Part shown: positions 1 through 64,000 of the stretch, in pieces
Position numbering within the stretch: the stretch's first letter is position 1
Layout of the letters: each line of letters starts with the position of its first letter
Source of the DNA: a virus
Taxonomy: Duplodnaviria > Caudoviricetes
IMG/VR virus record: IMGVR_UViG_3300028591_000070
Location: 321,935-385,934 of that record
Direction: 5' to 3' (one strand)
DNA: 64,000 nt
Notes under the pieces: model-generated
The model's database searches: none
What the model saw: only the letters and a program-made list of their open reading frames with translations
What the model was told of the DNA's origin: nothing
Program-made: the position numbers and the translations under genes

Positions 1-20
1 TTCTTATGGTAAAAAATAAA

Positions 21-42
21 AGGGGTGTTATAAGCACCCCTT
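21..42 (-). terminator. Rho-independent terminator
   Basis: AGGGGTG-ttataag-CACCCCT hairpin with an A-tract on its left (U-tract on the minus strand). Confidence 0.6.
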
Positions 43-200
43 TCAAAATTAACAACCTAAATCACAATCTTTTCTAATAATTTCCTGAACAGAATTGATA
101 ATATCATTTTCTGTTTCTTCATTATAAACTGAAGATAAAAGTCCCTGTTCATATAAATATTTAAGGACATCTTTGGCCGCTGCTCTACTCATTGGTTCCA

Positions 201-1436
201 TTAGTTAATCTCCTGTGGTGGTGGATTTGTAGCAAACATATCTGCATAATGTAGATACCATTGTAAATCGAAAATTGGCATAGACCATTTCTTACCAGAA
301 ATTCTGTCATAATTCCACTGTCCTGCATGAGTTTCTACAAGACTTGCAACTTTATGCCAGAAAGAAGGTCGTACTGTTTTATCAGCAAACTCATCTAGAA
401 TTTCTTTTCCAACAAGTGGATGGTCACTATTTGTATGAGCATCACATTCATGATACTTCCAAAGGTCGTGCAAAATTGCTCCAATCAAAAGAGCATCTTT
501 ATCTTCATTATTAAGCTGTCTAATTTCGCAAAGCTGTGCAGCATAAAAATAAACTCTCTTAGAATGGTTTACAAGACCACCAAACTTTTCACCTTTGCAT
601 TCTTCTTTCAAAAGGTCAATAGACTCTTTTCCAGTCTTATGATACTTTCCACTTGAAGAAGCAGGACCTGTAAAGAATCTCTCAATTGTTCTTTTATCTT
701 GAGCTGCAACAAGTTTCTTAAGCTCATCTGCATAACCTGTAAGATCAGCTTTATAGAAACGATTTTTTCCATATCCGCCAACTCCAAGTTCATCCTTAAA
801 TGTTTCAATAAACTTATTAGCGAGTTCTTCACCTGCTAAAGAAGGACCTGTTTCAGCTGGAGTTTCTTCAGTTTTTTCTTCCGAAGTTGGATTTGAAAGA
901 ACATATGAAGGTGAATGCTGCTCGATTGCATTTCTCAATGCATCATATGAAGGTTTTGTGTCCAAGTCGTTAGCTGAAACATAATATGTTCCTTTTGTGT
1001 AAAGAGACTCCTTAAGAATTTTTGCTCCAGGTTTTACAGTTTCCAAAAAGTCTTTTGTAGGCATTGTCAAAACTGTAGCATTGCTAAAGTCCCACTTATC
1101 ATTTTTGCTATCATAAGCTTTTTGATCTACATGATAGAAAAGAATAATATCTGTTTCAATCTCTTTAAGATACTGGTCAATTGTCTTGTTGACAGAACTA
1201 ACGGTGTAAGATGTACCAGATTTAGAATATCCAGATTTTACTTCTACTTTAATAACTGCATCATCTTCACAAGTAATAAAAATATCACCCTGCTGATGGT
1301 TGTTCTTCAATAAATTACTTGGATTTTTCTCAACTTTCTTAATCTTATATTTTGTAAGATAGTTTTTATTCAAATAATCTACAAGATAGTCTTCTCCATT
1401 TGTTCCAAGACTAAGATTTTTTGCTGGAATTGCCAT
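201..1436 (-). CDS. PD-(D/E)XK nuclease-like domain fused to an HD phosphohydrolase
   Basis: N-terminus GxxGE..GD..VEVKS; C-terminus PASSSGKYH..GGLVNH..ILHDLWK..HP..HAGQW..LHYAD, typical of phage HD domains. Confidence 0.65.
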   Translation of the reverse strand: MAIPAKNLSLGTNGEDYLVDYLNKNYLTKYKIKKVEKNPSNLLKNNHQQGDIFITCEDDAVIKVEVKSGYSKSGTSYTVSSVNKTIDQYLKEIETDIILFYHVDQKAYDSKNDKWDFSNATVLTMPTKDFLETVKPGAKILKESLYTKGTYYVSANDLDTKPSYDALRNAIEQHSPSYVLSNPTSEEKTEETPAETGPSLAGEELANKFIETFKDELGVGGYGKNRFYKADLTGYADELKKLVAAQDKRTIERFFTGPASSSGKYHKTGKESIDLLKEECKGEKFGGLVNHSKRVYFYAAQLCEIRQLNNEDKDALLIGAILHDLWKYHECDAHTNSDHPLVGKEILDEFADKTVRPSFWHKVASLVETHAGQWNYDRISGKKWSMPIFDLQWYLHYADMFATNPPPQEIN

Positions 1437-1459
1437 CTAATTTCTCCTATAGTAAAATA

Positions 1460-2137
1460 TTAACACTTTTTTGCTATCTCTTCAAAAGAAAGAATTTTAT
1501 GATTATAATCCCAACAAACATCAATATAGTCAAGTGGGTCAACAAGCTTTCCATAAGAAGATTTAACTGATGTATCAATATCTAAGTTTTTCTGTTTTGT
1601 AAGCATATATTTTTTAACAATTTCCATCATTGCCCAGTTTTTGCAATCTCTGTTAAAATAGTTTGCATCTACTGGAAATTGATGAGTATGCCCATGAACA
1701 TTATAAAAATTTGTACCAGGCCTTAAATAAACCGGTTCATGGCTAAAAATATATTTTCCCTCATAAATAAAAGGATATTCAAAAACTTTTTCAAATCCTA
1801 ATGCTGTAAAAAAGTCAATAGGATTATCATAATTATGTCCTGAATGATATGGCATTGTATCTCTGTCATGATTACCTAGAACAAGCCAAAGATGCTTATC
1901 ATTCTCTCTCATTCTGTCAATATAAGTTTTTAATTCTTGGAATGAAACATTATCATTCATACAGATATCGCCCAAATTAAGAATAGTTGAACCTCTTGGT
2001 AATTCATCAAAAGGTTTAAGCAAATCTTCATTCATTTGTTTAAGACCTTCTTCAGTAGGCTCATAAGGACGATTAGAATAATAAATTAAATTTTTATGAC
2101 TGAAGTGGGTGTCAGATGTGATAAAAAAATTTTCCAT
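1460..2137 (-). CDS. calcineurin-like metallophosphoesterase
   Basis: SDTHFSH, NLGD, GNHD, SHEP and HGHTH motifs. Confidence 0.9.
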   Translation of the reverse strand: MENFFITSDTHFSHKNLIYYSNRPYEPTEEGLKQMNEDLLKPFDELPRGSTILNLGDICMNDNVSFQELKTYIDRMRENDKHLWLVLGNHDRDTMPYHSGHNYDNPIDFFTALGFEKVFEYPFIYEGKYIFSHEPVYLRPGTNFYNVHGHTHQFPVDANYFNRDCKNWAMMEIVKKYMLTKQKNLDIDTSVKSSYGKLVDPLDYIDVCWDYNHKILSFEEIAKKC

Positions 2138-2335
2138 TTACTTCTCCGTTGGCCATGACTCAGGTGGGATTATAACTCTAGCATGGCAAGCTGGACATTT
2201 TATATAAAAATAATAATTGTTTTCTTTTGAGATTCGACCTTCAAGCTGGAGATCTTCTGCTCCAGCTTCTAGAAGTCTTTTACAAACTGAACACCTCACC
2301 CTAATGGATGAGGCTAGTTTTTCATTAGTCGACAT
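2138..2335 (-). CDS. small zinc-ribbon protein (start probably MSTNEK)
   Basis: CSVC...CPAC; the ATG at 2335 overlaps the end of the upstream gene. Confidence 0.6.
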   Translation of the reverse strand: MSTNEKLASSIRVRCSVCKRLLEAGAEDLQLEGRISKENNYYFYIKCPACHARVIIPPESWPTEK

Positions 2336-3002
2336 TTTCCTGCTCGTTCTGAACCAGACCCATAGCATTCTCGAGCATTTCAAGACGAAGGAACTTTTCC
2401 TGAACTTCATCGTCAATATTTTTCTTGCTCTTTACCTTGTCATAGAGTCCAAGAACATATCCATAATCCGAAGCTTTTGTAAATTTAAGCTCATCAGACT
2501 TTGGAGCATGATTTTCCTTAAGAAGCTTGTCATCATCAAACTTAATCTGCTGATAAGCATTCATTGAAGTAATTGCTTCTCCAACTTCAGTTGAAGCTGT
2601 TGCATCAACATCTTTTACATCAACTGTAAGGTGAATGCCATAACCTTCAAGAGCTGAAATATAAGGTGTGAGCCAATCTGTCTTGCCAATCTCATTTAGA
2701 GTTTTAACAGTATCGCGAAGCTTCATAAAAAGCTGTGAAGTCTTATCCTTAATTTCTGCATCCGAGTCCAGGTCAAATGGGTTATCATTCTTCCATCCTT
2801 TACCTTTTGTAAATGCAATATCGCGTGCACCTGCAAGAATTTTTTTATTTACGCCATAAGTTTTTGCTGTATCTGCAAGCATCATATTCATAGTCTTTAC
2901 TGCCTGCTTTTTTTCAGATACAACATCCAAAGAAAGGTTTAACAATTCCTGAGCTGTCTTTACATTTTCGAGCTCATCTTCATTTTTCTTGTGAATAGCC
3001 AT
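2325..3002 (-). CDS. hypothetical helical protein, weak resemblance to T4 DsbA/GapR-like DNA-binding proteins
   Basis: good RBS (GGAGG); LADTAKTYGVNKKIL segment is reminiscent of the family. Confidence 0.4.
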   Translation of the reverse strand: MAIHKKNEDELENVKTAQELLNLSLDVVSEKKQAVKTMNMMLADTAKTYGVNKKILAGARDIAFTKGKGWKNDNPFDLDSDAEIKDKTSQLFMKLRDTVKTLNEIGKTDWLTPYISALEGYGIHLTVDVKDVDATASTEVGEAITSMNAYQQIKFDDDKLLKENHAPKSDELKFTKASDYGYVLGLYDKVKSKKNIDDEVQEKFLRLEMLENAMGLVQNEQENVD

Positions 3003-3027
3003 TCCGGCCTCCTATATTATTTTTTAA

Positions 3028-3606
3028 TTATATTAACAGATTTATAGCTCTTTTAACATCTTCTTCAGTTAAACCTATAATTGGATTGGTTTGAATAAAA
3101 TGCTCACCAAATAAAAAGAGGTCAACATCACTATCATCAAAGATTACAAACTTTTTAATTTCTGGATGACGCTTAAGATAACAATCTATTTGAAGTCCTC
3201 TATCAAATAATTTTTCAACCTTAAATGGCTCTGGATTTTCAGAGCTAAACCATTCCAAATATTTTTCGGTATATTCATCATCAGACTCATAAGCAATTTT
3301 GTCTCTAATAATAATACCATTTTTCTTCAATTCTTTTTTAAGTGGCTTTGCCAAAAACTTTGCATCTTTTCTTTTACTGAAATAAAAATTTCTCCAAGAA
3401 GAACTCATTACTATTTTACAATTTGTTGCTTTTTTAATTTTACCCAAAAGCGCACAAGCTCTTGGGTCATGCATTACACCTTGCTCTCCTCTCGAAAGTA
3501 AAAGTCTATCATGATATTTTGATGTGAAAAAATTATCTGAGTTTAATACTCCATCTATATCCAAGAAAATAACTTTAGATGGGTCTTCTTTTAGATGTTT
3601 TTTCAT
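3028..3606 (-). CDS. HAD phosphatase, Swiss-army-knife RNA-repair-like (HAD_SAK_2 type)
   Basis: FLDIDGVLN, IVMSSSWR, RGLQI, FVIFDD, GLTEEDV. Confidence 0.85.
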   Translation of the reverse strand: MKKHLKEDPSKVIFLDIDGVLNSDNFFTSKYHDRLLLSRGEQGVMHDPRACALLGKIKKATNCKIVMSSSWRNFYFSKRKDAKFLAKPLKKELKKNGIIIRDKIAYESDDEYTEKYLEWFSSENPEPFKVEKLFDRGLQIDCYLKRHPEIKKFVIFDDSDVDLFLFGEHFIQTNPIIGLTEEDVKRAINLLI

Positions 3607-4043
3607 TATTTAATCCAAGTATGATTTTCAAAATCTAGTTCATAATGTCTTTCATCTTCAAAATAATCACAAAATTCATGTGGTAAAAGTTCACCATTAA
3701 GCCATTTTTTAGTAAGTGTTTTGTCCTCATGCCATTTACCATTTAGAACGACCATACATTTTGGATTTAAGTCTTTAATTAGAGTATGATTATTTGCTGT
3801 AGAATAACTATCACAGCTCCATTTTTCTAAATCAAGATTGGTAACCTCAATTTTAATCGCATTACCTAATTCAAAATCTCTAGCATAAGCTCCGCATATT
3901 AAGCGATAATCTGAAACTTTATCATTAGGATTAGTACATCCATTTAATATATATCTAATCTTTTTCATAAGTTTTAAAATTAACAGAGGTAGCCTTAAGG
4001 CTACCTCTTTTACAAAGTTTTTACTTTGTTGTTTCTTCTTCAT
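3606..4043 (-). CDS. hypothetical protein
   Basis: ORF coupled to its neighbours. Confidence 0.55.
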   Translation of the reverse strand: MKKKQQSKNFVKEVALRLPLLILKLMKKIRYILNGCTNPNDKVSDYRLICGAYARDFELGNAIKIEVTNLDLEKWSCDSYSTANNHTLIKDLNPKCMVVLNGKWHEDKTLTKKWLNGELLPHEFCDYFEDERHYELDFENHTWIK

Positions 4044-4314
4044 CTTCCTTTACTTTAGGAGGACGACCAACCATCAAAGAGTGTGAAAAACCACCACGAG
4101 CAGAACGAGCATTATGAATCATTGTGTTCAATGTTTCAACTGTCTGATTTGGAAGAATTTCATCCTTAACTCTTGCAGCATACTCTTTAGAAATGCCGTG
4201 TCCAGTAAAAGTATCAACACTCTTACGAATCATTTCAATTGTAGAATTAAAATTTGAATTATTAACTCTACCCAATGAACGAAGGATGTCTCTAAATGTA
4301 AATGATGTATTCAT
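4021..4314 (-). CDS. hypothetical early protein
   Basis: directly downstream of the sigma70-like promoter at 4338-4367 and RBS GAGGT. Confidence 0.65.
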   Translation of the reverse strand: MNTSFTFRDILRSLGRVNNSNFNSTIEMIRKSVDTFTGHGISKEYAARVKDEILPNQTVETLNTMIHNARSARGGFSHSLMVGRPPKVKEDEEETTK

Positions 4315-4389
4315 ACCTATCTATTACCTCTTTATAGATTATACTTAATAATATAATAAAAATTCAAGAAAAGTTCAACTAATTTTTTT

Positions 4390-4557
4390 ATGTTGGGGAA
4401 AATTGTTCTATTTCAAAATGAATACTACATCTTAAGAGATGCTAATACCTATGGTCCTTATTATTCATTGGCTGAGGCCGAGTTTCACAGAAACCACCCA
4501 GAAATATCAAAGCTTACAAAAATCAAAGAATATAAATTTATAAAAAACTTTGATTAA
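4390..4557 (+). CDS. 55-aa hypothetical protein, not in the ORF track (MLGKIVLFQNEYY...)
   Basis: translated by hand; ends at the bidirectional terminator. Confidence 0.45.
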   Translation: MLGKIVLFQNEYYILRDANTYGPYYSLAEAEFHRNHPEISKLTKIKEYKFIKNFD

Positions 4558-4584
4558 AAAAGGACCTTAAAAATAAGGTCCTTT
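4558..4584. terminator. bidirectional terminator
   Basis: AAAGGACCTTA-aaaa-TAAGGTCCTTT between convergent ORFs. Confidence 0.7.
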
Positions 4585-4589
4585 CAAAA

Positions 4590-5237
4590 TTAATCTTCTT
4601 CAAAGCAGACAATAGCATAGTCTGTAACAAATTTAAGTTTTATCCATTTCTTTTTTCTATTGATATATCCTAAAACAGTGATGTCATAATCAACTTTTTC
4701 GTTCTGGTATATACCAATTGCAAGATTATCTGGTAAAAACTCAGCTTCTATAGTGTCTACATCTTGCCATCCAACCTGACTATGATTTGTTTTAAAAGTC
4801 GAACTACATATAAGTGATGTAACTTCTCCTCTGCAATATTTTTCATACAAGTTGTCTGAAGCTTTTGCTATCACGATATCCAAAGGATCATCTTTTGCTA
4901 CTGCAAGATAATTTTCTGTTGACCTTTGAATAAATAAAACTACCTGTTTAAATAATTCTTCTTCATTTTCAAAATGAATTGTTTCACAATCATTTAATGA
5001 GGTTTGTTCCAATTTTAATTCAACTTCACCTAAATAGCTACCTTCGAAGTCATCATCATTATTACTATAAATAGATGGTGGTTCTGGATCTTCACTTCTA
5101 TCTGAAACCTTTGTTTTTATAAAATTTACATTCTCTGTATCTGTATCAATAAACTTTACAAGTTTGTCTAAAATACTATTATCTAGCTTTCTAGGAAATA
5201 GAGGTTTATCTTTTTTGTGTTTTGTAATAATGCTCAC
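4590..5237 (-). CDS. hypothetical protein, possibly a degenerate gp23-like capsid-domain fragment
   Basis: IAKASDNLYEKYCRGEVTSLICS and FLPDNLAIGIY loosely resemble T4-type major capsid C-terminal motifs. Confidence 0.35.
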   Translation of the reverse strand: MSIITKHKKDKPLFPRKLDNSILDKLVKFIDTDTENVNFIKTKVSDRSEDPEPPSIYSNNDDDFEGSYLGEVELKLEQTSLNDCETIHFENEEELFKQVVLFIQRSTENYLAVAKDDPLDIVIAKASDNLYEKYCRGEVTSLICSSTFKTNHSQVGWQDVDTIEAEFLPDNLAIGIYQNEKVDYDITVLGYINRKKKWIKLKFVTDYAIVCFEED

Positions 5238-5245
5238 TCAAGTAG

Positions 5246-5986
5246 TTACTCCTCTGTGGCCATAAGAGCCTTTTCTCTATCCTCAGCAGCTTTCTTTTCA
5301 GCCTTCAATTTTTCAGTACGTTTATTATTTGCAGACTTAATTTTCTCTTCAACCTTAAAGTTATCTTCAAAGCTCTGTTTAAGTTCACCACCATCTAGAG
5401 TATCTTTGTCATAAACACACTCAAGAGAAACCAATTCCTGAGCATTATAAGGATAACCATCTGGACATTTGTTCATATGATACTCAACTTCATATAAATA
5501 CATATCTGAGTCATTAAATGGCCAAATAGGCTTTAGTGTAGGCTTTCTATCTCTAACATCTTCAATATAAGCGGAGTTATCCCATTCTAGAGTATATTCT
5601 CCTGGAATTTTAGTAATAGCATCCTTAAATGTAATCTTATAGAGAATGCCCTTACTATTCATAAAGTGCAAAATAACAGTAGCATCATATCCTAAAGATT
5701 TTCCTGTAAGCTTTGCAGATTTGAAATTACTGATGTTTTCAATAACAAGAGGCTCGATAAAAGTAATTGACATTGTGTTAGCATGACTATCAAATGGTAC
5801 TTTTGTAAATACCTGAATAGATGAACCAGTACTCTTAATTCCTTTGTCAAGAGTAGACTGGCTAGTATTCAAAGTTACCATAATGTTATCATCTGTCAAC
5901 TCACCAAAACTAAATGATTTGGACTCAGCAAAAACTGAGCCCATTACTGCAAAAATTATTGCAAATAAAAAAATTCTCTTCTTCAT
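5246..5986 (-). CDS. flaA: spirochete flagellar filament sheath protein FlaA homologue
   Basis: Sec signal peptide; IENISNFKS, LEWDNSAYIEDVRDRKPTLKPIWP, VYDK and the terminal ATE match the Treponema FlaA pattern as recalled (KNVGTIKS..WNNPAYI.EVR.RELR.YPLYP..IYDK..KLATE). Confidence 0.7.
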   Translation of the reverse strand: MKKRIFLFAIIFAVMGSVFAESKSFSFGELTDDNIMVTLNTSQSTLDKGIKSTGSSIQVFTKVPFDSHANTMSITFIEPLVIENISNFKSAKLTGKSLGYDATVILHFMNSKGILYKITFKDAITKIPGEYTLEWDNSAYIEDVRDRKPTLKPIWPFNDSDMYLYEVEYHMNKCPDGYPYNAQELVSLECVYDKDTLDGGELKQSFEDNFKVEEKIKSANNKRTEKLKAEKKAAEDREKALMATEE

Positions 5987-5993
5987 AAAGATA

Positions 5994-6001
5994 ATATTAA
6001 C
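5994..6001 (-). promoter_or_regulatory. GTTAATAT motif upstream of flaA (one example of 9 copies)
   Basis: same octamer 6-30 nt before ATG at 1457, 3030, 8946, 11695, 20798, 26381, 31156 (-) and 61818 (+). Confidence 0.6.
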
Positions 6002-6003
6002 AA

Positions 6004-6636
6004 TTATCCTTCTTCTTTTTCTGAGCAGCAGTCGCAGTCACATTTATAGATTGGCTGCTTTTCTAAAACATCTGCACTTAAAAGATTTTCTTCTCCATTT
6101 GAAGATGTAGAGATTTCACTGTAAGAAGGGAGTACGATTAGTAAGTTTTTATAAGTAAGGCGTGCTTCTTTTACATTCTTATTTTCATTCAAAAGCTTTT
6201 CTACTTTATTAAAGTATTTAACAACCTCATCACTTGTTTTTAATAAATTTGTTAATTCTTCTGAGAAAACAACTTCTATTGAGATAGATGATTTCATGTA
6301 AAATAGATAATCTTCATCTAATTTTGGAGTTAAATTATCAGCGATATCAAAAGTTGATTCATTTGGTTTAAGGCCTGTAGAAGATTCACTTACGCCATTA
6401 TCTTTTACAAAAACTTTATACCATCCATCATTTATTGTCTCAATAATTTTTGGAAAAAGCTCTACTAATTTTTTACCTGTTAAAGTTTCAAGGTCTTCAT
6501 TTGCAAAAGAACCCACAACTCCAGATTTTTCGCCTGTTCCAAAAATAACATTGGTAACAAAGTTCTTATACTTTTCTTTATAGCTTTCAATAAGGTCGTG
6601 GTCCTTTTCAATCATACTTGGTAATCTTAATGCCAT
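6004..6636 (-). CDS. hypothetical protein with a Cys-rich C-terminus
   Basis: ORF with RBS AAGGAG. Confidence 0.6.
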   Translation of the reverse strand: MALRLPSMIEKDHDLIESYKEKYKNFVTNVIFGTGEKSGVVGSFANEDLETLTGKKLVELFPKIIETINDGWYKVFVKDNGVSESSTGLKPNESTFDIADNLTPKLDEDYLFYMKSSISIEVVFSEELTNLLKTSDEVVKYFNKVEKLLNENKNVKEARLTYKNLLIVLPSYSEISTSSNGEENLLSADVLEKQPIYKCDCDCCSEKEEG

Positions 6637-6654
6637 TTTATTTATCTCCTTCTA

Positions 6655-7665
6655 TTAGTCGTATTCTTTAATAATATTTAATTCAATCTTATCAATCCAA
6701 TGCAATTTTCTAGGCTTAGTTCCATCTGAATAATGGAAAACAGATGTTGGATAATAAGTTCCTGTTTTAACCAATCCCATTGGGAATAAAATGTCTGCCT
6801 CATCACCTGATATTTTTTCATCAAATGCGAATGTATTATCAGAATAAGTTCTCTCACCTGTGTAGTGATATTCTCTAGAATAACTATCACCATAAGCTTT
6901 TAAATACATTCCAACATTTACTGTAAGAGTTCTTGTGGCTTCATCATATTTTGTACTATAAGCTTCATAAGGAAGATCTTCTTTTTCAAAATAGTCATTC
7001 AACTGTTTATTATAAGTGAGTGACTGATAATAATCTTGATATGGTCCAATAATGTCATCTTTAATACTACGCTCAAAGCCAACACTTTCATCTAGAGAAT
7101 TAGACCCAGAAACTTGTGATTTTACCTCTTCAAAAAGATCATATAACTCATCATAAGAGTCGTATAATTCGGCTGCTAAATCTTCACCTTCTTTTGATAC
7201 CAAAGACTGAATAGCAAAAGCATTTAATTCTGCAGGACTTCTGAGATAATCAATATCATCAATATCTGACTCATGTGATTCATCTGTTCCGAGTTTATCC
7301 ATACGAGCTAAGTGAGTAGCCTCATGCCAAATAAATGGTTCGGCAACTTCAAACATTTTTTTAAGATTTTTAAGGGATTTCCAGAATACTGGACAGAAAT
7401 AAACAATAATAGCTGTATCATAGCTATTATCAATATGATGTAATTTTGCTCTTGCAATAGTGTCCATATCTAAGTTTGGGTCTGCAATTAAAACTACTTT
7501 TCTACTAGGATTTGTACAACTTTTAGATTTGCTGAATAAATCAGCAATAAAATCCTCATGCCCTTCCAAAGATTTAATATAATAATCTCTTATATCATAT
7601 AACTCTTTTAGATATTCTTCAGCATAAGGAGCAACTTCATTTTTAGTTAAAAACTCATTACTCAT
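6655..7665 (-). CDS. putative zinc metallopeptidase-like (HExxH) protein, possibly virion-internal
   Basis: IWHEATH...YLRSPAELNAFA. Confidence 0.55.
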   Translation of the reverse strand: MSNEFLTKNEVAPYAEEYLKELYDIRDYYIKSLEGHEDFIADLFSKSKSCTNPSRKVVLIADPNLDMDTIARAKLHHIDNSYDTAIIVYFCPVFWKSLKNLKKMFEVAEPFIWHEATHLARMDKLGTDESHESDIDDIDYLRSPAELNAFAIQSLVSKEGEDLAAELYDSYDELYDLFEEVKSQVSGSNSLDESVGFERSIKDDIIGPYQDYYQSLTYNKQLNDYFEKEDLPYEAYSTKYDEATRTLTVNVGMYLKAYGDSYSREYHYTGERTYSDNTFAFDEKISGDEADILFPMGLVKTGTYYPTSVFHYSDGTKPRKLHWIDKIELNIIKEYD

Positions 7666-7857
7666 AAAGTAATTAGTAATTTTATTTATTATCCTTATAC
7701 TTCAAAAGACTTTCAGCCCATTTATGGAAAAATGCATAAGCTTGATTATTTTTTAATAGTTCTTTATGCCTTTTTTGAGATACTTCTTCAGCTGATAAAT
7801 GCGATTCTTCTGGAAATTTATATATCAAATACTCAGAAATTGGCAAAGGCAAACAAA

Positions 7858-8256
7858 TCATTTTTCTTCTCCATGTAATAAAGCGTGCATTTGCCTACCA
7901 TAAACCCACTGATAAGCTAAATACATTGCTATATCACACTCTAGCTTCTGTTCTTCAGTGTCAGCACCAGTATAAAAAGTCTGTTCGGCTCCCATAGCTT
8001 CTCTCAATATTTCTCTTTGCATAGAAATATCTATAATATTTTTCTCGACAAAATAAGCAAGAATTTTTTCACGAGTGTTGAAATATTTTCTATCAGTTTC
8101 ACCATCTACAACTAATGGAACAGCAATCATTTTTGGGCTTTTATTAAGCTCTTCAATAGCCTTAATCGCATCTTCTATAGCTTGTTGACTATTTGCATCT
8201 TCAATTGCAATTATTCCGAGTTCGTCAATTTTATTCTGTAATTCTTCTTTTGTCAT
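7858..8256 (-). CDS. hypothetical protein
   Basis: ORF with RBS. Confidence 0.55.
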   Translation of the reverse strand: MTKEELQNKIDELGIIAIEDANSQQAIEDAIKAIEELNKSPKMIAVPLVVDGETDRKYFNTREKILAYFVEKNIIDISMQREILREAMGAEQTFYTGADTEEQKLECDIAMYLAYQWVYGRQMHALLHGEEK

Positions 8257-8416
8257 TTTTCTATCTCCACCTCAAACCCATCAATCATCATTTGGTCTAA
8301 AGCATCTGCTAAAAATTTTGGACTAATAATTGGCTTATCATAGTCCTCATCCTGTTTACATAAATGAAATTTTATACAATTGATGATTTTTATTGTAAGT
8401 TGTTTTTCATTAGTCA

Positions 8417-8938
8417 TCATACATTAAAAACTATATTCCTTGGGTCTGATTTATAACTATTTTCACTAATAGACTTATCAATCCGCTGCCATAGAAGAGC
8501 ATAAAACTCAAAATCAACTGAAGTGTGATGTTCTTTACCTAATTTAAAAGCTTGATTATATAAGTCTTTTACTTCATTAAAATATTTTATATGCTCTTCT
8601 TTTTCGCATTTAGCATCATATAAATCTCTTGCTCTTTCAATTTGACCATCTGTTAAAAACATATAAATATTATCATGATCCAACTCTTCATAAAGTTCAA
8701 TTAATAAGTCATCAGAGTTTTCTTTTGCCAAATCTTCTTGAATATGCTTATGAGCACAATCTTCACAATATGCATTATATCTTTCAGGTATACGAGAACA
8801 AAATAAGCCATGTTCTTTTCCACAATCTGGGCATGTAGGCCTTTTAAAAGTAATTACATCATCAGACTTACTACCCAATAATTCATCAATATCTTTGTTT
8901 GGATCATAAATTGGTATACCAAATGTCTTTTCTTCCAT
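8417..8938 (-). CDS. zinc-finger hypothetical protein
   Basis: CPDC...CEDC. Confidence 0.6.
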   Translation of the reverse strand: MEEKTFGIPIYDPNKDIDELLGSKSDDVITFKRPTCPDCGKEHGLFCSRIPERYNAYCEDCAHKHIQEDLAKENSDDLLIELYEELDHDNIYMFLTDGQIERARDLYDAKCEKEEHIKYFNEVKDLYNQAFKLGKEHHTSVDFEFYALLWQRIDKSISENSYKSDPRNIVFNV

Positions 8939-8965
8939 AAAATAAATATTAACTTCTAAATAAAA

Positions 8966-8987
8966 AAGGTGAGCAAAAGCCCACCTT
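8966..8987 (-). terminator. terminator after the flagellin gene
   Basis: AAGGTGAGC-aaaa-GCCCACCTT hairpin followed by a U-tract on the minus strand. Confidence 0.6.
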
Positions 8988-9007
8988 CTATAAAGTTTTA
9001 CTAAAAA

Positions 9008-9855
9008 TTATTTCAACAAAGCCAAAACATTCTGAGACTGAGAATTTGCTTGTGAAAGAATAGCTGTAGCAGCAGAAGATAAAATCTGATTCTTAGTGTG
9101 TGAAACAATAGCTTCTGCCATATCAGTATCACGAATACGCGACTCGGCACTTTGAGTATTTTCAGCAGCAACATTGATACCTTTCTGAGCCATTTCCATT
9201 CTGTTCTGGTAAGCACCTAAATCAGCGCGTTGTTTATTTACATTCTTAAGAGCAGCATCCAAAGTTGCAATAGTAATATTTGCTTCATCTGGAGAATTAA
9301 TAGAAATTCTCTCATCTGTTCCCTGAATACCTGTAAGTCCCAACGCCTGAGAAGTCATTGTACCAATATAAGCACGGATATTTTGGTCTGCATTTGCTCC
9401 AATCTGGAACTGCATAACTGTGTCAGACTCTTTTGCAAATCTTCCAGTTAAAAGGTTCATTCCATTAAACTGAGCAGAAGAAGCAATTCTATCAACTTCA
9501 GCTACAAGCTGAGACACTTCGACCTGGATTTGCATGCGATCTTCATCTGAGTAAACACCATTTGAAGCCTGAACTGCCAATTCACGAATTCTCTGAAGAA
9601 CATCTGTAGTTTCCTGTAAATATCCTTCTGCCACATTTGTAAATGAAATTGCGTCTCCAATATTTCTAGATGCCTGATTAAGGCCTCTAATCTGTGAGCG
9701 CATTTTTTCTGAAATTGAAAGTCCTATGCATCATCACCTGCTCTATTAATCTTTTCTCCAGAAGCAAGTTTTTCCATCGATTTCTGAAGAGCCTGAGCAT
9801 TAATTCCTTCCTGGCGACTAGCAAAAAGACTAGACATGCTGTGGTTTATCACCAT
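9008..9855 (-). pseudogene. flaB: spirochete flagellin FlaB interrupted by a 1-bp deletion after codon 43
   Basis: 9855-9727 encodes [43 protein letters not shown] then TAG; another frame continues [19 protein letters not shown]... to VLALLK; strong RBS AAGGAGG at 9864-9870. Confidence 0.9.
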
Positions 9856-9873
9856 AATAAAATCCTCCTTGAT

Positions 9874-10053
9874 TTAACATCCACATCTGGATTCAAATCC
9901 TACATAAGTTTTTCTAATCTTGGCTTTCTGTTCCTCATTTACAGTAAATATTCCAATTATTTCCATATTCTTACCATAAATGCGCAAACAATCTTTTCCA
10001 AAGAAAACATAACAACTGCAATTTTTCATCAATTCTGCTATTTCTTCTTCCAT
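9874..10053 (-). CDS. 59-aa hypothetical protein, not in the ORF track (MEEEIAELMKNCSC...)
   Basis: translated by hand; fills the gap between the holin and flaB. Confidence 0.5.
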   Translation of the reverse strand: MEEEIAELMKNCSCYVFFGKDCLRIYGKNMEIIGIFTVNEEQKAKIRKTYVGFESRCGC

Positions 10054-10072
10054 TATGTAGGACTTCCTTTGT

Positions 10073-10447
10073 TTATTTCTTTACAATTTTTTCTGACTCT
10101 TCTACAATCTTATCAGCAATTTCTTCTGCCAAAGACTCTGGGTCAACAGCAGCTTTTTTAGTAAGAGCAGCCTTAACAGCCTTAAATGTCTGGAATAATA
10201 GAGTATAAGAAGTCTGTGTAAGAGCAACTACTCCACCTGCAAAAATGATACGAGTTACAATAGAAACTGTCGCACCAAAAATTTCAGGAGCAAGGAATGT
10301 TGTTCCAAATCCTGCTGCAGCGCCAATAACAGCTGCAATAGCTGCCATTGCAACACTGTTTTCCTTTACTTTAGCTGGAAGAAGGTTCTTAAGCCATTCT
10401 GTGATACCAGCTACACATACTGCTACAATAAATGCAATCTTAAACAT
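10073..10447 (-). CDS. putative holin
   Basis: 124 aa, 2-3 hydrophobic helices, GITEWLK motif, charged C-tail. Confidence 0.55.
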   Translation of the reverse strand: MFKIAFIVAVCVAGITEWLKNLLPAKVKENSVAMAAIAAVIGAAAGFGTTFLAPEIFGATVSIVTRIIFAGGVVALTQTSYTLLFQTFKAVKAALTKKAAVDPESLAEEIADKIVEESEKIVKK

Positions 10448-10468
10448 ATATTTTTCTCCTTTTAAAAT

Positions 10469-11038
10469 TTAGTTCTTTTTATTTTTTACAGTCTTTCTAT
10501 AATAATTTTCTTTATCATTCAAAGATAGCCCGAACTCATAACCACCTTTCAAATTACCTAAAGCGCGAGTTTTACTTTTAATACCGGCTACATCAAAATT
10601 ATCAATAAGATAATCTAAAACTTGTCTCTCAACAGCCTCTAGATAGTCTTTATGAAACTCAGAAAACTGTGAGTTTGGATATATGATTGTTGGATAATAA
10701 TCCTTAAATAAACCTTTTTTAGTGACAATAATGGCATCACTACCATCAGAGTGTCTTATTCGAATCACTCCCCAAATCTTTTCACCAAAAGTGTTTACCC
10801 ATTTATCAGTTCTAAAAAGAATTCGATCTTCTTTAAGTTTAATGTCAACAATCTCACCACTAGATAAATGAACATGATCTTCTGGAGCCCATGTAGGTTT
10901 TACTGGTGTTCCAAAAATAAATTCATGGTCTTTATCTACATCTAAAGATGCTCGATAGATAATATCAGTTGCATTGTTAATACATTTTTGAATTTCTATA
11001 AGTTTATTTATCCGTTCTTTTATCATCATTAACTCCAC
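10469..11038 (-). CDS. hypothetical protein
   Basis: ORF in operon. Confidence 0.55.
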   Translation of the reverse strand: MELMMIKERINKLIEIQKCINNATDIIYRASLDVDKDHEFIFGTPVKPTWAPEDHVHLSSGEIVDIKLKEDRILFRTDKWVNTFGEKIWGVIRIRHSDGSDAIIVTKKGLFKDYYPTIIYPNSQFSEFHKDYLEAVERQVLDYLIDNFDVAGIKSKTRALGNLKGGYEFGLSLNDKENYYRKTVKNKKN

Positions 11039-11675
11039 ATAATTTATAATAATCTGTCCATATAGTATTTGTGTCTATTGGCTTAAGGCCATCATAATTT
11101 TTTGGGTCAATATATTTAAACCAACTTTGTCTTGGATTACCATCTTTTCCAAAAAACTTATTATTTGTTGACTCAGCATTTTCACAAATACTTCTTGCAT
11201 CATATGTCCAGGTTGAAAGATTTTTATAATTTCCATCTTCATATTGTCTAATAACTTGATAATTAGACTCATATAATTTTTTCTGGTCCTTATAATCATC
11301 TACCACAAACATAGTACATACTATACCAGCTAATAAAAATAATGTACTTATTACAAGACAAAATTCATATACTCCATTATAAGAATCTATCCATAAATCA
11401 TCTTGTATAAAGCTCAATGTCTTTTGTAATTTACTATTATAAAAAATAAAATTATACCTCTCATAATATTCATTAAATGCTTCCTTTGGAAGGTCATGTT
11501 TATTATGGACACCATATTGTTTAAATAATTGACTTTGATATTTTTCAAAAATAGTTTCTCTATGTGATTGTATACCAGCCAAAATAAAATATATAATGTC
11601 TTTTAACAAAATTAAAACAAAAGGAATATAAAGCAAAAAACTTTTCAATAAGTTTATAATAATTAAATTATTCAT
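11004..11675 (-). CDS. membrane protein with two TM segments
   Basis: hydrophobic N-terminal and central segments. Confidence 0.6.
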   Translation of the reverse strand: MNNLIIINLLKSFLLYIPFVLILLKDIIYFILAGIQSHRETIFEKYQSQLFKQYGVHNKHDLPKEAFNEYYERYNFIFYNSKLQKTLSFIQDDLWIDSYNGVYEFCLVISTLFLLAGIVCTMFVVDDYKDQKKLYESNYQVIRQYEDGNYKNLSTWTYDARSICENAESTNNKFFGKDGNPRQSWFKYIDPKNYDGLKPIDTNTIWTDYYKLCGVNDDKRTDK

Positions 11676-11690
11676 TAAATCACCTCAATT

Positions 11691-11725
11691 TTAAATATTA
11701 ACACTTTTACAGGTATAATCTATAT
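11691..11725 (+). promoter_or_regulatory. early promoter, probably leaderless, driving the paralogue array
   Basis: TTAAAT-17-TATAAT-CTATAT-ATG. Confidence 0.65.
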
Positions 11726-14370
11726 ATGTTAGGATTGTTTAAACATAAAGTTATTGAAGAGGAATGCGAGCCCTTAATGACATTAGAGGAATTTCAGGCA
11801 GTACGCAGAAAAGAAAATGACTTTCTCAATCCAGCAGCGCTTGAGGTTATGAAAGAAACATATGGTTCTATTAAACTAACCAGAAAAGAATGGGACGAGT
11901 TATGGGACAGCTGTGCTTTTGTTCTTTATCTTGAGCGTCTTAAAAAATTAGATTTCAGGAATAGAAATGAATGATGAATTGATAGATGTTGAAGATTATG
12001 AAAAAACTCTCACTTGGAATTACTATAATGTAAGTGCTTTTAATAAGTTTAAAGAAATATATAAAGATATTAAACTTGTTAAAGAAGAATGGCAAAAATT
12101 ATGGGAATCAGTAGGTTTAGGCTTTGTTATAGAATCTATTAAAGGTTTAATGGAAGAAAAATATGAAACAAACAGCAATCATATCTATTGACCAGTTTAA
12201 AGATTATGCTACACATAAGTTTTTCTTCAGTGAAAGAGCATTTTCTAAGTTTAAAGAAACATATAAAGATGGTGAGCTCACACTAGAAGAATGGGACTCA
12301 TTGTGGGAAGAAGTTGGTCCTACTTATGCATTAGATTCTCTTAGGGAGATTTTTGATGAATAATGAAATAACATATACTGAGATAGAACTTACTCATAAT
12401 AAAGCAATTTTATTAAAAGACTTTCTAGAAGAATATGAACAGAAATATGTGAGGTCTTGGAGAATTCCTGAAAAGTTTAGAGCTCTTTATTCAAAATGCA
12501 CGCTAACCTATGATGAATGGGTCAAATTATTTATTATGTGGATTCCAGGAGAGATTCAAATATGAGTACTTGTATAAAGCATATTATCCCAATAGAAGAA
12601 TTTAATAATAAATTGTTATCTCTTGATGATTTTGCAAAAGTTCTCAGAGAAGGACTTCCTGGAGAATATGTATATTATATTCCTGAGTTTGTTGAGACAG
12701 CCTATAATAAACAAAAGTTTACTTTAGATGAATGGATTGATTTGATAAATGGTGTTATGTCAATAGAACCAGCTGAAAGAGCTTTAATAACATATCGCAT
12801 TATTACAAAGGAAAAGCCTTATGACGCACATTTGTAAAAAACGAGATAAATGTCTTGCTTATCCAGACATATGTCAAGGATGTTTAGAAGCAGAAGTTAA
12901 TGAACTCTTAAGCTTTGAAGATTTTGAAGAAACTTGCACAAATATTCCATGGGGATTTGCTGATATTTATAGAGGATGTTTATTAAAATTTGAAGAATGG
13001 CTGGAATTAAAGGTTAATTACGACTCTTTAGATGACAATGCAAGATTTGGTTTAATAGCTAAAGCTAAGGTGGATAAATTTTGCAACTAAAAGAAAAACT
13101 CAACTATGGAGAATTTAAAGAACTTTATAATAAAGAGCACCATCTAATACCTACTGGATTTAGATATTACAAAGATTCAGTTCTAACATATCAGGAGTGG
13201 GTGGACTTAATAGATATTTTCCTGGATTTAAAAGACACAGAAAGGTATGAAATTATAGATGCAGCTAAAAAAGCTTTAGCTGAGGAGACACTTTATGGAG
13301 TATGGAGCAAGTATTGAAATAACAGCTAAAACGCCAATAAACTTTGTGACCTTTATGAATAAATTTGGAAAAGGATTACAACTTCCAAATGGATTTTCTG
13401 AAGTTTATATAACAAGTGACAGTGAATTGTCTGCTTTTGAATGGCATACACTCATACAGTCCTATATGGACTCATATAATGAAAATAAATTTATGGATGA
13501 ATAAAGATGTTTAGATTTAAGACTAGAAATAAAATATTATCTATGGCTGATCTTTCTCTCAAATACCCAAAGGTTTATCAAAACGTACCTTTAGGATTTC
13601 TTACAATATATAGAGACGAAGAGCTAACAATTGAAGAGTGGCTCAATTTAATAGCGGCATTTAGTTTATTAGATGTGAATGAAAAAATTAAAATGTCTGG
13701 AGAAGTATATGCAAAAAGACAGTTGGAAAATGCTTAAACAAAAAATGGCCAAACTATATTCTCTAGAAGATTTTATGACAAGATTTCCTTATACTATATC
13801 TACTATTATAAATAGTGATGCTTTTATAGAAATTTATAAAGACACTAAACTGACATTTGATGAATGGCATGAACTTTGTCACACTTTTGAGGAGGCTTTT
13901 TAAAATGAGTGAATTCATGTGGCCACCAGAAAATATAAATATATCTATCTACGAAAATATTAGTGAAGAACCGATATCTATTCAAGATTTTGCTGGTCAA
14001 CTTCCTACTAAGCATGTTATTCCAGCATTAGCTTTTCTCATTTATAGAAAACAGAAACTCTCATATCGTGAATGGGTGGACTTAATTCTTGGACTTAAAA
14101 AAATTGATAAACAAGAACAAATAGCCATGGAATCAAATTATATTGCTACTCATAAAGAGGAACTTGCAGATGAAGCTCTTGACTTATCTTGAATTTAAAC
14201 AAGAATGGAGTCCTAATGAAATTCCATGGGGATTTTCGACAGTATATGCTAATTCTAGCATAAAGTTAGAATTTTATGAATGGGTAGATTTAATGGTCGC
14301 ATTTAATCAGTTAGATTCTGATTCTAAACTAGATGCAGCAATTTTTTCTATAAAAGAAGAAAACAAGTGA
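11726..14370 (+). repeat. operon of 12 tandem paralogous small ORFs (starts near 11726, 11967, 12163, 12353, 12562, 12821, 13081, 13295, 13507, 13730, 13905, 14170)
   Basis: shared core [LI][ST]xx[DE]F...(IPxG)F..Y...L[TS]xxEWxxL in 57-95 aa products; overlapping stop/start codons. Confidence 0.85.
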
Positions 14371-14375
14371 TATAA

Positions 14376-14630
14376 TTAGATATGACTTTTAAGATCCTTA
14401 AATGTTTTATATTCCATCAATTCATTTACTTTTTCTACAGCTTCTTCTAAAGTTTTATAATAAGTCATAGGCAAACTTTCTCCACCAGTACCTTCACTTA
14501 AAGTAAGAGCCCATCTTAATAAAAGTCCATTTCCTACAAAAGTAGGTTTAATAATTGCAACCCATCCAAAATAAGTTGCAATTATTTCATTATCTCTAGT
14601 ATACCATCTATCTCCTGTAAAATTTGCCAT
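14376..14630 (-). CDS. hypothetical protein
   Basis: last ORF of the minus-strand operon. Confidence 0.55.
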   Translation of the reverse strand: MANFTGDRWYTRDNEIIATYFGWVAIIKPTFVGNGLLLRWALTLSEGTGGESLPMTYYKTLEEAVEKVNELMEYKTFKDLKSHI

Positions 14631-14635
14631 ATTTT

Positions 14636-15427
14636 CTAAAAAGTAATTGTAAATATAAATCCAACTCCACCTGCAATAGTAGAAGTTGCGCCAACACCTA
14701 TTAAAAGATTTTGGATATTTTTCTGCTCATCTGTCCAAATAGGTAAACAACCTAAAATCAAAGTTGGAATGCCAATGCCTAATTCAACATAAGAAGCATA
14801 TCTAACTCTCTGTTTTACTCTAAGAGCTGCATTCAATTCTTCTTGAGCTTTTTTAGCTAAATTTTCATTTATCTCAAGCTGAGTCCTTAAAAGAGTGGTA
14901 TCTTCTAAAGCTTTATTCCATTCATCTAGAGCTAATGATAAATCCTCGCTTTGGCTTTTAATTATTTTCTCCGTTATTTGACTGAGTTTGTTCATATGTT
15001 CGAACAATTGACTCATATAATTCTGCACGTTGTATAGCCAGTTCGATCGCAAAGTCTGCTGCATCGAAATATCCTGATACATTTCTGCGAAGCTCTTCAT
15101 TGAATTTTTCATCGCTCTCAATTGATTGCTTAATGGCATCTGTGCATAATTGTCCGACTTCACTAGATCTTCGTAATGTTCCAATTCCTTCCAATATGGC
15201 TTGTTCATATCCATTTGCGGATTTGAGCGCACTTCCTCCAAGATTAAGTTCATTAGCGAGTTTATCTGCTGTTTCTCTGCTAAGAACGACTCCGTCGACA
15301 AGCTGTTCGCTAGTTCCTGAAACTCCTCTAAATCTGATAAATCTTCCTGCGCAGAAAGAGGCAAAACACAAAATAGCAACAATACCGAGCTTAATAAAAA
15401 ACTTTTTATCGATTTTAATTTCCACAT
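14636..15427 (-). CDS. putative outer-spanin analogue (signal peptide, coiled coil, C-terminal membrane segments)
   Basis: MWKLKSIKSFLLSSVLLLFCVLPLSA|QE; C-terminal hydrophobic segments ending FIFTITF; overlaps the Rz-like ORF in another frame. Confidence 0.5.
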   Translation of the reverse strand: MWKLKSIKSFLLSSVLLLFCVLPLSAQEDLSDLEEFQELANSLSTESFLAEKQQINSLMNLILEEVRSNPQMDMNKPYWKELEHYEDLVKSDNYAQMPLSNQLRAMKNSMKSFAEMYQDISMQQTLRSNWLYNVQNYMSQLFEHMNKLSQITEKIIKSQSEDLSLALDEWNKALEDTTLLRTQLEINENLAKKAQEELNAALRVKQRVRYASYVELGIGIPTLILGCLPIWTDEQKNIQNLLIGVGATSTIAGGVGFIFTITF

Positions 15428-15449
15428 TATAAATCTCCTTAATCTTCAA
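14958..15449 (-). CDS. putative inner spanin (Rz-like)
   Basis: N-terminal TM followed by a helical/coiled-coil domain; about 470 nt overlap with the partner gene. Confidence 0.5.
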   Translation of the reverse strand: MKIKEIYNVEIKIDKKFFIKLGIVAILCFASFCAGRFIRFRGVSGTSEQLVDGVVLSRETADKLANELNLGGSALKSANGYEQAILEGIGTLRRSSEVGQLCTDAIKQSIESDEKFNEELRRNVSGYFDAADFAIELAIQRAELYESIVRTYEQTQSNNGENN

Positions 15450-16506
15450 TTTCCCAGAAATCAGTGTTCTCTAAAATAAAGCCACATTTAGGGCATTCAT
15501 GAGTTCCATCTTCCAACTCATCTTCATCAGTAAGCATTAATCCACATTCTGGGCATTTGCCTACTGGTCTGTGAGTTGTATCATTGAAGAGGTTATTGAT
15601 ATAATTTGTAAATTCTTCTTTATCACTTTCTACAGACTCATGGATATAATCACTATCATAATCTACTGAATGGTCTATTTCAAGGAAATTACAAACATAC
15701 TTTTTATATCCTTCTTTCCAAGAATCAAAAAGCAAATCACCACCATCTTCAAAAATTTCATTAAAGATTGGTCTCATTTCTTCATCTTTGCAAAGAATGT
15801 CATCATCATCTTTAACAGTATCAGATGCATAGTTATACCCACTTTCATAAGCTTGGTCCATAAGAATATCTAAATCATTATGGCTTTCTCGAATAATTCT
15901 ATCAAAAATAATATTTGCAGACTCTAATGCTGGATTCTTTTCACTCATACCTTCAATCGCTCCTTGTACTGCGGCACTAGGCTGTTTTGGTTTACTACCC
16001 ATGCCATTATCTATTTGATTCTGCTTATTTGCAGAGTTTGTTCCTGTTTGTGGATTATTTAATGAATAAGCCGCTTCAACTACAGTTGGATTCTTCCAGA
16101 AAACCTGTAAGCCTATATCTTTCTCATTTTTCTTAAGAGCTTCAATTAAAATAACTTCATCTTGTGTAGGTTTTCTTAATTTATTTGTATTTAATCCAGT
16201 TTTAACCACTTTAGACCAATCATCAATCCTCCAATTCTGTGCATTTAAGGCATCAAATAAATGTAATGTTATACCTCTATTAGCTCCTTGAGTTGTAAAG
16301 TTTGCAGTTAGATAACATTCTTGTTTAGGATTTGAGCCATTTACATACGTTGCCTTTAATACTAAAAACTTACAAGCTATACTATTAAAACGAATACCCT
16401 GAAGATAAAGTCCTTCTTTTGTTCTTAAAGTAGCATTTACATCAAGTCCAATAGGTTGTTGAGGCTGATTTGTCTGTGGCTGTTGTTGATTTATTGGTTG
16501 TGCCAT
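15439..16506 (-). CDS. hypothetical late protein with a C-terminal zinc ribbon
   Basis: Q/P-rich N-terminus, FDRIIRES motif, CPEC..CPKC. Confidence 0.6.
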   Translation of the reverse strand: MAQPINQQQPQTNQPQQPIGLDVNATLRTKEGLYLQGIRFNSIACKFLVLKATYVNGSNPKQECYLTANFTTQGANRGITLHLFDALNAQNWRIDDWSKVVKTGLNTNKLRKPTQDEVILIEALKKNEKDIGLQVFWKNPTVVEAAYSLNNPQTGTNSANKQNQIDNGMGSKPKQPSAAVQGAIEGMSEKNPALESANIIFDRIIRESHNDLDILMDQAYESGYNYASDTVKDDDDILCKDEEMRPIFNEIFEDGGDLLFDSWKEGYKKYVCNFLEIDHSVDYDSDYIHESVESDKEEFTNYINNLFNDTTHRPVGKCPECGLMLTDEDELEDGTHECPKCGFILENTDFWEIED

Positions 16507-16509
16507 TTA

Positions 16510-17841
16510 TTATTCTCCCCATTCAATAAAATCATTAATATTTCCTGCACATTTTTTTAGTGTAGAAGAATATTTACTATTAAAGAATTGCTTAAAGAAG
16601 TTGTCTCCTTCTTTATCTTCCTTTTCTTTATTTAGTTCTTCAAGACCTTTCTGTATGATATTAGCAACAAATCCATAGCCAGATAATTGTGCTACACCCT
16701 TAAAGGCAGCACCAAAGAATGTACCCCATTGTTTAGTAATCTCATCTTTTATGCCTTTACAAATATTTCCAGCTTTTTTAGCAATTCCATCTTTCTGTAA
16801 AACTCTATTTTTACAAGCTTTAATATCTGTAAATACCGCAGTAATATACTGCTGTGCGGCTTTATTTCCTTTTATTTCTTCCCAAGTCCAATGACTATTT
16901 GGATTTGCTGCCTCTCCATCTTCTACTGGTTGCTGTTCTTGTTGTCCAGGCTTATATCCAGAATCAATATATTTACAAATGTCATTATAAATCTGAACTC
17001 CATAATTTAAGGCCGCACCATTATCAGGAAGATCAGGTTTAATCTCAACTCTAATATTGCTTATTATATTTCCATTGACATCTTTTGAAGCACCACCTCT
17101 TTCTTGTAAAATCTGTGCTAAATTTTGGAAGTCTTTTGCTACAAGACTATTACAATGGATATAAATAGGTTCGGACCAATTGATGTTTATTTTAGCATTA
17201 GTAAGTTGTCCATTTTCTTCATCTTCTCTTAAAATAGACTCTTGAACTGGAGCAGGAGTTGATGAACCTTCACCATTCTGATTTGAATAACTCTCTAATA
17301 AAGTTAGAGCTAACGACTCAGGTGAAGTAATAACATCATCATTGTGCTGACTACCTTTAAGCACATTAGACTTACAAGATTTATGATGTCCGAATTGAGA
17401 AACGCTAGACATTCCCCACATGCCAGACTCACCATTGTTAGGACAATATGTAAAAATTCTAGAAGATGAAATCTTATATTGATTCATAATAGCTTCTGCA
17501 GCTTCTGCTTCTTTTGTTCCTAGACCTGGTAAGAATGGATTTGCTGGCCAAATAATTAAATGGTTTGTTTCATTTGAGACATTATTAGTTTCACCTTCGG
17601 CATTTAATTCTTGAATGGCTTGGTCAATATTGAAAGTGTTTATAATAATATTAGCTGCAATAGCATTTTGTATCTCAGCATTTAAGGCATTTTTATTAGT
17701 TTCATTTGTAAGCCAATTCAATGCAGCACTTTTCTTTTCTTCATCAGTTGCATTTAATAAAAGATTATATAATTCCTTCATCTTAGGATATTGCTGAATA
17801 TCTTCTTTTAAGAGAACTTTAAGAGTTTTGTCCGTTAGCAT
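16510..17841 (-). CDS. hypothetical late, probably virion-internal, protein
   Basis: LLKED, LLES and ILRED motifs; in late operon. Confidence 0.55.
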   Translation of the reverse strand: MLTDKTLKVLLKEDIQQYPKMKELYNLLLNATDEEKKSAALNWLTNETNKNALNAEIQNAIAANIIINTFNIDQAIQELNAEGETNNVSNETNHLIIWPANPFLPGLGTKEAEAAEAIMNQYKISSSRIFTYCPNNGESGMWGMSSVSQFGHHKSCKSNVLKGSQHNDDVITSPESLALTLLESYSNQNGEGSSTPAPVQESILREDEENGQLTNAKININWSEPIYIHCNSLVAKDFQNLAQILQERGGASKDVNGNIISNIRVEIKPDLPDNGAALNYGVQIYNDICKYIDSGYKPGQQEQQPVEDGEAANPNSHWTWEEIKGNKAAQQYITAVFTDIKACKNRVLQKDGIAKKAGNICKGIKDEITKQWGTFFGAAFKGVAQLSGYGFVANIIQKGLEELNKEKEDKEGDNFFKQFFNSKYSSTLKKCAGNINDFIEWGE

Positions 17842-18193
17842 TCTGTCCTCCTATAATTGATTCTTCTTTAATATATTTTTCCCAACCTATTTTTGTAAAA
17901 ACATCTTTAATAAGATCTTTCTCATTAGTTGGCTCTGGATTTTTCTGTATCTCAGATTGTACATCCATTGGCTGCTCAGGCTGTGTCTGGTCATTATCAG
18001 CAATAGCTTCTGCTTGAGCGCTCTCTTGAGGGTCTAATAATACAGAATTGATTTTAGTAACACCTAAAGTATTTATGGGATCATTTATGGGATCATTTTG
18101 CTGTTGAGGCTGCTGATTTATGGGATCATTCATTCCTTCAATACCCCATAGTTGACCATCTTCTTTTAGGTATTTTAAATATCTATCATCCAT
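17819..18193 (-). CDS. low-complexity Q/P/N-rich protein (start probably MDDRY)
   Basis: TAATG stop/start overlap with the upstream ATPase; NDPIN three times. Confidence 0.55.
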   Translation of the reverse strand: MDDRYLKYLKEDGQLWGIEGMNDPINQQPQQQNDPINDPINTLGVTKINSVLLDPQESAQAEAIADNDQTQPEQPMDVQSEIQKNPEPTNEKDLIKDVFTKIGWEKYIKEESIIGGQNANGQNS

Positions 18194-19581
18194 TAAAACT
18201 TTTTCTCCGTTTTTTGAGCCAACCAAGGTAATGCTTTTTTAATTGCAAAAACTTTCATAAGCTTTTGGCTAGCAATATTCAAATTATCTTTATATTCAGG
18301 TTTACTTGAAAGATAGAGTTTTTCTTCCTCAGCTAAAGCAATAGCATTTCTACACCAGAATGCAACAAACTCTTCAAACATACGGAATGTAAGTTTACGA
18401 TTTACTATTACTTTATTTCCAAAAACTGGAATATCTTTTTCATAAGCTTCAATAATAATTCCTAAAGCTGTATAAACACACTGCTTACCCCAATCACGGA
18501 ACCATTTTGGAAGATTTGAATATTCTCTTTCTTTACATAATCCACCAAAAGCAGATTTAAGACGGTCCATGAACTGTTCCAAAGTAAGTTTAACTTCAAG
18601 TGATTCTACACGGTCTACGACTGCTGAGTCAATTTCATATAATTCAAGATTCGATACAAAAATAACAGATGAATTGAAGATAAACTCACGAGGCATACCA
18701 CCAGTTTTTTCAACTTCTTCTTCATTCTCTCTAAGCATTCCTTTAAATGTATATGCATCAACTGGATTTATGCTTTCATTTATAACAACTTGGCCATCTC
18801 TTTTAACAACCAACTTATTTTCATCTAAAGCATCCTTGTCAAATTCAATTTTATAGCTTTCACCTAAATTATCCAATGTGGCATTCATGGCATTTAAGGT
18901 TCTTTTATTAGGTGAAACAAATACAGGTTTATGCAATGCCTCTGGGTCTAAAACACCTTTCATAAAGTTTGCTACTGGACTTCCTTTTCTAAGCATCTTA
19001 TCATTATCATCTAAGACAATTACATAATTCTGTGAATACTTATAAAACCAAGGAGCAACTGTTGTAATTGCATCTCCTAATTCACCACATTCATAATGAT
19101 ATTTTTTACCAGAGCTTGAAATATATTTTTTTAAAGTTTCAGTAACTGTATAAGTATTGTGATGAATCATTCCATCTGTGTCAGTATACAAATGTTTTTC
19201 AGAGTCAATAGAAAATCCATAAACTGGCACATTTTCTGCAATCTTTCTAATAGAAGTACATTTTGTATTTAAGTAAGGAAGATCATCCCCAACTTCAAAA
19301 TCCTTAACAAATCTAGTTGTACAGTCATTTGGTTCAAAGAATGGTTCAACAGAGATAAGGTGTTCTCCGGCTAATTTCTTAGAAATACCATTATCAAACT
19401 GTATTCTATAAAGGTCATCTCTTTTTCTAATAAAGCCATTTATAGGAGTCCAAACACCGTTTTCATCTTGGATTTTAATTTCATCATCTATCTTTACAAA
19501 TTGGCCATCTTCAAACTTTACATTATATTTTTCTTCAAGTTTACTAAAAAGTTCGCCAATTGAGAGAGTTATAGTCTTCAT
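18193..19581 (-). CDS. split-intein C-fragment (aa 1-142) fused to the C-extein of a phage AAA+ ATPase
   Basis: HINT blocks B (AGEH), F (VYGFSIDSEKHLY) and G (IHHN|T); extein TYTV..VIVLDDND (Walker B)..VIFVSNL..AVVDR (sensor/arginine finger); Walker A GK absent. Confidence 0.85.
   Translation of the reverse strand: MKTITLSIGELFSKLEEKYNVKFEDGQFVKIDDEIKIQDENGVWTPINGFIRKRDDLYRIQFDNGISKKLAGEHLISVEPFFEPNDCTTRFVKDFEVGDDLPYLNTKCTSIRKIAENVPVYGFSIDSEKHLYTDTDGMIHHNTYTVTETLKKYISSSGKKYHYECGELGDAITTVAPWFYKYSQNYVIVLDDNDKMLRKGSPVANFMKGVLDPEALHKPVFVSPNKRTLNAMNATLDNLGESYKIEFDKDALDENKLVVKRDGQVVINESINPVDAYTFKGMLRENEEEVEKTGGMPREFIFNSSVIFVSNLELYEIDSAVVDRVESLEVKLTLEQFMDRLKSAFGGLCKEREYSNLPKWFRDWGKQCVYTALGIIIEAYEKDIPVFGNKVIVNRKLTFRMFEEFVAFWCRNAIALAEEEKLYLSSKPEYKDNLNIASQKLMKVFAIKKALPWLAQKTEKKF
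19156..19581 (-). mobile_element. intein C-fragment without block A and without an endonuclease
   Basis: ends HHN with Thr at +1; begins at Met with an in-frame TAA four codons upstream. Confidence 0.8.
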
Positions 19582-19610
19582 ATAAGATAATTAGTATTTA
19601 AAATAAAAAC

Positions 19611-19628
19611 GGCCAACTTTTGTTGGCC
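19611..19628 (-). terminator. terminator after the sigma factor gene
   Basis: GGCCAAC-tttt-GTTGGCC plus a U-tract on the minus strand. Confidence 0.7.
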
Positions 19629-19655
19629 TTTGATTAGAGAGTAATGCGTTTAATA

Positions 19656-20324
19656 TTAGCTCAAAGCTTCTCGAATATCATCATAAGACATAGAATATTT
19701 CTTAGAAAGCTCTGCAATATTTCCTTTAAACTTTTCCTGTCCAAATTTTAATGCAAATTCGGCATCTTTTCTCGAGGCAGAACACTTTTTACAAATTGAG
19801 GCCATTGTTTCACCTTCTGATTTAAGGATAAACAATTTGCGCTGTTTCTCAGAGAGTTCTTTCAATGTTTTTTCAAATGCTTGATTTATAATCTCTTTAG
19901 CCATAGGAGCGACTTCATTTGGAGTTTCAGCAGCTGCACTTTGGTCAAATAATGAAAGAGTTTCACCTTCCTTCATAGTGATTTCAGCTGATACTTCATT
20001 ATCATACTTTTTCTTGGCATGAGAAATAATATCTCTGTTCATTGAATTCCAATACCCATTAAGACGAATCCAGATTGTCCATGTTGCTGGTTTCTTAATG
20101 TCATTTAATCTTACGCCTGCCATTTGATTTTTGAACTTCTCATAAGCTGTTTGAGTCCATTCAGCATATTCCTCTTTGTCAAACTTTCTGTTTGTGAGGG
20201 ATAAAAGTTCATTATGTTTTTTGATTCGAAGTGGCTCATATCTGTTCCAAAGCTCGAGCTCAGCTTTTATGTCACCCTGTTGTGACTTTTCAACCAACTC
20301 ATAGTCGGTATAAATTTTTTCCAT
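19656..20324 (-). CDS. phage RNA polymerase sigma factor (SigH/ECF-like sigma70 family)
   Basis: TDYELVEKSQQGDIKAELELWNRYEPL (region 1.2/2) and LSEKQRKLFILKSEGETMASICKKC (region 4 HTH). Confidence 0.75.
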   Translation of the reverse strand: MEKIYTDYELVEKSQQGDIKAELELWNRYEPLRIKKHNELLSLTNRKFDKEEYAEWTQTAYEKFKNQMAGVRLNDIKKPATWTIWIRLNGYWNSMNRDIISHAKKKYDNEVSAEITMKEGETLSLFDQSAAAETPNEVAPMAKEIINQAFEKTLKELSEKQRKLFILKSEGETMASICKKCSASRKDAEFALKFGQEKFKGNIAELSKKYSMSYDDIREALS

Positions 20325-20496
20325 TATATTACGTATCCTTATTTAAATTACATTGCTATGTATAATACCGCGAGTACTATACCCAATTATAACACCCTTT
20401 ACCGTCTAATTTCTAAAATTATAATCTAAAAATGTGGTTGTGAACATAGCCTTCTCTGGTTGTTCTCCACGAGTTTTTCAGATTTAACCGAATAAA

Positions 20497-20772
20497 CTAG
20501 TCGGATTTAACATTTGTTGCGTCTTTGAATTTTAATTTGAACAGATTGAATTCCTCTCCTTCAACGAGGTCTCTAACCTCTGCTTCAGGAAAGCGCTTGA
20601 GGACTTCTTGATATTTTTCTTTTTTAACTGAAATTTTGAAACAATCCTTTCCTACTTTGTCGAAATGAAAGTCGATGCTTTTTGATGCCTCTTTCATAGG
20701 CTCATCATATTTACTAGGAAGGTTTGCAAAGTTGCACTCTTTAAGAACTTGTTCAAATAACTTAGATTTCAT
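20497..20772 (-). CDS. small protein with an N-terminal MKSKLFEQVLKE motif
   Basis: motif shared with the ORFs at 26583 and 27890. Confidence 0.6.
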   Translation of the reverse strand: MKSKLFEQVLKECNFANLPSKYDEPMKEASKSIDFHFDKVGKDCFKISVKKEKYQEVLKRFPEAEVRDLVEGEEFNLFKLKFKDATNVKSD

Positions 20773-20942
20773 TTACTCTCCAATATTTGTTATAATTATA
20801 TTAACATTAGTTAAAAATTTGGAAGTGAAAACTTAAATTTTTGAACAAATTTTGTTTCCAGAAAAACCATTAATAAGAGTTCCGCCACCAATAAGTGAAT
20901 TATTAAAATCCATATCCACCATAAAAAATCTCCTATATATTT

Positions 20943-21868
20943 TTAAATCTTTTCAAGCCAATCAAGAACTTCCTGACAATCTAAAGAATGAAAGCTACTG
21001 TCGTCAGTAAAACACCTAGCTGTTATGTCTTCGTCGTAATCAAAATAAAAGAAAACACCACATTCTTTATTGCCTTTATTGAAATACACTTCGTACCAAT
21101 CAATATAAAAAAGTTCGTCTGTAATTTGATATTTTTGAGAAATTGCCGTTCTTAAAGTTGTTGCTTTTTTAATATAGCAATCTAGATTAGACTGGATAAG
21201 CTCCATCTGTTTTTTAAGCTTATCTTCTTTTTTATGATAATATTCTAAGACCTTAAATAAATACTCCTGAAAATCTTTTGGTTTTTTCATTAAAGCTCCT
21301 TTACTCGAATTTCTTGAATATCTTGAACTCGAATAGAAATACCACAAGACTGAGAAGTAAGAAAATCTCCCCAGTCTTCAGGCATAAAACATCCATGATC
21401 GTAACAGCCACCTTCTTGTCGACAATTTAGGCATGGATTTTTTGTATGATGAGATAATTCCGAAACATTTACAATTTCAACAGAACCATTCTTATACTTT
21501 ACCAATAATTTCATAGGCAATTAAAGTGAGTCCTCTTCTCCAAAAAGACTCTTATAATAAACTTTATATTTAGCTCTAGCAGGTTTTGCCTTTACTTCTA
21601 AATAATATCTTTTATCATCAACATCTTTAGTTTCTTCAGCTAATCTTTCATATTTGACAACTTGCTTTTTCCAATAATCGAGAGACTTTTTTCGCATAAA
21701 ATTAGAGTCCATAAACAAGCCAAATATAAGTGCAAAAACCATTAGCTCAAGCACTAAAATCATAAATTGACCAATTTCATCAAGTTCCATGGTAACCCAT
21801 AGAATAAAGCCAGCTATGACTAAAAATAAAACTACGGCTATGATTACAACAATTTCATTCGGTGACAT
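20943..21868 (-). CDS. three small hypothetical ORFs (one Cys-rich, one 2-TM membrane protein)
   Basis: abutting ORFs 20943-~21290, 21290-21520, 21521-21868. Confidence 0.5.
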
Positions 21869-21884
21869 TTATTCTCCTTTATTT

Positions 21885-22256
21885 TTAGCATCCATTATTC
21901 CAAAGGTCGATGGCCTTTTTAATAACCTCATCTTTGGTAATATCTACCATATTTTCGTCATAAAGATGCCATTCAGCCAAATTGCCTGTATGCCAAACAT
22001 TATAGCGTGAACGTGGACCTATGGTTTTACAAGAAGAACAAACAACTGAAATATATCGACTATTATTATCAGAAGAGTCCTTCATATGGAACTTTGTTCC
22101 ATTACAATGAGGGCAAACTTTAATATTTCCTTTCTGACTTTCAAAAGTTGCTTTAAAAAGTTTACTCTTATAATTAAAAGGAATATCCTCATCAAGAGGG
22201 CCACGGTACAAATCCATATCCGTGTCAGTTAAAATCATACATTCTCCTTTTCCCAT
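21885..22256 (-). CDS. Lar (restriction alleviation)-like zinc-finger protein
   Basis: CPHCNG..VVCSSCKTIGP..KAIDLWN pattern. Confidence 0.6.
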   Translation of the reverse strand: MGKGECMILTDTDMDLYRGPLDEDIPFNYKSKLFKATFESQKGNIKVCPHCNGTKFHMKDSSDNNSRYISVVCSSCKTIGPRSRYNVWHTGNLAEWHLYDENMVDITKDEVIKKAIDLWNNGC

Positions 22257-22465
22257 TTCTTAACAGCTTTTGCCATCTTTTTTCCATAGGAAACAGCATA
22301 CTTTACTGCATCATCCCAAGTATCTTCAATGCGAGACTGCTTTCCAGCTTCAACTTTAAATTTATCATTCTTAAGTTTAATAATCTTTGGAAGGTCATGA
22401 GTAGTACAATAAGATACCCAATGGCCATTCTCTGAAACTGTCTCCCACTTGTATGCACTCTTCAT
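22235..22465 (-). CDS. hypothetical early protein
   Basis: own sigma70-like promoter and RBS. Confidence 0.6.
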   Translation of the reverse strand: MKSAYKWETVSENGHWVSYCTTHDLPKIIKLKNDKFKVEAGKQSRIEDTWDDAVKYAVSYGKKMAKAVKKWEKENV

Positions 22466-22497
22466 AATTATTTACCTCTTATAAGATTATACCAAAA

Positions 22498-23124
22498 TTA
22501 TATGAATAATTCAGTATATGCTTTACCAACATCAATGTCTTTACTTTGCCAACGCTTAAAAACATCAACAATTTTTGATTTTGGATTTCGAAGCATATTT
22601 TTATATGCACCTTGAAGATGTCCACGCTGGAATATCTTACATAGAAGTTCTTCTTTTGTAAACTTATTATAGTAAGAAGTTTCACTCTGAATTAAAGCAT
22701 TTGGATCACATGTTAAGTCAATTACTGCTCCTTTTTTGAAAATAGCAGCAATATCAGCTGAGGTCATTTCTTTACCATTTACAGTAAACTTAATAGAATT
22801 AAAATCCTGAATATTTCTATTGAGATAATCAACTAAGCCATAAAGCGTAAGTGTTTTTCCAAGATTAGCGTGAAGGGCTTTTGCATTTTCCGTAGATATT
22901 TTTTTATTTTCTGCAGCTCTTTCTTCTCTTTTAGCTTTAGCTTCCTGAACCTTAGAATAATTTGTATTCTGGCTTCCACAATTTGGGCAAACATGTAAAA
23001 TATGTTCCTGAGAATAAGTACCATAATCTTGGCCTTGACTTCGAATATCACGCTCTGTTGTATAATAACTTGTTTTCAACAGATAATTGAAAGATTTTCC
23101 ACAAGAATAGCATTTATACATCAT
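22498..23124 (-). CDS. zinc-ribbon early protein
   Basis: CYSC..CPNCGS; own promoter and RBS. Confidence 0.6.
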   Translation of the reverse strand: MMYKCYSCGKSFNYLLKTSYYTTERDIRSQGQDYGTYSQEHILHVCPNCGSQNTNYSKVQEAKAKREERAAENKKISTENAKALHANLGKTLTLYGLVDYLNRNIQDFNSIKFTVNGKEMTSADIAAIFKKGAVIDLTCDPNALIQSETSYYNKFTKEELLCKIFQRGHLQGAYKNMLRNPKSKIVDVFKRWQSKDIDVGKAYTELFI

Positions 23125-23156
23125 AATTATTACCTCTTATAGAGATAATACCTTTT

Positions 23157-23945
23157 TTATGCAAAAAGTTCAGTATACATTTTTAAGTATAACTCAAATC
23201 GTCTTGTAGGAGCAAATCCAGTCAAGTCATCAAAACTAAGATTTACATCTTTAGGTGGATATTTATGGTTTCGATAATACCAATCGCTACGATGCGTTTC
23301 CCATTTCAATGTCATAGGATTATAAATCCAATATTTATTTTCTCGTGTATAATTACCATAACCGGCATTATAAATAATATATAGATTTACCCAATCATAT
23401 CCTACATATTTTACATAGCGCATATAATGCCATACACCAACTTCAATATTCTTGTCAATATCAAACATGTCATCCCAAGTATAAGTATAACCTCTTTTAC
23501 TAAAAGTATTAAAATCACAAAGAGTATCATAATGAACTTGAGTTAAACCTCTACAATTTTTATGGCTTTCAGCTCTTGGCTTAAAATTACCACAATTTAT
23601 AATAGAAATTTCAGAAGTTTTAGTTTTATCACTTTCAGTTCCAATTAAAGAATAAATAACTGGAATAGGTGTTCCACATCTCTCATACTCTCGTAAAACG
23701 GCATGAGCTATTCTGGCTGCATATTCATTTTTACAAACTGCAATACTCTGTCTCAATATTGGAGAAATTTCAACTTTTTCCTCTTCATCATTTGGAATGA
23801 ATGGAATTTCTTTTACAGCCTCAACTTTCTGGTTTGCTATTCTTTCCTGATGTTTAACCTCAGCAAATAAGCCAAGGAGAATAGACATTAATGCTACCCA
23901 AGTGATAGCAATAATTAATAATAATTTAGAACTATTGGTTTTCAT
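23157..23945 (-). CDS. SLT-family lytic transglycosylase with an N-terminal membrane anchor
   Basis: catalytic TES, GLTQV, NIEVG and YNAG motifs. Confidence 0.8.
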   Translation of the reverse strand: MKTNSSKLLLIIAITWVALMSILLGLFAEVKHQERIANQKVEAVKEIPFIPNDEEEKVEISPILRQSIAVCKNEYAARIAHAVLREYERCGTPIPVIYSLIGTESDKTKTSEISIINCGNFKPRAESHKNCRGLTQVHYDTLCDFNTFSKRGYTYTWDDMFDIDKNIEVGVWHYMRYVKYVGYDWVNLYIIYNAGYGNYTRENKYWIYNPMTLKWETHRSDWYYRNHKYPPKDVNLSFDDLTGFAPTRRFELYLKMYTELFA

Positions 23946-23965
23946 TTTATTTACTTCCCCTCAAA

Positions 23966-24220
23966 TTATTCTTCATCAAAGCAAATACATTTTTTACAAA
24001 TTATCTGGATTGTGCGTTCTTCTTCAAAGCGGTCTACAATTTGAAAGGTTTCATCATTTTCTAAGAAGTACTCAATTCTTTCTTCATATTCAAGATATGA
24101 GTCACAAATTACATTGATAATCTGAAATTCACCAACATATTCTCCTGTTGGTAAATATTTTTCTGCAAAAGCACTGAAAGCAAAAAATCCGAATAAAATA
24201 GAAATAATAAGTTTTTTCAT
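23966..24220 (-). CDS. small secreted protein
   Basis: signal peptide MKKLIISILFGFFAFSAFA. Confidence 0.55.
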   Translation of the reverse strand: MKKLIISILFGFFAFSAFAEKYLPTGEYVGEFQIINVICDSYLEYEERIEYFLENDETFQIVDRFEEERTIQIICKKCICFDEE

Positions 24221-24310
24221 GGTATTCTCCAAATTGCTTCCATGCAAAATTAGAAGGACTTCCTTTACCTTCTATGTAGAATATACCATTTATTCAAATT
24301 TTATTCAAGA

Positions 24311-26362
24311 TTATAAATAATTTGTTTTATTAAATTTTCCGTCTTCTGCCTTATAAACATTACATTTATAGTTTTCTTTAATATGATCCAAAATCTCATT
24401 TTTGTGAGAAATGATAAAAAGCTGCTTAAATGATTTTGAATTGATAAGCATGTCAGTAAGAATTTTGGCATCTGCATCATTCGCTGACTGGTCAATTTCA
24501 TCTCCAACAAAGAGGTCCAATTTATAAGATTCAGCTAATGAAACTTTGAATGCTAAACTTAAAATGTATCTTTCAAGTCCAGAAGACATATCTGCTTTAA
24601 GATATTTATTTCTTTTTTCATCAACAATAGTTTTATCCTTAGTATAAAGTAAATCACATCCTTTGTCACTTACTTCCAATTTTACCTCATACTTAGGAAA
24701 TACCTTGTGAATAAATCTATTTATTTTACTCTGAAGTGAGTCACAAATCTTTTTAGACATGTACTTAGGCAAAGTCTTATTTACGACTTCATAAGCTTCC
24801 TTAATTGCTGTAACTTTATTATTTAATGACACAACATCATCTAATAATTTTTCATTTGCAATTGTCAGTTCGGCACACTTTGCTTTATTTTCAGAATTAG
24901 TTTTAATAATTACTGTATTTTTTTCAATTGTAATATTATCCTCATCAATTGCTTTTTTGAGTGGCTCGATTTCATCTAATAATTCTGAAACAGACTTTGT
25001 AACCTTATATTGATCCAATTCTTTTTGTTTGGCAGCTTGTATATCCAAAAGTTCTTGTTTTTTAGAGTTAATTTCAACAATATTACAAACATGTTTTGGT
25101 GGCTCTCTATCTTTTAGAGAATTAAGTCGATTTCTTTTAGACATTAAATTACTATTATTTCCTGCCAAATCAATATTTCTTGTATTATATTTTGTTTGAG
25201 CTAAATTAAATGAGTTTTCAATTTCTTTTTTCTGTAAAGATAATCTATTAATTTCTAAGATTTCTCTATCCAGCTCATTTGTTAATTTTTCCAATTGCTC
25301 ATCCAAAGTATTATCCAAATCTGCAGTAGGCTGACCACAAGTAGGACATTTTCCTTGAGAAACTAAATCTAATTTTGCTTTTACATTTTTAATATCAGCT
25401 TCAATTTCAATCTTATGAGTATTATGTTCTGTTAGGTTTTCTGTAATTTCAGTTTTCTGAGTGGCCCAATTATCTACATCTTTTTTAAGACTTTCAAGCT
25501 CGGAATTTGAGTCACTTACAATTTTTTCTAAATCTGCAATTTCATTTACAAGAGTTTTAATTTCTTTTTCTTTTTCAGCTTCATTAGAAATGATACCTTC
25601 TTCCTGCATAATAAGCTGTGAATATTTTAGAATGTCACCATTATAAGAATTGATTTCATTTTTAATTGCATTTGCTTTATCAATTATGTCTTGATTAGCT
25701 CTAATAAGTTTTGTCTGCTCTGCAATTTGAGCTTCATATTCTTTTTTAGTCTTATCATCTAATTTTCTTTCTTCAGTTTTCTGTTCAATCGAAAGATGCT
25801 CAATAGTAGATCTATTTCCTGCGATTTGAGAATTCAACTCATTAATTTTATCTTCAAGCTCTTTTTTAGAGGCCATCAACTTATCTTTCTTAGCTTTAAA
25901 ATTAAAATTAAAAAGCTTCTGAATATAAGTCAATCTTTCAGCAGCACCGATCTCAACAATATTTACCTCATTCTGCATAGCAAAAGCTAATTTAGCATGG
26001 TAATCTATATTTCTAGCTTTAAGCCAATCTTCTACTTGTGAGTCTTCAAAAGACTCTCCATCATATTCAAGAAGTCTTTTACAAGCATTACCTTTTACTC
26101 GATTTATAGTTGTAGTAAATGTTGCTAATTTGCCATAAATATCTGCCTTTAAAATAATTAAGGCATTATCTTCTCCCTGTTTTACATATTCACCATAAGT
26201 TGAAGAACGTTTATAAGTTGAGAGAGTAATTCTCATCGCATCAAAAAGTGCTGATTTTCCTGAAGCAGGCTGACCATAAATAAAATTCATACTATCGTCA
26301 AAGACAAAATCCGCCTCTGATATGTTCATAAAATTGATTAAGTGTAATTCTTTAATTCTCAT
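24311..26362 (-). CDS. Rad50/SbcC/gp46-like recombination ATPase
   Basis: Walker A GQPASGKS, long coiled coil, CPTC zinc hook, MSSGLE signature, FVGDEID Walker B, ISH. Confidence 0.9.
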   Translation of the reverse strand: MRIKELHLINFMNISEADFVFDDSMNFIYGQPASGKSALFDAMRITLSTYKRSSTYGEYVKQGEDNALIILKADIYGKLATFTTTINRVKGNACKRLLEYDGESFEDSQVEDWLKARNIDYHAKLAFAMQNEVNIVEIGAAERLTYIQKLFNFNFKAKKDKLMASKKELEDKINELNSQIAGNRSTIEHLSIEQKTEERKLDDKTKKEYEAQIAEQTKLIRANQDIIDKANAIKNEINSYNGDILKYSQLIMQEEGIISNEAEKEKEIKTLVNEIADLEKIVSDSNSELESLKKDVDNWATQKTEITENLTEHNTHKIEIEADIKNVKAKLDLVSQGKCPTCGQPTADLDNTLDEQLEKLTNELDREILEINRLSLQKKEIENSFNLAQTKYNTRNIDLAGNNSNLMSKRNRLNSLKDREPPKHVCNIVEINSKKQELLDIQAAKQKELDQYKVTKSVSELLDEIEPLKKAIDEDNITIEKNTVIIKTNSENKAKCAELTIANEKLLDDVVSLNNKVTAIKEAYEVVNKTLPKYMSKKICDSLQSKINRFIHKVFPKYEVKLEVSDKGCDLLYTKDKTIVDEKRNKYLKADMSSGLERYILSLAFKVSLAESYKLDLFVGDEIDQSANDADAKILTDMLINSKSFKQLFIISHKNEILDHIKENYKCNVYKAEDGKFNKTNYL

Positions 26363-26582
26363 AATGGTTTTTTAAATTATATATTAACTTAGTGACATTC
26401 CAGACTTTAAAAAGTCTGGAAACTGGTCACTGTTAAATTATATTTAAAGATGACCACTTTCTCGACTTTTTCAAAGTCTCAAAAGATGTCTTTTTCGCTC
26501 CACGGAGCTCAAAAGCTAACCACGGCACCGCCTTAGGTAGCTTAAAATGTGGATATAATCAAAAAATGACTAAATTATTTAT

Positions 26583-27878
26583 ATGCAAAGCAAATTATTT
26601 GAATCAATTTTAAAAGAAGCTAAAGATTATAAATTTAAAGCAAAAGTCGGAGATTTTTGGCTACAAAAAGATGGTAATAGCTGGAGACTTTGTGATGATA
26701 AAGCTGAAGCAGATGAATTTGAATCTGAAACTGAGCCAAAGCAGATTGTAAATCAAATGCAAAAAAATGGTGAAGTTAAAGAGACAACTAAAGTAGAAAT
26801 TATAAAAATTAAAGAAAGTACAAAGCTTTTTAATAGAGTCCTTAAAGAAACAAGCACTAGCACAACTTTTATGCAATATTATATTCCTGAAGAAAAAGAC
26901 TGGAATGTTAAAGCTTTAAAAAATCGTTTTAAAGAAATATGCAATAGCATGGGTATTTGGACCGACTTAAATGAGGGATGTGAAACTTGGGGACTTCATT
27001 TAGCTGTTATCAGATATAATAATGGTAGATTAGGACTTGAAATAAAATCACCTTATTATTATCTTGATATGAACTTTGGTGGCGATATTGAGTTATATCC
27101 AAATGGAGAAGATGCTAATAAAAGTTATGAAGACTTTATTATAAGTGCAATCAATAAATCTTGTTTATTTATTAAGAGTAAATATAACGATGAGAGAAAT
27201 AATGATAGTCGTAAATATTTATTGATTAAAAATCATCCAAATCCTAAAGACCTTTTTATAGTAGATAAGCTTACAGTAAAAAAATTATTAAGACAAGCAT
27301 TTAAATCAGATGAATGTAAATTTATTAGCTTTGAAGACCAATATGATATTTATGGTGAAACATATTTTGATGTTTCTTCTCCTTCAGAGTCTGAAATAGA
27401 AATTTATACAAACTTCTATGATGATGAATCTAATGCTAAAAATGCAACTTATACTTTTGATAGCAACCTTAATTTTACAGTTAAATGTAAAGATGGCACA
27501 AGTGGAAGTGGTCATGGATATGAAGAAGCTGTTAGATGGTATATCTTGAATGCAGCAAATGCTTTAGCTGATGGAGAGTTCTCAAAAGATTATAATCCAA
27601 ATACTTATGAGTTTGTTGTTTACTTAAATCAAGATTTCTATACAAGAATTTCTAAAAATATTTGGCAACCTATTGAATCAATATTTGAGAATAATGGTCG
27701 TCGTAATACAAATTATCAACCTGAAGACTGGGTAGACGAAAGAGCCGCAGCTTGGACTTGTGTAGAAGAAGACGATGTAAAAGATGCTGTTGCTTGGTTA
27801 AGAAAAAAGAAGGTTAAAAATCCTATTAAGTTCTCTATTAGAGATGAACATGGAAAAGATGTAACTGACCAATTTTAA
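26583..27878 (+). CDS. probable internal head (poly)protein
   Basis: MQSKLFESILKEA and internal STKLFNRVLKET motifs. Confidence 0.55.
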   Translation: MQSKLFESILKEAKDYKFKAKVGDFWLQKDGNSWRLCDDKAEADEFESETEPKQIVNQMQKNGEVKETTKVEIIKIKESTKLFNRVLKETSTSTTFMQYYIPEEKDWNVKALKNRFKEICNSMGIWTDLNEGCETWGLHLAVIRYNNGRLGLEIKSPYYYLDMNFGGDIELYPNGEDANKSYEDFIISAINKSCLFIKSKYNDERNNDSRKYLLIKNHPNPKDLFIVDKLTVKKLLRQAFKSDECKFISFEDQYDIYGETYFDVSSPSESEIEIYTNFYDDESNAKNATYTFDSNLNFTVKCKDGTSGSGHGYEEAVRWYILNAANALADGEFSKDYNPNTYEFVVYLNQDFYTRISKNIWQPIESIFENNGRRNTNYQPEDWVDERAAAWTCVEEDDVKDAVAWLRKKKVKNPIKFSIRDEHGKDVTDQF

Positions 27879-27889
27879 GGAGAAAACAT

Positions 27890-28444
27890 ATGGAAACAAT
27901 TGAAATTTTTGAGTCAATCTTAAATGAAGAGAAAGGAAGAACAAACTATCCACAAAAAACTCAGTTTAATAGTGGCAAAGTTAAAAAAGTTCCATTGGTA
28001 ATGAAATATATTTATGAAAATCCAGGTTGTACCAAAGAAGAGATTATAAGTTTTACAAATTCAATGGGATTTACAGGTTATAACAATGAGTTATTAGTAG
28101 ATATTAGAGATGATGGAATGGCAAAAACTCGTTATGTTAATAATAGAGGAAAACTTGGATTTTATCCCACTGATACAGCCATCGGATATTTACATTCTTT
28201 AGGATTTATTGATGACACATCTGGTGATCAAGCTTATAAAGATTTTCTAGATAAGAGAAACAGAGATTCATATCTTGCATTATGGCAAAAAGTAAGAGGT
28301 ATTATATATGACTTTATGGCATATCACTTTATAGATTATTTTTCACAAACACAAGAGAAACAATGGATGTCTCTAAGTGAAGATGAACAACGAAAAATTT
28401 TAATTGAAGTTATGGAAAAACTTGATTTAAGCAAAATATATTAA
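27890..28444 (+). CDS. winged-helix-like protein with an N-terminal IFESILNE motif
   Basis: VMKYIYENPGCTKEEII...LVDIRDDG...FYPT wHTH pattern. Confidence 0.5.
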   Translation: METIEIFESILNEEKGRTNYPQKTQFNSGKVKKVPLVMKYIYENPGCTKEEIISFTNSMGFTGYNNELLVDIRDDGMAKTRYVNNRGKLGFYPTDTAIGYLHSLGFIDDTSGDQAYKDFLDKRNRDSYLALWQKVRGIIYDFMAYHFIDYFSQTQEKQWMSLSEDEQRKILIEVMEKLDLSKIY

Positions 28445-28449
28445 AAAAG

Positions 28450-28471
28450 AAGCTCCTCAATTGAGGAGCTT
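28450..28471. terminator. bidirectional terminator
   Basis: perfect palindrome AAGCTCCTCAATTGAGGAGCTT between convergent genes. Confidence 0.75.
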
Positions 28472-28478
28472 TATTTTA

Positions 28479-29453
28479 TTAGAAATCGAAATAATCTATC
28501 ATTTCTTCAACAAAATTATAAACGTCATAATCACTATCTGGGATTGCATCTATAATAGTTTGTATTTTATCCTTTGGAACGTTCTTAAATCCACCATATT
28601 TATCATGTAAAATATCAAGCTTTGTCATATAAGAATTAAGACCTAATTTGCATCCTTTTTTATAAAAATCTTCCCAACAATGATAAGACTCTCTTAAGAT
28701 TGAATCAAACATTTCTTTAGACTCTCTAGAATGTTTATGAACTATAACAGCCTGTGGCTTTTCATTATGGTATTTTTCTTCTTCAGCTCTAAATACAAGA
28801 TACATTGATTTATTATCATTTCCATACTTAAAGCTTTTTGAAAGTAAAACCATATCTTTACAAACAAGATAGTCCATCTTATATTTGTCATTAAAGTCTA
28901 CCATACCCGCCTTAAATGCTTGTATAACTTTTTGTTTCAAAACTTGGCGGTCTTCCATAATAACATTAAAGTTTGAATTAAAATAAACCCATCCTCTAAT
29001 TCTTCTTTCTTTTACCGACTCATTTGGAGCTGGATCCTTATCAATGGAAATTTCAGTTCTAGCCATATCAATAGCCATTTTTTGTCTTCCACCAACATTA
29101 CAAGTAAGGCCTTCCAAATTAGACTTTATTTCATCTAAAAGATATTCACCAAAGAAATCTAAATTAGAAGCACCAACATGTTCATTATTCCAGTCGGAAC
29201 CCCAAACGCGACGTCTTGCATTTTTTTCTCCAGCAGCTTCTGTTAAATCTTCCAAGTCATAATTCTGAATGTCATCATTGAGCCTGCAATCTTCAAAGCA
29301 TTCCCAATAATAATTCCAATCTTTTTGATCTACATCAAAACCATCATCTTTACAAATTCCTTGAAAATATCTAAAATCATCAGAGCTAAATGGGTGACCA
29401 CATTCCCAATGCTCTCTTGCCATATCTCTTAAATATTCTTTCTTATCTTCCAT
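28479..29453 (-). CDS. modular hypothetical protein, probable head protein
   Basis: LTEA and SKEMFDSILRES motifs. Confidence 0.55.
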   Translation of the reverse strand: MEDKKEYLRDMAREHWECGHPFSSDDFRYFQGICKDDGFDVDQKDWNYYWECFEDCRLNDDIQNYDLEDLTEAAGEKNARRRVWGSDWNNEHVGASNLDFFGEYLLDEIKSNLEGLTCNVGGRQKMAIDMARTEISIDKDPAPNESVKERRIRGWVYFNSNFNVIMEDRQVLKQKVIQAFKAGMVDFNDKYKMDYLVCKDMVLLSKSFKYGNDNKSMYLVFRAEEEKYHNEKPQAVIVHKHSRESKEMFDSILRESYHCWEDFYKKGCKLGLNSYMTKLDILHDKYGGFKNVPKDKIQTIIDAIPDSDYDVYNFVEEMIDYFDF

Positions 29454-29473
29454 AATAATTTTCCTTTATTAAA

Positions 29474-30511
29474 TTAGTTTTGATTTATAATATTGTCATA
29501 AACATTTGCACTATTTACAACTTTAGATGCAAGTTTATCACAAATCTGTTTTTGTTCTGTATTTACAAAATAAATGGCTGCCCAAATATGCTTACAAGCT
29601 TGAGGACCTTTTACATTATGTAAATCATTCCAATAACCTGTTCCATGTTGTCCTCTAAATCCAAAATATGAGTCACCTTGTTTAGCATCTTTTTCAGCCA
29701 TACCTTGCCAATAAAAAGCTGGGCAGTCACAATAAACTTTAGCATCGCAATTCTGAATAACACTATTAAACTGCTGAGCTATAGCATCTTTATTTATATT
29801 TGTAGGTGATAGATAATTATCTGTTTTAGTAAATTGAATAGTAACAGAATAACCTCTTTTTAAGAAGACTTGTGTTTTTCCGGTTAAGTCAACATGAGTG
29901 TTATCACCAGTTGAGTTTACTTCAAACTGAATTGTTATTGAGTCTTTTCCAAAAGAAGCATCAATGAGTTTGGCTTCATTTAATCCATATTCAGAGATTG
30001 ATTTGTCTGTGATTTTAGATGTATCAAATTGAGAAAGCTTATGTTCTTTTAAAGATTCATTTACTTTATGGAAATATTGATGTAATTCTGCATTACTATG
30101 TCTAAGTTCACTTGCTCGTCTAAGTAACTCTTCAGGAGGAAGAATTACACCATAAGAAAGTTCAAAAAATCTTCTAGATATATCATTTAAACTATGAAAA
30201 ATCTGAAAAATAGATCTATAAGTTCGAGGTCTTTTACCACCATATAGAGCTAATAACATAGCTAAATATGTGATACAACTGTGATAATCATTGTAATAAT
30301 TTATTTTATCTTGTTCTAAAAGAGAGTTTTTATCATACTTTGATATGAAGTTTGTAATACAATTTCTGGCGTCATATAAATCTTTTTTTAAAGATTCTAT
30401 TGAGTCACCAGAATAATGTAAAATATCTTTAGACAAAGACGTCTCAATTAGTGAGGACTCATATTTTATTAAATCATCAAATAAGCCATTTATTTTTTCT
30501 AAAAGTTGCAC
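29474..30511 (-). CDS. SWIM zinc-finger domain protein
   Basis: VYCDCPAFYWQG...CKHIWA. Confidence 0.75.
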   Translation of the reverse strand: MQLLEKINGLFDDLIKYESSLIETSLSKDILHYSGDSIESLKKDLYDARNCITNFISKYDKNSLLEQDKINYYNDYHSCITYLAMLLALYGGKRPRTYRSIFQIFHSLNDISRRFFELSYGVILPPEELLRRASELRHSNAELHQYFHKVNESLKEHKLSQFDTSKITDKSISEYGLNEAKLIDASFGKDSITIQFEVNSTGDNTHVDLTGKTQVFLKRGYSVTIQFTKTDNYLSPTNINKDAIAQQFNSVIQNCDAKVYCDCPAFYWQGMAEKDAKQGDSYFGFRGQHGTGYWNDLHNVKGPQACKHIWAAIYFVNTEQKQICDKLASKVVNSANVYDNIINQN

Positions 30512-30514
30512 TAT

Positions 30515-30883
30515 TTATATAGTTAAATAGCTTAATATTTTATTAAGGTCGTCTTTAATTTGTGAAAAATATCCTATTGCTTTCTGACCTTTTGCTTGAA
30601 TTTCAGGGTCATTTATTATTTCATCTAAAAAACTTATATCATTTTTTAAGTGTCTAATGACAGCATGATATGATACATCTTCCTTAAGAGAGGCTTGATC
30701 AAGATTTGCCATCTGACCTAAAACGTCAGTAATTACTGGAAGAAGGTTTTTTTCTATTGAAAGAACACAAATACTTTCATCTGCTGCAGCATCTATTCCA
30801 ATAATAGCCATATTAGTATCAATGGACAATTGAAATAAACTCATCATAAAATGACCCACTGGGGTATTCATTTCCGCTTTCAT
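30515..30883 (-). CDS. hypothetical protein
   Basis: sigma70-like promoter and GGAGG RBS. Confidence 0.6.
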   Translation of the reverse strand: MKAEMNTPVGHFMMSLFQLSIDTNMAIIGIDAAADESICVLSIEKNLLPVITDVLGQMANLDQASLKEDVSYHAVIRHLKNDISFLDEIINDPEIQAKGQKAIGYFSQIKDDLNKILSYLTI

Positions 30884-30942
30884 AATTTACCTCCATATCA
30901 TATATAGACTATACTGAAATAAAATGAATTTATTCAAAAAAA

Positions 30943-31149
30943 TTAAACAATTGTCTTAGATTTATCTTTTGAAAAAATCATCATTCTGGCTGCACCAGAT
31001 GCTGATTCAACAGGTTTATCAATACCAATCTCGCCATAAAATCTAACTGCTTTTCCACCACAATCGCAAGTAATAGAAAAAGCTGGCTTATCTTCAAAAT
31101 CTCGTGAGATCATTTTTTTACAATTTTTACATTTATAGGTAATTGTCAT
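30943..31149 (-). CDS. FmdB-like zinc-ribbon protein
   Basis: YKCKNC...CDCGGKAVR. Confidence 0.6.
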   Translation of the reverse strand: MTITYKCKNCKKMISRDFEDKPAFSITCDCGGKAVRFYGEIGIDKPVESASGAARMMIFSKDKSKTIV

Positions 31150-31167
31150 TTTTAAATATTAACTAAA

Positions 31168-31190
31168 AAGCTCGGCATTTAGCCGAGCTT
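31168..31190 (-). terminator. terminator
   Basis: AAGCTCGGC-attta-GCCGAGCTT with a U-tract. Confidence 0.75.
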
Positions 31191-31198
31191 TGTATTGA

Positions 31199-32680
31199 TT
31201 AGATAATTGTTGTATTTCTGAAAGAAAGATCCTGATTAAATCTAAGATATTTATCACCAGTATCTTCATAAACAACACTCTTGAAGTTAAAGAGCTCTTT
31301 ATCATTAGCATCCATAACATGATATGTTACTGTATGGTCTTGCATATACTGCATAACTCTGTTATAAGCATCATTATCAATATATGTATAAAGATCTTGA
31401 ACATCTTTATCATGTTTAGCATTTGTAGACTTAAACACATCATTTATTTCAAAATAAACATATGAGTATTCTATGCCTGCTTTACTATCTTCTGAGTCTT
31501 CAAAAGTAGTATCATTATTATGAGTGCTATATTTAACTTTAAGACATCTTACAATATCACCATCATAATCAGCTGTATCAATTTCTTTAAGCTGCTCTTC
31601 AGTAGGAATAATATCAGTATAAGTAACTTTACCATCCTCAACAGTTTTTGTAGCATAAACGTCATTGATTTCAACTACATACTTCTCAAGGTCAAGGTCG
31701 ATAGTTTTTTCAATAGTCTCTACAGTAGGTCTGTCTGGATTATCTGAATGGTAATTTTGGAACTCTAAAGTAGAAGTTAATTTTCCAGTAGAAGAATCAT
31801 ATGTTTGAGTAAAATCTTTTACTAATGCATTTTTAATAGTCCCAATAACATCAGAAAGAACTTTTTCATTTCCATTATCATCCTTAATGTTAACTTTACT
31901 TCCTAAAGTAGTATCACCATCTACAGTAAGATTTTTCTTAACTCTAAGATTTCCATTATAAATGGTATCACCACCAACAGTAAGGTCATTATCAACGGTA
32001 AGGTCATGCTTAATATGAGCATCACCAATAATTTTTCCTTCTTTTGTTTCAAGGCCATTTGAATCTTCATTACCAACTACTAAAGAAGCCTGAACCTCAA
32101 GATTTCCTCCATGATAATCAGCATCCTGAACCTCAAGGTTAATTCTTGTATCTCCATTGACATCTAATTCACGAGTTGTAATATGCTTAGACATAGCGAG
32201 TTTATATTTTTCAATAATTCCTGCTAAGTCTGAATCAGAATTTGCTCTTGCTAAAGCTTCTTTAGCAATATCAATTTTAAGTTGAGCATCTGCTTTTTCG
32301 CGTTCTTCATCTTCAAGATTAATAGCTTCTGCAAGAACAACATCAATTTCAGTCGATCTTGTAATTTCACTCTTAATATCATCTAACAATCTTTGGTCAT
32401 TAAGATCTGATAGTGTTTTTGAAATAGGTCTTTTATTTTGAAAATGAGCAATATCAAAAGCAGCTACAGATTTATAAGTTTCTTTTTTAGACTCTAATAA
32501 ATCTAAACTTACTTTTTCTGATTTGTCTATTTTCAAAGAGCTATCAACATCTCGATTTTCATTTAAATGAAGACTTTCATTATTATGAATTGAATTCTCA
32601 GTGATAGTTCCTGGAATTGCATTAATTGCTGCAAGTGAAGAATCAACTTCATTATATAAATTTTCTTCTGTGTTAGCCAT
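31199..32680 (-). CDS. virion structural protein (fibre-like)
   Basis: coiled-coil segment and (D/N)LTVxG beta-repeat stretch. Confidence 0.6.
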   Translation of the reverse strand: MANTEENLYNEVDSSLAAINAIPGTITENSIHNNESLHLNENRDVDSSLKIDKSEKVSLDLLESKKETYKSVAAFDIAHFQNKRPISKTLSDLNDQRLLDDIKSEITRSTEIDVVLAEAINLEDEEREKADAQLKIDIAKEALARANSDSDLAGIIEKYKLAMSKHITTRELDVNGDTRINLEVQDADYHGGNLEVQASLVVGNEDSNGLETKEGKIIGDAHIKHDLTVDNDLTVGGDTIYNGNLRVKKNLTVDGDTTLGSKVNIKDDNGNEKVLSDVIGTIKNALVKDFTQTYDSSTGKLTSTLEFQNYHSDNPDRPTVETIEKTIDLDLEKYVVEINDVYATKTVEDGKVTYTDIIPTEEQLKEIDTADYDGDIVRCLKVKYSTHNNDTTFEDSEDSKAGIEYSYVYFEINDVFKSTNAKHDKDVQDLYTYIDNDAYNRVMQYMQDHTVTYHVMDANDKELFNFKSVVYEDTGDKYLRFNQDLSFRNTTII

Positions 32681-32708
32681 ATATTATTTAGTTTCTCCTT
32701 TTATAAAT

Positions 32709-32730
32709 TTGGCTAGGAGAACCTAGCCAA
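32709..32730 (-). terminator. terminator or attenuator hairpin between structural genes
   Basis: TTGGCTAGG-agaa-CCTAGCCAA. Confidence 0.55.
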
Positions 32731-32737
32731 TATTTTG

Positions 32738-35700
32738 TTAGTCACCTATATACGCATAGCCACTATTTTTTTCAACAATAGCAAACATTGACTCGTCAGT
32801 AAGAAGTATATTAGCTGCTGCCTCAGGTGTAGTAATCTCTGTAGTAAGAATATCTCTCATTGTTCTAACAGTTGTTACACCATTAGTAATCTTAACTTTA
32901 GAAGCAAATGTAGCATTATTCTCTTCTTCAGTTGCAACCAATACATTATATTTATCAAAGTCAACAATATCTGCAAGAGTGCTTGAAACTTTAGCATATC
33001 CTGTACGAAGGAAAGCAGCTACCAAAGCATCATTTGACCTATTAGTTAAATCAAACCAATGATAAGTTACTTTCATATCTGCACTTGTATCTATCTTAGA
33101 TATTAAAGCGTTGATTGCAATATTAGCAGCTTCTTCTTCAGTTTGTGACTGTGGACGTTCATTTATAGCCTTAATTACAGCTGGGTGATTTCTAAGATCA
33201 GCAGCAGATTGTGAATAATCTAATGCTTTATCCATTCTTACCCACATAACTCTAGGTTCATAAACTGTCTGGCCAAATGCATTTGTTGTTTTAATAATTC
33301 TCATTTTAAGAGAATATTCAGCATATTCAGGAGCTTCATATGGAATATAAAGATTTCCATCAGCATCAAAATCATCCGGAGAAGTTGATTCACTTACATC
33401 AGTGATAACATGAGCTGTTGGAAGAGTACCTGTACCATCCCATGTATAAGTAGCTGTTGTTTCATTTTTTTCATTTTTTGAAACATTAGCTACAAGATAG
33501 AAACGACCTTGCTCACCTGGAGCTACAGGAAGTCTTTCTTCAAGATTTCTTGCTAATACATCAACTCTTGCTGAAACTGAGTCAAAAAGAACTTTTGTAT
33601 CATAAGCACTTGCCCATTTATCCATATGTGAAGGTTGTACACCATCATATAATCTGAGAACATCATCTTTTTCAGTCTGATCTTTATTATAGAATTTGTT
33701 AACAACATTAACATCCATAATATTATCAGATAAAGCTTCAAAAGTGAGGTCGTCATTTGTAGATACAAAGAGCAACTCATCTTCTTCACCAGTTCCTTTC
33801 TGTAAGATAAGACTTGATTGATCAAACTTAATTCCGTTGATAGAACCCGATTTAATAATTTTATCAACAAGTTCATCACTTACCTTAAAGTCAATCTTAT
33901 TATCCTGAGAAGAAATAGTAATAGAGTTGTCTTTAGAAGTCAACTTAATTTTTTCTTCAATCTTTGAAGGAGCTTCTTGAGCTTCTGGGAAAACTTGTTC
34001 CTCATAGCCTGTGATAACTGGAGCTTTTCCTACAACAATAGAAACTTCTCCATTTTCATCTTGATTAGCAGTTACATCACCAACAATTTTACCTTTATCA
34101 ACTTTCTGAACGCCAGTAACACTATCAATATAATAGCTATCAAAGGCTTTCATTACATTTTTACCGATAATATCATCTGTATTGGCAATTGTATGGTAAT
34201 GTCCATCAATTGTGGCTAAAATATGCTGGTCAACACTGTCACCTGAAGCAATACCTTTTGACATAAGTTTTAAGGTATCTTTTGAGTTACCAACATAAAT
34301 TGTATCAGAAGGACCATAATAAGTCTGTGGAATTTCATTAGCCTTAAAGCTCTTTACAAGCTTACTCATTTCAGGACTATTAATTACACCATTTTCAAAG
34401 TCATCTTCTGTATATTCAAAATTTATTTTAGTAGCATAGTCTTTATAACTAGTGCTATAAGCATTCTTTGCTCTAGAATAATCAACTTCAGCTTCAGTTT
34501 TATTTTCTTTAGCAGTTTGAACACCAGCTTTAGCCTCAAGAATTTCTTGGTCATTTGTAGCAATATCATTATCTATAAGAGTAAGTCTACTTCTTAAAGT
34601 GTTGATACCATTATTTGTTATCTGGATGCTTGACTGATTATTTGCAATTTCATTATTCTTAAATGAATTAGCATTATCTCTAGCCTCATTGAGGTCATTT
34701 AATGCATTATTCATATTATTTACCAAAACTTCATGGTTATGAACAATTGTTGGTTTTAAGCTATTAAGAATATTTTCTTTTGTTACATTGCAGTAGTAAA
34801 CTACATTCTCTTGAGTAGATTCTGATAAGATGTCCAATACAGAAATCATCTTATTAAATGCAGCCATAGCATCATCATATGTAAGAGTTGTATAATTGAT
34901 ACCATTCATTAAATACTGATAATCTTCATTATCTTTAAGGAATGAGTCATCAAAATCTACACCAAAGTAAGTTGTTTGGTCAACAGCTCTCTTCATTATG
35001 TTTTCATCTACAATTTCATTATCAACTCTAGATTTTGCTTCTTCATAAGCGGCTGACTTTACTGTTACTATAGCTAATAATTCTTCATATCTATGGTTTA
35101 ATTCAGTGGCAAGAGTTTCATAATCTGATACTTCATTCTCATAGCCATTTATCTGCTCAGTAAGTTCAGCTTTTTCTCTTATAAGATTTTCTCTATCAGT
35201 ATTTTGTGCAGCTAAATTTGATTCTGCAGCAGAAATAGCAGCTTCAGCATTATTAAGATTTCTTTCAAGAGTTTTTAACTGAGTATAGTCAGCTTTAAGG
35301 TGTTCATATTGTGAGTAAAGAGCATCATAAGCGTCAGCTTCAGCTTTTGCTTCAACATATTTTGGATTCTGCTGAAATGCAACATCAGAATAATCTTCTA
35401 CATGAGAAATAATTCCACGGAGATGTCCTTCTTCATCTTTAATGCCAATACCTGCGCGAGCCTCAATAACATCATTGAAAGATTTAATTCCTGAAATACT
35501 CTGATTTGTAGAACGGTTTACATATCCTTCTTCAGTTGTTTGAATATCACCTAAATTTGCAAGGAATACTTCTTTGCCATCAACCATTGCTTTAACATGG
35601 CCATGTTCATTTGATAAGAGAGGAACACTAGGATCAGATACAGTTTTAAGAATTGTTTGATCAGAACCATCACCTATAGATAAAATATCACCAGCATGAT

Positions 35701-37015
35701 CCATTAAGATTGTGCCATCTTTACCTTCAATTTGGTCTGTTATAACATGATTTCCAGCAATAACATTATTAGATGCATCAATATCTGTTCTAGATGTAAC
35801 CTTAATTGCGTCCATTTGACGAGTAACTGTTAGGTTTCTAGTTTCAATAGAGGCAGCTTTTTCAGTAACAACATCTAAGTTAGAAACTTCTGCTTCACCA
35901 ATAGTTGCTTTTTCAATATTAGCATTAGTTGAATTAAGGTCAGTTGTATCAATTTTTGAGAGAGATTTTATCTCACCTGCAATAAGTTTTCCATCAACAT
36001 CTAATGCTCTAGTATATGTATCACCCTCAAAGCGAGCTTTCTGATGAACTGTGAGATTTTCAGCAGTTTCATTTCCAACAGTTGCAGTTTCAATATTAGA
36101 AGATGTTACATTTTCAGTACCAATTTGAGCAGTGTCAACATTAGCATTTCCGGCTTCAAGAGAATTTACATTTTCTGAAGTAGCACTAATAGATGTTGCA
36201 TTTAAGCTCTCAGTAGTAACATTGTTACCAATGATATTTTGAGATGAAAGACTCTTAAGCTCATTGATTCTTGAGTCACCTTTTCCATTAATTACAGTCC
36301 TGTCTAATTCAATCTCAGTATCTTTGAAAGTAGTTTTCTGAGCTGTAATAGAAACTTCTGATTCGTCATTAACAAGTTCTACATCATCTGTACTGATTTC
36401 TGCAAGTCTTGTTTTACCTTCGGTTTTAATAGCTGTATCATCAGTAAATTGAACATCGCCAATAGTTGCATGCTTTCCTTTAGCATTTCTAACTGAAAGT
36501 GCGTTATCAGTTGAGTCTGTATTTATTGTTACAGCTTTTGTAAATAAAGCTTTAGCATTTACTGTGAGACCTATTTGGTCGCTTTCTGGAATAACAATTG
36601 ACTTGATTTCCATATCAGCAAGCTTTGTGATAATTTTATCAGCTTTATTACCATTATTTTTATTTACAAGGGAAATTCCCTTTACATATCCATCATCATC
36701 TAAAATGAACTCAAGACCATATCTCCAACCTAATCCAAGAGGATTTCCATTAAGGCTTCTGAGACCATCACAAGTAAGAATTGTTTCTCTTGTTTTGGCA
36801 TCAACTAAACGGAATCTTGAGTGTTCATCATCAGTTTTATCAACATCAATAGCATACTGTGGGAATGATGCTGACAAGTTTAACTTATCTGAGTCTGTAA
36901 TTTCAAGATTTACTGCTGGAGTAGTGCCTTCTTCCGCTGTTACTGAAAGATTTAATTTAAGGTCTTCAATGACAGCAACATGTTTCCTTTCCGCTTCTGT
37001 AATTCTGTAACTCAA
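32738..37015 (-). CDS. large virion fibre-like protein (1425 aa, TTG start)
   Basis: pentapeptide-like beta repeats, central coiled coil, QSISGIKSF fibre-type motif; RBS AAGGAG. Confidence 0.65.
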   Translation of the reverse strand: MSYRITEAERKHVAVIEDLKLNLSVTAEEGTTPAVNLEITDSDKLNLSASFPQYAIDVDKTDDEHSRFRLVDAKTRETILTCDGLRSLNGNPLGLGWRYGLEFILDDDGYVKGISLVNKNNGNKADKIITKLADMEIKSIVIPESDQIGLTVNAKALFTKAVTINTDSTDNALSVRNAKGKHATIGDVQFTDDTAIKTEGKTRLAEISTDDVELVNDESEVSITAQKTTFKDTEIELDRTVINGKGDSRINELKSLSSQNIIGNNVTTESLNATSISATSENVNSLEAGNANVDTAQIGTENVTSSNIETATVGNETAENLTVHQKARFEGDTYTRALDVDGKLIAGEIKSLSKIDTTDLNSTNANIEKATIGEAEVSNLDVVTEKAASIETRNLTVTRQMDAIKVTSRTDIDASNNVIAGNHVITDQIEGKDGTILMDHAGDILSIGDGSDQTILKTVSDPSVPLLSNEHGHVKAMVDGKEVFLANLGDIQTTEEGYVNRSTNQSISGIKSFNDVIEARAGIGIKDEEGHLRGIISHVEDYSDVAFQQNPKYVEAKAEADAYDALYSQYEHLKADYTQLKTLERNLNNAEAAISAAESNLAAQNTDRENLIREKAELTEQINGYENEVSDYETLATELNHRYEELLAIVTVKSAAYEEAKSRVDNEIVDENIMKRAVDQTTYFGVDFDDSFLKDNEDYQYLMNGINYTTLTYDDAMAAFNKMISVLDILSESTQENVVYYCNVTKENILNSLKPTIVHNHEVLVNNMNNALNDLNEARDNANSFKNNEIANNQSSIQITNNGINTLRSRLTLIDNDIATNDQEILEAKAGVQTAKENKTEAEVDYSRAKNAYSTSYKDYATKINFEYTEDDFENGVINSPEMSKLVKSFKANEIPQTYYGPSDTIYVGNSKDTLKLMSKGIASGDSVDQHILATIDGHYHTIANTDDIIGKNVMKAFDSYYIDSVTGVQKVDKGKIVGDVTANQDENGEVSIVVGKAPVITGYEEQVFPEAQEAPSKIEEKIKLTSKDNSITISSQDNKIDFKVSDELVDKIIKSGSINGIKFDQSSLILQKGTGEEDELLFVSTNDDLTFEALSDNIMDVNVVNKFYNKDQTEKDDVLRLYDGVQPSHMDKWASAYDTKVLFDSVSARVDVLARNLEERLPVAPGEQGRFYLVANVSKNEKNETTATYTWDGTGTLPTAHVITDVSESTSPDDFDADGNLYIPYEAPEYAEYSLKMRIIKTTNAFGQTVYEPRVMWVRMDKALDYSQSAADLRNHPAVIKAINERPQSQTEEEAANIAINALISKIDTSADMKVTYHWFDLTNRSNDALVAAFLRTGYAKVSSTLADIVDFDKYNVLVATEEENNATFASKVKITNGVTTVRTMRDILTTEITTPEAAANILLTDESMFAIVEKNSGYAYIGD

Positions 37016-37041
37016 TTTAGTTTCTCCTTTTTTATTTTATA

Positions 37042-37061
37042 GGAGAGGCTTACACCTCTCC
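37042..37061 (-). terminator. hairpin between structural genes
   Basis: GGAGAGG-cttaca-CCTCTCC. Confidence 0.5.
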
Positions 37062-37069
37062 ATTATTTT

Positions 37070-40000
37070 TTATAATGTAAACTCTACCTCGTGATAAGGC
37101 ATCTTAATATCAATTGTTGCTCTTCCAGGAACATTTAGTACTCTTTGTGCAGAAGTACCAAAAGCTCTTTCTATAGAAGTAATTGAAGACTCTGGAAGTG
37201 TTTCACCTGTCTTAAGAGTGAAGATGAATGTTACAACTGAGTCTGGAGCTGCCTTACAATTATAAACTGAAAGTTCATTATTGAAGTAATTTACGTTAAA
37301 TACTTTTACACCTGTAATGTTTGTATTCTCTGTTGAGAATGTAATAAGCATTTCTACAGGAATAATAGTAACTTTGCTTTCTCTGCAGTCTACTGTCTCA
37401 TCATTTGTCTGATATCTATAGAATGCTTCTTTAGATGGAGCACCTAATGAATAATCAGTAACGACTAAGTATGATTCATATTCATCATTTAGATAATTTG
37501 TTGATGAATTTGAAACCACAAACTTACCAGTAGTATCTGATATTTCAGAAGCCTTACATACATTATCATTAAAGTCATACCACTTAAGTTGTGGCGTAAA
37601 CTCAGCAAGCTGCTTAACAACCATATTTTCAGGTCCTGAAACTGCTTTTGCATGTGTTATAACTTCAAGAGTAATTGAAGATGAGAGATTTGTAAAGTTT
37701 GACTTAAATGAAAGTGTTACTGTACCAATCTTTTTAGCTTGGATTGTAATAACATTGTCATTAATTTCGTCAATACTAGCAACTGTCTCATCAGAAATTG
37801 TCCATTTTCCAGAATAATCATCAACTACATTAGATGCGTCTAAGTCTGCCTTAAATGTATACTTTCTATTTTCGTTTACAATTGTATCTAAAACATATTT
37901 GCCATCAACAAGTTCAAGATCATCACTAGTGATATTAAACTGATCAATATTAGCAACATACATTTCTTTTGTTAAAACGTCACCATTTGGTAATCCAAAA
38001 TAGAATGTAATATATTTACCAATAGCATTTTCATAAACATCAACAGACATTGTCTGGTCTTTACCATTAGAAGTAAGTTCAATAGAACCATTTCCATAAT
38101 AAAGATTAGATGCTACAGGAATTTTAGGTGTAACATCTTCTTTGCCAACTACTGTTGGAGTTGGGATAACACTAGGCTCTGGCACTTCATCATAAGCTAC
38201 GTCATCTTGAACATAAGATAATCCAGACTGCCATTCCCATTCACCACTAAACTCAGATGGAAGAAGAGTAAGTAATGCTTGAGTATAAAGAGTACCATAA
38301 TTTGGGTCATTTTTAATTTTATTTGGCAACTTAGCTTCAATATCAAAGTTATTTGCTCCACCTAAACAGATTCTAGACTTATCAAAGTTATGTGAACTTA
38401 TAGTAGTAAAGTCAAAATCATCAAATATTGCAACAAATAAAGGTTTAATATAAACTGTAAAATTCTCTCTAGATGCACGAGCAGGAGTAACAATTCTCCA
38501 AGGAAGTGATTCTTGTCCTAAAGCATGAGGAGCTTCATCATCTTTCTGAATAGCATAAGCATAGAAACCACTTCTCATAGTGAACTGGATTTCTGCTGTA
38601 CCAAACTTAGTCTGAACTGATGTAAATCCTCTTAAGTTTGAAGTATAGTCTGCATAATCTGGGTCCATTTCAAATGTAACCAACTGCGGCTCAACTTCAA
38701 ATTCTACATAGATTTCATCTTCAGATGTAAGGTTTAATGGAACAGTGAATACTGATGCTTCTTCACACTTACCTTGTCCAATCTCAATACCACTTGAAGA
38801 TACAACTGTATAGTCATATCCAGATGCATTATGTGCGAAACCATCCAAAATAGTAGGTTCAATTGAGAATGTTTTTCCAGGTTTGTAATAACCAATAACT
38901 TCGTCTTCAGCAAAAGATACAGCTTGTTCAAAAACTTTAGTCTTATAGAGTTTGCAACTTGTATTTTTAGCAACAACTTTAATAAGGCCATCAAGATTTG
39001 AACCTTCTAATGCGCCATAAATAACTTCTTTAATAATAAATGCATCTGCTGCAACTTTATTATCAGCTGTTATTTCAATGATAGTCTTATTGCCAGATTT
39101 CTGGTGGTCTAATCCATTAGAGAACTCAACATCTGCATTATCATTTACAAAGAAGTTTGTAAATTTAACATTTTTTACCTCATCAGGCTGACATACTTGT
39201 ACAGTATAATCTTTTCCATTTACAGCACCCGTAAATGTGATTTCAGCATCATCTTTAAGGTCAATCTGAATAATTCCATAATATTCAGGTAAGTCTATAA
39301 CTGTTTTTCCACTAGCTTCTACAACTAATGTACGTTTACCACTTTTTTCAATTATAAAGTCGCCAATTTTGACGTCAATATTTTCAAACTTAGTATTTAC
39401 ATAGTTGATTGGAGCTACTTGATCATTTCCTAAGCACTTGATAGAGCAAGGTAATTCACCTTTAACGTATTTAATGTTTGTAAAATCAATTGGTCTTGCA
39501 AGAAGTGTATCATCTGTAAGAGAGAACTCACCATTATGGAAAAGAATTCTTTCAGCTTGTTCAAAAGCACCAGATCTAACAGCTTCTGTAAACTCACCAG
39601 AATCAGTAAGAATAAGGTCAAATTTTTCTCTAGTTGAGTCTGAAACTACATCAAGAACTTCGTCTTTCTTCATGTAATCTGCTTTGATTTCTTCAATCTC
39701 AGCTCTAGTTTCTTCAGCACCTTCCTCTAAAGAAGTAACTCTTCCAAAAATAGAAGCATCACCTTCAGCATTCTCTTCATCTGCTTTAAGAAGATTTTCA
39801 ACACTAGTTTTTACAGTTTCATCAAGACTATCAAGTTTCTGATTTGTTTCATCCAATTGTTCTTGGAAGTCTGCCATTTTACCATCAATTTCTGCTGATT
39901 TAGCATCAATATCAGAAACAGCAGCATCAGCTTTTGCTTCAGCTTCATTAACTCTTGCATTTAATTCAGCAAGGTCACTATTTACATTATCAAAACGTTC

Positions 40001-42265
40001 TGTAAGTTCATTATTAAGATTTTCAAAATGCTCATTTACACCTTCAAAACGTTCTACTGTTGAAGCGGTTTCTGCTTCAAACTTTTCGCGAGAAGCATAA
40101 CGAGTATCAATCTCTTCACCATAAACTTCTACTTTACCATCTGTTTTTTCATCATCATAGTCATATTCGCTTCCAAGCTTTGTGAGCTTTGCAAGAAGTT
40201 CAATCTCATCAGCAGACTCTAAAATGATGTTAGAAGCAGTAGTTTTATATTCATCAGCAGTAAGATCATAATTACCAGCTGAAACAATCATGTTGTAATA
40301 TTTGCGAGCAATCTCATCATAGAGACCAATCTTAATATCGCTGAATGCGACATATCTTATTTCAAGTTTGGCATTTGTAATGTATTCAATCTTACCACCA
40401 CGGAGATAAATCTTATCAAAATCAGGTTTATTAGGCCAATTGTATTCAAAAGCACCTACAACACTAGGAGATGGCTCATAGTCAATATTATCTGTTTCAA
40501 AATAAACAGGAATAATTTCACCATCGGCTCCATTTGTGCATGCAATATTTTCAGCAACAAGTTTAATATTTGTTACCCAGTAACCTGCATTTCTAAGAGC
40601 TTTTACTTTATTCTTGATACCTTCAATAAGAATTTTATTTTCTTTTAATGCACCATTTGAGATTTCGATTGTGTCTAATTTCTCTTCGCCAATATTCTGA
40701 ATAATAGATTTAAGGGTTCCATTACCATAAATATCATAGCGATATGGCTCACCTAATTCAGGGTTTTCAACTTTACTTCTTACAAGTTCATTAACTTTTT
40801 GAATAAGATCTTGCTGTAAATCTACATTTCCAGTAATCTTACCCCAACGAGCAGAACCTGTATCTTCATTTGTAATCTCATTAAGTGGTTTTCCATTATA
40901 CATTGGAACAACACCTTCAGGACCAACAAAGTTGAGAGGTAATACTCTATTGTCATCACCAATATTCAATGCAGTCTTTTTACGATATTCAATAGAATAA
41001 TCTGTAGAACCAACTGTCATTGTGCTGTCAGTATTTGAGAACTTGATGTGTAAAGCTTTTGGTAATTTTTCAGCAGGAATGTCTATTGTAACTGACTGAT
41101 TAACTGAACTATAAGTATCTGAAACCCAACCATTATCAGCTTCCAACTGCCATGTAACATTTAATGGAAGAATAATATTATTGAGGTTGATTTTAAGACC
41201 TTCAATAAAATTACCCTGATTTACAATTTCTGCATAAGAAACTTGGAAGTTTTCATCAAATGCAATTAAAGCATCACCATGACTGAATGTAACTGTTTTT
41301 GTATTTTTAATAGACTGAGATTTTACAGTATCATCAATTTCATACTGAGAATAGTCTTTTACATAATTTTTATTTTCAATTACATAGCGGCCTGGACCTT
41401 CAGGTAATTCTTTAATATTATCATAAGCATAAAGAAGTTTTTCACGCTCTTCTTGTGTCATATGAGGTGAATTTGGCTTATTGATGTTATTTACATGCTC
41501 ATTGAATGCGGCCATAGCTGCATCTAAAGCTTCTTGATTTTCATGAGACTTTTGGTCAAATTCATTCCACTTCTCTCTTTCTTCCTGAGTAATGTGGATA
41601 ACCTTATCCTGAGTGTGCTCATTGAAAGCAACCTGAGTAACGAATGCATTTAAGCTTGGAAGGTCTGTTAAAGTCTTCCATTCACCTTCTTCATTAAAAT
41701 ACCAATATGTTGATTTATTTGCAACACCTTTTTCTGCTTTTGGCTCAACTATATAGAAGCGGCTTAATTCACCACCTTCTGGGAAAGTATGCTCCAAAAC
41801 TTCTTGAGGAGTTTCACATCCATCTACCCAATGAACATATACATATCCAGATGTCATGATTTCGTCTGCTTTAGAATTAATCATGTCATAGATTTCACGT
41901 TTTGTATATGTGTCAATCATCTGAGGTGTGATTTGAAGTTTGATAGCACCATCAGCATTTGGGAGAAGAAGAGGCTGATTATTGATTGCAATAGCTTGAA
42001 TTCCATTAGCCTCACCTGGGCAGATTTCTACCCATTGACTCCACTTTGGATTTCCATTAGGATCTTTTATTAAGCGCTTTTCATAAACTTTTTCCGAGTC
42101 TTTAGCCTTAAAGATTTGCTTACCAGTATCGAAAGAATACTTCCAAGACTGGAAAATACCATTAACGTTACCAAGCATTGGGTCATTTAATTTTCCTTCT
42201 TTATAGAATACTGAACCATTTGCTTGATTATTAAAGGTAGTCTGAGCGTAGATTTCTTTATTCAT
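37070..42265 (-). CDS. large tail-fibre/adhesin-like virion protein (1731 aa)
   Basis: two H...H[IM]TQEEREK fibre motifs, WGKITG, coiled coil, C-terminal Ig-like (Big_2-type) WTISDETVASI..IGTVTL. Confidence 0.7.
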   Translation of the reverse strand: MNKEIYAQTTFNNQANGSVFYKEGKLNDPMLGNVNGIFQSWKYSFDTGKQIFKAKDSEKVYEKRLIKDPNGNPKWSQWVEICPGEANGIQAIAINNQPLLLPNADGAIKLQITPQMIDTYTKREIYDMINSKADEIMTSGYVYVHWVDGCETPQEVLEHTFPEGGELSRFYIVEPKAEKGVANKSTYWYFNEEGEWKTLTDLPSLNAFVTQVAFNEHTQDKVIHITQEEREKWNEFDQKSHENQEALDAAMAAFNEHVNNINKPNSPHMTQEEREKLLYAYDNIKELPEGPGRYVIENKNYVKDYSQYEIDDTVKSQSIKNTKTVTFSHGDALIAFDENFQVSYAEIVNQGNFIEGLKINLNNIILPLNVTWQLEADNGWVSDTYSSVNQSVTIDIPAEKLPKALHIKFSNTDSTMTVGSTDYSIEYRKKTALNIGDDNRVLPLNFVGPEGVVPMYNGKPLNEITNEDTGSARWGKITGNVDLQQDLIQKVNELVRSKVENPELGEPYRYDIYGNGTLKSIIQNIGEEKLDTIEISNGALKENKILIEGIKNKVKALRNAGYWVTNIKLVAENIACTNGADGEIIPVYFETDNIDYEPSPSVVGAFEYNWPNKPDFDKIYLRGGKIEYITNAKLEIRYVAFSDIKIGLYDEIARKYYNMIVSAGNYDLTADEYKTTASNIILESADEIELLAKLTKLGSEYDYDDEKTDGKVEVYGEEIDTRYASREKFEAETASTVERFEGVNEHFENLNNELTERFDNVNSDLAELNARVNEAEAKADAAVSDIDAKSAEIDGKMADFQEQLDETNQKLDSLDETVKTSVENLLKADEENAEGDASIFGRVTSLEEGAEETRAEIEEIKADYMKKDEVLDVVSDSTREKFDLILTDSGEFTEAVRSGAFEQAERILFHNGEFSLTDDTLLARPIDFTNIKYVKGELPCSIKCLGNDQVAPINYVNTKFENIDVKIGDFIIEKSGKRTLVVEASGKTVIDLPEYYGIIQIDLKDDAEITFTGAVNGKDYTVQVCQPDEVKNVKFTNFFVNDNADVEFSNGLDHQKSGNKTIIEITADNKVAADAFIIKEVIYGALEGSNLDGLIKVVAKNTSCKLYKTKVFEQAVSFAEDEVIGYYKPGKTFSIEPTILDGFAHNASGYDYTVVSSSGIEIGQGKCEEASVFTVPLNLTSEDEIYVEFEVEPQLVTFEMDPDYADYTSNLRGFTSVQTKFGTAEIQFTMRSGFYAYAIQKDDEAPHALGQESLPWRIVTPARASRENFTVYIKPLFVAIFDDFDFTTISSHNFDKSRICLGGANNFDIEAKLPNKIKNDPNYGTLYTQALLTLLPSEFSGEWEWQSGLSYVQDDVAYDEVPEPSVIPTPTVVGKEDVTPKIPVASNLYYGNGSIELTSNGKDQTMSVDVYENAIGKYITFYFGLPNGDVLTKEMYVANIDQFNITSDDLELVDGKYVLDTIVNENRKYTFKADLDASNVVDDYSGKWTISDETVASIDEINDNVITIQAKKIGTVTLSFKSNFTNLSSSITLEVITHAKAVSGPENMVVKQLAEFTPQLKWYDFNDNVCKASEISDTTGKFVVSNSSTNYLNDEYESYLVVTDYSLGAPSKEAFYRYQTNDETVDCRESKVTIIPVEMLITFSTENTNITGVKVFNVNYFNNELSVYNCKAAPDSVVTFIFTLKTGETLPESSITSIERAFGTSAQRVLNVPGRATIDIKMPYHEVEFTL

Positions 42266-42293
42266 CTATATCCTCCATTTAAGTATATATAAA

Positions 42294-42301
42294 TATTTAG
42301 T
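42294..42301 (-). promoter_or_regulatory. ACTAAATA putative late promoter
   Basis: heads the structural gene block; variants at 32685, 19588, 7670 (-) and 26569 (+). Confidence 0.45.
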
Positions 42302-42357
42302 CTTAAAATACGATAAGTATATTAAAAAAGTTAGCAAAAGCTAAATGAGATTTAAGG

Positions 42358-42912
42358 TTGGCCACTAATTTAATTATGCTTCCTTTTAAGTGGTATACTA
42401 ATGGTATAATTAATCTCAAGATTTTTGAAGGTAACAATATTCCAGATGGATTTACGCCTGGTTTTAAGTTTAAGGAAAAAACATTAAGTCGCAAAGCTAG
42501 AGAAAAAAGCACCAAAGAGTTTAATAAGAGACAGCTTAAGTCTATTCCATTAAAAGAAAGAAAACAAGCTTATAAGCAATTGGAATATGACAAACTCTTA
42601 GATAAAGAAAAGAAAGAGTTTTTAAAAGAAGTCCACATTCCTTATATTGACAGAAGAATAAAAGAATGTCTTAGAAAAGGTTTAAGCAACACTGAAATAT
42701 TTGATATTGTTAAATTAAATGAAAATCCACATTCACAAGAGTTTAATAAACTTTTAGAAGATTATATTTCAGAACAAGCTTTAATCCATCAGTTATCAAT
42801 AATGCCAAGCTACTTCATTACAATTGTAGATTCTTTAAAAGAATTATATTCTAAAAATAAATCACTTCAACATAGAAAAGACCTCATTTCTTATTTTACA
42901 TCTTTTTTCTAA
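42358..42912 (+). CDS. protein with an N-terminal homing-endonuclease-associated WYTNG...IPDGF.PG motif
   Basis: KWYTNGIINLKIFEGNNIPDGFTPG; no catalytic motif seen. Confidence 0.45.
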   Translation: MATNLIMLPFKWYTNGIINLKIFEGNNIPDGFTPGFKFKEKTLSRKAREKSTKEFNKRQLKSIPLKERKQAYKQLEYDKLLDKEKKEFLKEVHIPYIDRRIKECLRKGLSNTEIFDIVKLNENPHSQEFNKLLEDYISEQALIHQLSIMPSYFITIVDSLKELYSKNKSLQHRKDLISYFTSFF

Positions 42913-42961
42913 AAATGAATAAATTACCTCTTTTTTGTATATTCTTTATAAGAGGTAGATT

Positions 42962-45900
42962 ATGTTAAACTTATCTAAAGCTCCAGAAATAAAAATCAAA
43001 TGGGGAATGCAAGACCCAGAAAATCAGAAAGAGTGGAAAAACTGGGTTTTTGAAAGTTTATGCACAGTCAATATGCATGAAGACCTCTCACCTACAGAGC
43101 TTGAAAAATTAGCTTCTGAGCTGTTTGATGAGATTCATCAGTGTGGCTATGAGGAAGGCTATGACTCAGCTCAGTGCGATAATGAAGGAGATGGTTTATG
43201 ATTGCTATAGAAAAACCAAAAAATCCTATGAAAATAAATTGTGTTTGGTGGGATGGCTTCAACAAGGAAGAGGTTGAAAGTGTATTTCCATCAATCGGAT
43301 TTAGTAGACATACTGTACATGATGAAGATCCATATGAGGTAAGAATTTGTATGGGTGGAAATTGTGTTAGATATATTGATGGTGGAGTTTTCCTTTGTTT
43401 AAAGGAAGGTGATAGCCTCAGTAATCTTTTTACTCTTACAAAAGAGGAATTTGAAAAACAGTTTCAAATTCAAATTGGAGGATAATATGAGAAAAAATAA
43501 GATAGATCAGTTCGCTTGGCAAAATATGTCTGATGATGAACGAAAGTCTTATAATGCTGTTTTTCGACAGTATAAAGACCTTCGAATTGAGTTGCTTAGA
43601 AAAAATAAAGAATTAGGGCGCTCAAAACATGACCTTGATTTCTGGTATAAAGAACAGAAATGTACAAAGGCTAGAGTTGGTAAAGCATATCCAATTTCTA
43701 TTCGTACATTAAGAGAATGTAGTGAGTATTATTCTCCAGCTGGATCAGACTATTGGGATGAAGAAGTTTTACCAACTCGTGCAACAATGAGCTATGCTAT
43801 GTCTCTTTTCTATAAAGAACTTATTAAGTATGGTGAAAAGGTTCACAGAAATCTTAAAGAAGAACAGCGCAACGTTAATCGTGCATTAAATGACGCTGTC
43901 CATAAACTTACAGACCTTGAAAGATTTTATAATGAAAAATATAAGTTTATGTGGTTCCCAGTAAAGGTTACGTTGGATGTTCAGTTTGCAGATATTCATT
44001 CTCTTCGTGTTAATGAGAAAGGTGAAACATTTGCTTGCCTTGATGTAAATCCACATAATAAACATTGGGTTCAGGTTGACTCACTTCTTGGAACATTCCC
44101 AGTAATTGATATGAAAGATTGTTTGAAAATTGAAACTTATCCTCAGGAAGATTTACTTAAAACAGCTTGTACTGAGAAGTATAGAAATGAACTTGAAGAA
44201 TATGCAAAACTCTATAAGGAGATTCAATAAATGGAAAACAGAACAAGAAATTACATTTGGAATATCATCATTCTAAGCCTCATGTCTATAGGATTTTTGG
44301 CTTTATCTGTAGATGTTGGCCTTTCTAAAAAGGAACTTCAGAAAGAAATAAAAATTACTACTGCAAGCACAGTCCATGACTTCAGAGAAACTGTAATTGA
44401 TGGTGAAACATTTTATTCTTGTAAAAACTGTCATTTTACAATAAGAAATAAACCTCGTAAAGATTTACAGCTTTATTATGATAATTCTTCTATCAAAGCT
44501 ACAAGCTATGACTTAAACCATTGCGAAAATTTTCCTATTTCTTTTGAGTTTTTTAGAAAAGAAGATGGAGTAGACTTTATTAACAAATTGGTAGAGGTTC
44601 ATGAACTTATAATGGCTCCAGACCCAGAAGATATTTGGACTTCTCATGTAACTTGTCACAAGTGTGGCTTACACTTTAGATATAACCAATATGATGGAAA
44701 GGTATGCTTTAATAAAGACTTCCATAGCTTTGATGAAATTATGGAATGTAAGGAGATAAATAATGAATGATGAAGAAAGAGCTCTCCAAGATAAAATCTT
44801 AAAAAACCCAGAAAAAAGAATTAAAGCTGCAAAAATTCAGCAGGAAATCTGTAAAGAAGTATTTTCTCATGGCACTGGACTTGAAGTTCATGGTTATGAC
44901 CCAATCCTTTTGGCTGCTGACCTTATGTGTATGAATACTCATAATGCAAATAAAGCTTTTTGGAAAGTTTTGAGTGCCAATGGAATTGATTGGAATTATG
45001 ATAAAGATTATAAATTTTCTCATGATGTATATAATCTTGCAAGCAATTATAAAAATCAAGACCCAAATTTACCTAAAAAGCCTTATGGTGAAAAAGCAAA
45101 ACGTTTTCGCCAAGTAGCAGGTATTTTTGCTTCTTTAGCAGATGCTTTTGATATTGTTGATAAATGGGCAGATGGAGTTGAAGATGGAACTGAATAATTT
45201 AAATGGCTTAATTGAAGAGATAAACTTCTTAAATGAGAGTGAGCAATTGTTGCAAGCTATCTGTTCTGTTTTTGATTATTCAGAAATCTATAATAGATTG
45301 CATGATAAATATTGGGATAAAACAATGCCTGAGAGATTTTATCGGCATATCAATTTTGATGACTCAGAATAAATATTATAAAGGATGAAAAATATATGAA
45401 AAAGTTGATAATATTATTATTTTTAATATTTATTGGTAGTTTTGCTTTTGCTCAGTTTGGACCTGGTTACACTAATAGTGGAACTTATAGCTTAAATAGA
45501 ACAAATCCAAGATTTAAAGGTGGGAGCGATAGTAATTCAAGCTATTGTTATGATAGCTCTTTTTCAGAAAGTGATTGTATACTTCTTATTGAATTATATG
45601 ATGGTGAGCTTATAAAAGAAGCACATGATAAGTGGATCTATCGTGGAACTAATCACGGAAAAGGTTATGATGATTTTGGCTCAGCTTATTGGTATTTTAA
45701 ACTTAATAATGGAAAAATTTTAGTAACAAAATATATTCAAACTTATGAGTGGGGTAGCATTCGCTATATTTATGAAAAAGGTTATTACCTAAATGATGGT
45801 AAGTCGGAGTAAAATAATGTTTACAGACAAAGATGGAAATCACGAAATAATGCATTTTAGCCATTTTGATGAAGATTTGCAAACTTGCTTTAAGCCTAAA

Positions 45901-48900
45901 AAATCTCTAAATGAGGTTTTAAAACTAATGGCCCATTGGATGGCAGAATTTATCGCCAGTGAAAAAACTAATCTTAAGGAATGATAAAATGAATATTGGT
46001 GAAGTTGTATATCGATATGCAATAAAGTTTGATGATGGTAGATATTTCCATGGTGGCATAGATACCACAAAAGAAACTCAAATTACCGATACATTAAATA
46101 AGGAAATAGTTTTCTTTGATAGTTTGGAAGATCTAAAAGAAGATTATAAAATTGATCCTCGAATACCTAAAGATATTGGCTATAAGCCTGTAAAGGTGAA
46201 AATAACCACTTCATATGAAGAAATAGAAGATGAGTCCATTAAGGTAGATGGAACAGATGATATAATGTATATTGCGCCTGGAAAATATATAAGTCTTAAA
46301 AGGTAAAATATGACAAAAGAAGAAAACAAAAAGTTTTATGAATTATTTCCTGAAATTGATGTTTGCCCAAGTTGTGGTGAAAAAGGTCTTTGCCTTGACT
46401 TAAAGGAATTAAGTGAATTTGCAAACTATGTTCAAGATGGTCGCTTAAATTGGTGTTTACATGCAATATCTCCTACTTTTGAATATCAATGTGAGATATG
46501 CAGTAAAAGATGGGTAAGATCTAGATTTGGCCAAGGAGATGGGAGATGATTTTTAGAATAAATCCAACACCCATATTTCAAGGCTGGGAAAGACGACATG
46601 ATTATTCGGACTCGCATAAGTATCATCATGATATGGACTCTACATATGGTATATGCAATGAAGTTGATATTCTTGAAATTTTTAGTGATGCATTAACCAT
46701 GGAGTCTATTGAGCAAGCTGGTAAAGCAAATTACCTTGAATGGAATTGGTAAAAAAAGTATATTCTATATAAGAGGTATACTATGGCTAAGACCAATATA
46801 ACAGAAAAAGAGTTTTTCGAAAAACTTGGTTATAAAAACTTCGAAGATTTATTAGAGCAAGCTCTTTTCTGTAAAGGTGCTCAGCATGCAAGAGATATAA
46901 TGTATGAAGAACATCGTGATATGCTTGCTACTATAGTAGATATTCGTAGAAACTTTGGAAATAATCCAACAAAGTTTATAGAAGAAATCAATGAGTTTAT
47001 CGACTTCTGGGAAGAATGCTGTGATTGTACAGATGGAAAAGTCTTGGATTATAAAGGAGAAAATGATGGCTGATTTCAACAGAGAAAATATCATGATGAC
47101 AGTAAAATACTGGCCTGAAGATAAAGGAAGTCCTGAGATTATTCAAGATGTTACTTCTATTAAACGTGATCCTAAGACTGGTAATTTTATCATTGGTACA
47201 ATCTTTGAAGATCTTACTATTCCTTGTAAGAAGTTTGAAACTGTTATTGAGGTAGGTGCATAATGGCCAAGAAGAAAACAGAAGTGCTAAACAAAACTTA
47301 TTTATCTCCAGATGATGCAAGAGCTATTTGGGGTTATAGTCATCTTAAGGACAGTAGTAATCTTGTAGTTGATTTTAGTCTTTTCTATGCTGACCATTGT
47401 AAAGTTCATCCAATTGACCTCCTTTTTAATTATATCAAAAAAGCTGCAAAAGAAAATGACGAACCTCTTTGTTATTTTTATGAGAACTCCATATTTGAAA
47501 ATCTTGACTATGAAGAAAAGAAAATTAAGAAGACTGGTGATTGGCCTGATAATTTTTGGCAGAAACTTTTCCACAAAACAACTCATCATGAATGGGAAGA
47601 AACTGATGAAGATCATTTAAAACATTATCACATTTTGGCAGATAATATCATGCATGAATTGTGGATATACCTTTGTAAAGCAGGTTGGAAAGTTGAATAT
47701 TATAAAGACAACGATAATGACTATATAAAGTATTTTAAGATTTATTTTTAAGGAGCCATAAATGAAGAAGTTTTTAATCATATTGACATTATTGTTTTTA
47801 ATCAGTCCAGTATTTGCAAAAACAACTCAGTGTATAAAAAAGTATCAAGTAAATGGTGGTGTTGGTATTGCATATGATGTGACTCCAGCTATTCAGTCAA
47901 TGATTAATATGGGCTGGAAGGTTGTATCAATTACACCAGTTTCTGTAAAAGCAGGCTATAGCAATCCAACGGAGTATGTAATTGTAATCTTTGAAAAGGA
48001 AGAGTAAATTGAGCTTAAAAGAAGAATGGTCTTTTAGAGAAAATAGAATTGCTCGTGAAAATATTGGTGAACATGATGCTGACAATCGTTTTCTCTTAGA
48101 GGACATACATAGGCAACTTACTCATTGGAAAAATAATCACGAAGATTGCACTCCTATTGGTATTTGTTATGATGAGGAAGAAGAAAATTATGGTTGCTAT
48201 CCTATGGTTTTTGAAGATAAAGATGGCAATCGCTTTTATACCCATTGTGATATAAAAACTGTTGAGGAATATATTGAATTGGAGGAAAAAAGTGAGTGAA
48301 TTAAGTGATGATGAATTTAATGAAATTTGTGAAAGAGTCGAAATGGAAGAAAGACGTGCTTGTGCAGAATTTGAAAGAAAAGAAATCAATAAAAAGCGCA
48401 AAGAACTCGAAGAAAAACTTCTCACTGTAAGAGGCCATAAAGATGCTATCATGGAGCTCTTAAATGATATGGACCTTAATCATGATATGAATGCGTGCTG
48501 TGGTTTTGTTGGAAGAAAGCTTGACTCATATGGCTATGAGTTTACAAATAAAGAAGCTTATGAATATTCAGATAGCGTAAATGCAAGAACATATCGAGAT
48601 GCAAAAGGTATGTGGCGCCCAAAAGAACAACTTGAAGATGACAATCTTGCTTTTAGAGCTCGTCGCATTGCTGGAGTTTTTGCAACATTAGCTGATACTC
48701 TTGCACTTTTGGATGGTTATGAAGAATATATGAACAACTAGGAGATAAATAATGATTAATGTAATTTATAAAACAAGTGATGGTAAAGAGTATCAGAAAA
48801 AAGAAGATGCAATTTATCATGAAACTTATTACCAGAGGTCTGCTTATGAAGGTGCCTTGGCAGACTATCATTATTTTAGGTTTAATGATCACCGAAAAAA

Positions 48901-51190
48901 CGTTGAATATTATCTGATGTATAAGCATATTTCTCTTGAAGATTTTATGAAGCGTAGTCCTTATGTTTTGACTTCTAAAACTCAGGCACGTAAAAAGCTT
49001 TGGGCATTGAGAATCGAATACAAGTGTAAAGTTGAAGAAGGCATTCGAAAGATTGCTCAGAAAAAAGCAGCTTTACAGAATTGTATTGCAAAAATTAAGC
49101 AAGAAGAAAAGCAGATGAAGGAGATGTAAATTGAACATAATAAATCTTAAGTTTGAAACATCTGAGAGAGTAGACCCAATTATTAATGCATGTAACGAAC
49201 TTGCCGCTCTTATGAAAAAATATAACCTTACTTTTACTGGTGGTGCAAAGCTTAACCAAGTTGAAGGGCTTACTCGTTCAACTTATAAGATTGATGAGTA
49301 TGGACACTTTATATCAAAGGTGGAATAAATGAGTAATATCACTGATATTAAAATAGATATTGATTGCCCAGGTGTTGCTGCTTTTATTGAAAAACTTTTA
49401 ACAGAATGTGGTGACAATAAAAGTCTTAGCACACATGATTTTGAAAAAAATCTCCCAGAAAATAAAGATGAAAGAGAAAATGTCTGGGGTTGGTTTAATG
49501 ACATAATCTTTGAAGGTGAAGTTACTGATACTGACCTTGATCATAGTTGCGAAACATATGAATACTCTGAGGAAGTAGGTGAATGCAAAATAGATGGAAA
49601 ACCTTTTAAGATTACTGTAGATGGTAGTTGGGATTATTCACCTCATTGTAGCTTTAGAGAAACCATTGACTGGACAGGCTGGTTTTTGCAGATCACTTGT
49701 ACTAAAATCCATAATGAAGAAAATCCTCTCGCAGGTAAAGCTTCTTTTACAAGAAAGCCAAAAATTATTGAAGGATTTATTCTCGATAAAAATAATGTTT
49801 ATAAACTTTGTGGCTTTTTAACAAAGCAGCTTAAAGGATGTAATTTTTATCCTTATGGAAACAACTATGATGGTTATAAAACAAAAAGTCATACAAGGGT
49901 AGAACTAGGTTGTAATGTACCTAGAGATATTGAAGTATATGACAACCTTTACTTTTGGCTGAATATTAAAGTTGGCGAAATTGTTTGGGTTGAGTTTATG
50001 GATAATAGATACTCAATTAAACAGATGGATTTTAAAGAGTTTCAAAAAGACTATGACCTCATAGAAGGAACAAGATGATTTTCAATTCATTTGCTATTCT
50101 AAACATAAGTGCTACACTCAGTAGTCTTCCAGAATATTGGAATTTTGATGAGAATGCTTGGACTTCAAGATTTAATGAAGCCTGTCTTGCTCCAAAGTGG
50201 AAGGCCGAAGACCTTGTGAAACATGACCTTAAAGGCTCAGGTCAACTTCAGGAAATCAATGTTTCAGCAGTTGAAGCTAGTTGTGGGTATTGTGAACATT
50301 TTAATGATATTGCACATAATTGTGAATATTACCACACAGTTGGCACACAACAAAAGAAAATTGAAGCCTTAATAGCAGAAATTACTGAACTCAAGCATAC
50401 ATTTGGTCCAGGCTATATGCAAGATGAAATAGAGTTTAGTGATAAAACAACCTATTTAGAAGAGCAGCTTGCTAGAGCCTATGAACTTATTAAACGAGGC
50501 ACAAAACAATCAGTTGAAGGTCTTTTAGAAGGCATTAAGTATGATAATGATGTTAGAGCTTTTTTGAAGGACTATGAATTAAGAGAAGGCATAAAAAATA
50601 ATAAGGAGAATATATGAAGAAAGCACACGTTACAGCAGAATTGTCAGGTTGGACTTCTGTAGCTTGGGATAGCTGGGAAGATGATGAAGACCCAGATTTT
50701 GGAGATACAACAGGTCCTGATGGATTTTGTGTAAGTGCAACAAAAACATTTGATTTGGATGTACCAGATGACACCACAATTGAATCATTGAAAAATGACC
50801 CAGAATTCTTCGAAAGAGTAAATGATGAAGCTTGTAGCATGTTTGACTCAGGTTCCTTAAATGTTCTCGACTCTGAATATGGAGTTGATAAGGATGATTG
50901 GGAAATCGAATATATTGAATAATATGAAAAAGATTTTTATTGTAAAACATATCGACTTTGAAGATCCAGCTTGGTCTGGTGTAGAATTCATAGGCACTAC
51001 AAAAGATGAATGTTATGACTGGATTGATGATAACTTTGATAGCTATCTTGAGTATGAATGGGACGAAGACGAAGATGGTGTATTCTCTTCTAGAGGAGAT
51101 GATGACTGGCTTAAATCTGAACTCCATCTTGAAATCGAAGAACTTGGAGAAGGTGTTATTTCAGATTCATTGAAAGAATTGCTTAAATAA
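42962..51190 (+). CDS. cluster of about 22 small co-oriented early-type hypothetical ORFs, including secreted proteins at 45396 and 47762
   Basis: tightly packed plus-strand ORFs with RBSs behind promoters at 42915 and 46736. Confidence 0.6.
46736..46769 (+). promoter_or_regulatory. sigma70-like early promoter (one example of about 13 copies)
   Basis: TTGAAT-17 nt-TATATT followed by CTATA; same motif at 11691, 42915, 51170, 55304, 58835, 62240, 63906 (+) and 4338, 22486, 23145, 24280, 30908 (-). Confidence 0.75.
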
Positions 51191-51204
51191 AGTATATTCT
51201 ATAA

Positions 51205-51729
51205 ATGGAGATCTATTTATACCCTATACCAGGCAGTATTAGACGTTATACACGATATGCTCGCCTGGGTTTAGAAGAACTTCCAGATTATTCTCATAAA
51301 GCGCATCGTCGTATTAATATTGCAGGACATATTTTGAACTGTAAGAGTACACGAATGCGACTTTTATTTTTAAATCGGGAATTGACTTGTAAATGCTGTG
51401 GTATAAAAGCTTCATTTGCTGCTATTGAGACTTGTCCATCTTCTAAAGGATTTAAGAGCCTAAACTTTTATGGCTATGACCCGGACGGTAAAGAAGTTTT
51501 ATTGACTTGGGACCATATTGTTCCAAGATCATTAGGTGGTAAAAACTCAATTGAAAACTCTCAGACTTTATGTGCTCAGTGTAATGGAATAAAAGGTAAT
51601 GAGTTACATTTCCGTGAAATTAGAGCGATTAGAAAAATGAGAGGTCTTCCAGTAAAATATGAATATCATGATGATGGCGAAATTATTTACTGGTGGGATG
51701 GAAAAACTTATAGTTCTAATAGAGGATAA
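51205..51729 (+). CDS. HNH endonuclease
   Basis: CKCCG..LTWDHIVPRSLGGKNSIENSQTLCAQCNGIKG. Confidence 0.85.
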   Translation: MEIYLYPIPGSIRRYTRYARLGLEELPDYSHKAHRRINIAGHILNCKSTRMRLLFLNRELTCKCCGIKASFAAIETCPSSKGFKSLNFYGYDPDGKEVLLTWDHIVPRSLGGKNSIENSQTLCAQCNGIKGNELHFREIRAIRKMRGLPVKYEYHDDGEIIYWWDGKTYSSNRG

Positions 51730-51735
51730 TAATAT

Positions 51736-53163
51736 ATGAAATCAGAAATATGGTATGAAGCTGAAAATGAAAGCACAGGTGAAGTTACAAGATATGCAAC
51801 ATTTGATGATTTAAGAACTCAATTTACAAAAATAGATTATGGCTCTTATGGCAGTGGATTAGAAAATCTGGACCATTATAGAATTACCACTTACCGATCT
51901 ACTAAAAAATTATTTAAAACAGAAACATCTGTTATTGACGATAGATACACACAAAAGGGTTTTTGCTTTTATGTTAAAATAAGTGAAGCTAAAGCTCGTA
52001 CTATTAATTGGGTTAAAGTTTCTCCTTTGGAAGAAAAACTGCTTAATGGCATTAGTCAAAAAAATTCAGATATTTTTAAAAATTGGATTTATATTTCACA
52101 TAATTGGGGTGGACCAAAAACTCTATATGTTTCTCCTGATGACGCAAAATTACTTCAATTTGCACTTGCAGGTCAGCTTAAGTCTCATGTAATTAAAGGT
52201 TCAGATTGGCCTTACTGGTTTAAGTTGAACAATATCTTCCTTAAGTCAAAAACATCTTCTTGGTTTAAGTATCTTCATGATAATTTTGATATTATGGCAC
52301 CAAATTGGTTGGAAGAATATACAGGTCCTGATAAAGAAAGAGAGTATGAAGAAAAAATGGAAAAATGCTTAAGATAAATAATGAGGATTGATATGTGGCA
52401 AAATTTTATCGACTATTGTAATGATGGACATCAGATTGTATTCTTTACAGCGATGGTTATTTTTTGGGCTATCTGTTATTTTATTACTACAGTTCAACTG
52501 TGGCTTTCTGATAAAATGACAAAAACTTTGAATATCACTTATAAGCAAGCTTTAAGATCAACATTTATATATAATGGTGATTTTGATATATTCAATGTTT
52601 TTCCTTATATAATATTCAGTCCTGCTTATTGCGCTGTATCGACACTTATTTTTGTATGTTCAATTATTTATTGGATTATACATAAAATTATGGAGTCAAA
52701 GCATGCAAATAGTTGATAAAAATAATGGCAAACCTTTATTTGAGCCATGGCTTCCTACCTATCCTCAAACTAAAGAAATGATTGAAGGATATTATAAAGC
52801 AAAAGATTATATTTTTCGAAATGGCATTCCACAGAAAAAATATGATGAATTTTTAGAATGGAAAGAAAAGGCAGCTTCTAAAGGTGTTCCCGAATACATG
52901 CTTACATATGATGAATATGATGCTGCTTGTGCTCGCAAAGAAATTCCAGTAATTGATTTCAGATATATATCGTGGTGAAATATAGGAAGTTGGAGGTTAA
53001 AATGACGGATGAAGATAAAGCTTTGTTTCATGAAGCTATTGCGCTTTTAAAAGAAATTGCTGAATCAAGAGGACAATTTTATTCAGAAGAAGAGCATGCT
53101 GATTATTTTAAGCGTGTAGAAGATGTCATAAAAGGTGCAGAAGAAATGGAACCTAAAAAGTAG
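51736..53163 (+). CDS. four hypothetical ORFs (one membrane protein)
   Basis: packed ORFs. Confidence 0.5.
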
Positions 53164-53171
53164 AAAATAAA

Positions 53172-53921
53172 ATGGCAAATTATCTTCAATTAATGGACAA
53201 TTCCAAGTTTGGACCAGAAGAAGAAGCTTTAGCCAGATATTTTGGTAAGGGTAATTATAAAACTTTTTATCGAAAGCAGATTGTCCAGAATAAATTAAAA
53301 ATTACAAAAGATGATTTTATCTCAGGTGATATAAAAACCATGTATGCTGCAATGAGACAGCTTGGAATAGAATATTCTTATACAGATTACCCTGAAAGTC
53401 TTAGAAAATATTTACTTAGAAATGTTTGGCCTTCTACTATGAAAGCACTTCGTGACGAAATTTATGTTTCTGGATTTTTAGATAAACCTGTTTTTGTTAA
53501 GCCTCGTGATAATTTGAAGCGATTTACTGGATTTATATGTGAATCAGTCGATGACATAGCTCAAAATGCTAGAGGCGCTGGTAATAACGTAAAAATTTGG
53601 TATTCAGATGTGATTCATTTTACTTCAGAATATAGATGTCCCATTGTAAATGGAAAATTAAGAGGTTGCTACCATTATAGTAATCACAACCCTTATGATT
53701 ATATAAAATATAGAGAGGCTTTATTTGAAACTGTCCAAAAAATGGCTGATGAAAATAAAGAGGGTAATTCTGCTTATTGTCTAGATGTTGGCATTACAAA
53801 TAAGGGTGAAATTGCTCTTATTGAAATGACTGATGGATTTAGCTTTGGCAAATATGGCATGAGTGACAAATTATTAGCCGAGATTCTTATTACTCGATGG
53901 AATGAATTAAAGAATGGATGA
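53172..53921 (+). CDS. ATP-grasp protein (DUF4343/R2K-like)
   Basis: PVFVKP..KRFTG, SEYR, AYCLDVG, LIEMTDGFSFGKYG. Confidence 0.8.
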   Translation: MANYLQLMDNSKFGPEEEALARYFGKGNYKTFYRKQIVQNKLKITKDDFISGDIKTMYAAMRQLGIEYSYTDYPESLRKYLLRNVWPSTMKALRDEIYVSGFLDKPVFVKPRDNLKRFTGFICESVDDIAQNARGAGNNVKIWYSDVIHFTSEYRCPIVNGKLRGCYHYSNHNPYDYIKYREALFETVQKMADENKEGNSAYCLDVGITNKGEIALIEMTDGFSFGKYGMSDKLLAEILITRWNELKNG

Positions 53922-54141
53922 TGAATTACTGCTCTTAGAGCTTGAACACTTGCGCCAAATGTTGGAAATTGCAAGCTTAGATATAAGTAAGCTTATTAAA
54001 TGCAAACCTGGTGACTATTTGCATGATTTAAGTACCAGAGACTATTATGAGGAGATAAAGCACAATGAGTAAAACTAGAAATATTGAAATTTGGTTGAGT
54101 ACAGAATGGGGAATACTCGGCTATCTTAAAAGAGGAAAATA

Positions 54142-57100
54142 ATGACAGAACTTACTCGATTACCTAAAATAGAACTTGAAAAAGTTCCCGAGACTTATAA
54201 TCAATGTTCTAATTGTTATATTTATATTTATAATGGTTATGCTCAATGCCCTGGCTTAGAACCCGATTGTGTTTTGCATGACTGTCAATATTATGAGCCA
54301 ATGTTTAGCATAAAAGAAAATGACTAAAGGAGAAAATATATGTCAGTAGAAAGTTTGTTAGCAGGTTTAGCTGTAAAAGCAGTTGATGCTGCAGCTGAAG
54401 ATAAAACTTGTAAAAAATGTGAGCATTTAACTTCTAAACAGCTCAATATCATACTCACTATCGGTGGTGGCTTTAGCAGTTGTCCTTGTGATACTTGCAA
54501 AGATGGTAGTAATTTTGAAAGGAAAAGTCGTGAATCTAAAAGATAGATACATCATTAAATGCTTTGGGCCCGATGAGACAAGATATTATCTTCAAGATGC
54601 TGGAGCATATATTCTTTCTACAGATCCTAATAAAGCAATAGTTTATAAAAATAAGGATCATGCTCAATCAGTATGTGATACATATAATACATATGTCCTG
54701 CATGTAAAGTACCATACCTTAAATGGTGAAATTTTACCCAAAAATTGGTCATTAGATGTAATAAAATCATATATTGAAGAGGGTTAAAATGGGAAAAATA
54801 CCACATGTAAAAGACTTAACAGGAATAGATCTTTCTACTTTAGATAAAGAAGAATTACTTCAGGCTGCTCTATCTTATAAAAGAGCATATTATATTGCTA
54901 AGAAAAATAATGTTGCTTGGAAAAATAGGCAGTTTGCAGCTCGAAGATGGTATGAGAATAATTTTATTACAAATCGTCTTTTTAAGAAGTTTGTTCTTAA
55001 ATTTGTAAGCCATTGTCCTTTATATGATGATTTGCATAATTATATGCCTGAAAAATTTGAAGATGGAAAATATTATCGACCTGAAGAATATGACTGGAGG
55101 TATCAGAAATGAATCCTAAAAAAGTTTCACTTTGCTTAGGTTGTGAAAATGCTTTAGATGCTACTAGGATGTTTTGTCATACTTGCGATGGTGGAGTAAA
55201 TTTTACTCTATGTAAAGGTCATCCAAATAGTGATTGTTTTAGGGTTTTTATGGAAACAGTTACCGAAGATATAGTACGTCCTGCTTTATATCAAATAAAA
55301 CCTATGAAATGGACTAAGATGTAAAGTATATTCTATATATGACTTTTAGAGAAATTTTACCACTTGTAAAATATAATGAGTATATTTCTAGTTTAGGCAA
55401 CCTTGGTGATGATTTCATTGAGGTTACTTTTTTCTATACATATTATAGTAAAAAAACTTCGTCATTCCATACAGTAGAAATTAATCCAGGTGAATATGGC
55501 ACTTTAGGAATTTGGTTTGAAGATTTTGATAATGATATAGACAGAGATGACTATGATGAAGGTGCTGAAACAACTGAGATGTGGAATGAGCCAACTGAAG
55601 ATGATACAATGGCAAATTGGATGGCTCATTTAGTTTGGCTTGGTCCTTCATATGATTGGCCGGATTGGCCTGAACTACATACTGATGATGTAGAGGTAGT
55701 AAAAAGTGCATGTAGTAGATTATATGCGAGAATAGAGGAATATAAAAAAGAACATGAACAATGATAAACGACTAATGTTAGAAGGCCTGTTTGTTACAGG
55801 AAATAAATATCTCTATCCAAAAGAAGTTCAAGAAATGATGAAGCATTATATGTATGTCATAAATCATGATGTATTTAAGCAACACAAATTCGGAAAAAAG
55901 CATCATAATTTCTTTTATAGAGCTCAGTCAATATCAGACCATTATTTATATCAGCTTAGTAATACTGCATCTAAATTATTTGATATGAAGAAAAAAGCGG
56001 CAAAAATTTTTAAAGACTATATGGCCTTCAAAAAAGAAGTTGTAGAATGCGGTTCTTATTCAGACCCAGTTATTAGAGATATTCTCAATAAAAAGAAAGA
56101 TGCTTGGCGAGAAATTTCTATGGATATTATGAAAGCCAAAGATGCTCGTTATGCTTGTGAACTAGAGTATAATGCTTTAATGGAATATATTAATGCTACT
56201 AGAGAATATATTACATTTTTAGAACAAAATCAAAAAGAAAAGGTATAATCTAAATATGGGATTTTTTGATGATAGACATAAAAAGTCTAATAGACGAAAA
56301 GTAGAAATATTTAAATATATGATTCAATTTCTGGAGATTTATGGTAATGAAAACTTTGGAGAGTCTGCAGAAATTGATTGGCCTCGAGTATGGGAATATT
56401 GTTCAAAATGTGACATGCTTGATTTTAACTATGAGGTTGAAGATTTAGTTTATAATACAAAAGATGAAGAATTTCGCGATAAAGTATTTGCTTTCGTAGA
56501 AAAACAAGCTATTGAAGGTTATCCACTCTGGCGTTTATTTAAGATGTCAAAATGGCTTTATGACAAATGTGAGGCCGACCTTATGGCAGCTGAGCATGCA
56601 AAAGATGTTGAATATTTTAATAATACAAAATGCTATCGCTGTAAAAACTTTAAGAACAGTTTGCATATTGTATACTCAACGCCATTAGAACCTATTTTGA
56701 TGGGTAACTTTGAGTCTGTTGAAGATTTTAGACGACAATATCCAGATGCACCAGTAAAATCTTATTCACATAATATGGTTTGTTTGGAGCGTGAAAAACA
56801 GCTTGATGAAGCTTATAAGAAAGCTTGTGAAAAAGACTCATTCCTTCGTCATCTTTTTGAAGAACGAGAATTTAAGCAAAATTATAAGTTTAAGTATAAA
56901 AAGTTTAATTACAGAGATGAGAGTCAGGATGACAGCTCAAGGGATTGGGTTTTATATCCTCTAGCTCTCAAAAGATGTAATTACTTTGTTGAATCTGATA
57001 TGACTCCAGAAAAATTTGAAAAATTATGGAATGAAATTCCAAGGAGAGAAAAATGAAAAACTTTGATCATTTTATTATAGATTATCACTGTATTCCAGGA

Positions 57101-58846
57101 GTTGCAAATGTTGGAATGACTCTTGATTGTAGTAATTCTAAATGCTATGGCGTTTTTGAAATACCTGAAGAAGTTGAAAATCTTATTACTGGTAAGCCAC
57201 TTCCATATCGCCTTAAAGTAAGTCATAATATACCATCACTCTGGGCAATGAACCCAGATTTTCATCCTAATCCTGAAGACTTTGAAAACCTTAAAAAAGA
57301 GTTTATCAAAGCTTGTGAAAATAAAGAAGTTGAATGGAGTGATCCAAATATTCAATGCCATCATTGTGGTAAATATTTTGACCCATCATATGACTTTATT
57401 GAAGATGAAGATTTATTAGCTTTTTGTATGGATGGCCATGATGAATATAAATATCCAAATTATTGTCCATCATGTATTCAAGAATTGTATGATTTCTGTA
57501 ATGATGCAGAAGCTGCTTTTGCAGAAAGAGACGTAATCAAGGAGGAAAAATAATGGCATTTTTATGGCTTTTTATTGGTTGTTCTTTTGCAGTAATTTTT
57601 ATTTATCTGACTGCAAAAGTTGTGTTAGCTAGCTGGTATTCTAAGGAATTTGCATTATCAGCTATTGCATTAGTTGTTATATCAGATTGTATAAGCTTAT
57701 TTGCTACAATTTTCTTTTTCTATCAGTTCTATGGCGCGACAAAACTTTCACTTTAGCAAAGTATTTTATAAATGGTGGGACTCACAGCTAAAAGAGGCAA
57801 ATCTTACTAGAAAAGACTTTTTCTCTGGAAAGTATTCATTTAATATACAGGGAGTATATGACGCTTTTAAAGCTGGTCAAGAAGCCAGCATAGAAACAAA
57901 TAAATTTGAAAAAGAGTTTAGAACTCTTCAAAAGAAAATGAAAGCCGCTTATGATAAAGGTGATATTAAAACATTAGATGAATTAACTGAGGAGGTTATT
58001 TTCCTATGAGATGTGTAGATTGTGTAAATAGATATACTTATAATGATTCTGCTTTTGGTGAAGTTCAGCCTTGTGATGGTTGTAAAGATTTTAATTTTTT
58101 TAAGCCTTGCCAAAAAAGAAATTTTTATATGGGAACTGTAAGTAAAAACCCATGGAATTTCATGAAATGTGAGGTAAAAGTTTTAACTAAGAATAAGTTT
58201 AGATTTGAACTAGATTTAATTGGATATCATGAACGAGATATGAGCTTAAAAGGCGCATGCGAAAATGGACGGCTCTATTTTGACCATTTAGCTGGTCACA
58301 CTGGTTTCTTAAGTAATGAGAGTACTAAAAAGTTTGTTAAACTTGATCCCGATGATATTTATATAAATTACAATATTGGTAAATTCATGGAAGTTGTCTC
58401 AAATGAAATTGCAAAAGATGAAAATCCATCATCTCATGAAATCTGTGAGACAACAATGGACTGTGGCTCTTGTGATTGGGACAAAAATCTAAAACTTCAC
58501 ATCAATGAGGTAGTATATGAGCATTAATTACCAAGAATTGTATAATACAGAAAAGCATAGAAGTGCAGGTCTTAGAGGTGAAAACACTAGATTAAGAAAA
58601 ACAAATGCAGCTTTACAAGAAGACTTAAATCAGCTCAATAGACTTTTAGCTTCTTCAATTCCAGTTATTTGGCATGACTTAACAAAAAATCCTGGTGACC
58701 TTCCTGATTTTAAAGGAGTTTTAGATGAAAGAGGCCATAGAGTTTTTTACTCTTCATTGGATAACACTTGGTATGACTTAGATGAAGGTAGTATAAAGAT
58801 TAGTCAACCATCTCATTGGTGTGATATTCCTTATTTGAAAAAATAA
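54142..58846 (+). CDS. cluster of small hypothetical ORFs, many Cys-rich; last one (58517-58846) DUF551-like
   Basis: CxxC motifs; WHDL..NPGDLP...HWCDIP in the last ORF. Confidence 0.5.
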
Positions 58847-58883
58847 TTATTATATAAGTATATTCTATAAATAGAGGTTTAAC

Positions 58884-59414
58884 ATGCTTCAGATGAAAAT
58901 TAAAATGCAAGATTTTCCAGTTGGTAAGTGTAGACTTGCTTATACATTTGCAAAATATTGTCATTCAGAAATGGATCAAAAAAGAAAAGGTTCTGGTGAG
59001 CCTTATTTTGTTCATCCAAAAGGTGTTGCAAAAATTGTAATGGATAATGGTGGAAATGAAGACCAAATTTGTGCAGCTTTTTGTCATGACCTCTTAGAAG
59101 ATGTTCCTTTTGTGTCCTATGAAGAACTTAAAAAAGGATTTAATCAGCATGTAGCAGATTTAGTACTTGAACTAACCAATGTTCGCGTAGAAATTGAAAA
59201 AGTAGGTAAAGAAGCTTATATGACAGATAAGCTTATGCATTTATCAAATGAAGCATTATTAATTAAACTCGCCGATATGCTTTATAATATCTCGGATCAA
59301 GCAACTGAAGCTCAGGAAATAAGAATGCTTCATAATATTTCGGCATTAATTGCTAATCGAAAAGATTTGACAGATAATACTAAGCAGCTTGCTATGATGG
59401 TATTTGGGAGTTAA
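58884..59414 (+). CDS. RelA/SpoT-type HD hydrolase (small alarmone hydrolase/Mesh1-like)
   Basis: H..QKRKGSGEPYFVHP, AAFCHDLLED, LIKLADMLYN. Confidence 0.85.
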   Translation: MLQMKIKMQDFPVGKCRLAYTFAKYCHSEMDQKRKGSGEPYFVHPKGVAKIVMDNGGNEDQICAAFCHDLLEDVPFVSYEELKKGFNQHVADLVLELTNVRVEIEKVGKEAYMTDKLMHLSNEALLIKLADMLYNISDQATEAQEIRMLHNISALIANRKDLTDNTKQLAMMVFGS

Positions 59415-59416
59415 TT

Positions 59417-60431
59417 ATGATTTCAATCAGTAGAGAAACTTTTGATTTAGACCTTTACCAAGGTCCATTTTTTAAAATGGTTTTTACTATTGAGGGCTGT
59501 TGTGAAGATGGCTTTCATATTACAACTTTGAGTAAAGAAGAAGTAGAAAAAAGATTTTATTCTATTTTAGATAAGGCTTCATCAAAAGTCTTTTTGCAAG
59601 AATATCATGGCGACACTTATATCACAATTCATTTCTTTGTTGAAAATTATATTTCAGATGAAGTTGAATATAGAGTTTATTTGTTAGTTGACCATAGATA
59701 TCCAAAGTTTTTAAGAAAGGTCGCTGATGAAATTTGCTCATCTAACGATGAAAAACTTCTTAAATTTACTGGGCCTTATGAAGAATGGACATATTCTTGT
59801 AAGGAAGACATAAGAGTTCTTCTTAAAGAAGATAAAACTCAGGAAATTAAAAAATTAAATATTGAAGTTGATTATTGGAAAGAAGCCTATGAAACATTAA
59901 AGAAAAAATGTTTAGGTTTTTCTTCTATTATAGAAGATGTTGAAAATCAGGCACGTTGGCATAAAGAAAATGCTGAAAACCAACTAAAGAATGAAATAAA
60001 AGAGGACACTGAAAATGGACACTAAAGTTTATTTCAAAGATGGAGATAAATATTATCCTGCTGACCAGATGACTAGAGAGTTGGCAAATGGAATGACTAT
60101 CAAAAATCTTCAATATATTTGTCAAACCTTAAATAACACACTTATGTGGTTTAAGAGAAAACAGCTTCCTTTGCTTCATAAGCAGTATATGGACTTAAAA
60201 AATAAGTCGGTTAAAGATTTTCAAAAGGAACTTAATACTGTAGACCCACAGATTTGTAATAATCAGCATTTTAATTATAAAGAAGCTCAGCTTCAGTTAA
60301 ACGTAAAAATTGGATTAGCATATCATGATTATATGAATGCTATTAGAACATACCATAAAAGTAGACGTGACCTTCATCATAGAAATGAAGCATTAAAATA
60401 TTGGAGTAAATATAATGAAAACAATTCGTAA
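59417..60431 (+). CDS. two hypothetical ORFs
   Basis: packed ORFs 59417-60025 and 60015-60431. Confidence 0.5.
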
Positions 60432-61032
60432 AAATGTATTTGAAACAAACAGCTCAAGTTGCCATTCAATCACTTTTTCAGAAAAAGGAAGTGGTTGTCG
60501 CCCTGCTAAAGCATCTATCGATTTAAGAAGTAATGACTTTGGATGGGAAGAGGAAGAATATACAGATAGTCAGTCAAAGTTTGAATATTGGCTAGCTTGT
60601 TTTGAGGATTGTTCTGCACTTAGAATTCGTGAAAAGTTTGCAGAAGTTTTGCATAAGGATGCATGGAGCGCATATCCTTCTAAGGAAAGACCACTTCCTG
60701 AAAATGTTTGGGAAGAAGCATTTGAAGAAGTTTATGCACATTTTGTGGATGTTCTCTCTTATTTAAGAGATAATGGTGTTGAGTTTCTCATTAAATATAA
60801 TGATTATACTCATGAGCTTGAAGAATACCTCACAGATTTCAACAGAAATAATGCATATGACCCAGAATTTGGACACTTTAATTTCCTTGTAGATATGGGT
60901 TATGGTATCGACCACCAGTCTGCACCTCATGAAGATAGAGATGCCTATAGTTTAGGATGGTCTTCTCCTGAAGAAGTATATGACTGGGTTTTTGGAGATG
61001 GCTCAGTAAAAACTGATAATGATAATCACTAA
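60415..61032 (+). CDS. phage protein with an N-terminal IRxxVFETNSSS motif
   Basis: MKTIRKNVFETNSSSCHSIT; later IDHQS. Confidence 0.6.
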   Translation: MKTIRKNVFETNSSSCHSITFSEKGSGCRPAKASIDLRSNDFGWEEEEYTDSQSKFEYWLACFEDCSALRIREKFAEVLHKDAWSAYPSKERPLPENVWEEAFEEVYAHFVDVLSYLRDNGVEFLIKYNDYTHELEEYLTDFNRNNAYDPEFGHFNFLVDMGYGIDHQSAPHEDRDAYSLGWSSPEEVYDWVFGDGSVKTDNDNH

Positions 61033-61110
61033 TAGAACTTTTAGAATTATTAAAGTCTCAATAGTCGCCATTATGCTTTTAGTGGCGACTATTGCTATAG
61101 GAGTTTCATT

Positions 61111-62237
61111 ATGAAATTATTTGATGAAAAGTTTGTTCATGTTTTATGGAATAATGATTTAGCTGGATCCAAAGGATTTGTGGCAAATAACATTCAAGAA
61201 CTTATAGAAAAAGTTGAAGAAAAAAGACCTGACAAACAATTTGAAATTAGAAAAAGTGAAAATCCTAATGCTCAATTTTTTATGAGTGGAATAGGCTGTA
61301 GTTATCCTTTTGCTTATGTTGACCCATATTATGAGATTAAAGTTGCTTATTTAGATGGCAAGAAAATTGAATGGTATAATGTGTTTAAGGATTGCTGGTG
61401 TCTCATAGATAATGATACAAATTTTATTCTAGCTATTAATGAACAAAATAAGCTTAGAATAGCTAAAGATGATATAAAATATTGGGTAATTGCTACATAC
61501 TCTCAATTTGCAGATATTAAAAACTATAACACATTTGGTCCATGCTATCATGTTGAGGAACAACAAGACAGTTATTCTCGTTCAAATCCGCCATTAGCAA
61601 AAGATTTTGAGTCTTATGAAGAAGCTCAGGAATGGTTGAAAAAATATTTACAAGATCAAAGAATCTATAAGCGTGTTGCCAACCTTATAAAAACACTTAT
61701 AAAACAAATGGAATGTTTTTGTTCTCATTTAGAAAATAATGAACAAATCCCTAGAGATGAATTTGAAGCTTGCTTTGAGTCATTTTCTTTATCTTTAAAT
61801 GGTGATGTTAATAATCAGTTAATATTTAAAAATAAGGAGGACGAAGAAGAATGACAAGTCAAGAATGGGCCGCTAAAACTGGCCGTGAAGAGTACAACGA
61901 AGTTTGGAAAGAATGCACAATTCTTTTTAAGGACAAAATTGAAAAGTGTCTTGATGGAACAGAAGATGACAAGTTTAAGTTGGAATATGTTGCTGAAGTA
62001 ATCGAAGATGAAACAGGAGCATCACTACCAAATGAATATGAAGATCGCCGTTATATTGCACTTCTTACAGCTGGTAAGAATGGTGATGGAGATTGGATTG
62101 ACTACCTCATTGATGCTCACAATATTTTTGCAGATCTCACCGACCCAGATGTTGGTGGCTTTGAAAAAGCATATCTTGTAAAGTGGGAAAATGATTGTGC
62201 TGATGATGTTTCCTATTTATATATAGGCCTTAAATAA
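61111..62237 (+). CDS. two hypothetical phage proteins
   Basis: ORFs 61111-61854 and 61851-62237 with RBSs. Confidence 0.55.
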
Positions 62238-62288
62238 TCTTGAACTTTTCTTGAACAAATGGTATTATCCATATAAGAGGTAATAGAT

Positions 62289-62669
62289 ATGTTTGATACA
62301 ATGCTAATGTGGAATAAAGCTTTGGAAGTTTCAAAAAATGCTTATTGTCCTTACTCAAAGTTTCCGGTTGGAGCTTGCGTTGAAGGTGATGATGGAAAGC
62401 TTTATGTTGGTTGTAACGTTGAAAATGCCTCATATGGATTAACCATTTGTGCAGAAAGAAATGCTATTTTCTGTGCAGTTGCTGCTGGTTGTAAAAAGAT
62501 CAAAAAGGTTGTTTTGGTTGCCACTGCTGGTCACAATATTGGACCTTGTGGTGCATGTCGTACCGTAATTGATGAGTTTGCCGATGGAGATATTCCAGTT
62601 ATTTTTGGAGAAGATCCAAATAATTTGATTGAAACAACATCAAAAACTCTTTACTCACCTGATTTTTAA
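62289..62669 (+). CDS. cdd: cytidine deaminase (homotetrameric type)
   Basis: AYCPYSKFPVGA, GCNVENASYGLTICAERNA, PCGACR. Confidence 0.92.
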   Translation: MFDTMLMWNKALEVSKNAYCPYSKFPVGACVEGDDGKLYVGCNVENASYGLTICAERNAIFCAVAAGCKKIKKVVLVATAGHNIGPCGACRTVIDEFADGDIPVIFGEDPNNLIETTSKTLYSPDF

Positions 62670-63250
62670 TGAAATTATCTGAATTAAAAAAGTTGACAAA
62701 TAATGAACTCGCTATTCGTTTCCCATTCATAATCGTACGTAATTGGAATGGAGAATTAGCCAAAGATGAAGATGGAAATTATTACCTTGAAATTGATGGC
62801 ATGAATGGATGGCGAGATCTTTTATTATGTTGGGCTGAAAAAGTAAAACCTATTTTTGATACTCTAGATAAAGAAGTTCAAAAAAACTTTTATATTATGG
62901 AATGTAAAGAAAAATGGGGTTGCCTTAGAATAGATACCACCTGTATTCCAACACCTAAAATTGATGAGTATACCTCAATGGCCGAGCATCTTTCTGAGTG
63001 GACTTGCTTAGAATGTGGTAAAATTACAAAAAGTTCAAATAATAAGCATATTATAATTTATCGTCATAAACAAAGAGTTGAAATTCCATTTTGTAAGAAT
63101 TGTGCTAAAAAAGATGAATGGCATTCAAAAATTCTTTATAAAAGAGAAGTAGGTGATTGGTATGCTTGTTTCAAAAGATGGAAGCCTGATGGAACCACAG
63201 AATATGTTAAATATGACTGTCGAGAATTATTAGAAGGTGTATATGATTAG
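62669..63250 (+). CDS. phage hypothetical protein (KEKxGxLR family, zinc-binding)
   Basis: GW..LL, KEKWGCLR, TCLECGK, CKNC. Confidence 0.6.
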   Translation: MKLSELKKLTNNELAIRFPFIIVRNWNGELAKDEDGNYYLEIDGMNGWRDLLLCWAEKVKPIFDTLDKEVQKNFYIMECKEKWGCLRIDTTCIPTPKIDEYTSMAEHLSEWTCLECGKITKSSNNKHIIIYRHKQRVEIPFCKNCAKKDEWHSKILYKREVGDWYACFKRWKPDGTTEYVKYDCRELLEGVYD

Positions 63251-63902
63251 TAGTATTGCTTTTGTATTATATCTTGGAAAACTTTCATCTTGGATTTATA
63301 ATCTGATAATGTCTAAATCTAAAGATAAACAAGTTGATAATTCTTATGAAAGAAGAAATGTTTGTCGAAAAACTGCAAATGCAAATTTTATTGAAATGAC
63401 AACTTATGGTTTAATTGCTATCATTGCATTCATTTTAGGAAAATAAAATATGGAAAAATTAGACTTCAAAAAATTAAATGTTCCTACTGATGGACAGTCT
63501 GTAACTGAAGTTGAAATAGCAAAATCAGGTGTTATTTCTGAAGATACAGCAGACCAACTTGCGATGGAAGAACCTAAGGAAGATGAAACTAGTTTAAGCT
63601 ATGTATTAAAACATGGCACTAAAATGGAATGGATGAATATAGATTGAAGGTGGTGAAAAATGGGTTATTTATTTTTATTTTTAATTTGTGTTGCATTTAT
63701 TGCATATTTTATTTATGATTATGACCAAAATATCAAGTATTTTGGCTTTCTATTAGAAAGAAATAAAATTGGTGATTTTCTTAAAAAGCATGATTTTATT
63801 TATTTTATGACTTGTTTTTTTGGTACTGCAATTCCTGTTGTCGGAGCTATTTATTTCTTTATAAAACTATTTATATTTTTAATAAATAAAATACCTGGAT
63901 AA
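63237..63902 (+). CDS. three small ORFs, two of them membrane proteins
   Basis: hydrophobic segments. Confidence 0.45.
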
Positions 63903-64000
63903 TAATTGAATTTTTTGAAAAAAATAAGTATAATCTTATTATGGTTTTTAGCAAATAACAAGCTATATGCTTGATTAAAAAATATTTATAGGAGATTCTT

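Follow-up and report, generated by a model that had tools for sequence, protein, structure and literature searches.

Why would a large phage carry genes for both layers of a spirochete's periplasmic flagellar filament? The periplasmic flagellum drives spirochete swimming and shape. In Treponema, its filament has a core of FlaB1-3 and a sheath of FlaA, FlaA1 and FlaA2 (PMC13439194, PMC9481697; PDB 9pil, 9pim, 10pl). The window, the whole 64,000-nt stretch that was analysed, contains candidate genes for one core protein and one sheath protein and belongs to a 386-kb phage genome (G000). A reading made from the letters of the window alone (the sequence-only reading) had described a large, apparently lytic phage, and this description held: G000 is classed as a virus record, scores 100% in CheckV, encodes a Gp23-type capsid, which makes it a T4-capsid-type phage, and gave no match to a tyrosine integrase, a resolvase or ParA when searched. 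The phage may persist in a carrier state instead of by temperate integration. Its host is most likely a gut Treponema. When 20 kb of phage DNA was compared with CRISPR-like spacers from 401 Treponema-family genomes, no convincing perfect match was found and, therefore, the host assignment rests on the flagellar genes.

A shortened FlaA and a FlaB3-class flagellin

The gene flaA (5246..5986, minus strand) is an intact ORF of 246 aa. The protein itself had no direct match in Pfam (including PF04620), NCBIfam or PHROG, and an IMG/VR search with FlaA alignment patterns also gave no match. However, homologues about 40% identical to it (E 1e-44) score above the PF04620 cut-off, and the FlaA profile matched the solved major FlaA (PDB 9pim/10pl) with E 5e-9. 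An AF2 model (pLDDT 80) is a CBM-like beta-sandwich with FlaA as its best structural match: the top three Foldseek rows for the predicted structure were all FlaA1 9cyn (E 1.8e-7), and VIA gave the same entry at Z 11.9 (rmsd 3.5, 159 aligned), with the next row at 9.0. Residues 1-20 (5927..5986, minus strand) were judged by eye to be a candidate Sec-type signal peptide, in which a basic N-terminus is followed by a hydrophobic core, with Ala where cleavage is predicted, and this candidate is kept in all full-length homologues aligned. The FlaA-like protein with a signal peptide that had been proposed here is, by its homologues, profile match and fold searches, a shorter protein descended from FlaA, the major sheath protein of spirochetes. 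It is about 100 residues shorter than the Treponema major FlaA and comes near the minor FlaA1 and FlaA2 in size, but not in sequence.

Glycosylation and contact positions of the T. denticola filament proteins were taken from PMC13439194. The phage FlaA keeps the equivalents of S86 (window S42), a core-contact serine, R239 (R147) and E328 (E238) of the major FlaA, and retains the C-terminal helix. K317 falls on the invariant K226 in one of two alignments and misses it by one residue in the other. The R104 segment is missing, and D220, D271, K280, R292 and R306 are not kept; most lengthwise sheath contacts thus appear to be gone.

The gene flaB (9008..9855, minus strand) matches both flagellin domains (N and C; PF00669/PF00700), and its best solved-structure matches are Treponema flagellins. 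It belongs to the FlaB3 (short-loop) class, both by the short loop after T137 and by a tree of 30 rows rooted on FlaB1/2, in which the phage rows (98/96) lie inside the FlaB3 group (100/100). Among host flagellins, the nearest FlaB reaches 74-76% identity, and all flagellins of GenBank phages fell below 60% identity. The flagellin identity given in the sequence-only reading was therefore upheld, but that reading missed a frameshift in the gene. Relative to the relatives' copies, one base is absent after codon 43, which produces a premature stop (9724..9726, minus strand) found only in this assembly and leaves a longest ORF of 231 aa (9008-9703). The gene is intact in relatives that are 98-100% identical, and this was the only out-of-frame indel when 20 genes were compared with nine same-allele close relatives. 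Downstream of it, there were zero amino-acid changes versus 41 silent ones. Either the consensus is wrong at this base or the gene was lost very recently; FlaB as written in this assembly would be inactive, since it would have no N-terminal helix or export signal. Ser at position 6 was considered as a second lesion and rejected because the same Ser occurs in seven full-length homologues.

Full-length FlaB of the relatives (282 aa for this flagellin; about 282-285 aa overall) has only the D0/D1 domains. In alignments, the phage flagellin keeps the equivalents of the glycosylation positions S115, S126, T137 and T171, of the sheath contact D162, and of the core contacts Q88/R91/E92/D106. The QRIRE core motif is retained, and the loop with N147/S152, through which the sheath is contacted, is missing.

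Both flagellar genes are under strong purifying selection, with dN/dS of 0.02-0.04 for flaA and 0.00-0.03 for flaB, values mostly below those of neighbouring genes. In each of the two trees, the phage copies form one clade apart from the host copies. FlaA is more diverged from host copies than FlaB, as had been noticed (21-25% identity in full-length-scale local alignments, compared to 74-76%). The older capture of FlaA that had been deduced from this was not borne out: since both genes form single phage clades over the same phage range, faster evolution of FlaA explains the divergence equally well.

Expression signals, relatives and allele swapping

The phage promoter-like motif GTTAATAT lies 15 nt before flaA (5994..6001, minus strand), with no Shine-Dalgarno sequence (leaderless type). 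Genome-wide, this motif occurs in the upstream 60 nt of 51 of the 513 ORFs, compared to 3.5 expected, which bears out its earlier description as a phage-type signal, and its position before flaA is conserved among relatives. Between the two flagellar genes are six ORFs (6004..8938, minus strand) that vary between relatives and, directly after flaB, an intrinsic-terminator-like hairpin (8964..8989, minus strand), the terminator of its own that flaB had been credited with. Because of these intervening ORFs and the terminator, flaA and flaB do not form one operon.

Upstream of flaB are a strong Shine-Dalgarno sequence common to both flagellin alleles (9864..9870), an adjoining 59-aa ORF (9874..10053) and a gene for a 124-aa hydrophobic membrane protein (10073..10447), all on the minus strand. 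The sequence-only reading had placed flaB behind a holin transcript. The membrane-protein gene is there; its product had no family match, and the holin label is a tentative one that comes from an Atlas lead only (0.87; 11% of the cluster concerned is Phage_holin_5_2). The motif ACTAA (10469..10473, minus strand) lies 26 nt before this gene and is present in 8 close relatives. ACTAA peaks 12 nt before starts, including those of very large likely virion genes, and is probably a second, late class of phage promoter. Transcription from this copy could read through into flaB. Another GTTAATAT (11695..11702, minus strand) heads the gene run from 11675 to 9008, which ends in flaB.

A search of related phage contigs recovered many large gut phages that carry both flaA and flaB, usually no more than about 4 kb apart; in one complete 301-kb phage, 51 kb separate them. 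The same flagellar-gene order was found in many independent assemblies. Two flagellin alleles, 57-60% identical, swap at one site at exact ORF boundaries, and the flanking genes of the swapped phages are 93-98% identical. Both alleles are under purifying selection, and either is found with the same FlaA. The second allele derives from another phage lineage, whose upstream gene is still attached to it in L159/L160. Apparent cases of both alleles in one phage, suggested by contigs of equal length, were rejected as coincidences of different samples.

A canonical sigma-28 promoter precedes flaB in L010, L011 and L012/L013, and a partial one in L015. It was found before 0 of 64 host FlaB3-class genes; the exact consensus precedes no G000 gene, and the G000 lineage has no sigma-28 promoter at flaB. 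A GGDEF (diguanylate cyclase-like) protein is encoded in G000, and GGDEF/EAL genes lie close to flaB in other phages. In two related lineages flaA is broken, by a TnpB insertion in L004-L007 and by a frameshift in L143. Since flaB is also broken here, the module is dispensable at times. These two lineages had suggested that a swap of the flagellin allele leads to decay of FlaA; this was rejected because flaA is intact in nine other second-allele loci (L152-L160). TnpB genes are absent near flaB or flaA in most relatives. Where one lies near flaB, a rough check of catalytic motifs found partial motifs that look ordinary, and one adjoins a Y1 transposase.

Proposed filament remodelling and its alternatives

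We give a probability of about one half to the reading that phage FlaA and FlaB co-assemble into the host's periplasmic filament and remodel it. The host's flagellar export gate would export the phage FlaB, which host enzymes would glycosylate and which would be incorporated at the distal tip, in the role of a FlaB3-type subunit of the core. FlaA would leave by Sec and bind the core through its kept contact residues, and with most lengthwise contacts gone, its sheath would be altered or partial. The phage-specified filament would keep or retune host swimming while the lengthy infection by this very large phage runs its course and host flagellin synthesis is likely falling. Sequence evidence leans toward incorporation of both proteins into the filament: whole-length constraint, kept glycosylation and contact residues, the kept candidate signal peptide and the co-occurrence of the genes all count for it. 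The sigma-28 promoters before relatives' flaB and the GGDEF and GGDEF/EAL genes count for a phage supply of filament. Sigma-28 links flagellin synthesis to finished basal bodies, and the FlaBs of T. denticola are interchangeable in filaments (PMC9481697). Since FlaB3 forms an unsheathed filament part in T. denticola (PMC13439194) and the phage FlaB has no N147/S152 loop, phage FlaA and FlaB do not have to act as partners. Against a supply of filament stand the broken flaB of this assembly and the broken flaA of two related lineages, the separate transcription of the two genes, the lack of a sigma-28 promoter at flaB in the G000 lineage, and the fact that a motility benefit to a lytic phage is an assumption. 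Simple supply also accounts poorly for the presence, at one site, of two alleles that have diverged deeply.

It is possible, but unlikely, that the phage subunits instead disable the filament, with FlaA on the core ending sheath protofilaments, so that swimming is stopped and the proton-motive force is saved or the envelope is loosened before lysis. Diguanylate cyclases usually point away from motility, and the diguanylate cyclase-like gene of G000 favors such an effect, as does the location of flaB, which is preceded by a membrane-protein gene and a possible late motif. The R104 segment and the five other FlaA residues that were lost also fit, and lost sheath stability impairs T. denticola motility (PMC13439194). 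However, a poison would not be expected to require a flagellin that is full-length, nearly invariant and complete in its glycosylation sites, the sigma-28 control in relatives copies normal assembly timing, and cores of the FlaB3 type are normal working filament parts.

The allele swap at exact boundaries between near-identical flanks, the purifying selection on both alleles and the arrival of the second one from another lineage, with its upstream gene attached, would also suit a role in exclusion or specificity, in which a changed filament blocks competing phages that need the filament or its rotation and the alleles mark exclusion or host groups. We consider this quite unlikely as a full explanation, given that a periplasmic filament is mostly shielded from phages, that the FliC/TldR prophage is not a case of superinfection exclusion (PMC13418256), and that the alleles could simply follow different Treponema hosts. 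Less credible again is a decoy in the cytoplasm, where FlaB would titrate FliW or FliS and shift CsrA-controlled translation, and FlaA would be an unrelated periplasmic carbohydrate binder. Treponema does have a FliW-CsrA switch (PMC9481697), and the CBM-like fold, the separate transcription and the pairing of one FlaA with either allele agree with this idea, but the whole flagellin is constrained and not one binding patch, FlaA has retained filament-contact residues and its C-terminal helix, and two filament genes that co-occur in many phages are unlikely to have unrelated jobs. Mis-assembled host DNA or decaying passenger genes, suggested by the frameshifted flaB and the broken flaA of some relatives, are very improbable and are refuted for the phage clade by the recurrent gene order in independent assemblies, the 74-76% identity of the closest host FlaB, a phage-like third-position GC (0.25; genome mean 0.20 +/- 0.05), the phage promoter motifs, the separate clades in both trees and the 41 silent changes with no amino-acid change.

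Known systems and significance

Cyanophage psbA is a phage auxiliary gene for host maintenance. Like it, the present genes are copies, kept by selection in a lytic phage, of host genes for structural proteins needed in large amounts, and their promoters are of phage or host type; they differ in serving a motility organelle instead of metabolism and in having two diverged alleles at one site. Compared to the Treponema filament, the phage has a single flagellin gene and one sheath gene, and neither FliW nor CsrA was found in G000. The closest flagellar parallel is the FR-phi prophage of Enterobacter, which encodes a flagellin, FliC-P, and the RNA-guided repressor TldR (PMC13418256; bioRxiv 10.1101/2023.11.30.569447). 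Both encode a flagellin of the host's kind with the potential to alter filament make-up. FR-phi is a temperate prophage, in contrast to the virus described here, and uses TldR, a nuclease-dead TnpB, to repress host flagellin; PF07282 (TnpB/TldR) had no match in G000. Here, also unlike FR-phi, the target filament lies in the periplasm, the phage additionally encodes a sheath protein, and the flagellin has only D0/D1, with QRIRE kept.

Apart from that enterobacterial FliC/TldR case, no description of a phage-encoded spirochete FlaA or FlaB was found in the literature searched, in which subscription papers were partly covered. To our knowledge, phage control of flagella has been documented only in temperate enterobacterial phages that swap external flagellin. 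Here, phages in which no lysogeny genes were found have held on to two structural components of the periplasmic flagellum. The flagellar genes give a large phage clade that otherwise had no host a link to gut Treponema, and the naturally trimmed FlaA and the two FlaB alleles are probes of the surfaces that matter for sheath assembly. Should both proteins enter the filament, lytic phages would be steering the movement of their hosts from within the envelope. Tentatively, and at less than even odds, the gut phages of this clade, very large and apparently lytic, may insert a core-plus-sheath segment that they specify themselves into the spirochete endoflagellum and exchange flagellin alleles from one phage lineage to another, as a cassette for specificity that balancing selection maintains. 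If true, phage and host, or phages among themselves, would be in conflict at the periplasmic flagellum.

Identity of the two flagellar genes

The flaA gene, at window positions 5246-5986 (minus strand), gave no direct protein-family match. Relatives of its product at about 40% identity clear the Pfam FlaA cut-off, a profile built from 17 relatives matched solely the solved major FlaA (residues 207-336), and FlaA1 was the top match in both fold searches conducted with the AF2 model (pLDDT 80). At the level of sequence and predicted fold, these results identify the product as a FlaA sheath protein, as the sequence-only reading had proposed from a signal peptide and FlaA-like motifs. A search of 1.8 billion representatives revealed a graded series from proteins of 236-290 aa up to host-type FlaAs of 340-390 aa. 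In the phylogeny, all eight phage-contig FlaAs formed one clade (100/99) separate from host major and minor FlaA, a placement to be read with some caution given the long branches. In the alignment, phage FlaA has two internal deletions compared with major FlaA. When the T. denticola contacts were mapped on phage FlaA, S86, R239 and E328 were retained, K317 aligned with the invariant K226 or a neighbouring residue, R104 was deleted, and D220, D271, K280, R292 and R306 were lost. A 167-aa protein, P0017, carries the N-terminal half of phage FlaA fused to a BRCT domain and is probably a deletion fusion.

The flaB gene, at 9008-9855 (minus strand), matched the flagellin family, and its best solved matches were Treponema FlaB. 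The earlier call of a clear FlaB held for the protein family, but the reading frame is broken in this assembly: the sequence is one base short after codon 43, which creates a stop at 9726-9724, and what is left of the ORF begins at an internal Met. Dozens of database proteins of 276-282 aa, several on contigs of 180-390 kb, are 98-100% identical across the shared 231 residues. The frameshift was the only out-of-frame indel among 20 neighbouring genes compared with nine close relatives of the same allele, and downstream of it the nearest relative differed from the window by 41 silent changes and no amino-acid change. The break is therefore a consensus error or else of extremely recent origin. 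The break site contains no homopolymer. Based on flagellin biology, the truncation would deprive the product of its N-terminal helix and export signal.

Hosts have two FlaB classes, the 286-aa long-loop FlaB1/2 and the 281-284-aa short-loop FlaB3. All the phage flagellins have the short loop, and in a tree rooted on FlaB1/2 the ten phage rows formed a single clade (98/96) within the FlaB3 group. The closest host FlaBs (74-76% identity) came from genomes of gut Treponema, T. bryantii among them. Contact and modification positions were taken from the T. denticola structure (PMC13439194); phage FlaB retains S115, S126, T137 and the equivalents of T171 and D162, and lacks the loop carrying N147 and S152. 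The unsheathed distal part of the T. denticola filament is built from FlaB3 (PMC13439194).

Distribution, selection and allele exchange

Among close relatives, dN/dS was 0.00-0.03 for flaB and 0.02-0.04 for flaA, compared to 0.05-0.17 for most small neighbours. Close relatives recovered in several studies have the two genes in identical order, and the pair also occurs in more distant phages with other neighbours (loci L014-L019, L021, L108 and L141); in a complete 301-kb phage, they are 51 kb apart. Short fragments carried flaB alone (L010, L011), and flaA was found alone on L009. By these comparisons, the flaA/flaB pair is real and selected. The module is accessory: flaA is interrupted by a TnpB element in L004-L007 (6153-8423) and frameshifted in L143. 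IS605-type TnpB genes recur in or near the flaB-flaA region (also L152:10245-11480, L141:4009-5319 and L143:7460-8653). Some relatives (L001:15383-17106; L103, L104) have an insertion that the window lacks, two radical-SAM genes immediately downstream of the flaA region.

A second flagellin of 281 aa, sharing 57-60% identity with the first and 57% with host FlaB3, is found in many close relatives. It sits at the same site, often with the same ribosome-binding site, and the flaA of these relatives is 93-98% identical to that of the window. Between L155-L157 and L001, L102-L107, alleles about 59% identical replace one another at the ORF boundaries (the site of 9008-9855) in phages otherwise 93-98% identical. 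The second allele is under purifying selection (dN/dS 0.02-0.10) and falls on a long branch within the phage flagellin clade. Since it also adjoins the FlaA of a different phage, and L159/L160 retain the upstream gene of that lineage, gene comparison shows phage-to-phage exchange of the flagellin. Record names suggest that the first allele occurs in rumen samples and the second in pig-gut samples.

Genome setting and expression signals

The window is the final 64 kb of one CheckV-complete, 385,934-bp virus record (31.7% GC), whose products include a major capsid protein of the Gp23 type and a DnaB helicase. Match searches of the genome found no tyrosine integrase, resolvase, ParA, TnpB, CsrA or FliW. 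The phage had been described as large and apparently lytic; its size was confirmed, and from this gene content a lytic lifestyle can reasonably be inferred. One GGDEF protein with an intact motif is encoded at 237 kb (L165:1071-2126, genome 236,570-237,625), and GGDEF and GGDEF-EAL genes are found near flaB in other phages (L108, L141, L143), a hint that host motility may be under c-di-GMP control. At 11726-14370, about 12 small plus-strand paralogous ORFs are arrayed inside a minus-strand region; relatives have varying numbers of copies or lack the array. An 84-bp stretch (21360-21443) with 77-79% identity to DNA of four Treponema-family genomes gave no tRNA or Rfam match; its minus strand can be read as a small, Cys-rich ORF.

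The GTTAATAT motif, which had been noticed before flaA, proved genuine genome-wide. About half of the 51 genes it heads look leaderless, with the motif 14-17 nt before the ATG and no Shine-Dalgarno. Within the window it precedes SbcC-like and HD genes as well as flaA, and it also heads the gene run whose last member is flaB. A second motif, ACTAA, is most frequent 12 nt ahead of the start codon in very large genes, likely those of the virion, and also occurs 26 nt ahead of the gene for a 124-aa membrane protein upstream of flaB. The two motifs appear to be two leaderless promoter classes. Therefore, flaA looks like a non-structural, middle-class gene, and both classes may drive flaB. In other members of the phage clade, flaB is directly preceded by a canonical host sigma-28 promoter (L010:2462-2490, L011:2014-2041, L012:9926-9953), which neither any of 64 host FlaB3-class genes nor the window's lineage has.

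Possible roles of the phage flagellar proteins

Of the known systems, the FliC-P/TldR prophage of Enterobacter (PMC13418256) comes closest; there, too, the phage supplies a flagellin. The window phage is not a member, as it has no TldR and no lysogeny genes. No paper on a spirochete FlaA or FlaB encoded by a phage turned up in a literature search.

The best reading, to which we give a probability of about 0.5, is incorporation into the host filament. Phage FlaB would be exported and join the filament at its tip, and phage FlaA would be secreted and bind the core. The incorporation step itself is quite probable and would be shared with an unlikely alternative, in which the phage subunits poison the filament. 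A role as an exclusion or specificity determinant is somewhat less likely again, and titration in the cytoplasm is improbable. The frameshift of flaB in this assembly could point to an artefact, but the flaB/flaA order recurs in close relatives across studies, which makes this explanation very hard to credit. With incorporation, the outcome would be a filament specified by the phage, with motility kept or retuned.

Follow-up and report, generated by a model that had tools for sequence, protein, structure and literature searches.

The window analysed here is a stretch of 64,000 nucleotides that spans positions 321935 to 385934 of a virus record 385,934 bp in length. On its minus strand lies a gene (P0001; hereafter the C-half gene) whose product consists of a 142-aa C-terminal intein part (Int-C) that leads, at a threonine in the +1 position (Thr+1), into the last 320 aa of an AAA ATPase (Table 1). 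The N-terminus of this product reads MKTITLSIGELF, and the motifs AGEH (with His74), KHLY (with His130) and GMIHHN (residues 137-142, HHN being 140-142) follow, with TYTV directly after the last; neither a block A with Cys or Ser nor the Walker A motif GxxGxGK is present in the ORF. The Int-C accordingly comprises a strand (KTITLSI), a helix (residues 8-19), block B (His74), block F (His130) and block G (His141-Asn142), while the C-extein carries Walker B (VIVLDDND, with D191-D192) together with FxSN and DR motifs, all in columns that are invariant in the alignment.

Table 1. Features of the two gene halves and the sequences next to them.
Feature	Window position	Genome position	Strand	Basis and remarks
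C-half gene (P0001), 462 aa + stop	18193-19581	340127-341515	-	ORF list, translation
Int-C, residues 1-142	19156..19581		-	AF2 model, Foldseek, alignment
Thr+1 codon	19153..19155		-	Thr of Walker A GK[T/S]; T143 invariant in 18 Int-C relatives
C-extein, 320 aa, rest of AAA ATPase	18196..19155		-	invariant alignment columns
ACTAATTA start-proximal motif	19588..19595		-	6 nt ahead of C-half ATG
Terminator of upstream gene	~19605-19628		-	hairpin GGCCAAC/GTTGGCC + T-run; direct sequence reading
N-half gene, 145 aa		96339-96776 (L001 1489-1926)	-	homologue-based genome search

An in-frame TAA (19591-19593) lies four codons upstream of the C-half ATG, inside the motif ACTAATTA, and the predicted terminator of the preceding gene would set the C-half gene apart as a transcription unit of its own. 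That preceding gene (19656-20324) shows a weak match to Sigma70_r4_2 (E 0.002) that is under the Pfam cut-off. Our homologue search with P0001 recovered 38 homologues, and eight further clusters, one of them with 454 sequences, contain proteins that are 77-95% identical to P0001, are 459-462 aa long and share its start; the same start and length in eight other clusters exclude a local misassembly or frameshift. A tblastn search of P0001 against GenBank phages gave 0 matches. Searching for loci with the single P0001 protein found nothing, and searching with the alignment found six, only one of which was of the split type and lay on a 13%-complete contig without an N-half.

The ends of the record overlap by ~144 bp, bar one homopolymer indel, so the genome is probably complete. 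When the N-terminal part of a homologue was used as the query against this genome a single match was found, and this N-half gene encodes a 129-aa N-extein that ends in the Walker A lysine (...DKRHALIAGDPGVGK, containing GDPGVGK) followed by a 16-aa N-terminal intein part (Int-N) with a cysteine at position 1 (Cys-Met-Asp-Ala-Ser-Glu-Leu-Ile-Thr-Ile-Gln-Val-Pro-Asp-Asn-Phe). The N-half aligns with the N-termini of intact ATPases. Its start is a GTG situated 3 nt past the stop of the preceding ORF, with a strong Shine-Dalgarno sequence (AAAGGAGAG) upstream, and 3' of the Int-N are three stop codons (TAATAATAA) and then a hairpin terminator. The two halves share a strand and are separated by 243,350 bp (140,757 bp when counted across the record ends); the genome has a single N-half and a single C-half and lacks an intact paralogue.

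An earlier note on the window, made from its letters, had described a stand-alone 142-aa Int-C fused to an AAA+ ATPase cut in Walker A, and the ORF, its motifs and its homologues agree with that description. It had also held the ORF to be an independent gene rather than the product of a frameshift, as borne out by the upstream TAA, ACTAATTA, the terminator and the shared start, and had named a misassembly at ~19582 as a danger, which the eight further clusters exclude. Its label of a sigma gene for the upstream neighbour is plausible on the weak Sigma70_r4_2 match, but that match is too low for Pfam to accept. The distant ORF that it expected, one ending in GxxGxGK-[C/S/A]-x(10-25)-stop and located far from the window, is the N-half gene, which ends in GDPGVGK, Cys and 15 residues.

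The motif ACTAATTA occurs in 47 copies in the genome, and 32 of these precede the first start of an ORF of at least 80 aa by no more than 25 nt, where 0.87 would be expected; the spacing to the ORF start is exactly 4 nt in 23 copies and 6 nt in four. The total of 47-48 copies is lower than the ~66 estimated by hand from base composition, and chance occurrence was ruled out by the position of the motif at ORF starts. A copy is also found 4 nt before the ORF directly preceding the N-half, which is translationally coupled to the N-half, with the terminator placed after the N-half. Since both halves stand behind the same class of motif they are probably made simultaneously.

Fold and catalytic residues

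An AF2 model of the Int-C (residues 1-165) reached a pLDDT of 85.6, and when it was compared with the PDB by Foldseek all of the top 50 matches were inteins, BIL domains or hedgehog HINT domains. The best match was the intein of Pyrococcus horikoshii (Pho) RadA (1.8e-7), and others included VidaL (6vgv), Cat (6dsl) and PolB16 (8cpo). The model starts with seven residues that lack structure, after which a helix runs from residue 8 to residue 19. The model of a contiguous relative (P0010; pLDDT 88.9), which matches VidaL with a TMt of 0.81 and an rmsd of 3.3, has a strand (KIKISIG) in the part corresponding to the Int-N and a second strand (LVEITVE) in the part corresponding to the beginning of the Int-C, which leads into the same helix. 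This layout of strands indicates that the 16-aa Int-N supplies strands beta1-beta2 and that the split falls directly after beta2, which is the 'S1' position of VidaL and PolB16 (PMC13014065).

The Pfam scan of P0001 returned no match to a HINT or intein model, PF14890 and PF01079 included, and the PHROG scan no intein match, a search for PF14890 across the genome found no match, and neither did a single-sequence search of the PDB with P0001. PF14890 (Intein_splicing) does match 8 of the 18 Int-C relatives (best E 6.4e-5), and the Int-C family is too divergent for the Pfam intein models. The profile of this family, searched against the PDB, had atypically split inteins as its best matches, among them a weak one to PolB16 (8cpn; E 0.07), with CatC as the third-best match (E 0.58). 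The alignment with 8cpn covers residues 29-86 of that protein and starts at a methionine aligned with the Int-C methionine of the family; we take this residue of 8cpn to mark where the Int-C of PolB16 begins.

Complex prediction was run for the Int-C together with residues 96-145 of the N-half (a 50-residue chain) and scored 0.58 against 0.01 for the best control, a result graded 'weak support'. Of 80 solved complexes 58 attained the mark, as did 2 of 110 mismatched pairs, but with a score no higher than 0.60 it was attained by just 7 of the 80 and by both of the mismatches. At least 39% of contacts were common to the runs, and the pLDDT of the partner was at least 42, a low confidence for the fold of the N-half piece. 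Because solved split-intein complexes exist, the score may reflect likeness only.

Among 12 aligned members of the clade to which the window belongs, Cys1 (Cys130 of the N-half) does not vary, and the length of the Int-N is 16 aa without exception. In a set of 18 Int-C sequences whose identity goes as low as 39%, H74, H130, N142 and T+1 (T143) are invariant, and H141 nearly so. Block B reads AxxH, not TxxH, with alanine at the threonine position in nearly all members (AGEH, ADDH), and block F has a glycine where many class-1 inteins have an aspartate. Some inteins with such changes in blocks B and F splice poorly or mainly cleave. In the alignment the two substitutions are also common to the contiguous members, and they are conserved traits of the family rather than marks of decay. 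Compared with the extein, the intein is at least equally conserved among distant relatives (54-58% vs 43%) and somewhat less conserved among close relatives (66-80% vs 81-94%).

Several points raised in the earlier note can be judged from these data. The HINT fold that it proposed to check is upheld by the Int-C model and its PDB matches; the two-fragment structure prediction that it called for gave the score described above, which may reflect likeness only. Its observation of non-canonical residues in blocks B and F was accurate as to the AxxH and the glycine, but these recur throughout the family.

Insertion site and proposed splicing in trans

The intein-free homologues P0022, P0023, P0034 and P0036 read GDPGIGK/TYTV (the slash marks the junction), as the earlier note had stated for this family, and this seamless reading places the insertion of the intein exactly between the lysine and the threonine of Walker A. 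More distant homologues (564-617 aa) can be matched to P0001 over its residues 143-462 alone and have a different N-terminal region of ~220 aa, ending in ...DKRHALIAGDPGIGK/TYTV...; the alignment at this junction indicates that P0001 resumes at the threonine of GKT. At the +1 position, the intein-free homologues (n=59) have T in 41 cases, S in 17 and N in 1. The P-loop is the commonest insertion site of inteins and threonine is a standard +1 nucleophile (PMC4513877, PMC4760082), so that Thr+1 is not the unusual feature for which it had been taken.

The intact homologues P0022 and P0034 match the Pfam family PF00004 (AAA) with 23.7 and 25.3 bits, respectively, against a cut-off of 21.2, and the match starts at the P-loop; either half of the split ATPase alone is below the cut-off. 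Walker A is on the N-half, and the Walker B DD and further invariant motifs are on the C-half. As the Walker A lysine and Walker B are thus on different fragments, ATPase activity is not possible for either of them by itself. PHROGs places the ATPase family in phrog_1250 (unknown function), with a weak match in the extein part of P0001.

Taken with the fold and the conserved residues, the two genes very probably encode a naturally and atypically split class-1 mini-intein (16-aa Int-N, 142-aa Int-C) within the Walker A motif of a jumbo-phage AAA ATPase, for which we infer splicing in trans. The Int-N, with its strands beta1-beta2 (ELITIQV), would dock on the otherwise unpaired first strand of the Int-C (KTITLSI) and thereby complete the HINT fold. 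Cys1 would then form a thioester, which Thr+1 would attack as the nucleophile of transesterification, and Asn142 would cyclise with the aid of His141 and His130. Ligation of the exteins would restore the GKT P-loop in an ATPase of 449 aa and release an intein of 16 + 142 aa.

The halves might instead associate and not splice, either as a two-chain ATPase joined non-covalently through the HINT module or with an Int-C that undergoes C-terminal cleavage only. The AxxH in place of TxxH in block B, the absence of the usual block F aspartate and the lack of a Pfam intein match in the P0001 copy are all compatible with such an outcome, and in the atypically split PolB16 intein C-cleavage amounts to up to 25% (PMC13014065). 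However, the residues that are invariant down to 39% identity (Cys1, His74, His130, His141-Asn142, Thr+1) are those for chemistry, not docking, and the AxxH and glycine variants are also present in contiguous members, which must splice in cis to obtain a working P-loop. A P-loop with a 158-residue interruption is, in addition, unlikely to bind ATP, and we regard association or cleavage without splicing as improbable. Far less credible again is the view of the P0001 ORF as an artefact or as a pseudogene in decay, produced by a misassembly or frameshift at ~19582 or left as the remnant of a dead intein gene. The sole point in favour of this is the absence of the N-terminal part from the window, and it has to be set against the recurrence of the same start, length and stop in many independent assemblies, the terminator, motif and in-frame stop upstream of the C-half, and the three stop codons and terminator at the end of the N-half. 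Both halves are, moreover, conserved with invariant catalytic residues, and they occur together again on a second contig of 366 kb.

Relatives and a possible history of the split

That second contig (366,067 bp, from another sample) carries an N-half (P0055, 90% identical) and a C-half (P0004, 86%) at separate loci, and a wider family of split and unsplit relatives became visible in an exhaustive profile search with the N-side, which yielded 99 cluster representatives. Intein-free proteins account for 59 of these (the residues that follow GK in them are given above) and truncated proteins with no Walker A for 13. Split N-fragments make up 25, with a stop 12-37 residues past GK and a mode of 28-29 aa; 21 have Cys1 and four have Ser1. 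Contiguous inteins are represented by two further proteins (P0107, P0108), to which P0010, obtained in the first search and known from a database entry, adds a third. The Int-N of most relatives is 27-30 aa long and ends after the helix: the longer Int-Ns add a helix past beta2, and the clade of the window ends just before it. All Int-C fragments begin at the same point in the alignment. By this comparison the 16-aa form of the window's clade is the shortest well-supported Int-N predicted in the family, with one 12-aa case that may be truncated.

A different arrangement is seen on a 213-kb contig (L012), on which a 239-aa N-half with a 26-aa Int-N was found within the retrieved flank, 1.8 kb upstream of the C-half. 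Two genes lie between the halves. One has atlas leads (below 0.9) to DUF559, Vsr and NUMOD3 and was left unclassified by Pfam; as a lead, it can be noted as a candidate homing-endonuclease gene.

These arrangements suggest a plausible history in three stages for the split intein. The ancestor would have been a contiguous mini-intein at the same Walker A site, which would then have been fractured in place, as in the L012 relative with its halves 1.8 kb apart. In the last stage the halves would have been dispersed, and the Int-N shortened from ~28 aa to 16 aa in the clade of the window. On the distribution of the forms among the relatives, the order from contiguous to fractured in place to dispersed and shortened is the probable one. 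If its members are active, the family would be a natural experiment in the migration of a split site and in the dispersal of halves from 1.8 kb to 243 kb. For phage biology, the locus of the window would be the case of a conserved jumbo-phage ATPase that can be made only by joining two gene products encoded a quarter of a megabase apart.

Comparison with known split inteins

The natural atypically split inteins known so far have Int-Ns of 15-37 aa (VidaL, 16; PolB16, 15; AceL-TerL, 25; TerL CAT, 30; GOS-TerL, 37 aa), compared with ~100 aa in canonical split inteins (PMC13014065). The kind is therefore already known from VidaL, PolB16, AceL-TerL and GOS-TerL, and the phage ATPase intein is a further member of it. 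The openly accessible literature, as far as it was searchable, yielded no account of a split intein in this phage ATPase family.

VidaL (6vgv) is similar to the phage ATPase intein in that it has a 16-aa Int-N, is split after beta2 (PMC13014065), has Cys1 and depends on cysteine, and is a mini-intein that lacks an endonuclease domain. It is also the best target-normalised match to the P0010 model, and it matches the Int-C model with an E of 1.7e-4, but no sequence similarity between the two was detected in PDB sequence or profile searches. Set against VidaL, the phage ATPase intein has Thr+1 and an extein that is the P-loop of an AAA ATPase. PolB16 OarG (8cpn/8cpo) is the only solved protein with a sequence-level signal to the Int-C family, the weak one noted above, and, like the phage ATPase intein, has a split of the S1 type and an Int-N that is very short (PMC10189870). 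It differs in its host, a PolB DNA polymerase, in its Ser1/Ser+1 residues and in its longer Int-C (168 aa), comes from a sheep gut metagenome, and is a moderate structural match (TMt 0.48-0.59). AceL-TerL, GOS-TerL and Cat (6dsl) are likewise carried by phages, are split atypically and interrupt an ATPase (the large terminase), and Cat is a good structural match to the Int-C model (TMt 0.71). Their Int-Ns of 25-37 aa end at the S2 site after helix alpha1 and resemble the Int-Ns of 27-30 aa in the present family. They differ in the host gene and have marginal sequence similarity only (E 0.58), and the Int-N of the window's clade stops before the helix.

Natural split inteins with an Int-N of a size amenable to peptide synthesis are few and are sought for protein semisynthesis and for the editing of proteins in live cells. 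The present locus adds a 16-aa/142-aa pair for which both halves have been identified and which has no detectable sequence similarity to VidaL, and the family adds graded Int-N lengths and some Ser1 variants. Possibly, although we would put this slightly lower than an even prospect, the family forms a natural series of atypically split inteins with Int-Ns from 16 to ~30 aa on one Int-C scaffold, which would include a 16-aa Cys1/Thr+1 member that is perhaps orthogonal to VidaL and Ser1/Thr+1 relatives (of the P0077, P0082 or P0147 type) with 28-29-aa Int-Ns and cysteine-free catalytic residues. To our knowledge, PolB16 is the only cysteine-free natural intein of such a short-Int-N kind named in the literature. 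If active, members of the family would be new ligation tools.

Outside the split inteins, the closest likeness is to the RadA intein of Pyrococcus horikoshii (4e2t/2lqm), whose junction residues are Lys-1 and Thr+1. It differs from the phage ATPase intein in being contiguous, cis-splicing and archaeal, and in having a RecA-fold recombinase as its host. Besides being the top structural match of the Int-C model, it interrupts its host ATPase where the P-loop ends (PMC4513877).

A fractured ATPase gene and a possible second split gene in related phages

The ATPase that is interrupted in the window is also fractured in L012, a contig from a relative, where it is broken in place into an N-terminal half of 239 aa, which includes a 26-aa Int-N, and a C-terminal half of 526 aa, separated by 1.8 kb (see table). 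The interval between these halves holds a 165-aa ORF and, on the reverse strand, a 319-aa gene for which the atlas gave leads to DUF559, Vsr and NUMOD3 (each <0.9), and this 319-aa gene may encode a free-standing homing endonuclease located within a 'fractured gene'. At another related locus, L002, a 231-aa ORF resembles, as judged by eye, an N-terminal piece of anaerobic ribonucleotide reductase; at its end stands ...WGC and, after that, a segment (FDLDTLIE...) that looks like the N-terminus of an intein. This ORF may be another split or fractured intein gene of that phage.

Coordinates of the features described
Feature	Location	Strand	Remarks
Split ATPase region	L012:472-4581		JGI contig, 213,638 bp
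231-aa ORF	L002:338-1033	(-)	IMG/VR contig of 40,838 bp; adjoins the split-type C-half
ACTAATTA copy	window 19588-19595		among 47 copies genome-wide
Terminal repeat, ~144 bp	genome bases 1-144 and 385791-385934		latter copy = window 63857-64000

Relatives with serine as the first intein residue

Among relatives from outside the window, Ser replaces Cys as the first intein residue in four split N-fragments (P0077, P0082, P0097, P0147) and in one contiguous form (P0010), and the Int-N of these Ser-starting relatives is 28-29 aa long. If paired with a Thr+1 partner, they are predicted to have catalytic nucleophiles that are cysteine-free, and PolB16 is the sole natural atypically split intein with such nucleophiles named in the literature consulted.

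Genome ends, intein search and a start-proximal motif

The phage record is listed as linear, and its two ends match over ~144 bp except for a one-base difference within an A-run; it is probably a complete genome, either closed or terminally redundant. A search of this entire genome with PF14890, the Pfam Intein_splicing model, found no canonical intein, and the model likewise misses the split ATPase intein. The position of ACTAATTA relative to ORF starts is strongly specific, as 32 of its genomic copies lie <=25 nt upstream of an ORF start compared to 0.87 expected. This motif looks like a promoter or an initiation signal for very short leaders, and across the genome its spacing to the ORF start is exactly 4 nt in 23 copies.
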